NCBI GenBank assembly: GCA_963809485.1
Contig: CAWEJX010000021.1
Location: 50,894 to 114,893 of the forward strand
DNA length: 64,000 bases
From: an uncultured Acidobacteriota bacterium
GTDB taxonomy: Bacteria; Acidobacteriota; UBA6911
Direction: 5' to 3'
Shown piece by piece: positions 1 to 64,000 of the stretch (positions are counted from its first letter, which is position 1; each line of letters begins with the position of its first letter). A model generated the notes under the pieces. That model was given only the letters and a program-made list of their open reading frames with translations, did not search any database and was not told where the DNA came from. The translations under genes and the position numbers were made by a program.

Positions 1-677
1 ATTGGGTCAGCAATTCCATGAGTTTCGTTGCATATTCCGCTTCAGGTTTCATTGCCTGCATTCTCGCCGACTACATTCGAAGACTTGGTTATCCGGCGCG
101 GGCTCATCATGCACTGAGCTATCAAGTTATTGTGCCGCCCATTCTTTTGTGGGCCGGGCTTGGTGAGGTCAGCCGGATGAGCGAATGTGTTGTCCATCCA
201 TTTATGGGTCCAAGGTTCAAGGCTTCTATTGTAACTACGAATTTGCCCATGCTTTGCGATCGGCCAATCGATTTCGGGCTCCAGGACTTTTGCTCGAAAT
301 GCAAAAAATGCGCGCGCCACTGTCCCTCCGGGGCACTGACCGATGGGAATAAAGTCATGTTTAACGGCTACCAACGCTGGCCATCGGACATGAGGAAATG
401 TACATCCATGCGGGTAGGAAATCAGAGAGGAGCCAGCTGCGGCACCTGTATGATTGTGTGTCCCTGGAACAAACCCTATACACCTCTGCATCGAGCGGCC
501 GGATGGACGGTTCGGCGCTCTTCTCTTGCGCGCACTCTTGCCGTCTGGCTTGATGATGCTTTGGGCTATGGACGTCCGGACCGTTTTAAAAAATGGTGGT
601 GGGATCTTGAGGATGAGGCCGGAGATGGAATACTCAAAATTCCCGGTGAAAGGGAAAATGACTTTCTCTCTCTTTAG
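1..677 (+). CDS. RdhA/QueG-like iron-sulfur protein, C-terminal ~220 aa (5' end off window)
   Basis: ORF 18..677 stays open to position 3. It has two ferredoxin-type cluster motifs, CSKCKKCARHCP and CGTCMIVCPWNKP, in the arrangement I associate with reductive dehalogenase / epoxyqueuosine reductase families (from memory). Confidence 0.6.
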   Translation, partial: WVSNSMSFVAYSASGFIACILADYIRRLGYPARAHHALSYQVIVPPILLWAGLGEVSRMSECVVHPFMGPRFKASIVTTNLPMLCDRPIDFGLQDFCSKCKKCARHCPSGALTDGNKVMFNGYQRWPSDMRKCTSMRVGNQRGASCGTCMIVCPWNKPYTPLHRAAGWTVRRSSLARTLAVWLDDALGYGRPDRFKKWWWDLEDEAGDGILKIPGERENDFLSL

Positions 678-862
678 CCGGTACCAAATGATAATGTCAA
701 TTACAGGGTGCGGCCTGGAAGCCAACAGATCCTGGCGGCACTTAAGGCTTAGCGCTAATGCCCGCAAGCGTTTTGAGCTGGTTGCTCGTCTGAATGGCTG
801 GCGCATCCAGAACACAGCCCAATTCAGTTTGAGTATTGACAATGGAGATGGAGGAATGACCG

Positions 863-1561
863 ATGCCGCAGGAGAACTATGATCGCCTGTTGAACCTCGT
901 GAAACAGCGTCGAACGGTTCGCAGATTCAAACCAGATCCTGTGCCGGAAGGGTGCATTGAGAAGATAATCGAAGTCGCGCGCTGGGCGCCTTCCGGGTTT
1001 CACACGCAACCCTGGGAGTTCGTGGTTGTGAAAAAGAAAGAGGTGAAGGAAGCTATAATTAAGGCTCTCGATAAATACGCCCCACCAATTGCGAAACCCG
1101 AATCCTCAGGACCAAGTATCAATATTTCGCGATCAAGCTTCCGGGATGCGCCGGTATTCATCATCGCTTTAACCGACTGGAGGGCCAAAGCAGGATTGCC
1201 CGGCCATCCGAAAGAGATTAATCCGATGGTCTCGAGCGTCTATACCTCCAGCATGGCCAGCGCATTTCTATATCTGCACCTTGCAGCAACGTCTCTGGGT
1301 TTGGCCTCACAATGGTATACGGCCGCGTCACGCCCTGAGGCAGAACTAGAGATCAGAAATATCATTGGCTTTCCGGAAGCCTTGTCCATCTATGACATGA
1401 TGGTCCTTAGCTACCCTGCCGCTCCGCCGAATCCGAAGAAATTAAGAAACCTTGCGGGAATGATCCATTATGACAATTGCGGCCCGCAGGATTTCCGTAC
1501 CGACGAGCAGGTTCTCGTGGATGTTCAAAAGACCTGGGATTGGTGCATGTCCGAACACTAA
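863..1561 (+). CDS. nitroreductase family protein
   Basis: 232 aa with an N-terminal RRTVRRF...ARWAPSGFHTQPWEF signature. GGAGG lies about 7 nt upstream of the ATG. Confidence 0.8.
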   Translation: MPQENYDRLLNLVKQRRTVRRFKPDPVPEGCIEKIIEVARWAPSGFHTQPWEFVVVKKKEVKEAIIKALDKYAPPIAKPESSGPSINISRSSFRDAPVFIIALTDWRAKAGLPGHPKEINPMVSSVYTSSMASAFLYLHLAATSLGLASQWYTAASRPEAELEIRNIIGFPEALSIYDMMVLSYPAAPPNPKKLRNLAGMIHYDNCGPQDFRTDEQVLVDVQKTWDWCMSEH

Positions 1562-1622
1562 ATCAATGCATAAAATTTTATCGAATCTGTCTTTTTCAAA
1601 AGCATAGTTTGAGGAGGAAGGA

Positions 1623-2264
1623 ATGAAGGTACTGGGAATTTCTGGAAGTCCCCGAAAAGATCAATCGACCGATCAACTGGTACAAGCAGTGTTGGCCGGT
1701 GTCGGTCTGGAAACTGAGTTCGTCTCCTTGGCGGGCAAGCGAATCGGTCCCTGCATCGCATGTCTTGGATGCGTTCAGGACAACATCTGCAAGGTAAAGG
1801 ATGATATACAGGAACTGCGGCAAAAGATCGTCGAGGCAAACGCATATGTTATCGGCGGCGCAAATTATTTTTCTATGCTCAACGGTTTGACACACTGCTT
1901 CCTGGAACGTTTCTATCAATTCCGCCATCAGGAAGGCAAGGCGGTGGCTGGAAAACTCGGTGTTGCCGTGGGGATAGGAGGTAGCTCAGGGGACCTGGTT
2001 GTAGAAAACATCAAGACATTTTTCCAGTACAACCAGATTGAATGCATTGGCACAGTATCGGCTCAAGGTCCGGCATCGTGCTTTGTCTGTGGATACGGCG
2101 AGACCTGCAAAGTCGGGGCGATTCAGATGTTCTTCGGACCTGGAACAAAAATAACTCCGGAAATCACACCGAGTCTATCGAAGCAGCCGGCCAAGCTTAC
2201 AGATGCCATGACATTGGGAAATCTTCTCGGAAAGCGCTTGCGTGGTTTCGCCTCCGGCACATAA
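1623..2264 (+). CDS. flavodoxin-fold FMN reductase / iron-sulfur flavoprotein-like protein
   Basis: Starts MKVLGISGSPRK, carries a CIACLGC cysteine motif, and has a GAGGAGGAAGG RBS directly upstream. Confidence 0.7.
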   Translation: MKVLGISGSPRKDQSTDQLVQAVLAGVGLETEFVSLAGKRIGPCIACLGCVQDNICKVKDDIQELRQKIVEANAYVIGGANYFSMLNGLTHCFLERFYQFRHQEGKAVAGKLGVAVGIGGSSGDLVVENIKTFFQYNQIECIGTVSAQGPASCFVCGYGETCKVGAIQMFFGPGTKITPEITPSLSKQPAKLTDAMTLGNLLGKRLRGFASGT

Positions 2265-2521
2265 ACCGTCGACACGTGGTCTGTACATAATATCGATTGT
2301 TAGCCACAAACATGCAGCAGGTTCAGACATCGCTGAAATACCGAAGATAATCGGCGCTTGCCGATACCGCGCAAGTGTTCAGTGGGATGAATTTGTGCAA
2401 CCGATCAGATAGTCGGTCGTTCTTTGGAGGTGCTCTATGAAGCCAAATGCAGGCAATGTCGCCCGGGAAAAGTGAGTAAGCGCCACTAATCAAGAGAATG
2501 AGCTTTCGCCAAGTTTGACTA

Positions 2522-3052
2522 TCAGGATTGAGCGCCTTTCAGATATTGCCTCTGAATAATGCCAAGGTGATACCGTTCGTGGCCCAGCATCATGTATCCC
2601 AGAGCACGGACTGAAAATAAGAAATCGGAGACTTTCCCTGCCCTGTCCCACGCCTCTGGAGGGAGATGCCGGAGCATTGATACATGAGATCGGCGGATCA
2701 GCGAGAACTCGTCCAATAGCTCTCCAATGCTATATCGGCCAAAACCACCGTTTCTGACGTACAGCTCTTGATCTGCGAGCTGCAATATTGCTTCATCGCC
2801 CCGGGCAAAACAGAGCAGCCGGTAGCCCAAAATGCGTTCCGTATCCACAATGTGGCCCACGACTTGCCGGATTGTCCACTTTCCGGGCGCATAGCGGGTG
2901 TCCGCCGTAGCCTCACTGATTGCGCCGAAGAGGGCCCCTGTCTCTTCAATCTGCTTAGCCAAAGCCTTTGGCAGGTCAGCTTCAGGCACAAGGTCGATGT
3001 ATCTGCTGTAGCGGGGGTTGTACTCTGAAGCAGCTGGACGCCGTTTATTCAT
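2522..3052 (-). CDS. DinB family protein
   Basis: ORF 2522..3076. An internal ATG at 3052 (MNKRRPAASEYN...) has an AAGGAA upstream. The WTIRQVVGHIVDTERI and HERYHLG histidine motifs are typical of the DinB_2 fold. Confidence 0.65.
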   Translation of the reverse strand: MNKRRPAASEYNPRYSRYIDLVPEADLPKALAKQIEETGALFGAISEATADTRYAPGKWTIRQVVGHIVDTERILGYRLLCFARGDEAILQLADQELYVRNGGFGRYSIGELLDEFSLIRRSHVSMLRHLPPEAWDRAGKVSDFLFSVRALGYMMLGHERYHLGIIQRQYLKGAQS

Positions 3053-3226
3053 AGTATTCCTTTCAAAAATCCACAAAGCGGGCAGGCAGCAATACGGTCT
3101 TGATTATTGCAGGATGGCGAAACAAACAGGAGTTGCTGATGAAATCCCCCAATGCAACCGATCTTCGCGGCTTCTTGCAGGGAGGGCCCGGAATCAATTA
3201 GGCAGCTTATTCCGGCTATCCTTTGC

Positions 3227-5310
3227 CTAGCCCGAGTTTACCACCCGTAGGCGGCAAAATTCCATTTTGATCAGCATTGAAGCCCCTGCAAGCAACATAT
3301 TATGTATGACCTAACTATAATCCATTTATACCTCCACGACGACCGCCTGGCATTGCCGCCAGCCACGCAGTAATATTGTCGCAAAGCACTGAACTATTTC
3401 CTAAGAATATCTTTCTGTAATGCCTAATTTATCAAGACATCCGCATTTCTTTGATACTATATATTGGGCCTTCAGGCAATCTGCACAACAATATCTTGAC
3501 ATCACGAGTAAAATATTGTATGACCTAACCATGGCAAGCTTGACCAAGAAGTTCATCAAGGGAAGGCCCTACTACTACCTGCGGGAGTGCCGCCGTGTGG
3601 GCGGCAAGCCCAAAATCGTCTGGCAGGAATATATCGGCACGCCCCAACAGCTGACCCTGAGGCTCACCAACCCCAGACCCCAGGAAATCATCGTCCGGGA
3701 ATTTGGCGCTTCCGCCGCAACCTTCGATATGGCCCAAAAACTGGAGGTCGTTTCCATTATTGACCGTCACGTCCCCAAGGAGGGGAACCAGGGGCCTTCG
3801 GTCGGCGAGTATCTGCTGGTTGCTTGCCTCAACCGTTGCATGGCGCCCTGCAGCAAGGCGAAAACCGGCGAATGGTATGACAAAACCGTACTTCCCCGCC
3901 TGCTTGGCATCAAGAGTTCCCAGCTTTCCAGCCAGCGCTTCTGGGACAATATGAATCGGGTCAATCAACCGGAAATCGGCAAGATCGAGGCGGATATCTC
4001 CGCAGTCGCGGTATCCCGATTCGGCCTGGACCTGAAATGCCTGCTTTTTGATGCCACCAACTTTTTCACCTTTATCGACAGCTTCAACGATCGGGCGAAA
4101 CTGCCGCAGCGCGGCCATGGTAAAGAAGGGCGGGACAATTTGCGCATTATCGGCTTGGCCCTTTTGGTCACCTCCGACGGCGACGTCCCTCTGTTTCATT
4201 GCACTTACGCGGGCAACCAGCACGACTCGGTGACATTCTCCAGCGTAGCCGAGGATTTGGCTGACCGCTGCCGGAAGCTGTCCGAGGGTGTCTGTGACAT
4301 TACGCTCGTCTTCGACAAGGGGAATAACTCCAAGGAGAACCTGGATGCCGTCAACGCCGGGCCCTACCACTTCGTCGGATCTCTGGTTCCCAGCCAGCAT
4401 CCGCAACTCCTGCGCATCTCTCGAGACGAGATGCATCGATTGGACAAAAGCCTGCTGCCTTCCGTCTGGAGCTACCGAACGCAAAAAGAGGTCTTTGGGA
4501 TCCGGCGTACCGTCTTGGTCACATACAACCGCGAGCTTTACCGGGCACAGGTCAAGACTCTGAGGCGCGAAATCGCAAAACGCCGGCGCAAACTGCAGCA
4601 ACTGCAGCTGTCTCTCCAACGCCATAGCGGTCCGAACTCCCGAGGGAAGAAACCCACGCTGCAGGGAAGCCGCAACCGCGTTCAAAGTATTCTTGCAGGC
4701 CGCCACATGACCCAACTCTTTTCTGCCAAAGTGATCCTGGGCAAGGATCAGATCCCTCGGCTCCGATGGGCTTTCAGAGATCGAGAATGGGATCGATTGG
4801 ATCGAACCCTTCTGGGCAAAACAATCCTGTTCACGGATCGGGAAGAATGGACCGACGAACAGATCGTGTTGGCCTATCGGAGCCAATCTCACGTGGAAGC
4901 AGCATTCCGCCGCATGAAAGATCCCCGGTTCCTTGCCTTCCGTCCCACGCATCATTGGACCGATCAAAAGCTCCGAGTCCATGCTTTTTATTGCGTGCTG
5001 GCTTTAATGATAACGAGCCTGCTATGCCGCAAGCTCGCACAAGCTGGGATCCGCATGAGCATTGCGCGCATGATGGAACGGCTGAAAGACATCAATGAAG
5101 TGGTGAATCTATATCCAACCCCAAAGGGTGCGGAACCGCGCATGCAAGTCGACCTGTCACAACAGGACGCGGAACAAGCCGCCATTCTGAAAGCCCTCGA
5201 TCTGGCTCGGTACGTCTCAAATTAGGTCATACGTTTCGGGATCACTCGCAGCCGCTTCAATACTGATCAAAATGGAATTTTGCCGCCTACAGGTGGTAAA
5301 CTCGGGCTAG
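3227..5310 (+). mobile_element. IS1634-family insertion sequence, apparently intact
   Basis: The 48-bp terminal inverted repeats 3227..3274 and 5263..5310 match at 47 of 48 positions by eye. They enclose a single long transposase ORF. CTAG sits at both outer tips. Confidence 0.8.
3531..5225 (+). CDS. IS1634 family (IS4-like DDE) transposase
   Basis: ORF 3420..5225; likely start MASLTKKFIKGRPYYYLRECRRVGGKPKIVWQEYIG, an N terminus typical of IS1634 transposases. TTGACA-N17-TATGAC lies upstream. Confidence 0.8.
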   Translation: MASLTKKFIKGRPYYYLRECRRVGGKPKIVWQEYIGTPQQLTLRLTNPRPQEIIVREFGASAATFDMAQKLEVVSIIDRHVPKEGNQGPSVGEYLLVACLNRCMAPCSKAKTGEWYDKTVLPRLLGIKSSQLSSQRFWDNMNRVNQPEIGKIEADISAVAVSRFGLDLKCLLFDATNFFTFIDSFNDRAKLPQRGHGKEGRDNLRIIGLALLVTSDGDVPLFHCTYAGNQHDSVTFSSVAEDLADRCRKLSEGVCDITLVFDKGNNSKENLDAVNAGPYHFVGSLVPSQHPQLLRISRDEMHRLDKSLLPSVWSYRTQKEVFGIRRTVLVTYNRELYRAQVKTLRREIAKRRRKLQQLQLSLQRHSGPNSRGKKPTLQGSRNRVQSILAGRHMTQLFSAKVILGKDQIPRLRWAFRDREWDRLDRTLLGKTILFTDREEWTDEQIVLAYRSQSHVEAAFRRMKDPRFLAFRPTHHWTDQKLRVHAFYCVLALMITSLLCRKLAQAGIRMSIARMMERLKDINEVVNLYPTPKGAEPRMQVDLSQQDAEQAAILKALDLARYVSN

Positions 5311-5393
5311 AATTAGGATTGTAATACCGAAGCCTCGTTTTAACGTGGAATTCCTTTGAATATCCCGAAGACCCAGCAGGCTAGTCCATGATT

Positions 5394-6581
5394 TTAATTT
5401 TTGCCTGTTCTGTCGAGCGTATCGTAGAGCGGCTGCGCCGGGAATGCCTGGGCGAGTTCGCCGGATACCGTAACGGCCAGCACACGGATCTTTTCGTTAT
5501 TCGGCAGCCTGAGCGTCTTTACGCCTGCCATCAGGTCCAGCTCATAGGCAAACAAATACGAGTAGGCATACGCTTCGTTCGCGCCGTCCGACGTATGCCG
5601 ATGGGATGCGAACCATGCCACCGGGGTACGTTTGATATAACCCGGTGTGAGGCTTTCGTACTCCTGGACAGTCAGTTTGAATCCCGGCTGTTCGTATGGA
5701 AAAGTGTATTTCGCCTCTTTCATAACACGCTTGTCCCACTGACCGATGTAGCCGCTCCAATCCTGTACTGTCAACTCAAATGTTTTCTCGCCTGTGTAAA
5801 AAACGCCTTTCTGATCCCCGTCGGCGGCGGCCAGCAAAAACAGGCGCGTGAATTTCCCGTCGGGCAACGCGATGATCTGCCCGCGCGCGACGACGGCATT
5901 GCGTTCCAAAGCGGGCGCAAGCCGGAAGCGGATTCCGCCGAATACCAGATCGGATGGAAGCATCTCGGCCGGAAAAGTGCGGCCAGCATCGTCAAAACCG
6001 CCATTTGATTTTGTAGCGTCAAGGCCGGCAGTGGCCTGGTCGCAAGCCAAGACGACCGGCTGAAAGTGCGGCATCGTGAGTTTTGCATCCGTCCTCGCCA
6101 ATTTGACGGCGAATGTGCGCACCTGATAAGGCGTGAAGCTCAAAATCAGCTCGCCGCTATCCACCGATGCTGTGCCCAACGGCTGTTCCTGGCCGTTCAC
6201 TTCGCGCGCAGATCCTATGGGCGCTGCAAAGGCGAGGCGCAAGTTCTGCTGATGCCTGCCATCAGGTTCGACCAAACGGACAATAATATCGTCGCTTCCT
6301 TCAGCCTTTTTGATCGCCAGAACGCGCACGCGAGGGCTGCTAAGATTCAGAAGCGAGAAGCTTTTGCCGAGCGCGCCCTCATGGCTCGCAGTAGTGAACG
6401 CAATCAGCGGCTGCTCGAGCCGCCACGCCTGCCAGTCGCTCTGCTCGCGTCGCCAATCACCGGTGTGTCCCGCCAGTCCGTATAGAATTTCATGCCGCCC
6501 CCAGTCCTGAGTGGCCATCCCGGAAGCAATGGCCCTGACAGCGCTGGTTAGAACGCCTGCGAACTGGTTCAGCGCCAGCAC
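5394..6581 (-). pseudogene. C-terminal remnant of a GH38 alpha-mannosidase-like protein (catalytic N-terminal part absent)
   Basis: The 395 aa match GH38 C-terminal domains (ILYGLAGHTGDW..., IVRLVEPDGR..., FTPYQVRTFAVKL) plus an extra C-terminal domain. Only ~120 bp separate it from the upstream kinase gene, so about 600 aa of a normal GH38 enzyme are missing. Confidence 0.55.
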
Positions 6582-6702
6582 TTCGTCGTTCCAGGAATAT
6601 TCCTAAGCTTTTGGGATGCTGGTGCCACTCAGGGTGTTGCTTTAATGCTTTGGGAAATCTTGGTTGCTACGAGAACGCCACTGCGGGATCTATGACTTCC
6701 CC

Positions 6703-9384
6703 TTACTTGACCGGGACCCGTTGCTTCAGTTCTTCAAACCAGTTGAGGACGATGGTGATCCTTGGTCGTACAACTTCCTCCGCAGAGGAGGCAGCCCTAG
6801 GCTGTTTTATCATCAGGAATCGTTTGCCATCCGGATGAATGTCCCAAGGGGTTCCTGTATATAGGCCATAGCCAAGATTCTCGTTCTTAAAAAGCATTTT
6901 GGGAGTCTGGAAGCCGAGGGTAGGCTCGGTTTCCACCACCACTGCCATTATGTGATTATCTTCACTTAAATAAAATAATTGCCGCCCATCCGGCGACCAT
7001 AGCGGGCTGGTCCCGCCTTGAGTGGAGGCCGACCATTTTCCGCCGGTCACATCCGGAAATGGACGCACATAGATCTCATTCCGGCCGGACTCGTTGGATG
7101 TATAGGCTATCCATCGGCTATTAGGTGAGATTTTAGGCTGAGTCTCTCCATACTCTGATTGCAGGAGCGGCTTTTTCCAGTGATCCTTTTCCATTGATAG
7201 CATACTAATATCCAAATTCGTCCACGTGACCACTTCCTGCATCAGCAGGGTTTTTCCGTCGTTTGCCCATGAGAATGGGTGCAACTGCCCGTCGGGTGCA
7301 GAAATGACTTTCTCGGCCTCCCCAGTGCCGTCGGCGGCTTTCAGAAACACGCCGTTGGGACTTGCTCCAGCAGTATCGGCCCAATAGGCAATCCATTTGC
7401 CGTCCGGGCTCCAAATGGGCAACATCTCCCGAGTTTTTTCAAAGGTCAGCTTTGTAAGATTCTTGCGTGCAGTGTCCCAGATCCAAATATCCTCATTAGG
7501 AGTATTCCCGACCGAGACAGCCACCCGCTTCCCATCGGGCGAAATCTTGGGATATGCATAAAAATTCGGCGGTGTTCCGAGGGATTCTTCCTTTCCTTCT
7601 TTATCAACCCATACCAGAGTTCGCCTTCCCGCTGGCCCTGCTCCGGTTCGAGGCGGCGTCGGGATATAAACAAGCGTTCCCGATTCGGAAATGTCGGCAA
7701 AGGATACATCATCAAGCAGAGGAACCGGTTCGCCTGCGACCCCTAGTCTGTCAAGATTAAAGGGAATGGCATAAACAGTGGTGATATCGGGCGGCTGATA
7801 AATGAGGTATCCATTTGGAAGATATTGGACAACCTCGCCCGGCAACAGCTCTTTCTGCCCTCCTGATTTTAGCTGCCGAACCATTATTCTTGGTTTCTGA
7901 AAGCCAACATTATATGCGGTGTACAGCAGCGATTTCCCATCCTGCAAAATTTGCGGAGACACAAGATTATCGGATCCTGTTTTGACAAGTGACTCCGGTG
8001 TCCCACCGCCGGCGGGAATTCGCATAATGCCGTTTGGAATCGCGCCAAATACAATCATGTCATCCGCACCCCAACTCGCGCCTGCCATTCCCACCCCGCC
8101 AACGTCACACAATGAAACCGGAGCGCCCCCATTGATCGATATTTTTTTCAATTGCCGATCATCGACAGAGAAGTATCCGATCCATTTGCCGTCGGGGGAG
8201 AAGAACGGCTGCCTTGTATCTCCCTCGCTTCCGGCAATAGGCCTGGAGGTTAATTCGTTTACCGAACGTAGGAACAGTCCCTTTGATGTACTGTAAACGA
8301 ATTGCATGCCGTCCGGCGACACGGCAAGAGGCCGACCGGTGAGTTGCTGGCCATCCGGCAGTTCGTGGTCGAAACGGATAACCTGCCGTGATTCGGGTGC
8401 TCTCCTGTTCCAGATAACCAATCCCACGAGGATCGATGCAATGGCAACTGCGGCAGCAATTCCTAGCATTGAATGGGATCTTCTCCGCGTTTCTGCCATT
8501 CCTAAGGGCTGTGCGAATACGCCGCTAGGATCAGCCAAAACCTTCTGAGCGTCTATCCGAACGTCTGAGATGTCATGATATCGGTCCCTTAATTCTTTCT
8601 TTAGGCAGCGTTCCAATACTTCCCGCAAACGGCCGTGCAGATTCGCCGGAAGGCTGTTCCACTCCGGTTCTGAACGGATGACTGCTGCAAGAGTGTCGGT
8701 CACATCCTTGCCCGAGAACGCCGCACGTCCTGTCACCATCTCGAACAAAACACAGCCAAACGCCCAGATGTCCGTCCGCTTGTCCACGGACTTCCCTCTG
8801 GCCTGTTCTGGGGACATATAGGCCGCCGTGCCAAGAATTACGCCTTGCATGGTGGCCATGTCGCTCAGCGTAGGGGAATTGGATAGATTCAGCTCCACTT
8901 GTTCCCCAGTAAATGCCTTCGCCAATCCAAAGTCCAACACCTTCACTTTTCCTTCAGGCGTGACTTTGATATTGGCAGGCTTGAGGTCGCGGTGGATCAC
9001 TCCCTTTTCGTGCGCAGCTTCGAGAGCCTCCGCGATCTGCAACGCGAGTTTCAGGGATTCTTCAACGGGGACCGGACCCGCTTTTATCCGATCCGCAAGC
9101 GTATCGCCTTCAACCAATTCAAGGATGAGGAAGTTGGTTCTGCCGGATTCCTCCAAGCCATAGATGGCGGCGATGTTCGGGTGATTCAGGGAGGCAAGGA
9201 GTTTCGCTTCACGCTGGAACCGAGCGACACGGTCGGCGTCCTTGGCAAACTCTTCCGGCAGCACCTTGATCGCCACGTCCCGGCCGAGCCTGCTATCTTT
9301 CGCCCGGTAAACCTCGCCCATGCCGCCTTTGCCGATTTTTTCCACAATGCTGTAGTGCGAAAGGCTTTGACCGATTTCGGGCAT
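6703..9384 (-). CDS. Ser/Thr protein kinase with TM segment and TolB/PD40-like beta-propeller C-terminal region
   Basis: 893 aa. Kinase motifs present: GKGGMGEVYRAKD, HRDLKPANI, DFGLAK, SPEQ. A hydrophobic segment (IAAAVAIASILVGLVIW) is followed by repeated SPDGK/WSPDG propeller motifs. Confidence 0.85.
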   Translation of the reverse strand: MPEIGQSLSHYSIVEKIGKGGMGEVYRAKDSRLGRDVAIKVLPEEFAKDADRVARFQREAKLLASLNHPNIAAIYGLEESGRTNFLILELVEGDTLADRIKAGPVPVEESLKLALQIAEALEAAHEKGVIHRDLKPANIKVTPEGKVKVLDFGLAKAFTGEQVELNLSNSPTLSDMATMQGVILGTAAYMSPEQARGKSVDKRTDIWAFGCVLFEMVTGRAAFSGKDVTDTLAAVIRSEPEWNSLPANLHGRLREVLERCLKKELRDRYHDISDVRIDAQKVLADPSGVFAQPLGMAETRRRSHSMLGIAAAVAIASILVGLVIWNRRAPESRQVIRFDHELPDGQQLTGRPLAVSPDGMQFVYSTSKGLFLRSVNELTSRPIAGSEGDTRQPFFSPDGKWIGYFSVDDRQLKKISINGGAPVSLCDVGGVGMAGASWGADDMIVFGAIPNGIMRIPAGGGTPESLVKTGSDNLVSPQILQDGKSLLYTAYNVGFQKPRIMVRQLKSGGQKELLPGEVVQYLPNGYLIYQPPDITTVYAIPFNLDRLGVAGEPVPLLDDVSFADISESGTLVYIPTPPRTGAGPAGRRTLVWVDKEGKEESLGTPPNFYAYPKISPDGKRVAVSVGNTPNEDIWIWDTARKNLTKLTFEKTREMLPIWSPDGKWIAYWADTAGASPNGVFLKAADGTGEAEKVISAPDGQLHPFSWANDGKTLLMQEVVTWTNLDISMLSMEKDHWKKPLLQSEYGETQPKISPNSRWIAYTSNESGRNEIYVRPFPDVTGGKWSASTQGGTSPLWSPDGRQLFYLSEDNHIMAVVVETEPTLGFQTPKMLFKNENLGYGLYTGTPWDIHPDGKRFLMIKQPRAASSAEEVVRPRITIVLNWFEELKQRVPVK

Positions 9385-9645
9385 GTGTCCCTCTGCCGAA
9401 AGAAAGACCTACCTGCTGCCTGGCTGTGCGTTGGAAACTCTGGGGACATTATATGCGGCCAGGGCTGGTGGGAGAAAGGGAAATACTGGTGGGGTGTCTC
9501 CTCTCGCGCTAAGGATATAACGGATTGGCTGCCGCTCCAGCTTAAGGGCCGTCTATCCGAGCTCCGGTGCGCCTGGTTTCACGCATCGAACCGTTGCGGA
9601 TAACATATAATGTGCAATCTTCGATGCTTTGGGGCTATTTGCAGG

Positions 9646-9942
9646 TCAGTGCTGTCCAAATTGGCCCATTGGAAGCAGAGGGCTCATTGAAAGCATTCAA
9701 CTTGTGGCTCATGAAGTGCCCCTGCAAGGACGAGGTTGGCACCAAGCCCCGGTAGGGGCGGAAAGAAAATAGCCAGGGATGAGCGGAGCGAATCCCTGGT
9801 TCCTATGGCGAAGAAAAGAGCCCTGGGAAGGGCGAAAGACTATATGTTATCACGCCCTTCCAGGGCTCTCCTCTTGCCGATTCTCACCAGGGGTTCGCTC
9901 CGCTCACCCCTGGCTATTTTCTGATCGCCCCTTGCGGGGCTT
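9646..9942 (+). repeat. ~295-nt hairpin-rich repeat, copy 1 (inverted partner at 17843..18137)
   Basis: Nearly identical to the reverse complement of 17843..18137. It contains a 30-bp outer stem (agccagggatgagcggagcgaatccctggt / accaggggttcgctccgctcacccctggct) around an inner imperfect hairpin, then a short GC hairpin. Confidence 0.8.
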
Positions 9943-10308
9943 GCTCAAAAAACCTGTTTCGCGACAGTCCTCCATGCGCCCGGGGCGCACCCAAGTGCAT
10001 GAAAATCGGCTTCGCCGACGCTCAGTTGGGTGAACGAATGGTGTAATTGATCCATCGCGGCCGCTATTTTCGGAGCAGAAACGAGCCAATAGCCGTAAAA
10101 CAGTGGCAGGGTGGACTTTAAACAGTCGTGCTGCATCCGCTGCCGTTTTGTTCCCTTTCAGAATCATTGGCCTAATTTCAGATTGCTGCTGATGGGTCAA
10201 CTTAAATCGTCGTCCACCTACGCGTCCTTCTCGACGCGCAGCCTCCAAACCCGCTTTCGTTCGTTCGCGTAGCATTGCCCGCTCAAATTCTGCAAATGCT
10301 CCAACCAT
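9904..10308 (-). pseudogene. serine recombinase (resolvase/invertase) C-terminal remnant
   Basis: Only the AEFERAMLRERTKAGLEAARREGRVGGRR...HTH (AADAARLFKVHPATVLRLL) part is present, at roughly 10078..10308. The catalytic N-terminal domain is missing, and the ORF tail runs into the adjacent repeat. Confidence 0.6.
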
Positions 10309-10567
10309 CTACATCATCATCCTTCCTGCCGGCGTCGTGGTATCGATCGCCTCCGTCAAACTGCGGAAACCTGCTTGCGCTGGACGAGTGGGAAAAAAGC
10401 GGAAACATATTTTCACAAAATTCCCTCCAGTTGAGGCGCGCAGGACTGAAACGGAAATATGGTGGAAATAGTTTTCCATTTATGAAGGACCTATCCTCAA
10501 CAATTCTGCAATTTAGGCGGGAAATCGGTTTGACCGACATTGAAAACGAAATCAAGGCAGGCGTCGC

Positions 10568-10652
10568 TAGTAAAGAATGCTTTACTTTTATCGCTTATTA
10601 GTAAAGAATCCTTTCCCAGTAAGTCAACCTTAGTAAAGTGACCTTTCCCAGG
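10568..10652 (+). promoter_or_regulatory. three direct ~21-bp repeats upstream of fic (iteron/operator-like)
   Basis: The units are tagtaaagaatgctttac (10568), tagtaaagaatcctttcccag (10599) and tagtaaagtgacctttcccag (10631), spaced 31-32 bp. The array ends 9 nt before the fic ATG, and the last unit overlaps the AGGAGG RBS. Confidence 0.5.
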
Positions 10653-10660
10653 AGGCCATT

Positions 10661-11830
10661 ATGGCAAGAGTCGTCGGGACCTATGAGCAAACCAGCACTG
10701 CGGGTGAAACTGTAAATGCCTTTGTGCCGGCGCCACTTCCTCCAGGCAATCCTCCCCTCGATATGAACGCTGAACTCTCGGGATTATTGCAGTGTGCTGA
10801 AGCGGGTATTTCCAGGTTGAAGGTTGCAGGGTCGATGGTCCCGTCTCTGGATTGGCTTCTCTATTCTTTTGTTCGCAAAGAAGCTGTGGTTTCTTCCCAG
10901 ATAGAGGGTACGCAATCAACCCTGGTGGACTTGCTTATGTACGAAGCCGCCGGGAAGGAAGACGCCATCGACGATGGCGATGTCATACAAGTCCGCAACT
11001 ACGTCGACGCTCTTCATTACGCGCGCAAGCAGATGCGCAGCAAAAATGGACTGCCATTGTCCATACGACTCCTCAATGAGGCTCATCGGCGTTTACTGAA
11101 GAACGTTCCCGGTACCGATAGGGCTCCGGGAGAAATCAGGCGGAGCCAGAACTGGCTCGGCGGGACTCGTCCTGGCAATGCAGTATTCGTACCCCCGCCC
11201 CCCTATTTGTTGGGCGGTTTACTCGGCTCTCTGGGAAAATATATCCACGGTGAAGATTCCCTGCATCCATTGGTTAGAGCAGGGCTGTCGCATGTACAAT
11301 TCGAAACGATACATCCTTATCTGGATGGGAACGGCCGCATCGGCAGGCTCCTGATTACATTGCTCCTGGAGCATTGGAGGATTTTGGATTCCCCCCTGCT
11401 CTATTTGAGTCTTTATTTCAAACGCCACCGTGCCGAGTATTACCGCCGGCTGGATGCCGTTCGGACCGATGGTGATTTTGAAGGCTGGGTGAAGTATTTC
11501 CTGGAAGGAGTGGCCGTCATCGCCGACGAAACCGTACTGACAACACAGAAGCTTTTTACCCGGATCGGTGCAGACCGGACCAAAGTACTTTCGGGTGGCT
11601 CTACCTCTGTGGCCGGCATTCGTCTGTTTGAGCTATTGCCCGCTCATCCGATTATCACCGTGGCCGGAGCTGTAAAGTTGCTGGGGACGACAAAGCCAAC
11701 TGCTACCAAAGCCGTAACAGGGCTCGTTGACGCTGGGGTCCTGGTTGAAACGACCGGCCGCCGTCGGGATCGCGCTTTCAGCTACGAGGATTATCTAAAC
11801 CTTCTGCGCGCCGAAACGGAACCGCTTTAA
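10661..11830 (+). CDS. Fic family protein (AMPylase-type Fic/DOC domain with C-terminal wHTH)
   Basis: Fic motif HPYLDGNGRIGRLL, an N-terminal inhibitory-type motif SSQIEGT, and a strong RBS. Confidence 0.9.
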   Translation: MARVVGTYEQTSTAGETVNAFVPAPLPPGNPPLDMNAELSGLLQCAEAGISRLKVAGSMVPSLDWLLYSFVRKEAVVSSQIEGTQSTLVDLLMYEAAGKEDAIDDGDVIQVRNYVDALHYARKQMRSKNGLPLSIRLLNEAHRRLLKNVPGTDRAPGEIRRSQNWLGGTRPGNAVFVPPPPYLLGGLLGSLGKYIHGEDSLHPLVRAGLSHVQFETIHPYLDGNGRIGRLLITLLLEHWRILDSPLLYLSLYFKRHRAEYYRRLDAVRTDGDFEGWVKYFLEGVAVIADETVLTTQKLFTRIGADRTKVLSGGSTSVAGIRLFELLPAHPIITVAGAVKLLGTTKPTATKAVTGLVDAGVLVETTGRRRDRAFSYEDYLNLLRAETEPL

Positions 11831-11890
11831 AGGCGAGTTCCAATGCAGGAATAAAAGCACACATTCCTGCCGCGCTTCCCCACGGGTCCT

Positions 11891-12334
11891 TTGATCCAAT
11901 TTGGAAGTACTCATTCAACTTCCGCTAATGTTACTGAAATCAGCAAACCCGATCTCATCACGATGAAAATATGCGCCTGGCGGGAAGCTGACAAAGAAGA
12001 TATCGAGGCGCTCGGAATTTCCAAGGAGGATCTGACGATTATCAATGCCAACCTGGCGCATGTCGAAAAACATAGCTCCGACCGGGCGCATAAAGCGCAC
12101 CTTGTTCTATCTGAACTGGGTGTCCAGGAATTGATAATTTTGAAGGCCGACGAAGTAATAAGCCTTGCCGAATTGATTCAGTACTATCGTCAGCATAAAA
12201 AGAAAGAAGCTTCCATTGAAGAAATTCGCAATTGGAAACAGGAAATCGAAAAAGGGATTAAGCCCTCTTCCTTAGCTCAATCCATTTTTGAAGGCAAACA
12301 AAAAGAGGATTCTTCAATTTATGGAGAAATTTAG
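11891..12334 (+). CDS. hypothetical protein (possibly a nucleotidyltransferase-like fragment)
   Basis: TTG-started 147-aa ORF. The segment DLITMKICAWREADKEDIEAL weakly recalls the C-terminal parts of MNT/AbiEii-type nucleotidyltransferases. Its stop lies 1 nt before the next ATG. Confidence 0.35.
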   Translation: MIQFGSTHSTSANVTEISKPDLITMKICAWREADKEDIEALGISKEDLTIINANLAHVEKHSSDRAHKAHLVLSELGVQELIILKADEVISLAELIQYYRQHKKKEASIEEIRNWKQEIEKGIKPSSLAQSIFEGKQKEDSSIYGEI

Positions 12335-12335
12335 C

Positions 12336-13043
12336 ATGAACAGCGAACCCTTATTTTCAATGTGGGCAAGGCTTGGGGTGAACTTCCCTGCCTTTAAGCC
12401 GACCAAAGAGGAACCGCTTGTCGAGGACCTCATTGCTCAGACATCGCTCATCGGGAGATATGAGCCCCGCCTCATCGAAGGTATGGCCGGATGGCTGCAG
12501 AAACATGGGGATTTGGTTAACACCTCTCTTATGCGGAGGCATATTGAGATCGGCGATTCCGCCGTGATCGGTTTGGTGTTCGATGCTATAACCGGTAAAG
12601 AGACCGCCAAGCTGAAGCAGCTTACAAAATATTGCCGCCCCAAAAAGAAAGCAGAAATGCTTTTCTTTGCGACGGAATCGTCCCCGACGATGAAAGCGCA
12701 GGCTGTCGAGCACGAAACCGAAATTAACCGGAAATGGAATCTGCTTTATGTGAGTTTGCGAGTTAAGACGGATGCTGTTTTCGACCGCAAAGTGGTTCTG
12801 AAGAGAAATCCAAACCTTGCCCGCAGATCTCTATTCGGAGTCGTAATGCGTACGGAGATCCTGAATTTTCTACTACAGAAAGGATCAAGTTTTCCGGCGG
12901 AAATATCAAAGGCACTGGGCTATCGATATCACAGGGTTATTTCCGACCCGTTTCGCGCAGAACACGCCTCCACATGTCCAGAGAGAATACCCCCATGGTC
13001 CAGTGATCGGTCTCAATCCGAAGGCGTCCGTGTTCGCGAATGA
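12336..13043 (+). CDS. hypothetical protein, possible wHTH near the C terminus; 3' end overlaps a convergent gene
   Basis: Starts MNSEPLFSMW one nt after the upstream stop. The last ~35 codons are antisense to methyltransferase 12937..13638, which suggests the native 3' end has been replaced. Confidence 0.4.
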   Translation: MNSEPLFSMWARLGVNFPAFKPTKEEPLVEDLIAQTSLIGRYEPRLIEGMAGWLQKHGDLVNTSLMRRHIEIGDSAVIGLVFDAITGKETAKLKQLTKYCRPKKKAEMLFFATESSPTMKAQAVEHETEINRKWNLLYVSLRVKTDAVFDRKVVLKRNPNLARRSLFGVVMRTEILNFLLQKGSSFPAEISKALGYRYHRVISDPFRAEHASTCPERIPPWSSDRSQSEGVRVRE

Positions 13044-13638
13044 GATACAGGATCGTCGTTTCGTACTGCTCATCCGTGGGGTCGGGGTCATACACGTTCT
13101 CGATGAAGACAACGTCCACTCCCTCCCGCGTGGCCGGGGTGGTGCTGGTCTTGTTTTGCTGGAACGTCTCGGTCGTCACGTCCGGAGTAGCAACCAGGAT
13201 GCCGCCAGGGTTCAGATGGGCGTGTGCGGTGCGGAACGCTGCCACAAAGTCTGTCCGGCACCTCATGTGTGAGATCGCGTCGTCCATGAGCACGGCATCA
13301 AAAGTCCTGCCGAGTCTGCACGTCCGCATATCGTCCTGGACAAACGTGCACTCGGGATTCAGTTCCTTCGCCTGCGCAAGCATGGCGGCACTTAGATCGA
13401 CACCGGTGACGTTGAACTGCCGCTTCAGGTTCAGGACGGTCTTCCCGCCCCCGCACCCTATGTCCAGCAATGTGGTTGCCGGGCGCCTGGCGTGCTGACG
13501 GATCAGACCCGTGACGTGTTGGCAGTAGTGCGCGTATTCAGTGGCGGCATTGCCCCACATAGGCCAAAGCCACGCCAAGTCCGTATAGAGCCGGCAGGTA
13601 TCTTGCATCTCTCTTCTCATGCCGAACGCCTGAGTCAT
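12937..13638 (-). CDS. class I SAM-dependent methyltransferase
   Basis: ORF 12937..13773. The plausible start is MTQAFGMRRE at 13638, because the upstream part of the ORF is repeat sequence. SAM motif LLDIGCGGG. Confidence 0.75.
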   Translation of the reverse strand: MTQAFGMRREMQDTCRLYTDLAWLWPMWGNAATEYAHYCQHVTGLIRQHARRPATTLLDIGCGGGKTVLNLKRQFNVTGVDLSAAMLAQAKELNPECTFVQDDMRTCRLGRTFDAVLMDDAISHMRCRTDFVAAFRTAHAHLNPGGILVATPDVTTETFQQNKTSTTPATREGVDVVFIENVYDPDPTDEQYETTILYLIREHGRLRIETDHWTMGVFSLDMWRRVLRETGRK

Positions 13639-13641
13639 GTG

Positions 13642-13831
13642 CCTCCGGCAAAGCCGAAAGCTTGAAAGATTTGAACCGCTCAAAGCGGTTGGACTAGTTA
13701 CGCCGGTCTTGAACGCTGACTTACGCCGACCCTCGCCCAACAAATCGGCGTTTGTCAGCGCTTTTATCAGCATTTCTCAGCGTTTCAAAACACGAAGCTG
13801 TCAAACTCTTTTGAGTCCCCCGGCAGAGCCG
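13642..13831 (+). repeat. ~200-bp multi-hairpin repeat family, copy A (short form, 10-nt internal deletion)
   Basis: Shares the following with the copies at 29958, 39156, 44499, 45707 (reverse) and 58143 (reverse): cctccggcaaagccg..ggaaccgctcaaagcggttgga..gaacgctgac..cgccgaacaaatcggcg..tgtcagcgcttttatcagcgtttctcagcgttt..ctgtcaaactctttgagtcccccggcagagccg. Confidence 0.85.
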
Positions 13832-13859
13832 TGGACGATCCGCCGGATGCGCCGACGCA

Positions 13860-14606
13860 TCACCGCGGCATCAGCGCGAACACACCCCAGCCCAGGTATT
13901 CACGCGTGTAAGCGGCGTAGCGCTCGGGTTCCGAGGTCAGTTTGGCTCGAACATCTTTCGCGAACTCGTCGCCGGGGTTGGCTTCAAGCCATCGGCGCAT
14001 GGTGAGCCATTTGGCCGCCTCGTATCTGTCCCAGCCGTCCTGGTCAGCCAAAACCATTTCAACGACGTCGTAGCCAAGGCGGCCGAAAGACGCGAGAAGC
14101 TCCGGAAGCATGAGATAGTCGGAGATTGAGTTGGCAAGACATCCCTTGGCAACCTCTTCCGTCGGCGGTAACTGCCGCCAGTAGGGCTCGCCGATGAGGA
14201 TGATCCCTCCTGGGCGCAGGCTCCGCGCCAGAAGCTCGATAGTGCCGGCGACTCCACCGGCGATCCAGGTGGCACCGACACAGGCTGCCACACTGACCTT
14301 CTCGTCAGAGACATAGCCGGCAGCATCGCCATGGATGAACTTGACTTGATCGGCGACGCCGAGTTCTACAGCACGGAGTTTCGCTTGCTCGGTGTACAAC
14401 TGGCTCATGTCGATGCCTGTGCCGATGACGCCGTGATCGCGTGCCCAGGTGCACAGCATCTCCCCCGAACCGCTGCCGAGGTCGAGCACTCGGGCTCCCG
14501 ATTCCAGACGCAGCGCCGCGCCGAGAGTGGCGAGCTTTTCGGGTGTGATCGGGTTGTGGATGCGGTGAGCACTCTCAGTGATGTTGAATATCCGCGGGAT
14601 GTCCAT
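13860..14606 (-). CDS. class I SAM-dependent methyltransferase
   Basis: ORF 13860..14720. The start MDIPRIFNI at 14606 has a GGAG RBS. SAM motif VLDLGSGSGE. Confidence 0.8.
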   Translation of the reverse strand: MDIPRIFNITESAHRIHNPITPEKLATLGAALRLESGARVLDLGSGSGEMLCTWARDHGVIGTGIDMSQLYTEQAKLRAVELGVADQVKFIHGDAAGYVSDEKVSVAACVGATWIAGGVAGTIELLARSLRPGGIILIGEPYWRQLPPTEEVAKGCLANSISDYLMLPELLASFGRLGYDVVEMVLADQDGWDRYEAAKWLTMRRWLEANPGDEFAKDVRAKLTSEPERYAAYTREYLGWGVFALMPR

Positions 14607-14642
14607 TGTGAAAAATCTCCTTACGGGTGTGAATAGATCCGG

Positions 14643-14697
14643 CCAGGTCCTAACCTGGATTATACAGAACTTGAGAAATAATTCGCTAGGTGAATAG
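14643..14697 (-). promoter_or_regulatory. conserved promoter/leader block, copy A (shared with 19183..19237)
   Basis: About 45 of 60 ungapped positions are identical (by eye) to the region upstream of the cupin gene. The block contains a TATAAT (complement of 14659..14664) and the small palindrome ccaggttaggacctgg. Confidence 0.5.
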
Positions 14698-15015
14698 CGC
14701 TGGTGTACCAGGAATCCCAATTGCCTGGATAGCCATTAATATTTGAATCACGCTCAACGATCTCAGCCACTGAAAGACCTCAAATAGGAGTAAAATGTTT
14801 TTGGTAATCCTCAAAGGCAGGGGGATCCGTGAAGTGAGTCACTATCGTTATCCAATCATCGAAGCTGAAGGCGAGCGCATGCGGAAGGCGTTCACCTATA
14901 GCAATTGGCACTTCAGGATCTGTTTGGCGTTGATGATCATTGGAGTATTTTGCATTATATCTTCTCATTCTCGGGCAGGTCTATTGTTCATGGCCGTATC
15001 GGTCTGCATCTATCT

Positions 15016-15645
15016 TTATCCCTTCCAGTGGAAGAATGCTTTGAAGAAGCCTTTGGGGAAATAGAGCTGGGGGGGCACGAATTCTACCCTGGAGTATCCG
15101 ATGTGCCCCATGCAAATTAGTTTTTTCAGCATTGGTGAGATCTCTGCAAACCACAGAGGCACGCCGTTGGAATCCAGTTCGATGCGAACGGTGTCCCCGC
15201 CCACCGCCGCCGTGTAGTAAGGATCCTGATCCATGATCGGACGAGTTGAGTCCAGCCTGGCGTGCGTGATAAGGACGTGATCCGTCTCAAACACAGCCGG
15301 CAGTTGTTCCAGGAAGCATGCCCAATGATCCCAGTCCTCCTTCGGCAGCAACGAGAGAGTTTGTTCCCGGCTCCAGGCCGGCTTGCTGGTGCCGCGAATT
15401 GTCCCGGCGACTCGCCGTTCATGATTTCCGAGCGCGCTGAAAGCATTTGGCAAATCGCGAAAGAAGGCAGCCGCTTTCCAGGAATCTGGGCCACGATCGA
15501 GAAAGTCCCCGACCGTGACTAATGCATCTCGCGCCCCAAAGTTGACAAGATGGCATAGTTCCTGGAACTCCACGTAGCAGCCGTGGATGTCTCCAACAAC
15601 AATCGCACGGTCAAATCCGCCGCATGCATGGCTATACGATTTCAT
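15016..15645 (-). CDS. metallophosphoesterase (PPP-family Ser/Thr phosphatase / ApaH-like)
   Basis: Motifs VVGDIHGC, GDFLDRGPDS and GNHE are present. It lies 43 bp downstream of the ATPase gene on the same strand. Confidence 0.8.
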   Translation of the reverse strand: MKSYSHACGGFDRAIVVGDIHGCYVEFQELCHLVNFGARDALVTVGDFLDRGPDSWKAAAFFRDLPNAFSALGNHERRVAGTIRGTSKPAWSREQTLSLLPKEDWDHWACFLEQLPAVFETDHVLITHARLDSTRPIMDQDPYYTAAVGGDTVRIELDSNGVPLWFAEISPMLKKLICMGHIGYSRVEFVPPQLYFPKGFFKAFFHWKG

Positions 15646-15688
15646 GAACTGAAATTAGTCCCATTTCCAAAAAGCAGAACGAAATCAA

Positions 15689-17020
15689 CTATTCGCTATA
15701 GACAAGAGAAGTAGGTGCGGAGAGCAAAAACTCCTCTAAGGTGACTCCGGTTACTTGCTTTGACCTGAACGGCGATCTGCAAATGACCGTTAGGTGGTCG
15801 CGCGGAAAAATCCTGGAAAACCAGCTGAAGTCCATTGGACTGGCTTTCCCCCTTTTGACTTCAATGAAATCTCTATCAGGAGTTACAAAATCAATCTCGT
15901 GCTCCTTCGAAGCCCAGAAACCTATTGCTTCCGGATTAGACCTCCCTCCAAGGACGCATCGTCGCCATATTTCCTGCGCCACCAGCCATTCCATAAAAAC
16001 TCCTTGTATGTCCGGTAAAAGGTCTTCGAATTCGTGAACATACCTCAGAGAGGACGGGTGAAACGCGATGGCAACTGCCAGGTTGATGAAATTGAACTTG
16101 CAGGGCTTCCGCATAAGTACGGTTCTCTTGTTGGTATCAATCGGCCATGAGGGCATGACCGATAAAAGATCGGAGAGCTGTTCGATGTATCCACTGGCTA
16201 CCGTGTTGTTGGCAAGCCCCCCATCGCGGGCGAGTTTCGCAAATCCGACGGTGTTACCGCCGTTGTTCATGATGACGTGCAACAACCGGATTAAAGACAG
16301 CCTTTTTCTTCCGGATGAAACGACTTCTCCCAAAACCCAGTCGCGCACGATCTGGATAAAATATTCAGGAAGCCGCTCAAATTGACATATGTCATTGCAG
16401 GCAACCGGGGAACCTCCGGTCAGCAGATATGCGATCCAGGATTTCTCTCCATGAATCTCTTGAGCATTCAAATTGAATTCCCTATAGGAGATTGGAAGGA
16501 AAATATATTCATTCTTTGACAATTTTCCTTTCCTGCCGGGAAGCTTCTCCGAGCCGTGGCGAAGATCGGACGCCGTTGAACCGGTCGTGATGATGAGGAC
16601 ATCCCTAAAAAGTCCCCGGTCGATCACCCGCTTTACGGCTTTTTCCCAGGCCGGTACGGCCGTTATCTCATCGATAAATAGTCGCTTGATTCCGACGTCT
16701 CTGGAATAGGAGGCATACAGGTTGGTCAATTCCAGATCCAGTTCATCCGCAGAGGCAATTTCGTCGCCATTTAAATAATAGGAAGAACCTTTCCCGAATT
16801 CCTCTGCCGACTGTCGCAGGTTCATGTCGAGCCACGTGCTCTTGCCGTATTGGCGTGGTCCACGGATGATGATAAGCCCCGGTTCTGTCGGAAGTTCGTT
16901 CAGCCCGAATTCGAAACGAAACTGATGAGCTTTGGATTCCAATTCAATGATCCGAGGCCACATGTCATCGCGATCGATGTTTCCTTGCGCCAGCAGCTGA
17001 TTGATTGTCTTAACGTCCAT
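15689..17020 (-). CDS. AAA-family ATPase with DUF4143-like C-terminal domain
   Basis: 443 aa with Walker A GPRQYGKST and Walker B-like LFIDEIT. The C-terminal HEIDFV...IEVKRGK segment is typical of AAA_14/DUF4143 proteins (from memory). Confidence 0.75.
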   Translation of the reverse strand: MDVKTINQLLAQGNIDRDDMWPRIIELESKAHQFRFEFGLNELPTEPGLIIIRGPRQYGKSTWLDMNLRQSAEEFGKGSSYYLNGDEIASADELDLELTNLYASYSRDVGIKRLFIDEITAVPAWEKAVKRVIDRGLFRDVLIITTGSTASDLRHGSEKLPGRKGKLSKNEYIFLPISYREFNLNAQEIHGEKSWIAYLLTGGSPVACNDICQFERLPEYFIQIVRDWVLGEVVSSGRKRLSLIRLLHVIMNNGGNTVGFAKLARDGGLANNTVASGYIEQLSDLLSVMPSWPIDTNKRTVLMRKPCKFNFINLAVAIAFHPSSLRYVHEFEDLLPDIQGVFMEWLVAQEIWRRCVLGGRSNPEAIGFWASKEHEIDFVTPDRDFIEVKRGKASPMDFSWFSRIFPRDHLTVICRSPFRSKQVTGVTLEEFLLSAPTSLVYSE

Positions 17021-17034
17021 AGCGTTAATATACC

Positions 17035-17051
17035 TAACGTTTCAAACGTTA
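17035..17051 (-). promoter_or_regulatory. palindromic operator-like site upstream of the ATPase gene
   Basis: taacgtttcaaacgtta lies 15 nt upstream of the ATG. The same palindrome is conserved upstream of the deleted paralog at 23138..23154. Confidence 0.45.
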
Positions 17052-17073
17052 GCAACTGGATATCCTTTTAGCC

Positions 17074-17655
17074 GTGCTTCATCGTATTTTTATCGTTTTC
17101 CGTTTCCCGAGGGCGGATCAGATTATCGGGATCAACATTCACGGTTTTTTCTCGAGCGTCCCGGAAGATCCTGATCTTTATTCAATGCGGTGCGACGGTT
17201 TGAGCACTCCGAGCGAAGTGATGAACTACGCGCCGCGCCCCGAGCAGCTTTCGACGCGCGACGAGGCCATCAAGGCGGCGCTGCATTATCCGGCTGGACT
17301 CAACGCCGCGAAGACTTTCGCCGACGTGAAGGCGCCCTTTACTGCGGATGCCTATCGTTACGAAAACGGCCAGGCGATGGCAGGTCCCGACTGCAAGTTC
17401 GCCCCCGGCTGCCAGAACATCTCGACGCAATCGCTCGCGATCTTCAATCGCCTCGGTGAGGTGCAAACGCGCGTCATCGCCGTCGATGAGCGCATGGGCA
17501 TCGTCTGGCTGCGCATGGCTTGGGGCGTGCGCGAGCGCGGCGGTGACCAGCTCATAGTGTGGGAGACATTCAAGCTCTACGACGGCAAAATCCACGCTGT
17601 GGAGGCGTTCATGAGAATACTGCCGGTGGACAAGCGCAACGGAGGGTGGGAGTAG
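17074..17655 (+). CDS. hypothetical protein, NTF2-like C terminus; possibly a 5'-truncated fragment
   Basis: GTG-started ORF. It is visibly more GC-rich than its neighbours. The C-terminal part (IVWLRMAWGV...LIVWETFKLYDGKIHAVEAF) looks NTF2/SnoaL-like. Confidence 0.35.
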   Translation: MLHRIFIVFRFPRADQIIGINIHGFFSSVPEDPDLYSMRCDGLSTPSEVMNYAPRPEQLSTRDEAIKAALHYPAGLNAAKTFADVKAPFTADAYRYENGQAMAGPDCKFAPGCQNISTQSLAIFNRLGEVQTRVIAVDERMGIVWLRMAWGVRERGGDQLIVWETFKLYDGKIHAVEAFMRILPVDKRNGGWE

Positions 17656-17842
17656 CAGTAATTTCTCAGATCGGGGGAGTTACTGGAATTTCATGTCTCC
17701 GGAAGTTCGGCTGTATGTCCAAGTGAAAACATCATTCTTATGTCCCGGGACGCCTCTCGGCAGTGTTATAATTTGCGCATGGATTCTCCAAATCTCAAGG
17801 CATATAAGAACTCACTCTTGTCCAAATTAGCTTTCGATTTCT

Positions 17843-18137
17843 AAGGGCCGGAGGCCCGGCAGATAACAGCCAGGGGTGAGCGCAGCGAACCCCTGGTAGG
17901 AATTGGCAATAGAAAGAGCCCTGGAATGCGTGATAGGATATAGTCTTTCGCCCTTCCCAGGGCTCTTTTCTTCGCCATAGGAACCAGGGATTCGCTCCGC
18001 TCATCCCTGGCTATTCTCTTTCCGCCCCTACCGGGGCTTGGTGCCAACCTCGTCCTTGCAGGGGCACTTCATGAGCCACAAGTTGAATGCTTTCAATGAG
18101 CCCTCTGTTTCCAATGGGCCAATTTGGACAGCACTGA
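17843..18137 (-). repeat. ~295-nt hairpin-rich repeat, copy 2 (inverted relative to 9646..9942)
   Basis: The reverse complement matches copy 1 with only 2 differences over roughly the first 195 nt (by eye). The 3' hairpin arm is more diverged, and the element ends in a different short GC hairpin (gggcctccggccc). Confidence 0.8.
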
Positions 18138-18320
18138 TTCTGATAGTACCCTGCTGCATATTCGCCCTCCCATTTGAGTAATTTCCTCCCACATTTTCCG
18201 ACTTGTGCCATTCACAATGTGAGCAGAAACTCTTCTTCACGATCCTGCTTCAAATGCCGCAATGTCCGGTCCGCCCAAACACCTTAATGGCAGCGCATGA
18301 CTCACCAAAGATCAGGGTAT

Positions 18321-18704
18321 TTATATCCAACGCTTTACTGCCGCGGCCGTATCGCCCGGCACTGTATTGAAGCACAGCTTTGCTTGAGGTGCGTGCTCAT
18401 GCACCACGTTGATTAACTTCTCAAACAGTATGAAGTTGCTTGGGTTCGCTCGTACACCTGCCCCGATCAGGATGCAATCGAAGCGCTTCTGCTCGAGTAC
18501 GTTTTGAACAACTGCCTCGGCAGTTTCGCCAAAGTCGGTCAAACACATTTGCACACTGTACCCAAGACGAGTCAATTCGTCCTCAGAGGATTTGAGACCG
18601 GCCAGTACCTTCGTTGCATTCATGCCCGGCGCGTAGCCCGGTTGTGTGAAATCAATCAGTGCTGGATCCAGACCGATCACAAGTACACTTTTCTCACCTG
18701 TCAT
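18321..18704 (-). CDS. hypothetical protein (small Rossmann-like)
   Basis: Clean 127-aa ORF starting MTGEKSVLVIGLDPALIDF. I recognised no family. Confidence 0.55.
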   Translation of the reverse strand: MTGEKSVLVIGLDPALIDFTQPGYAPGMNATKVLAGLKSSEDELTRLGYSVQMCLTDFGETAEAVVQNVLEQKRFDCILIGAGVRANPSNFILFEKLINVVHEHAPQAKLCFNTVPGDTAAAVKRWI

Positions 18705-18817
18705 AGCTGCCTCCCAATGTTGTGGCTAACCGGCGCGCAAAAGTAGGCGAAACCGACTGAAGCGCGTCCGGTTGACCCGCGTGTTAGGCCCGACCGCGTT
18801 AGAAGTCGGGCCTGAGC

Positions 18818-19162
18818 TTACTCTTGCCTGACTATATCGACCGAGATCTCCACTGCCGGAATCGTCCCTCTGTTCTCAAGCCAGTGTGTGGTGTTCCTAT
18901 CCTCGGGCCAGCCCACGCCCAGCCCATAGTCCGTAGCGACTCCATTCCGATGGTCAGTGATCGTTCCTTGCAGTATGTAGACGGTGCCTGGTCTGTCTTT
19001 ATGGTCGTGAATCGGGCCGAAGACGCCTCCAGGTTCGATGGTCACCATACGCATTCGAAGTTGGCGCCCTGCCATGCCCTCGATCTCAGGGCCAAGGTCA
19101 ACCGCTGCAAGTAGCTTCACCGTAAGACCTTTCGTCTCCGGTGCCACCTGTTCGTTGCTCAT
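18818..19162 (-). CDS. cupin domain protein
   Basis: ORF 18818..19318. The start MSNEQVAPE at 19162 has an AGGAGAG RBS. Cupin-like motif: GGVFGPIHDHKDRPGTVYILQG. Confidence 0.7.
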   Translation of the reverse strand: MSNEQVAPETKGLTVKLLAAVDLGPEIEGMAGRQLRMRMVTIEPGGVFGPIHDHKDRPGTVYILQGTITDHRNGVATDYGLGVGWPEDRNTTHWLENRGTIPAVEISVDIVRQE

Positions 19163-19182
19163 CGCGCTCTCCTCTCTGTACT

Positions 19183-19237
19183 TCCAGGGCCTAACTGAAA
19201 TTATACAGAACCTGCAAAATAATACGCTGGGTGAACA
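19183..19237 (-). promoter_or_regulatory. conserved promoter/leader block, copy B (shared with 14643..14697)
   Basis: Same block as upstream of methyltransferase 13860..14606. TATAAT is the complement of 19200..19205. Confidence 0.5.
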
Positions 19238-19625
19238 GTGGCAACGCGCACGCTTAACCCCGCGCCCGGTCCACGGCAAATCAATCCAGAGTTTTAGATC
19301 CCCCTCCCCATCGGCCATCAGTCATTGTCATCTTCCGGTTGTGGCATTGCCGGCAGAGTGCCTGCCAGTTGGATTGATCCCAGAAGAGATATGAATCGCG
19401 GCGGTCTTGATCGCTTCCTTGAGGGAAGCATTCAGCCGCGAGGTGTCGCCGGAGATTTCGAAAAAGAGGCGTCCGATTGGCATTTAGAAGTTTCTCAACA
19501 TTGGTATTATGGCATTTTCTTTATTGAAATCGCTGAATCCGCCTCTAGAATTTGCGTTAGCACACAAGGTCGAACGTGGGAACCGTAATTCGATGGTCTA
19601 ACCACATTTCCAGGAGTGCACCGCC

Positions 19626-20426
19626 ATGCCCAGAATCAAAGCCGGACCGATAAGCATCAACTATGAAATCGCTGGCAAAGGAGAGCCTCTTTTACTCATC
19701 ATGGGATTCATGTCGCCCGGAGCGGCGTGGCTTCCTGCGCTGCCAATGCTGGGGATGTTCCAGTGTGTCTATTTCGATAACCGAGGCACTGGCCTCACGG
19801 ATAAGCCGGAGGGGATTTACACAATAGAGCAGATGGCCGACGACGCCGGCAATTTGCTTAAAGCGTTAAACATGCCTAAAGCAAAAGTCTACGGCGTTTC
19901 GATGGGTGGGATGATCGCACAGGAACTTGTGCTGCGTCACCCGGATCAGGTCGAAAAGGTTGTGCTTGGATGCACGATGCCCGGGGGGCCGAATTCCAGA
20001 ATGCCCCCGCCTGAAATCGGACAGAAGCTGATGGAAAGCACAAAAATGATGGCGCTGGACCCGGACAAAAGCCTCGACGCCATAATATCGCTATGCTTCC
20101 CGAGAGACTTCGTCAGGACTCATCCGGAAATCAAAACACTGCTGATGGAGGGGAAGTCCGTGGCTCCTCCAACACCTCCCGAGACCGCCGATCGCACTAT
20201 GCCTGGGCTTATGACTTTCAACGCCTATGATCGACTATCGGAGATAAAATGCCCCGTTTTGATTGTTCATGGGGACCAGGACATGCTGATCCCGGTCGAG
20301 AACGCCAATATCATTAAAGAGCGGATTCCCCAGGCCGAGCTATTCATCATCCCGGGTGCGGGTCACATGTTTTGGTTTATTGATCCGGTAGGGATACATC
20401 AACGTATTGTGGAATTCCTAAAATAG
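19626..20426 (+). CDS. alpha/beta hydrolase
   Basis: 266 aa with nucleophile elbow GVSMGG and a C-terminal GAGHM histidine motif. Confidence 0.85.
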   Translation: MPRIKAGPISINYEIAGKGEPLLLIMGFMSPGAAWLPALPMLGMFQCVYFDNRGTGLTDKPEGIYTIEQMADDAGNLLKALNMPKAKVYGVSMGGMIAQELVLRHPDQVEKVVLGCTMPGGPNSRMPPPEIGQKLMESTKMMALDPDKSLDAIISLCFPRDFVRTHPEIKTLLMEGKSVAPPTPPETADRTMPGLMTFNAYDRLSEIKCPVLIVHGDQDMLIPVENANIIKERIPQAELFIIPGAGHMFWFIDPVGIHQRIVEFLK

Positions 20427-20612
20427 AAGCCTCCAGTGCCTGATCCGGGCAACTGCCGAGGATTTCTCATGCTTTAGGCCGAGATCGGCCAGTTTCCCCT
20501 GCTCCTCGAGTGTTACGAGCCGAATGAAAACGGATCCGCCCCATTCCGGGACTTCCACTTCCTGCAGTGTTGGCGATGCGGCGAGTATCTGTTCTTTGGT
20601 CAATTGGCTCAT
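20418..20612 (-). CDS. phage tail assembly chaperone-like small protein (possibly truncated)
   Basis: MSQLTKEQILAASPTLQEVEVPEWGGSVFIRLVTLEEQ resembles the N termini of phage tail chaperones (from memory). The 3' end overlaps the hydrolase stop. Confidence 0.35.
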   Translation of the reverse strand: MSQLTKEQILAASPTLQEVEVPEWGGSVFIRLVTLEEQGKLADLGLKHEKSSAVARIRHWRLLF

Positions 20613-20614
20613 GT

Positions 20615-20854
20615 CTAGCTCCAGGTCACCGGCCCGGTGATGCGAAGTGTCACATTGAGTTCGAGAGCGGAAGCAACCGGCGCGGTCGGCTGGATGTTTG
20701 CCACATAAGCAGCAAAGCTGGCCTTGGTTGCCCCGGTATCAGGGAACAGAAGCTCGAAATTCCGCAGCTTCCCCTCCTCATAATCCTTGAGCAGACCGTT
20801 GGTTGAAAACCCCTGCGTCTCGTCATCCGGCAGGAAGTTGCACTTGTATGTCAA
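20615..20854 (-). CDS. phage major tail protein-like C-terminal fragment
   Basis: ...FPDTGATKASFAAYVANIQPTAPVASALELNVTLRITGPVTWS matches the C-terminal pattern of TP901-1/phi13-type major tail proteins (from memory). The N-terminal half is absent. Confidence 0.4.
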   Translation of the reverse strand: MTYKCNFLPDDETQGFSTNGLLKDYEEGKLRNFELLFPDTGATKASFAAYVANIQPTAPVASALELNVTLRITGPVTWS

Positions 20855-21156
20855 CCCTTCCCGGCGCAGGAAGTAACCGTTTGATCGTTTTCATGAGCCA
20901 AACGATGCATTGACCGATAGATTCCGTAAAACGCGTCCTGCTCGGCAACTGTGAGATTTCCGCGACCATAGAAGAATTTGAAGGCGTATTCACGATCAAT
21001 TGGAGGCACAGGAATCGGCAGGACATGATGCAGGGCATTCGAGTTCGCTACAATTTGTACTTTCGCGATGCTCACTCGAAGGGCCGAAAGTACTGACCAT
21101 AACCTTGTGATTACATCGTTCAGCTGAACGGAAGTATTTTTTGTAAGGGTAAGCAA
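20851..21156 (-). CDS. hypothetical protein
   Basis: 101-aa ORF overlapping the downstream ORF by 4 bp. No family recognised. Confidence 0.35.
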   Translation of the reverse strand: MLTLTKNTSVQLNDVITRLWSVLSALRVSIAKVQIVANSNALHHVLPIPVPPIDREYAFKFFYGRGNLTVAEQDAFYGIYRSMHRLAHENDQTVTSCAGKG

Positions 21157-21158
21157 GG

Positions 21159-21401
21159 CTAGGGTTTCAAGTTGCAGGCCTGCTGTCGGAAGCTGGTATT
21201 AATCTCGTCGATCCCACGAAATTTAGTGTTACCTGGAATCATGCGGTGCAAGCCCCGGGCAGTCAGTGTTGCATATAGAAAATCTTTGCCAGCTGCCTTG
21301 TCTTCTGTAATCCAAGCCCGACCTATTTCCACGAATACCCGCACTTTTTGCAGGCCCATCTCTTTTTCAAGAACGGCAGTGGGATACCCGTCAGCAGCCA
21401 T
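21159..21401 (-). CDS. hypothetical protein (uncertain)
   Basis: 80-aa ORF that ends 2 nt before the next ORF. Its 5' part overlaps the 3' end of 21323..21850. Confidence 0.25.
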   Translation of the reverse strand: MAADGYPTAVLEKEMGLQKVRVFVEIGRAWITEDKAAGKDFLYATLTARGLHRMIPGNTKFRGIDEINTSFRQQACNLKP

Positions 21402-21850
21402 GATAGGAACGCGAACTTGCGCGAAAATACTTCATACCCAAGCTCGGATGAGCCGCATTTCGGGCAGACCGGGCCCTCTTTTTCCGATCCATCCTCAGGC
21501 ACAGGCTTCTGCGCAAGTATCTCCCTGGCCCTTTCTGCGTCCTCTTCCCTGACCTGCAGCTTGACGCCGCCGATCGCATTGGAAAAGAGCCAGTTCGCGG
21601 AGACCGTGCTTTCGTCCAGCGTGAAGACTTCTATGCCGTCCGCCTCAAGCTTTGCCCTTGCAAGATCAACATCGATTATATTAATTAGGTTTGCGACCGT
21701 TACGAACTTTTCCGTCCTATTGGCAGCAACAGGCCCGGGTTCTTCATGTGGCTCGGGAGGCAATTCAGGCATAAGATCAACATCGCACTTAGCGCAACTT
21801 GTAAACCCTTCCCTGTATTCTTCCTTGCATTTCGGGCACCACATAATCAA
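21323..21850 (-). CDS. DUF2007-like protein with two zinc-ribbon motifs
   Basis: CPKC...CAKC at the N terminus and CPKC...CKKC at the C terminus, with a central FVTVANLINIIDVDLARAKLEADGIEVF segment typical of DUF2007 (from memory). Confidence 0.65.
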   Translation of the reverse strand: MIMWCPKCKEEYREGFTSCAKCDVDLMPELPPEPHEEPGPVAANRTEKFVTVANLINIIDVDLARAKLEADGIEVFTLDESTVSANWLFSNAIGGVKLQVREEDAERAREILAQKPVPEDGSEKEGPVCPKCGSSELGYEVFSRKFAFLSWLLTGIPLPFLKKRWACKKCGYSWK

Positions 21851-22114
21851 TTTTTACCTGTCATTGCGGGCAAGCCCTCAGCAGCACCTCTACCTCATGG
21901 CGCAGGTGCCGCCGCCGAGCTTTGTCTTGTAATGTTTCCTATTATACGGCAGCTTCATAAGGATTTCGGCACTCTGATCCGGCCCCTTTTGGAACTTTGA
22001 TTTGGCCCCGTCTAAGTTGCAGATAATTATCATCTTCCCGAATTTTTTTGATTGTGCATTTTTCAGGGTTTAGTGATTAATTAGGGAGAGGAGATCACCT
22101 GAAAGGAATCCAGA

Positions 22115-22315
22115 GTGAAGGTGCCCGTGATAATCGGAAGTCCACGCGGGGAGCACGGAAACACGCAGATTCCGGTCAAGGAATTCCTGGAGGGGGCAAA
22201 AGAGGCCGGCGGCAGGACTGAGATTGTCTTTTTGAAGAAAAAAAGTTCGAGCAATGCAATGTTCGTCAAACACGTCAACGCCCATTATGAAAAGCTGGGC
22301 CTGACGAAGATATAA
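22115..22315 (+). pseudogene. possible N-terminal fragment of a flavodoxin-fold FMN reductase
   Basis: MKVPVIIGSPRGEHGNTQ...EIVFL parallels the N terminus of 1623..2264, then diverges and stops after 66 codons. Confidence 0.3.
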
Positions 22316-22356
22316 CACCCGACCTGGAGCCCGAATCCGGCAGTAAAATTTGGGAT

Positions 22357-22905
22357 ATGAACCTTGGAGTCTATTTATCACGAATCGTTGCGATGATGGC
22401 TTGCCTGTCGATTTTATTCGGGCAGGCGATCTCCCAAACACAGGCCGCCGAGACCTACGGATATCCTGGTATTGAGAAAGGAGCTTCCCCTATGTCTACC
22501 GAGGCGAACAAAGCGCTGATCCGGCGCGTCTATGAACTCAGCACGCAAAAGGATGTAGCCAAATTGTTTGAATTGTATGATCCCGGATATATTGAGCATT
22601 TGCGCAACGGCGATCAGTCTCTGGAACAACTGAAGGCCGGGATTCCGGCAATTTTTGCGGCATTCCCGGATATTAGATTTTCGGTTGAGGACATGGTGGC
22701 GGAGGGGGATAAGGTCGCTTATCGAGTCACGATAACGGGAACACACACCGGCGGTCCGTATATGGGAGTTGCCCCGAGCGGCAAAAAGATTGAAATGAGG
22801 AACACTTCCATCAAAAGGATTGCCCATGGCAGATTGGCGGAATCGTGGGGCACCCTCGATACCATAAGTGCGATGCGGCAGCTCGGCTTGATTCCCGACA
22901 GGTAA
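22357..22905 (+). CDS. ester cyclase (SnoaL-like) with signal peptide
   Basis: N-terminal hydrophobic leader; the ANKALIRRVYE...YIEH...FPDIRFSVEDMVAEGDKVAYRVTITGTHTG pattern. Confidence 0.75.
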   Translation: MNLGVYLSRIVAMMACLSILFGQAISQTQAAETYGYPGIEKGASPMSTEANKALIRRVYELSTQKDVAKLFELYDPGYIEHLRNGDQSLEQLKAGIPAIFAAFPDIRFSVEDMVAEGDKVAYRVTITGTHTGGPYMGVAPSGKKIEMRNTSIKRIAHGRLAESWGTLDTISAMRQLGLIPDR

Positions 22906-23137
22906 GCACAAGTATTTCAGTGGTTCGAAGGTGGAGGAGTGCCTCCAGATCCGCTCTCGATGGTTTTCGATCATGGCAGGCCGGCGGCCAGTTCCGAACG
23001 TATCGGGACGCGCAATGAGAGCGTGTCGTTGTCACCCTCGATCCAGTCGCCGGCGCCTCCCTCGCTGTCGGATCTGATCACCGCCTTTGCGCATTACAAC
23101 CAGTCCTTGCCTTAATTTTATAGGGCTATCCCGCTGC

Positions 23138-23154
23138 TAACGTTTTAAACGTTA
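23138..23154 (+). promoter_or_regulatory. palindromic operator-like site (paralog of 17035..17051)
   Basis: taacgttttaaacgtta lies 14 nt upstream of ATG 23169. The flanking gctaacg...tatattaacgctATGGACGTTAAGACAAT is conserved with the intact ATPase gene. Confidence 0.45.
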
Positions 23155-23168
23155 ACTATATTAACGCT

Positions 23169-23655
23169 ATGGACGTTAAGACAATAAATCACCTCCTGGC
23201 CGGTTGAGAGTAATAAGAAAACCCTCCTCATGCGGAAGCCCTGCAAGTTCCATTTCATCAACCTGGCAGCGGCCATCGCCTTTCATCCATCATCGCTGAA
23301 ATATGTTCACAGGTTCGAAAGTCTTTCACTGGGCATACAAGGAGTTTTCATGGAATGGCTGGTGGCTCAGGAAATCTGGCGGCGAAGGGTCCTCGGAGGG
23401 AGTTCAAATCCCGAAGCGTTAGGTTGCTGGGGCTCGAAGGAGCACGAAATTGATTTTGTAACTCCCGATAAAGACTTCATTGAAATTAAAAGAGGAAAGG
23501 CCGGCCCTATCGACCTCGGTTGGTTTTCCAAGGTTTTCCCGCGCGACCATTTAACGGTAATTTGCAGCTCCCCGTTCACGTCCAGGCAGGGGATCCGAGT
23601 CCCAATGGAGCAATTTTTGCTTTCTGCGCCTACTTCACTGGAATATAGCGAATAA
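23169..23655 (+). pseudogene. internally deleted paralog of the DUF4143 ATPase gene
   Basis: MDVKTINHLLAG then a stop. Homology resumes out of frame at ...NKKTLLMRKPCKFHF and runs to the same C terminus (SAPTSLEYSE) as 15689..17020. About 280 codons are missing. Confidence 0.75.
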
Positions 23656-23823
23656 ACTCTTTGCCATTTTATTCACGCTATATAGGAATGATGGAAACGT
23701 TCTTTCCGAGCGACACTGCCTCCGGCAACCCAATCGGCCACATTTCCCGTCTTTGGATATGGCGGCTGGCCAATACTGAAATATTTACATTCATTCCCCA
23801 AAGGCAGAAGGACATCGTCCCGG

Positions 23824-24846
23824 CTAGCTCTGAGGAGCCCGGGGTTTCGCCTGTTCCATTGCGATTTTGTTGATTTGACTCAATGCCTGGGCACCGGAAG
23901 CTCCCTCGATGGCTTTGACGGCGATGTCCTGCACTTGCTTTTTCGCCTCCTCAACCTGGACATGGAGATTTGCTATCTCAGCGGCCTGGCGATCCACTGT
24001 ATCCTTTAACGACTGAATCTGAAGCTCGGCGACCCTTTTTTCGGCGTCGCTGTCCTTCTTCAGCAAAAGTGTCTGCTGTTCGTATCTCTGTTCTGCGCTT
24101 TTCGAAGCGGCATTGACGGCGGCATCGATTTCCTTCTTGAGGCGCAGGGGAAAATCCTCGACCTCTTTTCTAAGCTGCGCCCATTCCGCTTCTCTTTCCT
24201 TCAACGCCGCTTCCCGCTGCTGCCAGCTCTTCTCGAGGTTCTCTTGTTTTTCTTTGTCTTTCTTTTCCAGCAGTCGAATTTCCTCGTCATATTTGTCTTG
24301 AGCCTTTTTTCGTTCGAGAGCCTTCCGGTATTCGTATTCCTCGATTTCCCGCTGGCGCTGCTTCTTGAGGTTGTCTTCTGTTTCTTTTTGCTCCCGAGCC
24401 CGCGTCAGTTCTTCTTCTTCCCAGGCTGCGCGACGGGAATTGATTTCATTTTCAAGCTCCGCCTTTTCCTCGTTATATCGCTGCAGCATATTGTCCAGTG
24501 AGGTGGCGGCAATATCGATCCTATGCAGACGTTCCAGTTCTTTCTGTTCGAGGGCTACTGCTTCCCGGATTGTTGTCAGCTTTTCCACTTCTGAGACAAG
24601 TTTGCCGGAAAGGTCCGATAGCGATCTGGAAATTTCAAGCCCGATGCCCGATATCTTTTGGATGACGCCATCGACGGACAACCCTTCCACCGCCTGACGG
24701 ATTTCCTGATCGCGCAACCGGTCAAGTTCTTCGGTCTTGGGATTGGATGCCGCCCGTTTAACCTGCTCTTCGCGGACCATGCCTTCAAATTCCTTTTCCA
24801 CTTCAGCCTTCGTGGTTTTCTTTCGGCTTGGTGTAACTTTCGCCAT
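23824..24846 (-). CDS. E/K/R-rich coiled-coil protein, function unknown
   Basis: ORF 23824..24882. The start MAKVTPSRKK at 24846 has a GGGAGG RBS. Long charged heptad-like stretches throughout. Confidence 0.65.
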   Translation of the reverse strand: MAKVTPSRKKTTKAEVEKEFEGMVREEQVKRAASNPKTEELDRLRDQEIRQAVEGLSVDGVIQKISGIGLEISRSLSDLSGKLVSEVEKLTTIREAVALEQKELERLHRIDIAATSLDNMLQRYNEEKAELENEINSRRAAWEEEELTRAREQKETEDNLKKQRQREIEEYEYRKALERKKAQDKYDEEIRLLEKKDKEKQENLEKSWQQREAALKEREAEWAQLRKEVEDFPLRLKKEIDAAVNAASKSAEQRYEQQTLLLKKDSDAEKRVAELQIQSLKDTVDRQAAEIANLHVQVEEAKKQVQDIAVKAIEGASGAQALSQINKIAMEQAKPRAPQS

Positions 24847-25399
24847 AGCGTCCTCCCTTGGTGAATTGCGTATATGTGCCAAAGACTACTCGCCCGAACT
24901 GGAAAATTTCAACAATTATTCAACGGCAAGGATCATCGAGGCGCCGATCATCGTCATCTGCGGCGGCTGTTCATGCAACATCTTTGGGTTAGCTTTTTCC
25001 ATGGTTGGATACGCCGGGTAGGCGGCAAAAAGCGCCGGCACTCTGTGCCGCATAACCCCGAGCGGTGTGAATCTGACCCTATCGGGGCAGTGGTTTGTCC
25101 GCGATGATCCATGCCGTTCCAGCAGGCCGCATGGAGCTGATTGATTATGTTTGCGAAAACCAGGAAGTTTTCAGGAGCACCAAGGCTTTCTAATGAAGAA
25201 GGCACCAATCGCAAGTTGTTCGTGCGGGTTGCCATCTCTTCAACGGCGCGCAAGGCAGCGCGCTGTGCTTTCGAAATACCTGCAATCCCGCAATTGGCTT
25301 CAGTCATTTCCATGTTGATAAATACAGCCAACTATTAGTAAATAATCAGAATCCGGGGCTAAAAATCCATCACCCGAAACAATTGAGGGAGGATGCAAC

Positions 25400-25996
25400 A
25401 TGTCCAGTAATCAACTCACAATCAGTGGTACCGCCAGAATCATCCTAGTGTTTGCCGTGGCCGCGACAGTCCTGCTCATTCCATTGACGCAGCCGGTGTT
25501 GGCTCAGCAGGTCACCATGGAAACTTTGCTCGACCGCGTCCAGATTGAGGATCTCCTGACGCGCTATTATTACGATCTCTCGCGCAGCAACGCCCATGAA
25601 CTATCCGAGTATTTCACTGCAGATGCCTTGCTTGACGTCGATGGCACGGTTGCCAAGGGCCGCGCAGAAATTGCCAAGCTGTATCAGAACCCGGCACCGG
25701 ACCCGAAACAACCGGCACCAGCGCCGGCTCGTCGTATGCAAATGCTACTTACCAACCCGATCATCTCAATCAAGGGCAGCACGGCGACGGCACATGTGAT
25801 CTGGACCGGTGTGATGAATGAGGGGATCGGCAAACTACCCCAGGTCGTCGAGCAGGGCCGTGAGGATACCGAGCTGGTCAAACAAAACGGCAAGTGGCTC
25901 ATCAAGCGCCGCTATATCTCCACCGACGGACGTATGCCGAACCGCTTCGATAAAAACTACAAACCTCGCGAGAACCCTTTGGAACAATCGAAGTAG
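25400..25996 (+). CDS. secreted NTF2/SnoaL_4-like protein
   Basis: Signal-like N terminus and a LLDRVQIEDLLTRYYYDLS motif. Confidence 0.7.
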   Translation: MSSNQLTISGTARIILVFAVAATVLLIPLTQPVLAQQVTMETLLDRVQIEDLLTRYYYDLSRSNAHELSEYFTADALLDVDGTVAKGRAEIAKLYQNPAPDPKQPAPAPARRMQMLLTNPIISIKGSTATAHVIWTGVMNEGIGKLPQVVEQGREDTELVKQNGKWLIKRRYISTDGRMPNRFDKNYKPRENPLEQSK

Positions 25997-26213
25997 TAGC
26001 ATCGCTATGGAAATTGCACGTTCTCGAAAAGGGAGGGTAGGGACAGCGTATAACGGCAGGGTTTACTGTAAGGATACGGCAAGCCGGCGCCCTGGCCCTG
26101 TCCCATTCTCTTCGACAGAGATCAGGAAATTTCCGAGATTGGCGCAGCCATGGATCGGTCACCCGGTTGAGCAGTCGCAAAACCGGACATGGGACTACGA
26201 CCGGACAGCCAGA

Positions 26214-26708
26214 TCATTCCGTGAAAACCGTCAGCTTGCGCGACTGAATCAGCCACTTGCCGTTGCGACGGACGAGACGGTCTTCGGAGCGACCCATCGC
26301 GGCTGCAATCATCCTGCCGTCCGCCTCGCGATGCACAGTCTGCCAGTAAGACTGGTGTAAGGCCTCGCCGGGTTTCGGGAACGTGATGCGAACGTTGCTG
26401 ATCACGTGATACAGATTCGACGCCGGCAGCCCCTTCGCCTTGTTGTCGTCGCGGCGCCCGATGAGGCCCGTGACGATCTTGCGAATCTCCGCGTGACCTT
26501 TGCTGAGGATGCCGTTCGAATCGATGACGGCATCTTCGGTAAACACGGCGACATAGCCTTCCGGATCGAGTGAATCCACTGCCCACACGTAACGCGCCAT
26601 CACGTCCTCGACCGCGATGCGGTCTTCATAGGCGCCAAGATTTCCCTGCGCAGTAACGTGCAGGGGCGCGATAAGTATGGCGACTAAAGCGCCGAGGTGC
26701 AGTCGCAT
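26214..26708 (-). CDS. secreted NTF2/SnoaL_4-like protein
   Basis: ORF 26214..26759. The start MRLHLGALVAILIAPLHVTAQG at 26708 has a GGAGG RBS. Motif IAVEDVMARYVWAVDS. Confidence 0.7.
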   Translation of the reverse strand: MRLHLGALVAILIAPLHVTAQGNLGAYEDRIAVEDVMARYVWAVDSLDPEGYVAVFTEDAVIDSNGILSKGHAEIRKIVTGLIGRRDDNKAKGLPASNLYHVISNVRITFPKPGEALHQSYWQTVHREADGRMIAAAMGRSEDRLVRRNGKWLIQSRKLTVFTE

Positions 26709-27022
26709 AGCTTGTGCCTCCAATTTCGAAATTGGGGTGCGAAATTGGGGTCGGACCACGATAACTTCTTGTCGATATTGGGGATATCTCGGTTTTTGGA
26801 GCAGAAATGACCCCTCAAATTTTTATCCCAAACGCGCAAATCCGGGCGCGCCAGGAGTCAGCGCCGTAGAATCGTCTGCAATGCTTCCCCGGATCCGTGA
26901 TGCAGGGTGGGATCCGGTGGATCCAGTCAAGCGGATCTGATGCATACATGCAATCGATTTCAGATCCCAGATTGATTGCTTTCTGCAACCTGGAATCTGA
27001 AATCGTATTTTCCGTGACGGAA

Positions 27023-27733
27023 CTATTTTGCCGGAGGAGGCATTTTGCTTTGGATCCTTGGCTTCCCTTTCTCAGAGGATCCGTCCGATTCGATAAAGAT
27101 ATATTTGTCCCGCATATTTTCAGGCACCAGATTCCTGAAAGGCGTTTCAACAGACTTCGGTGAGTACTGGGTGTCGATAAATAGGAACGGCCGGGTCACT
27201 TTCGTCACCCGGAACGGGCAGTGGATGAAATTGCCGGGTATGTATATCAGCGCGGGCTTGTTCACCACGTGCTTCTCCATCTCCGGACCCATATAAACTT
27301 CGAACTCCGCACCTAATTCATGCGGATGATCCGGGTCCGTGCCCAGCGCTACAACCACTTCGGGATCTCGATGTTTATGCGGACCATGGCCGGCAATTTT
27401 CGTGGCCGATTCTCCCATCAACATCGCGGAGAAGAAATGGCTTCCCTCGATAATGTCGTCATCGCAAAAAACCAGAAACCTGTTTTTTAGTGCGCCGTAT
27501 CCGATCTCCAGTTCTTCCGGTTTCAACTCCGACGTGAAATATTTTCGGTACTTCAATTCTCCCGGCGCCGAGGCCTGAACCCGCGGATTGGGCGCGGCAA
27601 TCAGCCCGCCGCCAGACTGTGTCATCGCCGAGTGGATCGCGCCGGCAGCGATAGCTCCTGCAGCTCCTGCGGCGATTTCCTTTACGAATCCTCTACGCGT
27701 AGTATTTTGGGGATCGATCCTGATCAGACTCAT
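27023..27733 (-). CDS. Tat-signal protein, cupin-like C-terminal half
   Basis: TRRGFVKEIAAGAAGAIAAGA looks like a twin-arginine leader. The His-rich segment GHGPHKHRDPE...HPHE follows. Confidence 0.6.
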   Translation of the reverse strand: MSLIRIDPQNTTRRGFVKEIAAGAAGAIAAGAIHSAMTQSGGGLIAAPNPRVQASAPGELKYRKYFTSELKPEELEIGYGALKNRFLVFCDDDIIEGSHFFSAMLMGESATKIAGHGPHKHRDPEVVVALGTDPDHPHELGAEFEVYMGPEMEKHVVNKPALIYIPGNFIHCPFRVTKVTRPFLFIDTQYSPKSVETPFRNLVPENMRDKYIFIESDGSSEKGKPRIQSKMPPPAK

Positions 27734-27851
27734 GTCGGTTTCTCCCTGAATGCTTCCCGGATTTGCGGTCCGGAAGGCTAGGAAGTTGAAGCTGCCATTT
27801 TGGCCAAAACTTCCCAGCCTTTTGTGAAATCAGCCGGATCCGCGGTTGCTT

Positions 27852-29168
27852 CTAATAGACCCCGTATTCCATTACGGCTTCGGTCATGGCGCGCAGATTG
27901 TCCGGATTGCCCTTATCGATGCTGGCGCCTCCCGTCAGAATGAAACCGCCCCCTTCCCCGCAGACCTCGATCAGCCTGCGGCAATATTCTTTCACTTCCT
28001 TGGGAGTGCCCGTGATCATCAGAGAGGCGGGAATATTTCCGGAAAGACATGCCGTGTCGCCCAGAATTTTTTTCGCCCGGAACATATCCGTGCGGTCGAA
28101 ATACCATATGACTTTGCCCCGCGGCAGGTCTTTGATGATTTCGAGCCGGTTGTTGTAAGCTCCTTCTGCGAACAGCAGCGGCACGGCACCTTCTTCAATC
28201 AGCCCCAGAATCACCTCTCTGAATGTGGGCCAGTAGAACTTCTCATATTGTTTGCTGGACATGAACGTGTCGTCCCCTTTGTGAAGCGCAAAGAAGACGA
28301 TCGGCACGCCAGACATTTTGATCCCGTCCAGGCCGACGTCGATGTTCATTTTGACGATTTTATCCATCGCCTGCAGCACCTTCTCCGGCTGGCGATAAAT
28401 ATCCAGAAGGATGCCCTTCGTCCCGCGGAGGGTGTCCGCCAATATGTCAAAGGGGGCATGAGATTGGCCTCCGAAAAAGCTCGGATACCCCGCGGCCCTC
28501 ACCTCCTGGCCGAACTTCATGGCCGGTCCCATGGACTTTTCCGTCTCGAGCCCGTAATCAATGATGGCCTGATAGGCCGCCCGGACGTGGGGCATAACAG
28601 CCGGTCCCACGAAACGGTTCGCCATCCCGAGCATGTAAGGAATCGGCTGGAATTCCGCGAAAGGCGCCAGGGCCCCGATGCTTCGCGGCAGGTAGCGCCG
28701 GAAACACCAGTCGCTGAGATCGTCCAGAAACATATCGTACTCATCCTCTTTCATGTATTCGCCTTCCACGAACTGCGGCATCGAGGCATCGTCAGGCAGT
28801 CCGTGGCCCGGCCACTTCATGTTCAGCGGATTGAGTATCTCGGAAGCTCTTGCCGAACCGGCCATTCCGCCGCTGAACACATCGGATTCAAACTCATTGA
28901 AAAACCTCCGGTAAGCCTGGACGGCACGCTCAGGGTCGTGCATGGCTTCTTTTAATGTCATCCCGGAATAGTACAGCGGAAAAGTTCCTGCCGGCAGAAT
29001 GTAGGGCACTCGGTCGGGCTTTTCGAGTTTAATGACCTTGATAAATCTTCCGACCCTTGTCTGATAATCCTGTTTTGCCTTATCGTCTTTGAACGTCACA
29101 TTTTGGGGATTCAGCCATTGCTCGAATCTTTTTTCACGTTTTTGTTCCGGAGTCATTTTCTGTTCCAT
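27852..29168 (-). CDS. uroporphyrinogen decarboxylase (URO-D) family protein, MtaA/CmuA-like
   Basis: ORF 27852..29303. The start MEQKMTPEQ at 29168 has a GGGAG RBS. The overall URO-D-family pattern is a call from memory. Confidence 0.7.
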   Translation of the reverse strand: MEQKMTPEQKREKRFEQWLNPQNVTFKDDKAKQDYQTRVGRFIKVIKLEKPDRVPYILPAGTFPLYYSGMTLKEAMHDPERAVQAYRRFFNEFESDVFSGGMAGSARASEILNPLNMKWPGHGLPDDASMPQFVEGEYMKEDEYDMFLDDLSDWCFRRYLPRSIGALAPFAEFQPIPYMLGMANRFVGPAVMPHVRAAYQAIIDYGLETEKSMGPAMKFGQEVRAAGYPSFFGGQSHAPFDILADTLRGTKGILLDIYRQPEKVLQAMDKIVKMNIDVGLDGIKMSGVPIVFFALHKGDDTFMSSKQYEKFYWPTFREVILGLIEEGAVPLLFAEGAYNNRLEIIKDLPRGKVIWYFDRTDMFRAKKILGDTACLSGNIPASLMITGTPKEVKEYCRRLIEVCGEGGGFILTGGASIDKGNPDNLRAMTEAVMEYGVY

Positions 29169-29342
29169 TTTCACGCTCCCGTGTGGTCGGTTCGTAATAA
29201 GATAGCTTTGCCGATTGATGTGCGTGATTATACAGGCAATTCCTGCAATAAAGTAGAACTGTTCCCGGAGCCCTAAATGGGATTTTCGATTATGGCAAAC
29301 CAAAGGGAAACGGTGCCAGGCACTCCGTTCCCTCGGCAGGGT

Positions 29343-29906
29343 TCAAAGGCCTGCAGCTTTTGCCAGAACCATCGAGTGTTCTCTCCAAATACTGGGCGTG
29401 GCGGCCGTTTTGAAACCCATGGCCGAAGCCAGCGAAATTGTTCGTGAAAATTCCTGCCGGGTAACGTGCCCCCTGGGTTCTGAAATGAGCAGGCATCCAT
29501 TCTGTTTCAGTAACCTGTGGATTTCCTGCAGAATCCGCTCCTGATCCGGAACTTCGTGGACGACCGCGAATGCCAGCACAAAGTCGGCGGAGCCTGACAT
29601 ATCCTCCATATTCAGGGAATCCTTTTGCGCGCGCCTCGTTACGATCCTATCGAGCACGCCGGCCTTTTGCGCTCGTTTTATTAAGGAAGCCAGCATCTTC
29701 TCCTGCAGGTCGACGCAGACAACTTTGCCTTTGTTGCCGACCAGGACCGCCATGGGAAGGCTGAAATATCCCATACCGCTGCCGATATCGGCGACGGTCA
29801 TCCCGTAAGCGACATAGGAACGCAATATTTCCCCGGGATCGTGTATCAGCTTTCGTATAGGGTTCGCCAGCAAATATCCGAGCCACCAGGGACAGACTCT
29901 ACTCAT
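29343..29906 (-). CDS. class I SAM-dependent methyltransferase
   Basis: ORF 29343..30176. The plausible start is MSRVCPWWLGY at 29906, since upstream is repeat sequence. SAM motif VADIGSGMGY. Confidence 0.75.
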   Translation of the reverse strand: MSRVCPWWLGYLLANPIRKLIHDPGEILRSYVAYGMTVADIGSGMGYFSLPMAVLVGNKGKVVCVDLQEKMLASLIKRAQKAGVLDRIVTRRAQKDSLNMEDMSGSADFVLAFAVVHEVPDQERILQEIHRLLKQNGCLLISEPRGHVTRQEFSRTISLASAMGFKTAATPSIWREHSMVLAKAAGL

Positions 29907-29957
29907 AATTTCGCTCCAGCAAACACCCGCAGTATCGCGGGAATATGGAGTCAGGTA

Positions 29958-30350
29958 CCTCCGGCAAAGCCGGAGACTTGAAAGATTGGAACCGCTCAAA
30001 GCGGTTGGACTAGTTACGCCGGTCTTGAACGCTGACTTACGCGGGCAAAAGCCGATGAGGCGCCTCCGATCCCCGCAGGGGCCAGCGCTCCGCGCTGGAC
30101 AGTTTTCTGCGGCGGCACTGTGGCAAGCGCCGTGCGGCAAGGAGATGAAGGGTATGAGAAACCGGGCGTTTGCCACAGTGCCGCCGCAGAAAACTCCATC
30201 GGAAGCGCCTCATCGGCTTTTGCTCGCCGACCTTCGCCGAACAAATCGGCATTTGTCAGCGCTTTTATCAGCGTTTCTCAGCGTTTCAAAATACGGAGCT
30301 GTCAAACCCTTTGAGTCCCCCGGCAGAGCCGGAGGTTTACCAATGTAATT
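29958..30350 (+). repeat. ~200-bp repeat family, copy B (long form with ~175-bp nested palindromic insert)
   Basis: Same ends as copy A. The insert at 30046..30230 has 25-bp outer and 31-bp inner inverted arms. The copy ends in gtttaccaatgtaattattggtaaac. Confidence 0.85.
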
Positions 30351-30372
30351 ATTGGTAAACGGAATAAAGGGC

Positions 30373-31173
30373 TTATTTCAAAGCTGTTGCCTGAAAAAAG
30401 GTATAGCAGAATGTGCCGTCTTCGAGTGTAGATCTGTTCAAGTCCGCGATGCCTTTGTTCCACGATGTTTCGTCGATGAGGCCGGCGGAGAGAGCCTCTT
30501 CTTTTACCCCTTCGACCATGGCAATGAATGTTCTTCTGGTAAATCCCTCAACCAGATCCGGACGGCTCGCGTCGACATAAACCATCCGGGGCGCAACGTG
30601 TACCTCCCTGAATCCCGATCCAGCCAGCAACGGGTACAGCCGGCGCCCGATCAGGGAGTCGCCATGCTTGCGGGCCTGCAACTCGATCAGACACCGGACC
30701 GCCCGGTCGGCAGCATTGCTTCTGGGATGGCAGTAGTAGGATCCATGGTCCCCTTCTATGACATTGATCGAACCGCCATCCGCCAATACACCTCTCAGCA
30801 CGGACAGAGCCATTTCCGGTTTGCGCAAATGCTCCAGCAGGAAGCACACGAACAGGTGGTCGTATGCCCCGGCTTCATAGGGGAGATTGTAGACATCCGC
30901 TATTTCGAATCGCGCGTTCGACAATCCCGCCTGATCCAGCCTCTCGCGGGCCTTCATGATGGATTCGCCCGATGCATCAAAAGATGTGAAAAGGGAATCG
31001 GGATTATTCCGGGCCAGATGCATCGTTTGTGCGCCGACTCCGCAGCCGGCCTCGAGCACCCGGCTTCCTTTGGGAAACCTCACGCTTGCATGCAGGAGTT
31101 CCGCCAGCATATCTGCCTGATCCGTCAACCTGCCAGCTTCAATCTCAGAATATCCATGAACGTATCTCCCCAT
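30373..31173 (-). CDS. SAM-dependent methyltransferase (Methyltransf_11-like)
   Basis: 266 aa with motif VLEAGCGVGAQT. Confidence 0.8.
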   Translation of the reverse strand: MGRYVHGYSEIEAGRLTDQADMLAELLHASVRFPKGSRVLEAGCGVGAQTMHLARNNPDSLFTSFDASGESIMKARERLDQAGLSNARFEIADVYNLPYEAGAYDHLFVCFLLEHLRKPEMALSVLRGVLADGGSINVIEGDHGSYYCHPRSNAADRAVRCLIELQARKHGDSLIGRRLYPLLAGSGFREVHVAPRMVYVDASRPDLVEGFTRRTFIAMVEGVKEEALSAGLIDETSWNKGIADLNRSTLEDGTFCYTFFQATALK

Positions 31174-31463
31174 CGCATCCGTCTCCTTTTATGCAGGACA
31201 TTGTAACAGGATCATCAGGAAGCCTCTCGAAAACCTAAGACACCGGGATAAGCATTGTGCGCAAAACGGCCCAATGATAATATCCTGATTATGCATAAAT
31301 ATACATAGCTGCTAAATATTATGCATTATCCATTATGATGCGACGTTATGAAAGCGAATACTGCAGCATTCAAAACCACACAAGATTCCCTGCGCACTGC
31401 ACAGGATGGTTTTCGTAGCTTTGCGCCCCTATTGTTATGACTTCTGGCCAGGGAGGAATTGAT

Positions 31464-32189
31464 ATGACCGTTTATGGCAAAGATTTCGCTGCGCTGTATA
31501 ACGATAAATTTAGATTCTGGGGACCTAAGATGTGGCCCTTTCTTTCCCAGGCAGTGGCGAAACACAATCCGGAAGCGAAAACATGGTTAGACCTATGCTG
31601 TGGGACCGGCTCGCTCTTAAGTCTGGTCTGCGATGCCGGGTTCGATACGGTTGGAGTGGACCGTTCCTCATGCCAATTGAAGTATGCAAAGCAAAATGCC
31701 CCTCGAGCGAGACTGGTTCTTGCCGACATCCGCGAATTATCTCTTGGCGGAAAAGTCGATGTTGTCACCTGCATGTTCGACAGTCTGAATTACTTAACAA
31801 GCTCAAAGGATTTGAAAAGGGTATTCCGTTCCATTTATCGTCATTTGAACAGCCACGGGCTTTTTATGTTTGATATGAACACCTTCGAGGGATTGCAGGA
31901 TACCTGGTGCGGGACTTCCGCGATTCGCGAAACGAACCGGTTAACCCTTGTTGAGACTTCTTTTGACGCTAAGAAGGCATTAGGCAGGTGTTTGCTCACC
32001 GGGTTTATTCAGCAAGGGCGAGTATTTCGCCGGTTTGTAGAAACGCATATCGAGCGTGGATATCATGCCGCTGAGATTGAGGCTTTGCTGGAGCAATCGG
32101 GATTTGAATTTAACAAGTTCGATGGTAATTATTTAACCCGGCCGAAAATCAGGTCATCCCGGCTTCTATACCTCTGCACTGTTGTATAG
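31464..32189 (+). CDS. class I SAM-dependent methyltransferase
   Basis: ORF 31437..32189. ATG 31464 has a GGGAGG RBS. Motif WLDLCCGTGS. Confidence 0.8.
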   Translation: MTVYGKDFAALYNDKFRFWGPKMWPFLSQAVAKHNPEAKTWLDLCCGTGSLLSLVCDAGFDTVGVDRSSCQLKYAKQNAPRARLVLADIRELSLGGKVDVVTCMFDSLNYLTSSKDLKRVFRSIYRHLNSHGLFMFDMNTFEGLQDTWCGTSAIRETNRLTLVETSFDAKKALGRCLLTGFIQQGRVFRRFVETHIERGYHAAEIEALLEQSGFEFNKFDGNYLTRPKIRSSRLLYLCTVV

Positions 32190-32479
32190 GGGGCATCGGG
32201 AGTCTTTACGGCAACCTTTCCCGCGGAGTCAAAATCGTATATATTGGCCTTCCCGCTAACCAAAAATTCTTCCTCGACATAACCAAGCCTGGAAAGATCC
32301 TGAGGCACGATTGTCCTGGCAACTGCGCAAAAAGGGTAAGATTTTTCGGTAACTGTTAGAGGACCGGCAACCGAGGGTATCGATGCCGCGCCATAGATAG
32401 ACGTGGGACAGATGAAAAAAGAGAAGACAAGGACAAAGAAGAACCTTTTCCCGGCTGAACTGAGGGATCGGATTGACAT
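32129..32479 (-). pseudogene. N-terminal fragment of a secreted alpha/beta-hydrolase-domain-like protein
   Basis: MSIRSLSSAGKRFFFVLVFSFFI signal, then ...LGYVEEEFLVSGKANIYD, which I recall from the N terminus of ~480-aa proteins. The ORF ends after ~116 aa and overlaps the convergent methyltransferase. Confidence 0.35.
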
Positions 32480-32636
32480 ATTGACTCCATCTTTTTGTAT
32501 TGAATTTGTTTGCCGGAATCTTACCACAAAAAGTAACCTGGGATCCTGAATGCGTCGGTAACCCCCCTGCGGTTTCCCGGTGTTACCTGTGTGGCATAAT
32601 ATGTGGCGAGCCTGTATTCTAACTGTTTTGAAAACC

Positions 32637-34673
32637 ATGACGAGGTGCTGCATGTATCTTCTGCGACTGATTTCAATAGCGGCGCTCCTTCCGCTGGCGG
32701 CATGCGCCCAAACCGCGTCCCAGACCGGCATCCAGTCGGCAGACATCAACCGAAGCGTCAGTCCGTGTGTCGACTTCTATGATTATGCGAACGGGGCCTG
32801 GCGCGAGCAAAATCCCATTCCGGCCTCCATGGACCGGTGGAGCCGCCGCTGGCAGGCCGGGGAGAACAACAAGGAACAGCTCAGAACCATTCTCGAGGAG
32901 GTATCGCAAAAAACCGGCTGGCCCGCAGGCAGCATCGAGCAGCTGATCGGAGACCATTACGCCTCGTGCATGAGCGAAACTCGCATCAATGAATTGGGCA
33001 TCAAGCCTCTCGAGCCGATGCTGCGCCGGATTGACGCAATCCGGAGCTTTGCCGATGTGCAGCGCGTCATCGGCGAGCTGCATGCGATGGGCGTGTTCGT
33101 CCCCTTCGGGCTGTTCGGCCAGTCCGATAATCACAATCCCGGCGAGGTGATCGCCTATGTGTCCGCAGGCGGGCTCGGGTTGCCGGACCGTGACTACTAT
33201 CTGAAACCGGAGCCGCGTTTTCGGGAGGCACGGGAGCGCTATGTCCACCACGTCGGCCGCATGTTCATGCTGGCAGGATCCGCGGCAGCGCAGGCAAAAG
33301 CAGCCGCGGACACCGTGTTCGCGGTCGAGAAAGGCCTCGCTCAGGCGTCTCTCGACAACGTTGCCCTGCGCGATCCCCAGGCCACCGACCACAAAACCAG
33401 CTTCGACAGCCTGAGGAAAATGACGCCGGCGTTCGATTGGGACGCCTACTTCTCCGGAGCGCAGCTTCCCAAGGCGGACCTCAACGTGGATCAGCCCAAA
33501 TTCATGGCCGAACTCCAGCGTCAGTTCGCGAAAACACCTCCGGCCCATTGGAAGGTATATCTGAAATGGCATCTGCTGGCTGCGGCCGCGCCCTGGCTTT
33601 CGCAGCCGTTCGTCGACGAGTCGTTCGATTTCAACGACAGGTATCTGAAGGGCCTCCAGGAGAAAAAACCGAGGTGGAAACGGTGCGTCGAGAACACCGA
33701 CGAACTGCTCGGCGAGGCGCTCGGCCCGAAGTACGTCGAACGCTATTTCCCGCCGGCGGCGAAAGCCCGGGCCCAGGAAATGGCGCAAAACCTTCTGGCG
33801 GCGATGAAAGACACCATCAACGGGCTCGCATGGATGAGCCCGGCCACCAAACAGAAAGCTCTGGAGAAGCTGGCTACGTTCAATCCCAAGATCGGCTATC
33901 CCGACAAATGGAAGGATTACGGCAAGGTCAGGATCACGCGCGCGTCGTTTTGGGATAACTTCATTGAAGGCAACCGGTTTAATATCGAGGACAACCATTC
34001 GCAGATCGGCAAGCCGGTTGACCGCGGCCGCTGGGACATGACGCCGCCCACCTCGAATGCATACTACAATCCGCTGTTGAATGAGATCGTGTTTCCCGCG
34101 GGAATACTTCAGCCGCCGGCCTTCGACATCAATGCGGCCGACGCGGTGAATTACGGCGCCATCGGCGTGGTGATCGGCCACGAGATCAGCCACGGTTTCG
34201 ACGATCAGGGCGCCCAATACGACGCCCAGGGGCGCCTGGAGAACTGGTGGACCGCCGAAGACCTGAAAAATTTCCGGGCGCGCGGCGAGTGCGTGGCGGA
34301 CCAGTTCGAAAATTATTACATTGAGCCCGGCATCCATCACAACGGCAAGCTGGTGCTGGGCGAAGCCATCGGCGATCTGGCCGGCGTTAAAATTGCGTCC
34401 CTGGCATTTCAGAAAGCCCGTCAAAAGAGTCCGGCGCCCGACCTTGACGGCTTCAACCCGATGCAGCAGTTCTACATCGCCTGGGGACAGTTCCGCGGCG
34501 ACGCGACCCGTCCCGAGACCCAGAGGTTGATGGTGCAGGGCGATCCCCACCCGGTGGCCAAGTACCGGGTTATTGGGCCCGTTTCGAATCTGCCGCAATT
34601 CCAGGAAGCATTTCAGTGCAGGGACGTCGCTCCCATGGTGCGCCCTCCTGCAAAGCGCTGCGAAGTGTGGTGA
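32637..34673 (+). CDS. M13 family metallopeptidase (neprilysin/PepO-like) lipoprotein
   Basis: Lipobox-like LLPLAACAQ, zinc motif HEISHGFDD, and a downstream GEAIGDLAG motif. Confidence 0.9.
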   Translation: MTRCCMYLLRLISIAALLPLAACAQTASQTGIQSADINRSVSPCVDFYDYANGAWREQNPIPASMDRWSRRWQAGENNKEQLRTILEEVSQKTGWPAGSIEQLIGDHYASCMSETRINELGIKPLEPMLRRIDAIRSFADVQRVIGELHAMGVFVPFGLFGQSDNHNPGEVIAYVSAGGLGLPDRDYYLKPEPRFREARERYVHHVGRMFMLAGSAAAQAKAAADTVFAVEKGLAQASLDNVALRDPQATDHKTSFDSLRKMTPAFDWDAYFSGAQLPKADLNVDQPKFMAELQRQFAKTPPAHWKVYLKWHLLAAAAPWLSQPFVDESFDFNDRYLKGLQEKKPRWKRCVENTDELLGEALGPKYVERYFPPAAKARAQEMAQNLLAAMKDTINGLAWMSPATKQKALEKLATFNPKIGYPDKWKDYGKVRITRASFWDNFIEGNRFNIEDNHSQIGKPVDRGRWDMTPPTSNAYYNPLLNEIVFPAGILQPPAFDINAADAVNYGAIGVVIGHEISHGFDDQGAQYDAQGRLENWWTAEDLKNFRARGECVADQFENYYIEPGIHHNGKLVLGEAIGDLAGVKIASLAFQKARQKSPAPDLDGFNPMQQFYIAWGQFRGDATRPETQRLMVQGDPHPVAKYRVIGPVSNLPQFQEAFQCRDVAPMVRPPAKRCEVW

Positions 34674-34702
34674 AAAGCCTGGAAGCAAAGGGGAATCGAG
34701 AA

Positions 34703-35641
34703 ATGTCTTTACCCTCACTAACCGTGGTTCTGGTGACTCAGAATGCGCAGAATAGAATTCCGCGGGTGCTGGACGCCCTGGCCAAACAAACCGTTGCCGC
34801 CGAATTGGAAGTCTTCATTGTGTACATTGCTCCGGCACACCCGGCGCCTGTATCGCCCGACGGGCTTCGTGTCATCCCGGTCGATCAAAGCAACATCATC
34901 AATATGGGGCAGGCCCGCGCCGAGGCAGTACGACGCGCCAACGCCCTCTGGATTGCGTTCCTCGAGGACCACACCCTCCCAAGCCCCGGCTGGGCGCAAG
35001 CGGTTTGCGAAGCCTTCCGCGAAGATCCGGAAGCCGATGCCATCTCCTACTCTTTTACCAACGGCAGCCCGGATACATATTTCTACCGATCGGTCTTCAT
35101 GGCGGAGTATGGCGCCCTCGCCCATCCGTTGCGCGAAGGGATGGCGCCGGCCATGGCCGCAAATAATGTTGCCTACCGCCGCGATACGCTGCGGAAGATG
35201 AGCGATGATCTCGATTCCCTGCTCGAGATCGACTACTTTCTGCAAAAAGCACTGGGCAGCGGCTTCCGCACTGCGACCGCGCCGCGCGCGCTCCTCGCGC
35301 ACCAGACGAACAGGCATGCGGGAGATCTGCTGCGAGGCCATTTTATCTATGCGCAGCTTTTTGCGCTCCGGCGCCTGCAGTTTGAAAACTGGAGTCTTCC
35401 CAAAAGGCTCGCGGGTGCAGCCGCGGTGCCGGTCCTTGTGCCGCTGCTGAGAATCAAAAGGCTCTTTCAGGCAGTTTCCGGAGGGCCGAATGTCTCCCGC
35501 ACGATGGCAGGGCTGCCCGTAATCCTGCTCCTCTACTGTGCCGGCGCGCTTGGCGAGGCATGGGGTTTGCTGCATCGACAGGCGGATCCCGAAAAGCGGC
35601 TCATTTGGCTGGAACTGGCATCGGAGAGAATTTCGGGATGA
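34703..35641 (+). CDS. glycosyltransferase family 2
   Basis: LTVVLVTQNAQNRIPRVLDALAKQT is a GT2-type N terminus. The stop overlaps the next start (ATGA). Confidence 0.75.
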   Translation: MSLPSLTVVLVTQNAQNRIPRVLDALAKQTVAAELEVFIVYIAPAHPAPVSPDGLRVIPVDQSNIINMGQARAEAVRRANALWIAFLEDHTLPSPGWAQAVCEAFREDPEADAISYSFTNGSPDTYFYRSVFMAEYGALAHPLREGMAPAMAANNVAYRRDTLRKMSDDLDSLLEIDYFLQKALGSGFRTATAPRALLAHQTNRHAGDLLRGHFIYAQLFALRRLQFENWSLPKRLAGAAAVPVLVPLLRIKRLFQAVSGGPNVSRTMAGLPVILLLYCAGALGEAWGLLHRQADPEKRLIWLELASERISG

Positions 35642-36552
35642 TTGAGCCTCAGAGTCCTTTTGTATCAGTCATAATCCCGGGCTACTATTCCGCAGGTACG
35701 CTGGCCGAATGTCTGGACGCACTGCGCGGACAGATCTATCGCAGGTTTGAGGTTATCCTGATCAACTCTTCTCAGGAGACCGGCACGCAGGCCCTGGTTT
35801 GCGCACGCTATCCCGAGGTGCTTTTTGTGCAGCAGCCGCAGCGCCTGCTCCCGCATGCGGCGCGCAACCGCGGCGCGGCCCTTGCCCGCGGCGATCTGCT
35901 TGTGTTTACCGATCCGGATTGCAGCGCAGATCCGCATTGGCTCGAGCGCCTGGTTCTGGCCTTTTCCGAAAACCGGCAAGCGCTGGTTGGGGCAATGGAT
36001 ATTGCCCGCCCTGATCTTTGGGAGAAGGCCATTCACCTAGTGAAATTTCACTGGTTGTTGCCGAGTCTGGATGCCCGGGTCAAATCGTGCGCGCCGACAT
36101 CGAATGCCGCTTACGGCCGTCGGCTTTGGGAAAAAATAGGGCCCTTCCCAGGCGAATATTTTGCCGGCGACGGAATCCTGAGCTATCGCGCGGCGATGGC
36201 CGGCCATGCGCCGCGGTTCGTTCCTTCCGCCATCGTCCGGCACCGGCACCTAAATTCGGCAATGGAGCTGGCTCGACAGCGATTCTCGCGCGGCCGTGAT
36301 TTTGCCCGTGCCCAGCAGCGCGAAATGGCGCCGCCCGGATTATACGACTGGATGCGCCTGATTTTCAGCTGGGCTTCTCTCCCGATTTTGATGGCGCGCG
36401 CCGCAGGCGACGCCTGCCGCAGCGGATGGGCGCGGCCGTTTCTGTTGACGCTTCCCGTTCAGGTAATGGGCCACGGCATGTGGGCGCTGGGAGAAAGCTG
36501 CGGCGCTTTGGCAGCAGCATTCACACGAATTTTGTCATCCGGTGAAAAATGA
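35638..36552 (+). CDS. glycosyltransferase family 2
   Basis: FVSVIIPGYYSAGTLAECLDALRGQ... and LVFTDPDC motifs, with ATGA overlaps at both ends. Confidence 0.8.
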   Translation: MIEPQSPFVSVIIPGYYSAGTLAECLDALRGQIYRRFEVILINSSQETGTQALVCARYPEVLFVQQPQRLLPHAARNRGAALARGDLLVFTDPDCSADPHWLERLVLAFSENRQALVGAMDIARPDLWEKAIHLVKFHWLLPSLDARVKSCAPTSNAAYGRRLWEKIGPFPGEYFAGDGILSYRAAMAGHAPRFVPSAIVRHRHLNSAMELARQRFSRGRDFARAQQREMAPPGLYDWMRLIFSWASLPILMARAAGDACRSGWARPFLLTLPVQVMGHGMWALGESCGALAAAFTRILSSGEK

Positions 36553-37793
36553 AGATATGCATGATCACAAGTTTTTTTGGTCGGCATAGCTTCGGCGGCG
36601 ATTCGGTTTATATCGAACGGCTGAGCCGGGCGCTTTTACGCCGCGGCCATGAAGTGCGAGTCGTTTACAGTTCCGGCGCTTTCGAACTCGCGCGGGGTTC
36701 CCAGCCTCAGCGCAACTATGAGGCTCCGCCGGAACTCTTCATTCATGACATCGGGGCCGGGATCAGGGGCAAAATTGCCGCTTTATGGAATCATCAGACC
36801 GGCGGTTCGGGCTTGAGACTGCAGCCTCTGGGGGCCTGGCTGGAAAACCACTCATTCGACTTGATCCACCTGCACAATGTATCCCTGCTCGGAGGCAGGG
36901 CTTTGCCATCTATGCTGAAGCGGCAGGCGCAGGCGGTAAAATTCGTGACCGCACACGATTATTGGTGGATCTGCCCGCAGAACCTTTTATGGAAATATGG
37001 CCGCAGGGTTTGTGATGCCTGCGCCTGCAAATCCTGCGCTCTGATTTCCCGCCGCCCTCCTCAGCTGTGGCGCCGCCGGGAGTGGTTTAACCGGGCCCTG
37101 TCTCTCACCGACGCGGTTCTGTTCCCCAGCCGGCTTGCGATGGAGCTTTACCGAAGCCGCGGCCTCAGGCACCCGACACAGTATGTCCTGCCGGGGCTCC
37201 TGGCGAACGACTGGAGGGCGGCTCCTCATCCGGACGATGCGTCCACAGGCGGTCCAGACCGCCCGTATTTTACATGCGCCGGGCGCCTGGTCATGGAGAA
37301 AGGATTCCAGACCCTCATTCCCCTAATGCAGCAATTCCCGGATATGGATTTGCGCATTGCCGGAAGCGGACCGGCGGAGCGTGTACTGAAGCGGCTTGCG
37401 CGCTCCCTGCCCAATGTAAAATTCGAGGGTTTGCTGAACCATGATCAGCTTCGTCTGCTGTTTCTTCACGCCCGGGCCATCCTGGTGCCTTCACTGTTCC
37501 CCGAGACCTTCGGCCTGGTTGCCGCCGAGGCAATGAGTCTTGGCATTCCGGTGATCGCCCGAAACCGAGGTGCGCTGCCGGAACTCATTGCCGCTGCCTC
37601 GGGCGGATGGCTGTTCGACGGAGAGGATCAGCTTGGAGAACGGATGCGGCGCATTGCATCCGGCGGGGACTTCGCCGGCAGGCCAAGCCGGTTGGGATCT
37701 GCTCAAATACCATGCGTGTGGTTTGAAGAAGATCATACGGAAGCGTATCTCAGGCTATATGCGACGCTTCGCGGGGAGGCTGCAACGGCATGA
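36549..37793 (+). CDS. glycosyltransferase family 4 (GT-B fold)
   Basis: The N terminus has GGDSVYIERLSRAL. The C terminus has ETFGLVAAEAMSLGIPVIA, an E-x7-E type motif. Confidence 0.8.
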   Translation: MKICMITSFFGRHSFGGDSVYIERLSRALLRRGHEVRVVYSSGAFELARGSQPQRNYEAPPELFIHDIGAGIRGKIAALWNHQTGGSGLRLQPLGAWLENHSFDLIHLHNVSLLGGRALPSMLKRQAQAVKFVTAHDYWWICPQNLLWKYGRRVCDACACKSCALISRRPPQLWRRREWFNRALSLTDAVLFPSRLAMELYRSRGLRHPTQYVLPGLLANDWRAAPHPDDASTGGPDRPYFTCAGRLVMEKGFQTLIPLMQQFPDMDLRIAGSGPAERVLKRLARSLPNVKFEGLLNHDQLRLLFLHARAILVPSLFPETFGLVAAEAMSLGIPVIARNRGALPELIAAASGGWLFDGEDQLGERMRRIASGGDFAGRPSRLGSAQIPCVWFEEDHTEAYLRLYATLRGEAATA

Positions 37794-38704
37794 GCTTACG
37801 CGCCATCTATCTCAAGGCGCTTGGACGGATGCCGGTGCTGTGGCGCCGCCGGCTGGAGATGTTGCCGCTGCACGTTTTTCGGTCCCAGCATGAGCGTGAA
37901 TGCCGCCGTGCGTGGCGTTCGGGGCCTCCCTATCGCCCATCTCACAAGCGGATCCTGATTGACATTACTTTCGACTGCAACCTGGGATGTGTGGACTGCA
38001 ACCGCTCCGCCGGCCACAGCCAGGCGCCATCCCCCGATTACATGACGACGGACCAGATACACAGATTTGTGGCCGAAAGCCTGGCGCAGAACCGCCAATG
38101 GGAAGCAATTCAGATCGAAGGAGGAGAACCGACGCTCCATCCGCAGTTCGAAGAGATCATAGAAATTCTGGACCAATACCGGCGCCGGCATCTGGCCTCG
38201 GCGTGGATTCAAATCAATACCAACGGCTATCCAGGTCCCCGGCAAGGTCTGCTTTCACGCCTGCCGCCCGGAATCGATGTTTACTCCTCGAATAAGAAGG
38301 GGCCGCTGCAGGCGCTGCACTGCGCATTCAACGTTGCGCCCATAGATCTGCCGGAATATTCCGGAATGGACTACTCAGAGGGATGCTTCCAGCCGGCCCA
38401 ATACGGGCTGGGTCTGAACCGATACGGATATTACCCGCATCCGGCATGCGGCTGCATCGACCGCGTATTCGGTTTCGACATAGGGCGCAAAACACTCCCT
38501 TCGGTTCGGGATGATCTGCGCGATCAGTTCGCGCGGCTGTGCGGCTATTGCGGCTGTTTCCGCCGTTTCAGCCGCCGGGTCCGGCATGAATATGATCTGC
38601 ATCCAACGTCCGCGGAAATCGCATTTCGCGGGCAAATTTCCGACAGCTGGCGCGATGCGTACCGCCGCTACCGGGAGTTCCCGCCCCATCTCAGTTTGTA
38701 TTGA
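37790..38704 (+). CDS. radical SAM protein
   Basis: CNLGCVDCN is a CxxxCxxC motif. There are additional C-terminal cysteines (CGCIDRVF, CGYCGCF). An ATGA overlap joins it to the upstream GT4 gene. Confidence 0.75.
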   Translation: MSLRAIYLKALGRMPVLWRRRLEMLPLHVFRSQHERECRRAWRSGPPYRPSHKRILIDITFDCNLGCVDCNRSAGHSQAPSPDYMTTDQIHRFVAESLAQNRQWEAIQIEGGEPTLHPQFEEIIEILDQYRRRHLASAWIQINTNGYPGPRQGLLSRLPPGIDVYSSNKKGPLQALHCAFNVAPIDLPEYSGMDYSEGCFQPAQYGLGLNRYGYYPHPACGCIDRVFGFDIGRKTLPSVRDDLRDQFARLCGYCGCFRRFSRRVRHEYDLHPTSAEIAFRGQISDSWRDAYRRYREFPPHLSLY

Positions 38705-38839
38705 TTTTTCCGTATCCGCTGCGTCGCGATCATCCGTGCGAGGCTGTTCTGCCGATATGGGCAAAAGAGTCGCGGGCAGCCGGCTTGGATAAATTGCACC
38801 CGTGATATATTGGACTCCAAGCCCTCCTAAGGAACCTGA

Positions 38840-39097
38840 ATGGGGATGGAATTTTTGGGCGACAAAAATAGATTCTGCAAATGGTATTTGAAGCGCATCA
38901 CGGTAATTCTGGCTTTGTTTTTTGTGCTGGGACCCGTAGGGCTGCCGCTGCTTTACCGCAGCCCCCATTTTGGCAAGGCATCCAAAATAATCCTGACCGT
39001 TGCTGTAGTTGTTTATACAGCCTATCTTACCTACGCATCATGGGAGTTGATACGGTTGCTTTGGGACATAATCGGAACCCTGCAGCAACAGCCCTAA
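38840..39097 (+). CDS. small membrane protein (2 predicted TM segments)
   Basis: 85-aa ORF with hydrophobic segments ITVILALFFVLGPVGLPLL and IILTVAVVVYTAYLTY, and AAGGAA upstream. Confidence 0.4.
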   Translation: MGMEFLGDKNRFCKWYLKRITVILALFFVLGPVGLPLLYRSPHFGKASKIILTVAVVVYTAYLTYASWELIRLLWDIIGTLQQQP

Positions 39098-39155
39098 CCC
39101 AATGGGGGATCCACCGGCCGTGCCGGTGAAGCAGTATCAGTTTGACAGTCAGGCA

Positions 39156-39365
39156 CCTCCGGCAAAGCCGGAGGCTTGAACGATTGGAACCGCTCAAAGC
39201 GGTTGGAGGAGTTACGCTGGTCTTGAACGCTGACCTGGGCGGGCAAAAGCCGACTCTCGCCGAACAAATTGGTGTTTGTCAGCGCTTTTGTCAGCGTATC
39301 TCAGCGTTTCAAAATACGGAGCTGTCAAACTCTATGAGTCCCCGGGCAGAGCCGGGTTTACCAAT
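39156..39365 (+). repeat. ~200-bp repeat family, copy C
   Basis: Full-length short form ending in ...cgggcagagccgggtttaccaat. Confidence 0.85.
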
Positions 39366-39405
39366 AGAATTTCCGGAGCATGCCTTTTCCCCGGCAACCA
39401 AACCT

Positions 39406-39438
39406 GAATACCGAATTTCGAATGTCGAACCGCAGAAG
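39406..39438 (-). repeat. ~35-nt motif family (ttctgcggttcgacattcgaa.t.cg.tattc), copy 1
   Basis: The reverse complement, cttctgcggttcgacattcgaaattcggtattc, matches 45899..45939 and 62682..62722. Confidence 0.75.
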
Positions 39439-39705
39439 TTTAGGCCGGCCTTCGAAATTCATCATTTGTTATTCAATATTGTGCGGTTCCAATAGCTTTA
39501 AATATATCTATAGCCCATGAAACTTATTTAATTTCACATCGGTTGCAGTCAAACCCCTTTGAGGGGCCAGCAGGCATAAAGCCTCCGTCTCTGCCGAGCG
39601 ATATTTGCTCCGAAAACGGGTCGCACCGGGAGCGGCCGCCTGTCCTTTCAGTCCCTGAATAGCTCTTGACCCAATACCTTATTATCCATTATACTATGCA
39701 TTACC

Positions 39706-40110
39706 ATGTACCGAAACGAGGAAGTGGAGAATAAGGTTACTCAGCTGCGCAAAGGAATCCTGGAACTGGCGATTCTTTCGGCGCTCTATCGGGATACTCA
39801 TTACGGGTACTCGCTGGTGCGCAAGATGACTGAAGCCGGGACGCTCGAGATGAAGGAAGGAACCATATATCCAATTCTCTCCCGCCTGGCCAAAGAAGGA
39901 CTGGTACGCACCGAATGGGTGGAATCCAGGCAAGGCCCCCCGCGCAAATACTATTCTCTGACGGCAGCCGGCCGGGTCATGTGCGAAGGGCTTGCGGACG
40001 AATTCAGCCGCCTTGTGAAACTGGTACGGGCGGCAGGCCATGATAGGAGCTTTGAATCTGAACACGCATCCGACAAGAAAAACATAAATCCGAGGCAAGA
40101 CAATGAGTGA
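39706..40110 (+). CDS. PadR family transcriptional regulator
   Basis: LRKGILELAILSAL...YGYSLV...EGTIYPILSRLAKEGLV signature. TTGACC-N18-TATACT lies upstream. Confidence 0.85.
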   Translation: MYRNEEVENKVTQLRKGILELAILSALYRDTHYGYSLVRKMTEAGTLEMKEGTIYPILSRLAKEGLVRTEWVESRQGPPRKYYSLTAAGRVMCEGLADEFSRLVKLVRAAGHDRSFESEHASDKKNINPRQDNE

Positions 40111-40834
40111 CGAACTGCCGCCAACCGCAGCAAAAATTGCGGAGGATTATCTGGATCGCCTATCGGGCCGTTTGAGGGGCATGCCCCTGAATGACCGGCG
40201 CGAATTGCTGGATGAGATCCGATCGCATATCTACGATTCCTACATGAACGAAGGCGCAGGCGATGAAGTTGAGCGTATTCTCAGCGTCCTGAGGAGGTTT
40301 GGCGATCCGGCCGACATTCTTTCCAGCCGGATGCCGCAGGCAGTCGGGCGCCTGGGCAAAGGCAAAAAGGCGCCGCTGTATATCCTGGCCGGATTTCTGA
40401 TAGCGCTGTTCGGAGTTCCTCTGGGGCTGGGGGCCATCGCGCTGCTGATGGGATTAATGACCGCCCTTCTGGCACTGTTGATAGCATTCTACGGGGCCGG
40501 GGTATCGCTGGTGGTCAGCGGATTCTTCGCATTTGTGATCTGTCTCATCGCCGCCACATCGCCGGAGCTTTTAACCCTCATCAACAATGTTGCGGGTACG
40601 GAGATCGTAAGTTTCGGGCCATTTGCGCATGATCCGCAATTGGCCGGTATTCTGGGCCTGATAGCTTCCCTGCTTGTGGTAGGGCTGGGATTGCTGATGC
40701 TATGGTCGGGGAAATATATCTGGCGCGGATTCCGCTTTGTCGGCCTTCTCATCCTCCAGAACATAAAAAAAGCATTCGAGCGCCTGGTCCAATCAAGACC
40801 GAAGCATGCCGGAATGAACTCCGGGCTCCCCTGA
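40103..40834 (+). CDS. DUF1700/HAAS-like membrane protein (PadR partner)
   Basis: Overlaps the padR stop. YLDRLSGRLRGMPLNDRRELLDEIRSHI is followed by multiple TM segments. Confidence 0.6.
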   Translation: MSDELPPTAAKIAEDYLDRLSGRLRGMPLNDRRELLDEIRSHIYDSYMNEGAGDEVERILSVLRRFGDPADILSSRMPQAVGRLGKGKKAPLYILAGFLIALFGVPLGLGAIALLMGLMTALLALLIAFYGAGVSLVVSGFFAFVICLIAATSPELLTLINNVAGTEIVSFGPFAHDPQLAGILGLIASLLVVGLGLLMLWSGKYIWRGFRFVGLLILQNIKKAFERLVQSRPKHAGMNSGLP

Positions 40835-40875
40835 CTTGATTTCGCGATCAGCGAATATCCGGTTATAGCTTAATC

Positions 40876-40897
40876 GGACGGGTCTGGAGACCCGTCC
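40876..40897. terminator. perfect 9-bp GC-rich hairpin between convergent genes
   Basis: ggacgggtc-tgga-gacccgtcc. There is no clear U-tract on either strand, so intrinsic-terminator function is uncertain. Confidence 0.4.
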
Positions 40898-41044
40898 TCA
40901 CGAAAATAAACTCAACTCCGGATTGCGCGGCTTCACGATACGCTGCCATCAACAAGATCTGCTCGTCGAGGAAAGCCGCCGGGATGCCGAGCCAATCCAT
41001 CGGGTTTGCCTTTTCGGCAACCCGTTCCGGAAAACGGACCGGAT

Positions 41045-41824
41045 TTATTGCTTCTTCTTCCCTTTCGGCGGTTCGCTGTACGGTTGGTAGCTCGCGTCCG
41101 CCCGATCGATGTCCTCCTTCGATAGTTCGTGCGCCGAATCAAGAAAATCACTCAGCCGCGCGGCCCAGCCGTCAAAGGCTTCCTTCGCCGCAGCAGATTT
41201 TTCCTCACGGGAGAAATTCTCCGATCCCACCACCGCGCCCGCGCCCAGGTTGTGCTGGTCTACCGCCGCAGCGATTTGTTCGCCTGTTACCGAATCTACC
41301 ATCTCCATTTCAACACCCACTTTGCCTATATCGACTGCGCGCTCAAGCGCATCGCCTCCGGCATTGCCGCCGGCTGTTTCGCCGGCCACATCGACACCAA
41401 TGAGCGCTGTGCGCAGCCGCAGAACCAGCGGTCCTGGTTCCTGAACGACCGGGAAACGATCGCTGATCACCTTGGTAATGGCATGTTGAAAGTATGCAGC
41501 GACTGCCTTGCGTCCCCGGTCCGGCATCTTGGAGGGATCGGCGTTCGAGGCAAGGTAGAGTTCCACGGGTTCGATAATCACCGCGAAATACTGGTGAATA
41601 TTCTGCGTATCATCCTGTTTCACGTACGACAGAGTATTTTCAAAAGCCGGATTCGGCTTGAGATTATCGTAATTGCTCAGGAATCCTGCGAACTTCGCGC
41701 CCGGCTCAAGCTTCTTCACCGCTGCCGGCTCCGGCTTCCTGGCACACCCTGCGATCATTCCCAAAAGCAGCAGGATCAGGCTTCCCAGCACGAGGCTTTC
41801 GATCTTGGTTCGCTTTTTTAGCAT
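41045..41824 (-). CDS. lipoprotein (DUF3313-like)
   Basis: Lipobox LLLGMIAGC. The family call is from memory. Confidence 0.55.
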   Translation of the reverse strand: MLKKRTKIESLVLGSLILLLLGMIAGCARKPEPAAVKKLEPGAKFAGFLSNYDNLKPNPAFENTLSYVKQDDTQNIHQYFAVIIEPVELYLASNADPSKMPDRGRKAVAAYFQHAITKVISDRFPVVQEPGPLVLRLRTALIGVDVAGETAGGNAGGDALERAVDIGKVGVEMEMVDSVTGEQIAAAVDQHNLGAGAVVGSENFSREEKSAAAKEAFDGWAARLSDFLDSAHELSKEDIDRADASYQPYSEPPKGKKKQ

Positions 41825-41881
41825 GATACCTCCTAAATAATAACCTTAACACCCGAATGCATCAGGCTTGGCGGATTCAGC

Positions 41882-42724
41882 CTATTTCTCAGTCGAGCTT
41901 TGCACACGCAAAAGATTGATGACCTTGAATACGCCTCGCACGGAATTGGTTTGGATATAGGCCATGTCGGAATCAGCCTTGTTTATCACCGTGCCCAGCA
42001 GGACCACCTGGCCATTTTTCACAATAATTCTTATATCCGAACCTGTTCTCCAAAAATATTTGGAAAGTTGTCGCTGCAAGGCTGCCCTGGTTGCCGCGCG
42101 GATTTCCATGTCAAATCGGCCCACGGGCAGCACCTCGACGTTGTTGATGACCGTTTCCACACCGGGGACGCGTTTCACCATGTTGTAGGCATCGTTTCGA
42201 TTGCTTGGCCTCACGGTCCAGCCGGTCAGAATCACATCAACTCCCGATAGGCTGAAAGAGACGAAATCGTAGGTGGTGATATAGGGCATCATCGCCAATT
42301 CGTGGCGGACCTTTTCCCAGGTTTGGGGGTCCGCCTTTGTCCGGCTGTCCTCATCCAGCAGCCTGCGGTCCGGATCACCCGCCGGAATGGAAGCAGCCTC
42401 TATCGCTTTTACGTTTTCGAGCTTCATGCTTCCAGACTTGGCCTTAATCTCCCCCGACGCCTCAGCAAGTTGGCCCACAAGCGGTCTGAGCAGTTTCTGC
42501 TTGTTCACTCCAAAGACCATATTGTTATTCAGCTGGACCAGGACCAAATCAGCATCTTCCTTGCTTGTGCGTTGACTGCATTCGATGCGGGAGGGCGTGA
42601 TGGAACCGATCATGAGACGAGCGCACGGGTCCGTATCCACGTATGCCCGGAAGGTCGATATCTCCTCCGCCCAGACTACACATTGACACCAAAAGACAAC
42701 TGTCATTATCAGCGCAATTTTCAT
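41882..42724 (-). CDS. BON domain-containing secreted protein
   Basis: ORF 41882..42775; the start MKIALIMTVVFW is at 42724. There are two BON-like segments (AYNMVKRVPGVETVINNVEV and AYIQTNSVRGVFKVINLLRV). Confidence 0.7.
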   Translation of the reverse strand: MKIALIMTVVFWCQCVVWAEEISTFRAYVDTDPCARLMIGSITPSRIECSQRTSKEDADLVLVQLNNNMVFGVNKQKLLRPLVGQLAEASGEIKAKSGSMKLENVKAIEAASIPAGDPDRRLLDEDSRTKADPQTWEKVRHELAMMPYITTYDFVSFSLSGVDVILTGWTVRPSNRNDAYNMVKRVPGVETVINNVEVLPVGRFDMEIRAATRAALQRQLSKYFWRTGSDIRIIVKNGQVVLLGTVINKADSDMAYIQTNSVRGVFKVINLLRVQSSTEK

Positions 42725-43037
42725 TGTCAGCTCTCCTTTTGCGGTTCGCCTCTCAGCGGAGTGTCCCAACGGCATCCAATGCGGCCGGCCACTTACGGCT
42801 AGAGAACAAAGAATGCGATCCGCATGATCTCTTCAGCGTTCAATGTCGCACTTCAGTGGTTCAAACGCCTATTTCCACACGTTACATCATCAGTAGAATC
42901 GAAAAGAAGCTGTAAGAATTGACAGGCCCCTCGAATAAGGGGATGGGCCGAGCACTCCCCCGATTTTATGTGCCTGGAATAATGCCAATCCGCCAGAAAA
43001 ACCGGGAATTACGTGGCCTGGGCCCCTATTTTCTTCA

Positions 43038-44144
43038 TCAGGGGACAAGCGTCGCAGTAAAGGTTATGTTTTCCCAAATATAGTCTATTTTGGGTGCCGC
43101 CGCAGCCATGGTCCCCGTAAACACTGATTGTCCTAAAGTAAATGCTCCGGTGGATCTGACATACCAGAACCATTCACCATCGTCATCCGTGATCGAGCCA
43201 CTGTTAGCATGCAAATGCAGCTCCCCATCGGCAATCTGCCCGGAAATGGCAAACAAAGACCACTCAAATTCTCCGAACTCCCTCCATTCCAGGTACCCCT
43301 TCACAAAAAAGCCTTCGGTCGACAGAACCATATAGCGAGCTTCATCAAGCGTGCCGCTCGTCAAGTCAACCAGATAAGTCCGGGTTGTTGAATCAAGCGG
43401 GAGGGAAGCAAACTGCGAGCCGGTTTGTATCAATGCCACGCCGCTGACGGGAACATCCGATTCGATATCGACACGGCCCCGGCCAAGTGTCACGTCAGTG
43501 AAGATTTCACGCAGATACCGCGCAAGATGCTCCCTGTTTTGGAGAGTCTTGGGTTGCTCAGTGCGCACCTGAGCTCCTCCCGCATTATATAGCCTGAACT
43601 TGAGATGGGCCGTTCTGCCCCTGGCATCTGTGTTGGCGAATGCAAAGCTCACCGAGTTGAAATCCTCAAAGGGGATGGTTGTGACCAGGAATTGATTTGA
43701 TGGGAGCACCCCAATGCTGTCCGTTATCGTTGCACCGTTTTTGACAAACCAGGTCAAATTGCCTTCAATTAAATTGTCCATATCTGTGTCATCGGCTACT
43801 GCCATGACATACCCAATCTCGGTTACATCGGAAGGCGAGGTGATTTTATAGGTTGCAGTTGTTTTGGAGTCGATCGAGACTGCGAGGGATCCCCCGCTCA
43901 GTTGAATGCCGTTGACATAGGGATTCCAGGCCGAACCCACCCCCCCATAAAAATGGAAAACTCCCTGCCATTGCTGGGCGCCCGGGTTTGTGACCGTTAT
44001 CTGTGTTTCCCATATACCGCCCGCTGCGAGTTGCGCAAAAACCAGGTCTTTAAAGGGAAGATGGTTGGGTTGGCTGATCTGCCCAAAGGCAACCCCCGCA
44101 CATAGTAGAATTGCGGGGATCCATGCGATTGTCACTTTTCTCAT
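43038..44144 (-). CDS. secreted hypothetical protein
   Basis: ORF 43038..44291. The start MRKVTIAWIPAILLCAGVAFGQ at 44144 has a GGAGG RBS. No family recognised. Confidence 0.55.
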   Translation of the reverse strand: MRKVTIAWIPAILLCAGVAFGQISQPNHLPFKDLVFAQLAAGGIWETQITVTNPGAQQWQGVFHFYGGVGSAWNPYVNGIQLSGGSLAVSIDSKTTATYKITSPSDVTEIGYVMAVADDTDMDNLIEGNLTWFVKNGATITDSIGVLPSNQFLVTTIPFEDFNSVSFAFANTDARGRTAHLKFRLYNAGGAQVRTEQPKTLQNREHLARYLREIFTDVTLGRGRVDIESDVPVSGVALIQTGSQFASLPLDSTTRTYLVDLTSGTLDEARYMVLSTEGFFVKGYLEWREFGEFEWSLFAISGQIADGELHLHANSGSITDDDGEWFWYVRSTGAFTLGQSVFTGTMAAAAPKIDYIWENITFTATLVP

Positions 44145-44498
44145 GTGAACCTCCGATGCAAAAATTCCGCCTGTGAAAGGCATCAAGAAAAAGTTTTGTG
44201 ATTCCCGGAAAACTCTCCCAGCCGGCCGATTCTCCCTTTTAATCAGGAGTAGTTCTGTTAAAGCAAGGCGCATGGACTGCGAGTCTCGCAATCTGCCTTT
44301 TTCGGAACCAGTCGGAAATATTTAATTTGGCCGACATTATAGAACAGAGGAAGGGGATAGGCTACGCAATTCCTCAATCCAAATGCTTGGGATTATGCCC
44401 ATCTTTCCGGGAAAGCAGGGTTCTTCCGGCGAAGCCGGATGCTTTACAGTTGCCGGCCCCTTAAAGGGACTTGATCGCAACCGATGAAAAGTCAGGTG

Positions 44499-44696
44499 CC
44501 TCCGGCAAAGCAGGAGGCTTGAAAGATTTGAACCGCTCAAAGCGGTTGGAGGAGTTACGCCGGTCTTGAACGCTGACTTACGCGGGCAAAAGCCGACTCT
44601 CGCCGAACAAATCGGCGTTTGTCAGCGCTTTTATCAGCGCTTCTCAGCGTTTAAAATACGGAGCTGTCAAACTCTTTGAGTCCCCCGGCAGAGCCG
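44499..44696 (+). repeat. ~200-bp repeat family, copy D
   Basis: Full-length short form, very close to the consensus of copies B and C. Confidence 0.85.
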
Positions 44697-44751
44697 CCAT
44701 ATCTCCCATTGGATTGGGAATCATGCAGCCTGTTCCCCTGTTGCCGTCGCC

Positions 44752-45177
44752 TTATGGATCAGGCAGCATATCGTCCTCGGATGCGAGTCTTTCCATTGCG
44801 GCCTTCCAGTCCTCGGCGCATACCTTCAGCTGTACGCTTGGAGGGAGCCCTTCAGCCGGCGGCGTGTCTTCCTGGAAGATCCAGGCCTTCAGGCCCTCTC
44901 CCTCAAGAATCAGACGATCGGCTTCGGCATCGAGATGGCTGACATATTCGGCAATCGTGATCAGGTCCAAACCTGCGGTTTCGCTGATAGCACTCTCCGG
45001 GCCCACGGTATATTGCAGGTCCTTGCCCGAGGAAATGCCGCGTTCACTGAGAATGGTCCCCACAATCTCAAAAACCTCCGGCTGCCACCGATTTTCATCG
45101 TGTTCCAAAAGGATGGAGATCAGTTCCTCGTTGCTCAGCCGTTCCATATGCTGCCGTATATCATTCACTTTGGTCAT
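44752..45177 (-). CDS. DUF2007-like protein
   Basis: ORF 44752..45513; the plausible start is MTKVNDIRQHMERLS at 45177. The C-terminal part (LDLITIAEYVSHLDAEADRLILEGEGLKAWI) looks DUF2007-like. Confidence 0.5.
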   Translation of the reverse strand: MTKVNDIRQHMERLSNEELISILLEHDENRWQPEVFEIVGTILSERGISSGKDLQYTVGPESAISETAGLDLITIAEYVSHLDAEADRLILEGEGLKAWIFQEDTPPAEGLPPSVQLKVCAEDWKAAMERLASEDDMLPDP

Positions 45178-45706
45178 CCTACCCCCCCTTCCCATGCAGC
45201 CGTCTTGTGCCGGCCTTTCGTATAGTGTACAACATGGTGCAATAATGCTGTGATGCACCCCAAATCCATATCTGGCAACAGGCCCACTGCGGGAATGGGG
45301 GGATTTGGGAGGACTTAGGAAGATTTCTCGGTGGATGTGCTCGATTGCATTGCCTGGATTCCTGACAATAACCAGCTTTATGTTTGGCGCCGGTGAGGAC
45401 ACCGGCGGGTTGATTATGTTGCCGGATTCCGGTTGCGCCGACTTGCAGGATGTTTCTATCCCGGCCTCGGCAATCGGCCTCCCCAGTTCAGGCGCCGTAG
45501 TCAAGACAGCCACGCTGGTATCAGCGACAGCCGCTCACAACGTCAACGGTGAGTTCTGCACCGTAATCGGGAGCTCTTAATCCGGCGAGTTTAACGAAAT
45601 CCGGCATGGGAACGGAAAATAAGGCTGATAGTTACACCTGCACTTCAAGGACCCAATGAGGATCTCCCGGTAACGGTTTACATTATGAATACACTGGTAC
45701 CTTCTC

Positions 45707-45875
45707 AGCTCTGCCGGGGGACTCACGGAGTTTGACAGTTCCAGGATCGTTGAACGCCGACGTACACTGACAAAACACTGACGAACGCTGATTCCTGAGG
45801 CAACGGCCGGCGGCTAGAGGCAGTGTAGCTCATCCAACCGCTTTGAGCAGAAAACAATCAAGTTTCCGGCTCTGT
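45707..45875 (-). repeat. ~200-bp repeat family, copy E (diverged)
   Basis: The reverse complement retains cctccgacagagccgg, ctcaaagcggttgga and ctgtcaaactccgtgagtcccccggcagagc, but the central part is diverged. Confidence 0.6.
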
Positions 45876-45898
45876 CGGAGGCAGTCGACTGTCGAAGT

Positions 45899-45939
45899 CT
45901 TCTGCGGTTCGACATTCGAAGTTCGATATTCAATATTTC
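45899..45939 (+). repeat. ~35-nt motif family, copy 2
   Basis: cttctgcggttcgacattcgaagttcgatattcaatatttc. Confidence 0.75.
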
Positions 45940-46040
45940 TTATCTTCCGCTTGCAGTCAGAACAGCGGGTAAAACGCGTGCTCCAGTACTTGCCAAACGG
46001 AAACGGCCACACCGGCAGAGCCCGGGGATCTCCCGATGGA

Positions 46041-46611
46041 TCAGTAGAGCTTAAAGAACAATGTCCTCCCGCGCCCGGTGGCGCCTCCTGTATCCGGATC
46101 GAATACCATCATGGGTTTACTGTCTTTGCGATCTACCGCAAACGCAACCCATCCTTCGACGGAACTAGCCCGGTTTGATCTTGCCGACCAAAGCAGGCTG
46201 GGGCACTGTTACCGATACCCTCGGGTATTCGGTCAAATCCGACGCCAGGGCGACCCACTGAAGCGGAGCGTCGCCGAGATCAAAGAGGAGGGTGTCGGTG
46301 ACGGCTCTCCCTTTAAAATCGAATTTGATGCGGGCCAGGATGTATTCAAAACCCTCGGCCGGCGCAGCGTTGCCCGCGCTGGCCGCTTTCAGCCGGTTCA
46401 TTGCTTCCGCGCCGCGAACCGCCTCAAGAACGGTGATGGTGATATCGTAAATGTTCGCATAGACGGACCCGAGTTCCACCATGGAACGCACGGGCGCGCC
46501 GATCGCGGCCGGGTTGGTCGATGAATTATCCTGCGCTATTGCGGGATGGAGAGATGCTGCAGCCATCGACAGCAATAGGGCGGTACAAAGCACAGCAGAT
46601 TTGTTTTTCAT
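46041..46611 (-). pseudogene. secreted DUF4352-like protein interrupted by one frameshift
   Basis: ORF 46165..46611 (MKNKSAVLCTALLL...) stops at TAG 46165. The +1 frame continues SSVEGWVAFAVDRKDSKPMMVFDPDTGGATGRGRTLFFKLY to 46041. The shift is at the run aaaccgggcta. Confidence 0.55.
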
Positions 46612-46624
46612 GCGATCTCTACTC

Positions 46625-48406
46625 CTATCTCCATTGATCCACGGAAGCGCTGCCCGCGTAACCGAAATCCCCGCCAGACCAGAAGGTGTTTGTTCCTCCT
46701 CCGGTGACCACAATCTCGATTGAAGTGGTGGGTTCGTTGGTATCCTTCGACGCTATGAATGCGGCATTCCTTGTTACACGGCCGCTCCTGGTGTAGCGGG
46801 ACGCGGGGACAACCGCTCCCTGGCCCTGCTTCAGCCAGCCGGCGTATGGTTCCACTCCCGACTGGGCCTGCTTCAGCTCATTCGGATGCTGGGACCAGTA
46901 CAACCACCCCGGTGTGCCCGTTTTTTCAGCAAGCCATTTGGCGAAGGCTTCCTTGGTGGGATGGCCGTTGGAAGCCACATCCGCCGCGACAATAGGATCG
47001 AGAACAAGCGTGGCCTGAGAGGTGCCGAAGGAGAAGAAATGCTCCAGCCATCCGCGGATGACCTCGTGTTGCGGCAGCGGCGAATACCAGGCGATGTCGC
47101 TCATACTCCATCCGCTGAAGAGGCTGACAGCGCTATCCGATTTCTTGAATCCTTTCTGCACATGCAGCGGATTCCAGCCGGCAGGCAATCCATCTTCCGT
47201 CTCCGGGAAACAGAGGTTGCCGTAATTCAGGGGATTCCCCTGGCTGCCCAGGTAGGTTTCACCGGGTTTCCCCGAGCCCCCGAGGTTTTTGGAGATCAGC
47301 GTCCAGCACCGGCCGATGGAAGAATTGGCGCGGCTCATTGGTCCAAGAGCGCCGATCCCCGTGTTCATATCGATCTCCTTGACCACGGGACCATTCACCA
47401 CGACCATTCTGGCGAAAGAGGAAGTGGAGCTGAACAGCGAAGTGAGCCCTTTGGATGCGATAGCCAGGATGGTTGGAAAATATTCCGGCTTCGCGCCCGC
47501 CATCACCGCATTCACGGCGACCATTTCAACGGTGTAATACCAGGCCTCGTGTGGAGGGGAGGGCCGCATCTGGCCGACCCATTCATCCGGCTTGCGGCTC
47601 GTGGCTTTCAGCATTTCTGCAACCTTCTTCTCGGTTGGCAGGATGACTGGATTCCCGTCCGTAAAGTTCTGTGCATGGAATAATGCCATGAGCTTGTCGG
47701 CGGTATTGGGTTCCAGAAGCCTGGGCCGCGGATCTCTTTTGAGAAATCCCGCTTTGCTGTCTTCGGCCGAAAGCTGCTTTGTCAATCCCTCGTAGATTTC
47801 ATCGAGCATGGGCTTGCCGGTCTCCGGATCATTGCCCGCGATATACTTGCGGCACAGGTCGGCCGGCCGGTCCGTGATCGGGTGAGGCGTGTAGGTAATC
47901 CGCATATTGGGGATTCCCTTTTTATACGAGATCGTGGTTACGAGCTCCTTGAACCTCTGCGTGATCATCGGTACGGAAGGAACGCCCATTCTTTCCAAGG
48001 TCACTGCATGGCCGACGACCGCCGGCGAGCAGCTGCTTCAATGCCCCAGCAAAACGATGGCGGCGGCATTTTTTGCTTTGATTTCCTTCCACAAGTTCGG
48101 GTCGTCATCCATGTAACCCGCGATCTTATCCCGCAGCACCCATGTGGTCTTGGGATATTTGGCTTGCAGCGCAGCAAACAGCTCGTTAACAAAAGGTTTT
48201 GTGTTCGGATACTTGGTATCCACGATGTACACGGTCCTGCCGTCCAGCGTTGCCGGACGCGTCGCCATGGGAATCTTGCGTATTTCAGGCTGAATGCCCC
48301 GCGGATTCATCACGACAATTTTTTCTTCATCCGCCGCCCATCCGAACGATGAAGCGAACGTCGCAATCAGCACAGCTATCAGAATGCCAGCCGCCTTAAT
48401 TTTCAT
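46625..48406 (-). CDS. candidate selenoprotein: UxxC redox domain fused to a large domain of unknown function (in-frame UGA at 48040..48038)
   Basis: ORFs 48038..48406 and 46625..48004 are in the same frame with no stop between them other than the TGA. The junction reads ...AAIVLLGH-U-SSCSPAVVGH.... The downstream ORF has no credible start or RBS. Confidence 0.6.
48004..48032 (-). promoter_or_regulatory. possible SECIS-like hairpin downstream of the UGA
   Basis: mRNA CUGC-UC-GCCG-[GCGGUCGU]-CGGC-CAU-GCAG starts 5 nt after the UGA. The pairing was drawn by hand only. Confidence 0.3.
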
Positions 48407-48713
48407 GAAAACTCCCCTCCCGCACAGAACAGATGGAAACTACAGATTTCATACCGGCACCGGATCAAATTCCGCTCTTAGCAATAAAGTTCCGGTTTCC
48501 CTAACATATCCTTTTTCCCTATACAGACTCAATACTCTTGTTGGATCACGAGCATCATTCACCCCATAGCCTTGTTAACGAACGGCTGCCAATTCGTTCT
48601 GACAAAGCTTCCCTCCCGGGAGATCAAAGATGCCTTCGATTCGAATCTCGAGTAATATTAAGCAGGCGGGCTACAATGCGTTATAATATACATAGGGAGC
48701 TAACCGTAAAACC

Positions 48714-50145
48714 GTGAAATCACGCTCGATTCGCATTCTGCTATCACTTGCAGGTCTAGCGGCGCTGACGTTTGCGGCACACAACATTTTTCAGGTGAAC
48801 GCAACAACGGCGGGTTTCGGATACCTGTTGGTTGTGCTCGTGGTCGCAAGCAGCTGGGGATTTATCGAGGCATCCATTACCTCCATCGCGGCGACCCTCG
48901 CATTTAACTTTTTTTTCTTCCCTCCGGTTGGCACCTTCAACATTGCGGATGCCCACAATTGGGTGGCTTTGTTCAGCTTTCTTGTCACCTCGCTGATTGC
49001 CAGCCGACTGTCGACCAAGGCGAAAATGAAGGCTTTGGATGCGATCGAGCGACAGCAGGATATCGAGAGGCTTTATGCATTCAGCCGTGCCCTTCTTCTG
49101 ATAGATAACTCAGAACCGTTTGGAGCCCAACTCATCCGAAAACTGGCGGATATTTTCCAGCTGAACGCAGCGGCCCTTTACGATCGTCGATCCGGAAATT
49201 TCTTCCGTGCAGGATCATCGGAGTCTTGAAGTCCATGGATGCCCAGCTGCGTGAAACGGCATTGGACAACATCCCCGATTCAAACATCCAGCCGAACTAC
49301 TTGCTGACGCCTGTAAGGTTGGGCACCGATCCGATCGCTAGTCTCGCCGTTCAGGGTCCAAGGATGTCCGATTCCGTTCTGCAAGGCATCGCGAATCTTG
49401 TAGCCATAGGCCTGGAACGGGCAAGATCCCAGGATCTTGCCCAGCAGATAGAGGCAGCGCGACAAAGCGAACAATTGCGAACCACGCTCATCGACGCCAT
49501 GGCTCACGAGTTCAAGACTCCTCTCACATCCATAAAGGCCGCGACTACAGGGCTCCTCGCAAATCCGCGGACAGCTGACGGAAAGCCAGGTAGAGCTGCT
49601 CGATATTGCCGACGAGGACGCGGACCATTTGAAGGAACTCATCGATGACACGGTAGACATGGCACGCCTGGACACGGCTCATATAGAAATCAATCCCGAA
49701 ATTTCGGATATACTGGAGATTGTCCATGAGGTGGTTCATTCGCTGAGAACCGAACTCGAAGGGCGTCTTCTGGAAATATCTCCTGATGAAGGGAATCCGG
49801 AAAAGCGCTTTTGATCGGCGGCTGTTGAGGCTGGCAATAAAACAGTTGATTGACAATGCCGCGAAATATTCCCCGGCAGGCACGCCCCTGGAAATTCGAG
49901 TGCAACAGGATGAGAACACAATTAGTGTGGATGTCACCGATCATGGGAAAGGAATACCTGAGCGGGAACAGAAACGCATTTTTGAGCGGTTTTTCAGAAG
50001 TCCCTCCATACGGCAGCAGATACCGGGCTCCGGCCTCGGACTGAGTATTGCCCACAGCATATTGCAGGCCCATCATGGAGATTTGACCGTAACGAGCCAA
50101 CCCGGCAGGACAACATTTCATTTGACCCTGCCGGCAGAAATATAA
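48714..50145 (+). pseudogene. sensor histidine kinase (KdpD C-terminal type: DUF4118 TM domain, HisKA, HATPase_c) broken by at least 3 frameshifts
   Basis: The pieces 48714..49229, 49226..49648, 49629..49814 and 49786..50145 are in frames 0/2/0/1 and read as one protein. Features: H-box AMAHEFKTPLTSI, N-box IDNAAKYSP, G-box GSGLGLSIA. Confidence 0.75.
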
Positions 50146-50157
50146 AGGAGAATCCGG

Positions 50158-50856
50158 TTGAGCGCAGGTCGCATTCTGGTAATTGACGACGAACCTCAGA
50201 TCCGGCGTCTGATGCGGACGACACTGATCGGTGCCGGATACGAAGTGGAGGATGCCAGGACGGGAGAAGAAGGTCTCGAAAAGGTGAACACCTACCATCC
50301 GGATCTCGTGCTGCTGGATATCAATATGCCGGGGATGGGGGGCTTTCTAACCTGCGAAGCCCTGCGGGAAGACAAAAATATCGCCATTATTATGCTCACC
50401 GTGCGGGATTCCGAGGCGGACAAGGTTGCGGCGCTGGATGCCGGCGCCGATGATTTTGTCACAAAGCCTTTCAGCACTCCGGAGCTGCTGGCCCGGATAC
50501 GTGCGGCCCTCCGGCGGGTGCCGTCGCCTCAGGCATCTCCTGAAAAAATCCAGATAGGCCGTCTTGTCATTGATTTCACGGCCAGAACCGTTTCCAAAGG
50601 AGACAGACCCGTTCATCTGACGCCCAAAGAACTGGATTTGCTCCGATACTTTACGTTGCATCCAAATCACGTGATTTCACATCGGGAGCTTCTGCAGGCA
50701 GTTTGGGGCCCCGATTACGGCAATCAGGTTGATTATCTCCGGGTGTTCATCAAGAATCTGCGAAAGAAGATTGAACTCAATCCCGATAGCCCCGAATACA
50801 TCCTGACCGAACCTTGGGTGGGCTACCGGTTCAACAGTCCCCCCCAATCTTCATAA
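50158..50856 (+). CDS. kdpE: OmpR-family response regulator, KdpE-like by sequence and context
   Basis: Receiver domain (ILVIDDEPQIRR...DLVLLDINMPGMGG) plus a winged-helix output (TEPWVGYRF). It lies between the kinase and kdpFABC. Confidence 0.75.
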   Translation: MSAGRILVIDDEPQIRRLMRTTLIGAGYEVEDARTGEEGLEKVNTYHPDLVLLDINMPGMGGFLTCEALREDKNIAIIMLTVRDSEADKVAALDAGADDFVTKPFSTPELLARIRAALRRVPSPQASPEKIQIGRLVIDFTARTVSKGDRPVHLTPKELDLLRYFTLHPNHVISHRELLQAVWGPDYGNQVDYLRVFIKNLRKKIELNPDSPEYILTEPWVGYRFNSPPQSS

Positions 50857-50945
50857 AATCTTCACGGATTATCCATAGCTTTTTCCGGGCATCTCTACGG
50901 GATCTTCATGCTGTCTGGCGTATGCTTTTTGCGGAGCGAAAAGCA

Positions 50946-51029
50946 ATGCTTGATCTTTTCTATCTTGCGGTCGGCTGCATGGTCTTAGCGATTTTCTGGG
51001 CTTTGGCGAAAGCTTGCGACAAGCTCTAG
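50946..51029 (+). CDS. 27-aa hydrophobic peptide ORF upstream of kdpF (speculative)
   Basis: MLDLFYLAVGCMVLAIFWALAKACDKL has one TM-like segment. It ends 11 nt before kdpF. Confidence 0.2.
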   Translation: MLDLFYLAVGCMVLAIFWALAKACDKL

Positions 51030-51040
51030 GGAGAAATGCC

Positions 51041-51124
51041 ATGGATTGCCTCATTACCGGTCTTGCCTCTGCTGGTCTCTTTATCTACCTGCTGTATGCG
51101 CTCCTGAAACCTGAGCGCTTTTAA
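51041..51124 (+). CDS. kdpF: K+-transporting ATPase subunit F
   Basis: MDCLITGLASAGLFIYLLYALLKPERF is 27 aa with the typical KdpF C-terminal YLLYALLxPExF pattern. It sits immediately upstream of kdpA. Confidence 0.7.
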   Translation: MDCLITGLASAGLFIYLLYALLKPERF

Positions 51125-51134
51125 GGAGGATGCC

Positions 51135-52902
51135 ATGACTGGCCAGGGTGTGCTCCAGATAATGGTTTATTGTGTTGTTCTTCTTGCCCTGACGAAGCCT
51201 CTCGGCGCTTACATGGCACGGGTATACGGAGGAGAGAGAACATTCCTGCATCCAGTCCTCCATCGCCTGGAACGATTGGTATACGCCCTGGCTGGAGTTA
51301 AGGATAAGACGGAGCAGCGCTGGACCCAGTATGCAGCCTCACTCCTGGCATTCAGCATGGTTTGCTTCGTCCTGACTTATTTGATCCAGCGTTTTCAGGG
51401 ACTATTGCCACTGAACCCCGCGGGGTTCGGATCGAGGCAGGCTACGCCGGACCTGGCTTTCAACACAGCCGTCAGCTTCATGACGAACACAAACTGGCAA
51501 TCCTATCGGGGGCGAGACGACCTTGAGTTATTTTGTCCAGATGGCTGCATTGACGGTACAGAATTTTGCATCGGCCGCTGCTGGAATGTGCGTCGCAATA
51601 GCCCTGATCAGGGGTTTTGTTCGGCGGCAGCAGAACACCATCGGGAACTTCTGGGTCGACCTTGTGCGAGGAATTGTTTATATCCTTTTGCCACTCGCTT
51701 TGATCGGAGCTCTTTTTCTCTGCTCCCAGGGTGTGGTTCAAAACTTCAATGCGTTCACAACCGCTAGGACACTTGAAGGCAGCATCCAAACAATTGCGCA
51801 GGGGCCCGCGGCTTCCCAGGTTTCCATCAAGCAGTTGGGTACAAATGGGGGCGGCTTTTTCAACGCCAACTCCGCTCATCCTTATGAGAACCCGACTCCC
51901 CTCGCCAATTTCGTGGAAACTCTATTCATTCTATTGATACCCGCCGGGCTGGTTTACACCTTCGGAATCATGGTAGGAGACACCCGCCAGGGATGGGCTC
52001 TTTATGCTGCAATGAGTCTTTTGTTTCTTGCCGGCGTTTTCATCTGTTACCCGGCCGAACAATCGGGCAATGCCAATCTACCCGCATTGGGGGTTCAAAA
52101 CGATCCCGCCTACTTGCAGCCCGGCGGCAATATGGAGGGCAAGGAGGTGCGCTTCGGCATCGCCCCCTCGGCGCTTTGGGCGGTAGCAACCACGGCGGCA
52201 AGCAATGGCAGCATCAACAGCATGCTGGACAGTTTTACGCCACTCGGCGGATTGATCCCGCTGTTCAACATTCAAACGGGCGAAGTCATCTTTGGCGGCG
52301 CCGGAGCAGGTCTATATGGAATGCTCCTGTTCGCCATTCTTGCCGTCTTCATTGCGGGCCTCATGGTCGGACGCACGCCGGAATATCTTGGCAAAAAGAT
52401 CGAAGGCAAGGAAGTCAAAATGGCAATGCTCGCTCTGATTGCTTGCGCCGTCGGAATTCTTGTATTTACCGCGATCAGCGCACAAATCGACTTTGCCAAA
52501 AACAGTTACTGGAACAGCCCGGGAGCGGCCGCGGAGAACTTGTCGAATAGCGGCCCGCACGGACTTTCGGAAATGCTCTATGCCTACTCGAGCGCTACCG
52601 GCAATAATGGCAGCGCTTTCGCCGGACTGAATTCAAATACTCCCTGGTACAACCTGACTACGGGTCTGGCAATGCTCATCGGGCGCTTTCTCGTAATTAT
52701 CCCGATGCTGGCAATAGCCGGAAACCTGGCAATGAAAAAAGCCGTGCCCGCAACAAGCGGGACAATTCCAACCCATGGCCCACTCTTCGTCGGTCTGCTG
52801 GTGGGCACCGTGGTCATTGTAGGAGCGTTGACTTTCTTCCCGGCTCTCTCTCTGACACCCATTGTTGAGCATTTGCTGATGAATAGCGGTCATCTTTTCT
52901 AA
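51135..52902 (+). pseudogene. kdpA: K+-transporting ATPase subunit A, one frameshift
   Basis: 51135..51767 and 51523..52902 together read as KdpA (...[16 protein letters not shown] / [15 protein letters not shown]...). The shift is at the run tatcgggggcgag near 51505..51520. Confidence 0.85.
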
Positions 52903-52927
52903 TCGATCTCCAAATGGGGATGAAATA

Positions 52928-55060
52928 ATGGCTACCAGGACTGCCACTCCAAGACCCAAACAGCTGGTTCCTCAGAATGAACCTGCTTCACTGCTTCCCG
53001 AAAAGCTTGTCAGATCACGGCCGCTCTTTGATACTGAGATCGTGATGCGTGCCATCCGTGCATCCTTTCTGAAACTGAATCCGGTCACCCTGGTGAGGAA
53101 TCCAGTGATCTTCGTGGCTGAAGTCGGCGCTGCCCTGATCACAATGTTCCTGATTCGTGATTTCATCACAGGCGGTTCGGGAATCGGGTTCTCATTCCAG
53201 ATCTCCCTATGGCTCTGGTTCACGGTGCTGTTTGCCAACTTTGCTGAGGCAATGGCCGAAGCACGCGGAAAGGCTCAGGCTGACGCTCTCCGGAAAACAA
53301 AAACGGATGCGCCGGCAAAGAAGTTGGGATCCGGTGGGAAGGTATTGCAAGTCCCCAGTTCCGCATTGCGAGCCGGGGATGTGGTGCTCTGCGAGGCGGG
53401 CGACCTGATTCCGGGAGACGGAGAGGTGATCGAAGGTATCGCAACGGTTGATGAATCCGTGATTACGGGTGAAAGTGCACCCGTCATTCGCGAATCGGGA
53501 GGTGACCGCAGCGCCGTGACCGGCGGCACCAAGGTGCTATCGGACAAGATCAAAGTCCGTATTACCTCAAATCCGGGAGAAACGTTTCTGGATCGCATGA
53601 TTGCACTGGTCGAGGGCGCGGAGCGGCAGAAGACTCCCAATGAAATCGCCCTGAATATCCTGATCGCGGGCCTGACTCTGATATTCCTGCTGGCGGTTGT
53701 TACGCTCCAGCCTTATGCGGTTTTCAGCGTTGCGCAATCAGGCAGGGGAACGGTTCCGAGCGTGACTGTTCTGGTTTCTTTGCTTGTCTGTCTGATACCT
53801 ACGACCATCGGGGGGCTTTTATCCGCCATCGGCATCGCCGGCATGGACCGGGTCATGCAGCACAACGTGCTGGCGCTTAGCGGCAAGGCGGTTGAAGCTG
53901 CGGGAGATGTCAACTCTCTCCTGCTGGACAAAACCGGGACCATTACGCTCGGGAATCGGCAGGCTGTTGAGTTTCTTTCCCGTTAACGGCATCAGCGCAG
54001 CCGAACTGGCGGATGCCGCTCAATTGTCCAGCCTGGCTGACGAGACGCCCGAAGGCCGTTCCATCGTTGTGCTTGCGAAAGAGAAATATGGCCTTCGGGG
54101 CCGGCATATTCCCGGAAGATGACGCGAATTCATCCCCTTCTCTGCCTTTACGCGCATGAGCGGTGTCGATTTCGAAGGGTCGCCGCCTTCGGAAAGGAGC
54201 CACGGATGCAATCTGCAAATATGTGCGCGAAAACGGGGGACAGGTCGCCGGCGATATCCAGGAAATGAGCGATCGAATTGCGCGCAATGGAGGAACCCCG
54301 CTTGCCGTGGCCGACGGAAAACGGTTGCTTGGGATCATCCATTTGAAAGATATCGTGAAGGGCGGAATGAAGGAACGGATCAGCTCAACTGCGACGCATG
54401 GGCATTCGCACGGTCATGATTACCGGCGACAATCCGCTCACCGCGGCCGCAATCGCAGGCGAGGCCGGCGTGGATGATTTTATTGCGCAGGCAACACCAA
54501 AAGCCAAGCTCGATTACATCAAAAAAGAGCAGGCAGCCGGCCGGCTTGTCGCGATGACGGGGGATGGCACCAACGATGCCCCGGCTTTGGCGCAGGCCGA
54601 CGTCGGGCTCGCGATGAATACCGGCACAATGGCTGCGAAGGAAGCAGGCAATATGGTGGATCTGGACAGCAATCCGACCAAGCTTATCGAGGTTGTTGCC
54701 ATCGGGAAGCAGTTGCTGATTACCCGTGGTGCTCTGACTACTTTTTCCATCGCCAACGATATTGCCAAGTATTTCGCAATCATTCCCGCCATGTTCATGA
54801 CGACCTATCCGGCCCTCAGCGCACTAAACATAATGGGGTTGCACACTCCGCAGAGCGCGGTACTTTCAGCAGTGATCTTCAACGCGCTGATCATCATCGC
54901 GCTGGTTCCGCTTGCGCTGCGCGGGGTGAAGTATCGTCCCGTCGATGCCGCCGGCCTGCTGCGCCGGAACCTGCTGATCTATGGGCTGGGCGGAATCATC
55001 GCTCCTTTCCCTGGAATTTGGCTTATTGATCAAATCGTTCATGCGCTGGGCTGGGCCTGA
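52928..55060 (+). pseudogene. kdpB: K+-transporting P-type ATPase subunit B, about five indels
   Basis: The pieces 52928..53986 (DKTGTIT), 53892..54122, 54156..54419/54163..54477 and 54398..55060 ([18 protein letters not shown]) read as one KdpB once single-nt shifts are allowed near 53975, 54115, 54135, 54180 and 54385. Confidence 0.85.
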
Positions 55061-55071
55061 TTGGAGAAGAT

Positions 55072-55704
55072 ATGCTAAAGCAATTGGTCCCCGGATTCCG
55101 AATTGCTCTGGTTTTGACAATCCTCACGGGCGTGCTTTATCCCGGCATCGTGACCGGGCTTTGCCAATTGCTTTTTCGCCAGCAGGCAAATGGAAGTCTG
55201 ATTGTGAAGGATGGCCGTGTTGCTGGTTCCAGCCTCATCGGCCAGAACTTCACCCGGCCGGAATATTTCCATCCGCGTCCTTCTGCGGCAGGCAGCGATG
55301 GATATGATGCTTCATCCTCCGGAGGATCGAATCTGGGTCCGACCAGCCGGAAACTGATCGATCGTATCAAGCGCGATATTGAGGTGTTCCGCAAAGAGAA
55401 TCCCGAATATCAGGGCCCGATTCCGGCTGATATCGTGACCGCATCCGGCAGTGGCCTGGATCCCCACATCAGTCCGGCATCCGCTCAGGCACAGGCGCTT
55501 CGAGTCGCAAAGGCCCGCGGAGTGTCGGCAGATCAGGTGAACCGGCTGATCGCGCAAAATATCGAAGCCCCAACGCTGGGATTCCTCGGGGATGCGCGGG
55601 TGAACGTATTGAAGCTTAACCTTGCGCTTGACCGCATTTCCCATCGTCCGGCGCTTCCGTTGCAGGGCTATAATCCTATTTATGAGCCGCAAAATTCGAC
55701 GTAA
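55072..55704 (+). CDS. kdpC: K+-transporting ATPase subunit C
   Basis: 210 aa, intact, with a typical KdpC N-terminal TM segment and the [14 protein letters not shown] motif. Confidence 0.85.
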
Positions 55705-56768
55705 GACACCCGATGAATTGCTGCATGAATTGCAGCCCGAAAGCTCAGGCGCGAAAGGTCACCTGAAGATATTCCTCGGATATGCATCGGGCGTCGGCAA
55801 ATCATTCCGGATGCTCGATGAAGCGCGCCGGCGCAAAGAGAGAGGGCAGGACGTTGTGGTGGGGGCAGTTCAGCCGGAAGGTCTCGCCGGAAGTTCAGAA
55901 GCTATTGGATAGGCTTGAGATCGTGCCCCTGATAAAATATCCCGTCGGGCATATCCATGGATATCGACGGCATCATGACGGCGACATCCTGCCGTCTGTG
56001 TCATCGATGGCCTCGCCTTTAACAATCCTCCGGGACTCCGCAATCCAACCCGCTGGCAGGATGCACGGGATCTGGTGAATGCCGGAATAAAGGTTCTCGG
56101 GTCCATCAACATTCAATACGTGGAAGAATTGTGCCAGACGGTGGAAGAACATAACCGGCAAACATGTGACTGAAACCGTGCCTGTATCCTTCATAAAGAG
56201 CGCCGACGAAATTGAAATCGTGGATGCTCCGCCAGAAGAGCCGATCGAGAGATCGCCGGAGCAACAGACGAAGACAGAGGTTCGCCAGCAACAGCTTTCT
56301 GTTTTGCGGGAATTGGCCCTCGTTCTGGCGGCAGATGTTGTCGATTGCCAGCTGAGCGATTATCTGGAGAAGCACGGAATAAGGCAAAGCTTCGGAGCAC
56401 AGGAAAGAATTCTTGTCTGCATCACCCCGCGCGCGAATGCCAGGGAGATGATCGAAACTGCCCGAATGATTGCGGAAAAATTCCATGCGGAAATGACTGT
56501 GGCCTATGTGAAACAGGCGGAGCTTTCAGAAGAAGATCAAGCGGCGCTTGAAGAAAAACTTGCGCTGGCAAGGTCGGCAAAAGCACAGATAGAAATTCTG
56601 GAAGGAGAGGATGCGGTAGAGGCGATACTCCATTATGCAAATTCCCATGCCATTACGCAGCTCTTCGTCGGGCACACTCAGAGCACAAGAAAATGGCCCT
56701 GGAGTGATCCGGTCGAGAAACTGATCCGTCGATCGCATGGTATGGATCTGCGCATCTTTCCACAGTGA
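55682..56768 (+). pseudogene. KdpD N-terminal sensor domain + Usp domain protein, paralog 1, several frameshifts
   Basis: [14 protein letters not shown]...LKIFLGYASGVGKSFRML (P-loop-like), then the pieces 55782..56078 and 56166..56768 in other frames. The start overlaps the kdpC end. Confidence 0.7.
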
Positions 56769-56781
56769 GTCAACGGCATCC

Positions 56782-57895
56782 ATGACGAATACAGATCGTG
56801 GGAAGCTGAAACTTTACATGGGATATGCGGCGGGCGTCGGAAAGACCTACAGGATGCTCGAAGATGCCCAGGCGCTTAAGGCTCAAGGTGTAGATGTCGT
56901 CATCGGCTATTTTGAACCTCATGGCCGTGCAGGCCACGATTGAAAAAACCGAAGGACTGGAGACCGTTCCAAGGGCAAAAGTACATTATCGAGGATCGGT
57001 GTTTGAGGAGATGGATACGGACGCCATCCTGGATCGGCGTCCCCTCTTATGCCTGGTCGACGAGTTTGCCCATACCAATGTTCCAGGATCTTCCCGCACT
57101 AAACGCTGGGAGGATATTGAAATATTGCGCGACGCCGGAATCGATATCTGGACGACTATGAACATACAGCACCTGGAAAGCCTGAATGATCAGGTCCGGC
57201 AGATCGCGGGAATCCGGGTGCGGGAAACTGTTCCGGATTGGGTTGTGCAACAGGCCGACGAGGTCGTCATTATCGATCTCTCACCCCGGGCGCTCCTGCA
57301 TCGCCTGGAAAGGGGAGTGATTTACGGCCGGGAAAATGTGGAACGCGCCCTGCAGAACTTCTTCCGTGAATCCACGCTGGTGGCCCTCCGGGAATTGGCG
57401 CTGCGCGAAACCGCCCTCGAGATAAAGCAACGCGTGATCAAGGATGAAGCCGCAACGATCCCGAAGTCCTCCGATCCGAATCAGGCTGGAAATCACAAAA
57501 TTCTGCTGTTTTTGACTGCAGATCCGAGCACCGCAATGCTGATCCGCCGTGCCAGGCGTGTCGGAGATTTCCTGGGGGCCGAATGCTTTGCCGTGGCAGT
57601 AAACACTACAGCTGATTTGAACCGGATGACAAATTCGAACCGGGAAGCCATCGAGCGGCATGTGAATTTTGCGCGCAATATGCGGATTGAAACCCGAATA
57701 CTCGAGGGAAATGATCCGGCCCAAACACTGATAGATTTTGCGCATGAGAATCATATAACGCAGATCTTTATCTCACGCTCCCGAAAGGCATCCCAGGCTG
57801 TTTTTTCACAGCGGGGATTGCTGCAGAAGATCGTTCGCCTGGCCAGGGATATGCAGATTGTCATCGTCTCCGAGCGGGAATCCGCAACAGAGTGA
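56782..57895 (+). pseudogene. KdpD N-terminal sensor domain + Usp domain protein, paralog 2, one frameshift
   Basis: MTNTDRGKLKLYMGYAAGVGKTYRML...GYFEPHGR, then a shift near 56927 into 56894..57895 (...LVDEFAHTN...NIQHLESLND... plus Usp). Confidence 0.75.
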
Positions 57896-58015
57896 CCCGC
57901 CGAAAGCATATTTTCCTGGACCTTTGCATCCGCAGTCAGCGTTCGCCGGCGCATTTTCAGCCTGTTTCGGCATTTGAGTCGTGGAGCGGTCCAACCCCAT
58001 AAGCCGCCGGCTGGT

Positions 58016-58141
58016 TCAATCGCCTCTGTACTCGAGCAGATCGCCCGGCTGGCATTCAAGCTCGCGGCAAAGCGCCGCCAGTGTGGAGAAACGGATAGCG
58101 CGCGCTTTATTGGTTTTGAGAATGGTAAATCTGGCTGCGTT
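58016..58141 (-). pseudogene. C-terminal ~40 codons of a small XRE/HTH_26-like regulator, 5' part replaced by a repeat element
   Basis: The minus-strand frame reads ...NAARFTILKTNKARAIRFSTLAALCRELECQPGDLLEYRGD then a stop at 58018..58016. Upstream it runs directly into the 3' end of repeat copy F, with no start codon. Confidence 0.5.
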
Positions 58142-58142
58142 G

Positions 58143-58312
58143 CATAATTACATTGGTAAACCCCCGGCTCTCCCGGGGGACTCAAAGAGTTTGACAGCTC
58201 CATATTTTGAAACGCCGAGAAACGCTGACAAAAGCGCTGACAAACGCCGATTTGTTCGGCGAGGGTCGGCGAGCAAAAGCCGGTGAGGCGCTTCCGATGG
58301 AGTTTTCTGCGG
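58143..58312 (-). repeat. ~200-bp repeat family, copy F (long-form type, 5'-truncated)
   Basis: The reverse complement matches the right half of copy B, including one arm of the nested insert (ccgcagaaaactccatcggaagcgcctca.cggcttttgctcgccgacc) and the gtttaccaatgtaatta tail. Confidence 0.8.
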
Positions 58313-58402
58313 TATATTCCCGATATCCGTATCGGATAAGCACAACCGGCAATTTCCGGCAGCGCCGGTGGATTGCCGATTCACCTATTCAAGGAGCGGC
58401 CT

Positions 58403-59089
58403 TTGCCCAACGGGATCGGCACATTGAATGAGAAGCCGCTGCACGCAGCCTTGAAGCAGTGGTATGCACAGCCTGAAGATCTGATAGAGGTTCCCGTAGA
58501 CGGATTCACGGTGGATATCGTCCGGGGCGATCTGCTGATTGAAATACAGACGCGCAACCTGTCGACCATCCGGCACAAGCTGACAACCCTGGCGGCGCAA
58601 CACCGTTTGCGGCTGGTTTACCCGATGGCGCGAGACCGCTGGATTGTGCGCCAGTCCGGGAACGGCCGTCGGACGCTCGGCCGGCGCAGGTCACCCAAGC
58701 GCGGCGCTTTTGAACTTGTATTTGAGGAGTTGGTGAGCATCGCGGGACTGCTTGCCCATCCCAACTTTTCGCTCCAGCTGGTGCTTATTCAGGAGGAGCA
58801 AGTCCGGCGCCGGGACACCTCCGGCAGCTGGCGGCGAAAGGGGTGGGCCATGCACGAGCGGCGGCTGATCGAGGTTGTAGATCAACGGCTGTTCGAAACG
58901 CCCCAGGACATGCTGGCGTTCATCCCAGACGCCCTGGCGGAGCCCTTCACCACGGCGGACCTCGCCGAAGCAATCGGCCATCCCGTCTGGTTCGCGCAAA
59001 AGATGGCTTATTGCCTGCGTACAATGGGAGCCATCGCCTTTGTTGGCAAACGCGGCCGAAGCATGCTTTACATTCGGGCAGCCGCGTGA
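58403..59089 (+). CDS. conserved hypothetical protein, possibly PD-(D/E)xK nuclease-fold
   Basis: ORF 58373..59089. TTG 58403 is preceded by AAGGAG. GTLNEKPLHAALKQWY...VDGFTVDIVRGDLLIEIQT resembles a restriction-endonuclease-like core (inference). Confidence 0.5.
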   Translation: MPNGIGTLNEKPLHAALKQWYAQPEDLIEVPVDGFTVDIVRGDLLIEIQTRNLSTIRHKLTTLAAQHRLRLVYPMARDRWIVRQSGNGRRTLGRRRSPKRGAFELVFEELVSIAGLLAHPNFSLQLVLIQEEQVRRRDTSGSWRRKGWAMHERRLIEVVDQRLFETPQDMLAFIPDALAEPFTTADLAEAIGHPVWFAQKMAYCLRTMGAIAFVGKRGRSMLYIRAAA

Positions 59090-59194
59090 CATTTTGCTTC
59101 AATGGCTGAAGGATAGTTATTGTCTGCCGAAAATGATAAAAAAGGCGCGAGCGCTCATTGCATTGGAGCGGACTCGTCAATATAGGGAAAGACA

Positions 59195-59371
59195 ATGCTC
59201 GGCGATGATGAGATTATGGCGATCGGCTTAACATTTTTGCTTTGGCTTTCGGCGCTCGTGCTCTTCGTGTTTCGAAGGCGCCGGACAGCAGGAGTGATCG
59301 CCGCGATCGCCATCGCGGCGACGATGGCCACGCTGCTCCTTTTGCGCGCAGGAACGGGCCACAGGGGCTGA
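59195..59371 (+). CDS. 58-aa two-TM membrane peptide (speculative; below ORF-track cutoff)
   Basis: My own translation: MLGDDEIMAIGLTFLLWLSALVLFVFRRRRTAGVIAAIAIAATMATLLLLRAGTGHRG. Confidence 0.25.
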   Translation: MLGDDEIMAIGLTFLLWLSALVLFVFRRRRTAGVIAAIAIAATMATLLLLRAGTGHRG

Positions 59372-59490
59372 CATGCTTGGTGCGGTCTGAAGCGTACCAA
59401 CAGCGAGGGATCGAAGCTTTATGCCGGGTCGCCGCACGATCGAGCGCCCCAAACACCCGGTTCGAGTCAAGTCACAAAGGATTCTGAAGT

Positions 59491-59652
59491 ATGAAAAACC
59501 TTGATCAGTCGTTGGGCCGGTTATTGTGGCGGTTTTTTGCTGTACTCGCGTTTCTGGCGTTCGCGGGGTGTGCGGTATTCGGCGCAATTGTTTTGCGCGC
59601 CGGGCATTTTCCGGGAATCCTGGTATGGCTGCTGGGCGCGCTGTTTCTCTAG
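59491..59652 (+). CDS. 53-aa two-TM membrane peptide (speculative; below ORF-track cutoff)
   Basis: My own translation: MKNLDQSLGRLLWRFFAVLAFLAFAGCAVFGAIVLRAGHFPGILVWLLGALFL. Confidence 0.25.
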   Translation: MKNLDQSLGRLLWRFFAVLAFLAFAGCAVFGAIVLRAGHFPGILVWLLGALFL

Positions 59653-59931
59653 CTCGGCCGCCGGGCCTGGCGCGAAAAGGCGGGTCTGGGTGAATCGCTG
59701 AACCGGGACTTCGCGCCCATGGCCAGGAGCAGCCGGAAGTCTCCCGGCGACGGTGAAAAGCCGCGCGCGCGAATGGGTCGGTAATCCGCCGGAATCCGGT
59801 GCCTGCAGAAACATGCAGCGCCGGCATTCGCGGGCAGAGACGCTGACAAACATTGATTCCGGGGGTGAAGGTCAGCGTCATAAACCGACAGGGCACTAAC
59901 GATGGAGCGCTCTGCGGCCCCTCGAACCGGA

Positions 59932-60897
59932 TCAGCCGATCTCTTCGATTTCTTCCGGGCTTAGCCTGAAATCCGCGGCGCCGATGACGCCATCCACCTG
60001 AGAAGGGCGGCGCACTCCGACGATTGCCCCGGTGACTGCCGGATGCCGCAGCGTCCAGGCGACTGCAACTTCACCCGGCGAACGCCCATGCCTCAGACCG
60101 ATCCTGCGGAGCTTTTCGACCAGCAGCAGATTCTGCGTCAGCTTCGGTTCCCGGAAATCCGGATTTTGCCGGCGCCAGTCATCCTGGGGCAGCGATTCAA
60201 TGCGTTCGCGCGTCATTGCGCCTGTAAGCAATCCCGATTGCATCGGAGAATAAACGATGACCCCGATATTGTGCGACGCGCAATAGGGCAGGATTTCATT
60301 CTCGATCCCGCGCGATACTATTGAATAGGGGGGTTGAAGAGAACTGATCGGCGCGATCGAACGAATGCGCTCCATTTGGGCAACGCTGAAGTTGGACACC
60401 CCGATATGCTGGACCTTCCCTGCTCTTTTCATGTCCGCCAAAGTGCTCCACGCCTCTTCAATGCCGGGGGCGGACCCGCCTTCCGGAGCAAATGAAAAAT
60501 CGGGCCAGTGAATCTGGTAGAGATCGATTGCTTCCGCGCGCAGCCGTTTGAGGCTTGCCTCGAGTTCCTTCCGCAGTGAAGCCGGTTCGAGGTTATGGGC
60601 AATTCTCCCCTTCTCATCCCATACGAGGCTGCATTTGGTAAAAACCAGGGGTTTTCGGGATGGCGGAATTTCGGCCAGGGCTCTCGCGACAATCTCTTCC
60701 GAATGCCCCAATCCGTAAGCGGCTGCCGTGTCAATCCAGTTAATACCAAGGTCCAGGGCACGGTGGATTGCGGCAATGGACTCCCCGTCATCCTGCGGCC
60801 CCCATGCGAAGGCCCATCCGCCGCCCCCCATCGCCCATGCCCCAAGGCCAATGGAAGTGATTTTGTATCCGGTATTACCCAACAATCGATTTTCCAT
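59932..60897 (-). CDS. aldo/keto reductase
   Basis: 321 aa with the LGLGAWAMGG, DTAAAYG and LYQIHWPD motifs. Confidence 0.9.
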   Translation of the reverse strand: MENRLLGNTGYKITSIGLGAWAMGGGGWAFAWGPQDDGESIAAIHRALDLGINWIDTAAAYGLGHSEEIVARALAEIPPSRKPLVFTKCSLVWDEKGRIAHNLEPASLRKELEASLKRLRAEAIDLYQIHWPDFSFAPEGGSAPGIEEAWSTLADMKRAGKVQHIGVSNFSVAQMERIRSIAPISSLQPPYSIVSRGIENEILPYCASHNIGVIVYSPMQSGLLTGAMTRERIESLPQDDWRRQNPDFREPKLTQNLLLVEKLRRIGLRHGRSPGEVAVAWTLRHPAVTGAIVGVRRPSQVDGVIGAADFRLSPEEIEEIG

Positions 60898-61204
60898 TTT
60901 TCCTCCGCTGGTGAAACAAAGGAAGGATCGTCCTCAATTTCCTCTCACGCGAAACAGTATAAATGGGCAGACAATGAAAATGAATGATATCCCTCTGACG
61001 GCAACTCTGAGCGATTTGGATGCGTTAACAAAATAAATCGAGCAAGGAATAATTTATCGGTGGCGCGGCAGACTCCCTATCCACGCATCAAAGCTGAAAC
61101 TGATTGTCCCATCTGGTATGATTTTGGCATCGCTCCTGTAGTGACCGACCTTAATCCATACCGTGGGAGCCACGGAATCTGATTTCAAGCAGGGGAAACA
61201 AACC

Positions 61205-61924
61205 ATGGGGAAAAAATTTAGCAATATCGATCGCCGGGCCTTCATAAACAGTGCGGCACTGTGCCTGGCAGGCTCCGCCGCCCCTCCTGTCCGGCAGCTT
61301 TATGCCGGCCAGCTTCAGCCGACACCGCGTCAGACAGAAGGGCCTTTTTATCCGGATAAAATGCCGCCGGATACCGACAACGATCTTCTGATTATCAACG
61401 ACAGATCTGCTACCGCGGCCGGCGCGATCACGTATCTGTCCGGGCGCGTCCTTGACATACGCGGCGAGCCGGTACGCAATGCCGTCGTCGAAATCTGGCA
61501 GTGCGACAACAACGGCAGGTACATGCACATGGGGGACAATAATCCGGGAACCCGGGACATGAATTTTCAGGGGTTTGGCCGTTTCACAACCGGTCCGACC
61601 GGGGAATATTTCTTTCGTACCATCAAGCCGGTGCCCTATCCGGGACGCACACCCCATATACACCTCCTCGTCCGGGTGGGCGGAAAGCGCATGCTGACCA
61701 CGCAGGTTTACATCAAGGGTTTTCCCCAGAACGAACGCGACTTCCTTTACCGCAGCCTCAGCGCGCCGCAACTGGCTTCGGCGGATTTCAAACCCCTCGC
61801 AGGCTCGGCACAGGGTGAACTGACTGCGCATTTTGATGTTGTGCTCAGCCCGGCGCCGGAAGACCCCAGAGAAGACCGGATGCGAGATATGGATCGTCCG
61901 CAGGGAATGGGACGACGCGGATAA
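61205..61924 (+). CDS. intradiol ring-cleavage dioxygenase-like protein with Tat-type signal
   Basis: ORF 61163..61924; the start MGKKFSNIDRRAFINSAALCLAG is at 61205. Protocatechuate-dioxygenase-like pattern: EIWQCDNNGRY...GRTPHIH. Confidence 0.7.
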   Translation: MGKKFSNIDRRAFINSAALCLAGSAAPPVRQLYAGQLQPTPRQTEGPFYPDKMPPDTDNDLLIINDRSATAAGAITYLSGRVLDIRGEPVRNAVVEIWQCDNNGRYMHMGDNNPGTRDMNFQGFGRFTTGPTGEYFFRTIKPVPYPGRTPHIHLLVRVGGKRMLTTQVYIKGFPQNERDFLYRSLSAPQLASADFKPLAGSAQGELTAHFDVVLSPAPEDPREDRMRDMDRPQGMGRRG

Positions 61925-61964
61925 GAAGCGTGGGCCGCGGACTCCGGTTTTGGGAAGCAAGAAG

Positions 61965-62558
61965 ATGGAGTGTGCCACGATGCCGACACAACCTGCCAAA
62001 CTGACGTTTCACCCTGTCACGCCAAACGCCTGGAAGGACTTTGAGAAGCTGTTCGGTCCGAACGGCGCCTGCGCCGGATGCTGGTGCATGTGGTGGCGAT
62101 TATCGCGCGCGGAGTTCAGCAAAAGGCACTACGCAGGAAACAAGCGCGCCATGAAGAAGATTATCGTAACAGGTCAGGAACCGGGCATCCTTGCATACGC
62201 CGGGGATGAACCGGTTGGCTGGTGTGCTGTCGCGCCGCGCGAAGCCTATCCCTCGCTGGAGCGCTCCACCGTCCTGCAACGGGTAGACGATCAGCCTGTG
62301 TGGTCCATCACGTGCTTCTACGTGGCTCGCAGCTATCGCAAGCGAGGTGTGGCGCGGCAGCTGCTTGAGGCTGCCGTCAAGTTTGCCGCCAAGCGCGGGG
62401 CAATAATTGTCGAAGGGTATCCCATTGATTCGGGCAATCAAAAGAAAAACCCCATATCCATCTTTACCGGTCTGGCCACAACCTTCGCGCAGAGTGGTTT
62501 CGCGGAGGTCGCGCGCCGCTCGCCCGGTCGTCCCATCATGCGCTATTTCATCAGGTGA
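61965..62558 (+). CDS. GNAT family N-acetyltransferase
   Basis: ORF 61833..62558 with a plausible start at MECATMPTQ. Acetyl-CoA motif region: VARSYRKRGVARQLLEAAV. Confidence 0.65.
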   Translation: MECATMPTQPAKLTFHPVTPNAWKDFEKLFGPNGACAGCWCMWWRLSRAEFSKRHYAGNKRAMKKIIVTGQEPGILAYAGDEPVGWCAVAPREAYPSLERSTVLQRVDDQPVWSITCFYVARSYRKRGVARQLLEAAVKFAAKRGAIIVEGYPIDSGNQKKNPISIFTGLATTFAQSGFAEVARRSPGRPIMRYFIR

Positions 62559-62681
62559 TCGATCTTAAGCCGACAACCTCGAGCAAAACCCGAAAACGCC
62601 CGGGGCTCCAAGCCTCATCTTGGCAGCGGCGCGCCCATCGCGCCAATATCACGGCCTGCATTTCCCGCAGGATTTTCCCGG

Positions 62682-62722
62682 ATTCTGCGGTTCGACATTC
62701 GAAATCCGATATTCAGAATTTC
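62682..62722 (+). repeat. ~35-nt motif family, copy 3
   Basis: attctgcggttcgacattcgaaatccgatattcagaatttc. Confidence 0.75.
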
Positions 62723-62831
62723 GCTGTGCCTATATTCCTGGTTGCTGTCAGAGCACCGGGGAAAAGGCATGTTCCGGCTCATGTCAAATGGATGCTGCCT
62801 CGCCGGCAGAGCCGATAGATTTCGCGAGCGA

Positions 62832-63773
62832 TTATGCCATCCTTTTTTCTTCGGTCTCGATCAACGCCACGAACACGTCTTCGAGCGAAGGCTGGATTTT
62901 TTCGATCCGCTGGATTTCTATGCCTTCGGCCTCGAGGCGCGTGCGGATGGTTTCCAGGCCGGCCTCGAGCTCATCCGCCGTCACGTGCAACCCCCCGCCG
63001 AACACCGCCACATCTCCGACACCGGGGGCCGTTTCCAGCGCCCGCATCGTTTCCAGCGGCGCCGAAGTGTCGAGCCGGATCAGCGTGCGGCTGCTCAGGT
63101 TTGCGCGCAATTCCGATGGAGCGCCCAGCGCAATCACGCGCCCCCGGTACATCAGTGCCAGGCGGTGACAGTACTCGGCTTCATCCATGTAATGCGTGCT
63201 GACGAAAATGGTGTGGCCGGTGCGGGCCATTTCGCGGATGAGGTCCCAGAATGCCGAGCGCGCTATGGGATCGACTCCGGAAGTGGGTTCGTCCAGAAAG
63301 AGGATGGGCGGATCATGCAGGATGGCGCAACCCAGCGCCAGGCGCTGTTTCCAGCCGCCCGACAGAGTGCGGGTCATGGAATCGCGGCGCTCGGCCAGCC
63401 CGGCCATTTCCAGCACATATTTCTTGCGTTCCCCGCGGCGCTCCCGGGCCACGCCGTACATCCCGGCGAAAAAGTCGATGTTCTGCTCCACCGTGAGGTC
63501 GTCATAAAGAGAGAACTTCTGCGACATGTAGCCGATGTTGCGGCGGACTTCCTCGGGATTCTGCGCCACATCCACGTTGCCCACCAGGGCCCGCCCGGAC
63601 GTGGGGGTCAGCAGGCCGCAAAGCATCCGGATGGTCGTGGATTTCCCCGCCCCGTTCGGCCCCAGGAAACCAAAAATTTCCCCCTTCCCTATCCGCAGGG
63701 AAACCCGGTCCACCGCCACGAAAGCGCCGAAGGTTTTGACCAGTTCATCGGTTTCCACAGCCCAGCCGTTCAT
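62832..63773 (-). CDS. ABC transporter ATP-binding protein
   Basis: ORF 62832..63872; start MNGWAVETDEL at 63773. Walker A GPNGAGKST, signature LSGGWKQRL, Walker B ILFLDEPTSG. Confidence 0.9.
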   Translation of the reverse strand: MNGWAVETDELVKTFGAFVAVDRVSLRIGKGEIFGFLGPNGAGKSTTIRMLCGLLTPTSGRALVGNVDVAQNPEEVRRNIGYMSQKFSLYDDLTVEQNIDFFAGMYGVARERRGERKKYVLEMAGLAERRDSMTRTLSGGWKQRLALGCAILHDPPILFLDEPTSGVDPIARSAFWDLIREMARTGHTIFVSTHYMDEAEYCHRLALMYRGRVIALGAPSELRANLSSRTLIRLDTSAPLETMRALETAPGVGDVAVFGGGLHVTADELEAGLETIRTRLEAEGIEIQRIEKIQPSLEDVFVALIETEEKRMA

Positions 63774-64000
63774 GGCGCCTCCCGGGCTCTGGCCGCGCGC
63801 ACGGTCTCGACGAATACGGCCTCCAGGCTGAGACCGCCCAAGTCGCGTTTCAGCGCTTCCGGGGCATCGCAACGGATCAGTTGGCCCCGGTACATCAGTC
63901 CCACGCGATTGCAGCGTTCGGCTTCGTCGAGATAAGCCGTGGTCATCAGGATTGTGATTCCTTCCTTCAGCAACTGGTAAAGGATGGTCCAGAAATCGCG
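63770..64000 (-). CDS. ABC transporter ATP-binding protein, C-terminal part (5' end off window)
   Basis: ...ILMTTAYLDEAERCNRVGLMYRGQLI.... The stop overlaps the downstream start (ATGA), a tandem-ATPase arrangement. Confidence 0.7.
   Translation of the reverse strand, partial: RDFWTILYQLLKEGITILMTTAYLDEAERCNRVGLMYRGQLIRCDAPEALKRDLGGLSLEAVFVETVRAARAREAP

Follow-up and report, generated by a model that had tools for sequence, protein, structure and literature searches.

A frameshift-ridden kdp locus in an uncultured Acidobacteriota genome is most likely a patch of assembly consensus errors

The kdp potassium-uptake locus contained in the analysed window (the whole stretch of 64,000 nucleotides) differs from the intact syntenic locus of the sister species G006 by 18 single-base indels, located by DNA alignment between positions 49220 and 56928. 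Judging from the sequence, the operon is very probably intact in the organism, and the indels would be errors of consensus building or polishing that went uncorrected, all within a patch some 8-11 kb long of a MAG of long-read type. The damage is almost certainly not a real feature of the organism. The initial annotation, which had counted about 14 frameshifting indels across the locus, slightly underestimated the damage. Its preferred explanation was a recent relaxation of selection on the Kdp system, with a locally error-prone assembly region as the alternative; the latter turned out to be the right one, insertion-biased patches being found genome-wide.

The Kdp-specific Pfam families KdpA, KdpC, Potass_KdpF, KdpD, E1-E2_ATPase and Response_reg+Trans_reg_C are found together at one locus (Table 1), where KdpB is recognised as E1-E2_ATPase/Hydrolase and where the KdpD sensor domain, Usp and a DUF4118-HisKA-HATPase_c protein are also detected. 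All Pfam families of KdpFABC and KdpD/KdpE are thus represented, in the canonical order. In contrast with the KdpFABC/KdpDE system, KdpD is split, its membrane/kinase half lying upstream, beside kdpE, and two stand-alone KdpD-N/Usp paralogs are located 3' of kdpC. Since the same layout is found in G006, it is a trait of the lineage and not damage. In G006, the histidine kinase (HK), KdpE, KdpA, KdpB, KdpC and the two KdpD-N genes are single open frames of 488, 232, 588, 709, 200, 360 and 385 aa, respectively. This locus, aligned in four blocks at 87-96% nucleotide identity, was used as the reference for all indel calls.

Table 1. Genes of the kdp locus, and the other frameshifted gene of the window, in window coordinates.
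Feature	Position	Strand	Basis
DUF4118-HisKA-HATPase_c histidine kinase (HK, kinase half of KdpD)	48714..50145	+	Pfam; alignment to intact 488-aa G006 gene
kdpE response regulator	50158..50856	+	Pfam; DNA alignment to G006
kdpF, 27 aa, intact	51041..51124	+	translation; Pfam Potass_KdpF, E = 1e-9
kdpA	51135..52902	+	Pfam; alignment to G006
kdpB	52928..55060	+	alignment to G006; open frame in 6 relatives
kdpC	55072..55704	+	tblastn and alignment to G006
KdpD-N/Usp paralog 1	55682..56768	+	Pfam; alignment to G006
KdpD-N/Usp paralog 2	56737..57895	+	Pfam; alignment to G006
DUF4352-like gene, one frameshift at about 46166	46041..46713	-	tblastn of G006 223-aa ORF

Sixteen of the 18 indels (89%) are +1 insertions and the other two are -1 deletions; every one involves a single nucleotide, and none falls in a run of three or more identical bases. 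The average number of substitutions found within 3 nt of an indel is 0.78, where 0.42 would be expected. The indels are clumped in bursts of about 400-570 bp, with clean stretches of up to 2.5 kb between them. HK, previously thought to require at least three shifts, carries +1 insertions at 49220, 49232, 49565, 49789 and 50142, and reads as four frame pieces. The last of these, and a further +1 at 50158, fall at the end of HK and the start of kdpE; the insertion at 50158 lies in the context of the kdpE start codon, which is GTG in relatives and TTG here, and the body of the gene is intact, 232/232 aa being aligned at 97% identity to G006. For kdpA, the single shift already noticed was found, as a +1 at about 51505, but outside the G5 run to which it had been assigned, 2-4 nt upstream of it; positions 2-122 and 119-548 of the Pfam KdpA profile are matched in two different frames. 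The five or so shifts ascribed to kdpB were all recovered, to within about 10 nt of where they had been placed (53975 +1, 54109 +1, 54127 -1, 54175 +1 and 54385 +1). They lie within 410 bp and add up to a net +3, so that the frame is restored and both ends of the gene are in one frame. The initial annotation regarded kdpE, kdpC and kdpF as intact, which is true of kdpF and of the body of kdpE, but not of kdpC: a -1 at 55633, where the contigs of relatives have one more G, replaces the final 12 residues or so and lengthens the ORF past its expected true end, at about 55673, and only residues 1-188 of the 200 in G006 are matched by tblastn. KdpD-N/Usp paralog 1 contains four +1 insertions, at 55880, 55945, 55977 and 56147 (at least three had been anticipated), and paralog 2 the expected single one, at 56928.

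The indels are private to this assembly. Comparison with sister genomes, which had been suggested as a check, showed them neither in G006 nor in any other relative examined. KdpB is an open frame of 711-725 aa in G006, G012, G015, G018, G003 and G029, and contigs of relatives, obtained from four independent metagenomes (90% identity), lack the insertions at 50142, 50158, 55880, 55945, 55977/8, 56147 and 56928/9. Public sequencing runs, searched with the kdp region and one flank, returned only relatives (best word share 0.18-0.22), and only fragments of 31-61 nt, none of them informative, map among run contigs at 98% identity or more. A KdpA scan of public genomes outside the genus of the window found distant Acidobacteriota and other relatives, at no more than 73% identity.

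The ratio dN/dS, also proposed beforehand for the reconstructed genes, was computed after removal of the indel columns. Values of 0.16 for HK, 0.10 for kdpA, 0.08 for the C-terminal part of kdpB, and 0.16 and 0.11 for the KdpD-N genes were obtained, and no in-frame nonsense codon was found among 2,238 aligned codons, as had been noted in the initial annotation. The substitution pattern is that of purifying selection. Signs of relaxed selection were sought in the kdp substitutions, as dN/dS and nonsense codons, and none was seen, the power of the search being limited for very recent relaxation. These values, together with comparable indel clusters elsewhere, speak against the relaxed selection originally proposed.

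Within the window, the clustering of indels is real, since the only other clear split is at 46166, and since ten G006 ORFs that map between 58.3 and 71.4 kb in window coordinates, a few of them past its end at 64.0 kb, each match in a single frame; the initial annotation had likewise found a single comparable frameshift outside the locus. In the DUF4352-like gene, residues 1-182 of the G006 ORF match in frame -1 and residues 183-223 in frame -2; this shift either belongs to the kdp error patch as an outlier or is a single error on its own. On the same contig, further indel clusters, of the kind that the initial annotation had named as refuting relaxed selection, were found, in window coordinates, near -38.8 kb, 71.9-76.2 kb, 112-114 kb and 121 kb, and others in at least 20 further places of the genome. 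On this contig, the G006 ORFs for FlpD/4Fe-4S, LarA and MTHFR are split at 71884, 72660, about 73122-73375 and 75033, and a paralog on contig C9 shows three frame changes.

In order to be independent of any reference, a census of frameshift-like junctions was taken over the 6.0-Mb MAG, which consists of 21 contigs. As stringency rises, 471, 360 and 270 junctions are counted, the low-stringency tier including false positives: the matches at window positions 61873 and 63787 were rejected as frameshifts, being ordinary overlapping ORFs by comparison with G006, and a match at window position 20898 is weak (t=31). Counts per 10-kb bin are overdispersed (variance/mean 2.2), and 23 clusters contain at least four junctions; the kdp cluster, with four junctions detected, ranks in the middle of the table. 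Net +1 junctions outnumber net -1 junctions 290:70 at t>=50 and 170:25 at t>=120 (4-7:1), compared to 227:237 (1:1) at ordinary gene junctions, and detection bias accounts for only 1.3-1.6-fold of the excess. Contig ends are enriched 2.7-fold, with 34 junctions lying no more than 5 kb from them vs 12.5 expected. At positions 10.8-20.7 kb of contig C19, at least nine junctions occur in about 10 kb, and a Cys_Met_Meta_PP gene is broken into four frame pieces, covering Pfam positions 1-138, 139-180, 181-278 and 290-352; PFOR (POR|EKR), VWA/YfbK and BamA-like POTRA/Omp85 proteins are likewise each split at consecutive positions of their Pfam profiles. Other patches lie at 426-434 kb of contig C20 and 130-136 kb of contig C1. 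The same insertion-type breaks thus affect hundreds of unrelated genes, partly housekeeping, in about 20 other patches, and the distribution of junctions tracks features of the assembly (contig ends, patches) and not biology. The asymmetry between +1 and -1 same-strand frame junctions, measured against that of normal gene junctions, provides a simple reference-free diagnostic.

Because the same +1 signature is found genome-wide, with an excess at contig ends and with housekeeping genes split, the kdp cluster is best regarded as one of many error patches. The assembly would carry a few hundred errors, overwhelmingly one-base insertions at non-homopolymer sites, gathered close to contig ends and in patches some 1-10 kb long; at such places the consensus may have been backed by few reads or by reads of mixed strains, and the kdp locus would simply happen to sit in one such patch. 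Candidate causes are low local coverage, one noisy bridging read, or the retention in the consensus of both alleles of a strain SNP; the sequencing platform was probably of the long-read type. Spurious frameshift pseudogenes are well documented, and vary with platform, assembler and coverage (Cooley & Wright 2024, PMC11017572); they are commoner in low-coverage long-read MAGs (Cusco et al. 2021, PMC8103633), and the Kastor tool (PMC12007338) belongs to the same body of work on indel-error pseudogenes in long-read assemblies and MAGs. As in those cases, single-base indels absent in relatives break conserved genes of any function, and do so more severely at low support, which here means patches and contig ends. 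Unlike them, the errors of this MAG are strongly insertion-biased, at non-homopolymer sites, and lie in patches of about 1-10 kb instead of at homopolymers throughout.

Genuine recent pseudogenisation, by which high-affinity K+ uptake would no longer be needed and the whole kdp regulon would be decaying by real frameshifts, appears improbable. It would account for the concentration of 18 indels in one functionally coherent operon adjoined by 13 kb of clean sequence, and kdp loss does occur within the genus, since several congeners (G001, G002, G004 and G009-G011), in which only distant P-type ATPase matches for kdpB were found, apparently lack this gene. Several disabling lesions inside one functional unit are indeed what operon decay produces. 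However, raised dN/dS, nonsense codons, larger deletions and IS insertions are all missing from the locus, while 18 neutral indels should have brought with them dozens more substitutions and several stops. Pseudogenes of bacteria are generally biased towards deletions and carry indels of various sizes. A natural spectrum, with indels of mixed size, deletions no rarer than insertions, and homopolymer or repeat contexts, was sought among the 18 kdp indels and was not found, the lesions being all of 1 nt and mostly insertions. Moreover, the identical signature recurs at about 300 junctions genome-wide, housekeeping genes included; unrelated genes are struck in other patches of the same contig, and the extra frameshift at 46166 lies beyond the operon, on the opposite strand.

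A real but localised mutational process, in which showers of +1 insertions over tracts of about 1-10 kb, for example by error-prone repair synthesis, would make the patches biological, is considered more improbable still. The patchy bursts, the non-homopolymer sites and the frequently adjoining substitutions would agree with it, but such showers would disable the BamA-like gene, PFOR, the Cys/Met PLP enzyme and many others in one consensus genome, none of these indels is found in any relative, and enrichment at contig ends is a property of the assembly and not of the chromosome. Equally slight is the chance that the patches are real in the sense of a lineage or subpopulation with +1 showers, its kdp regulon just inactivated, the MAG then representing non-viable or relic DNA, or else a mutator burst of very recent date. 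The least credible proposal is that the proteins are restored at decoding, by programmed +1 frameshifting or the reading of quadruplet codons. In its favour, almost every shift is +1 and the protein sequence on either side is well conserved; yet relatives encode the same proteins without a shift, kdpB has five shifts in 410 nt, one of them -1, and the 16 insertion contexts share neither a motif nor an in-frame codon (TCG|G at 49220, GTC|C at 49232, TAT/CGG at 51505). Decoding is effectively refuted by this lack of a shared site; quadruplet (CGGN-type) and slippery-site decoding were both rejected, no motif common to the 16 contexts, or to the in-frame codons inspected at several of the shifts, being recognisable by eye.

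At face value, the locus would suggest that an uncultured Acidobacteriota-like lineage has lost high-affinity K+ uptake, and would inflate pseudogene counts. Error patches of this kind warn against inferring pseudogenes, gene loss or selection of any sort from this MAG and from similarly made ones, and genes of this genome should be called with frameshifts taken into account.

Some features fit less well with an error patch. Its extent coincides rather well with the functional unit, from HK to KdpD-N paralog 2; bursts and long clean gaps are not predicted by a simple model of uniformly low coverage; and insertion-dominated errors at non-homopolymer sites differ from the classic nanopore signature. 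A 500-bp grid of polishing windows was also looked for, and no obvious 500-bp register was seen among the contig coordinates of the indels, which polishing itself shifts. Several insertion contexts (e.g. GAAG[T]CC vs GAAGCC) fit the idea that both alleles of a strain SNP were kept, which may represent a sub-mechanism.

The kdp potassium-uptake operon of the window lies on contig C21 (window = C21:50894-114893) of G000, a 6.04-Mb MAG of 21 contigs (completeness 95.7%, contamination 7.3%). In G006, a sister genome of the same genus, each kdp gene of the syntenic contig (G006:C20) is one open frame (488, 232, 588, 709, 200, 360 and 385 aa). Frame changes were detected by tblastn of the G006 proteins against the window and placed at base level by four DNA alignments, which revealed 18 indels between 49220 and 56928, all of 1 nt and 16 of them insertions. 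Within kdpB the five indels sum to +3, and the frame is restored. The indel count and the kdpB coordinates of the initial annotation are essentially correct; it overlooked the lesion in the kdpC tail and two insertions at the junction (50130-50185) of kdpE with HK, the DUF4118-type histidine kinase gene. At this junction the G006 HK ORF continues and overlaps the kdpE start (GTG). The window has instead a TAA stop at the HK end, introduced by the insertion at 50142, and a TTG in the kdpE start context, introduced by that at 50158; both inserted bases are absent from the contigs of all four relatives.

Genes and indels of the kdp locus (window coordinates), and largest junction clusters of G000 (contig coordinates)
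Feature	Position	Strand	Basis
kdp locus, all genes together	48714-57895	+	Pfam + translations
DUF4118-HisKA-HATPase_c histidine kinase (HK)	48714-50145	+	Pfam
KdpE	between HK and 27-aa ORF	+	Pfam/translation
Hydrophobic 27-aa ORF MLDLFYLAVGCMVLAIFWALAKACDKL	50946-51029	+	translation
KdpF	51041-51124	+	Pfam/translation
KdpA, KdpB, KdpC	within 48714-57895	+	Pfam/translation
Two tandem KdpD-N/Usp proteins (KdpD-N1, KdpD-N2)	55682-57895	+	Pfam/translation
HK indels	+1 at 49220, 49232, 49565, 49789, 50142	+	DNA alignment to G006
kdpE start-context indel	+1 at 50158	+	DNA alignment to G006
kdpA indel	+1 at 51505	+	DNA alignment to G006
kdpB indels	53975 +1, 54109 +1, 54127 -1, 54175 +1, 54385 +1	+	DNA alignment to G006
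kdpC indel, in tail	-1 at 55633	+	DNA alignment to G006
KdpD-N1 indels	+1 at 55880, 55945, 55977, 56147	+	DNA alignment to G006
KdpD-N2 indel	+1 at 56928	+	DNA alignment to G006
Largest clusters	C19:10.8-20.2 kb (9 junctions), C20:426.8-433.6 kb (9), C1:131.0-135.7 kb (8)		census

No homopolymer of three or more bases is present at any of the 18 sites, and no motif common to their contexts was found. Substitutions at most 3 nt from an indel reach 0.78, against 0.42 expected, an about twofold excess. The indels fall into bursts of 400-570 bp (4 indels over 570 bp, 5 over 410 bp and 5 over 515 bp), with clean intervals of as much as 2.5 kb between them; uniform low coverage fails to account for this distribution. 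KdpB is an open frame of 711-725 aa in G006 and in the further relatives G003, G012, G015, G018 and G029. The sister-genome comparison proposed in the initial annotation was extended to relatives' contigs from four different metagenomes, 90-96% identical to the window: they lack the inserted bases at every listed site, and carry the G missing from the window at 55633. Judged by these sequences, the kdp indels are private to the window's assembly. The window's strain itself was not found among the indexed sequencing runs searched.

Frameshift damage is not specific to kdp. The only other clear frame split inside the window is that of a DUF4352-like gene (46041-46713, minus strand; 223 aa and intact in G006), interrupted by one frameshift at about 46166. 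This split precedes the kdp patch by 3 kb and probably stems from the same error process. Ten G006 ORFs mapping to window coordinates 58.3-71.4 kb are each found in one frame by tblastn. Past the window end, in a second patch (C21:122.7-127.1 kb, window coordinates 71.9-76.2 kb), G006 ORFs are split at 71884, 72660, about 73122-73375, 75033 and 76196 (tblastn); the identifiable genes encode FlpD/4Fe-4S, LarA-like and MTHFR proteins, all intact in G006. The initial annotation had reported one comparable frameshift outside the ~9 kb of kdp, and had named equally frequent indels elsewhere on the contig as evidence against its reading; the splits past the window end are comparable damage on the same contig. 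On contig C9, a paralog (85911-86624) of the window gene 27026-27733, 60-88% identical to it at the amino acid level, in pieces, shows three frame changes within about 700 nt.

In the whole of G000, junctions were counted without a reference, by a hexamer coding model trained on ORFs of at least 400 aa. The maximal-scoring segment of each stop-to-stop ORF was retained and shadow segments were discarded; a junction is a pair of adjacent same-strand segments in different frames, the downstream one beginning t nt or more ahead of the stop of the upstream ORF. The census finds the kdp junctions at the correct coordinates, and yields 471 (t>=30), 360 (t>=50) or 270 (t>=80) junctions, including at low stringency false positives, such as window coordinates 61873 and 63787, where the G006 sequence shows normal overlap of ORFs. 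Counts per 10-kb bin are overdispersed (variance/mean 2.2), and 23 clusters, spanning 1.2-9.3 kb, hold at least 4 junctions; the kdp cluster reaches just 4, since indels lying close together are missed by the method. Signed by the direction of their frame change, net +1 and net -1 junctions number 290:70 (t>=50) and 170:25 (t>=120), against 227:237 for ordinary gene junctions (t<15); differences in off-frame stop density account for just a 1.3-1.6-fold detection bias. Assuming false positives to be equally frequent in both directions, this asymmetry would correspond to roughly 280 true detectable junctions.

One of the two worst patches is C19:10.3-20.7 kb, level at 9 junctions with that on C20. 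Almost all consecutive genes along these roughly 10 kb carry several breaks; judged by eye, they include aldolase-like, sigma-54 regulator, PAS kinase, ProC-like and PP2C/PAS genes. The four frame pieces of its Cys/Met PLP enzyme (Cys_Met_Meta_PP) match Pfam profile positions 1-138, 139-180, 181-278 and 290-352. Further genes are likewise split at consecutive Pfam profile positions: PFOR as POR|EKR, a VWA domain as 1-91|104-163, followed by YfbK_C, and a BamA-like protein as POTRA|POTRA-Omp85.

Very probably the kdp cluster is an error patch, one among many with an insertion bias in a MAG of long-read style, and the operon would most probably be functional in the organism. The initial annotation had preferred relaxed selection on Kdp, and had proposed dN/dS of the reconstructed genes as a check. 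Computed codon by codon against G006, with indel columns removed, dN/dS lies at 0.08-0.16 (HK 0.16, kdpA 0.10, C-terminal 417 codons of kdpB 0.08, KdpD-N1 0.16, KdpD-N2 0.11), a between-species measure with little power for very recent relaxation, and nonsense codons number 0 in the 2,238 compared; both results argue against that preference. Eighteen neutral indels would be expected to come with a large surplus of substitutions, most of them non-synonymous, and with several stop codons. Neither was seen. Genuine decay of kdp is improbable.

A real insertion process acting locally on the chromosome is less probable still: 34 junctions lie no more than 5 kb from a contig end where 12.5 would be expected, a 2.7-fold enrichment that reflects the assembly rather than a chromosome. 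Recoding of the shifts is the least credible reading, with hardly any weight. Under assembly error, the proximate cause might be a local drop in coverage, a region bridged by a single noisy read, or a consensus retaining both alleles of a strain SNP; several insertion contexts, such as GAAG[T]CC vs GAAGCC, are consistent with the last. Pseudogene counts vary with platform, assembler and coverage (PMC11017572), and excess frameshift 'pseudogenes' occur in low-coverage long-read MAGs (PMC8103633); the kdp patch agrees with this documented behaviour.

The 27-aa ORF MLDLFYLAVGCMVLAIFWALAKACDKL, directly upstream of kdpF, has no Pfam match; it might encode another small membrane peptide associated with Kdp. 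In this lineage KdpD is encoded in separate parts: its kinase half is upstream, alongside kdpE, and two stand-alone KdpD-N/Usp paralogs follow kdpC. G006 has this arrangement too, which is unrelated to the indel damage.
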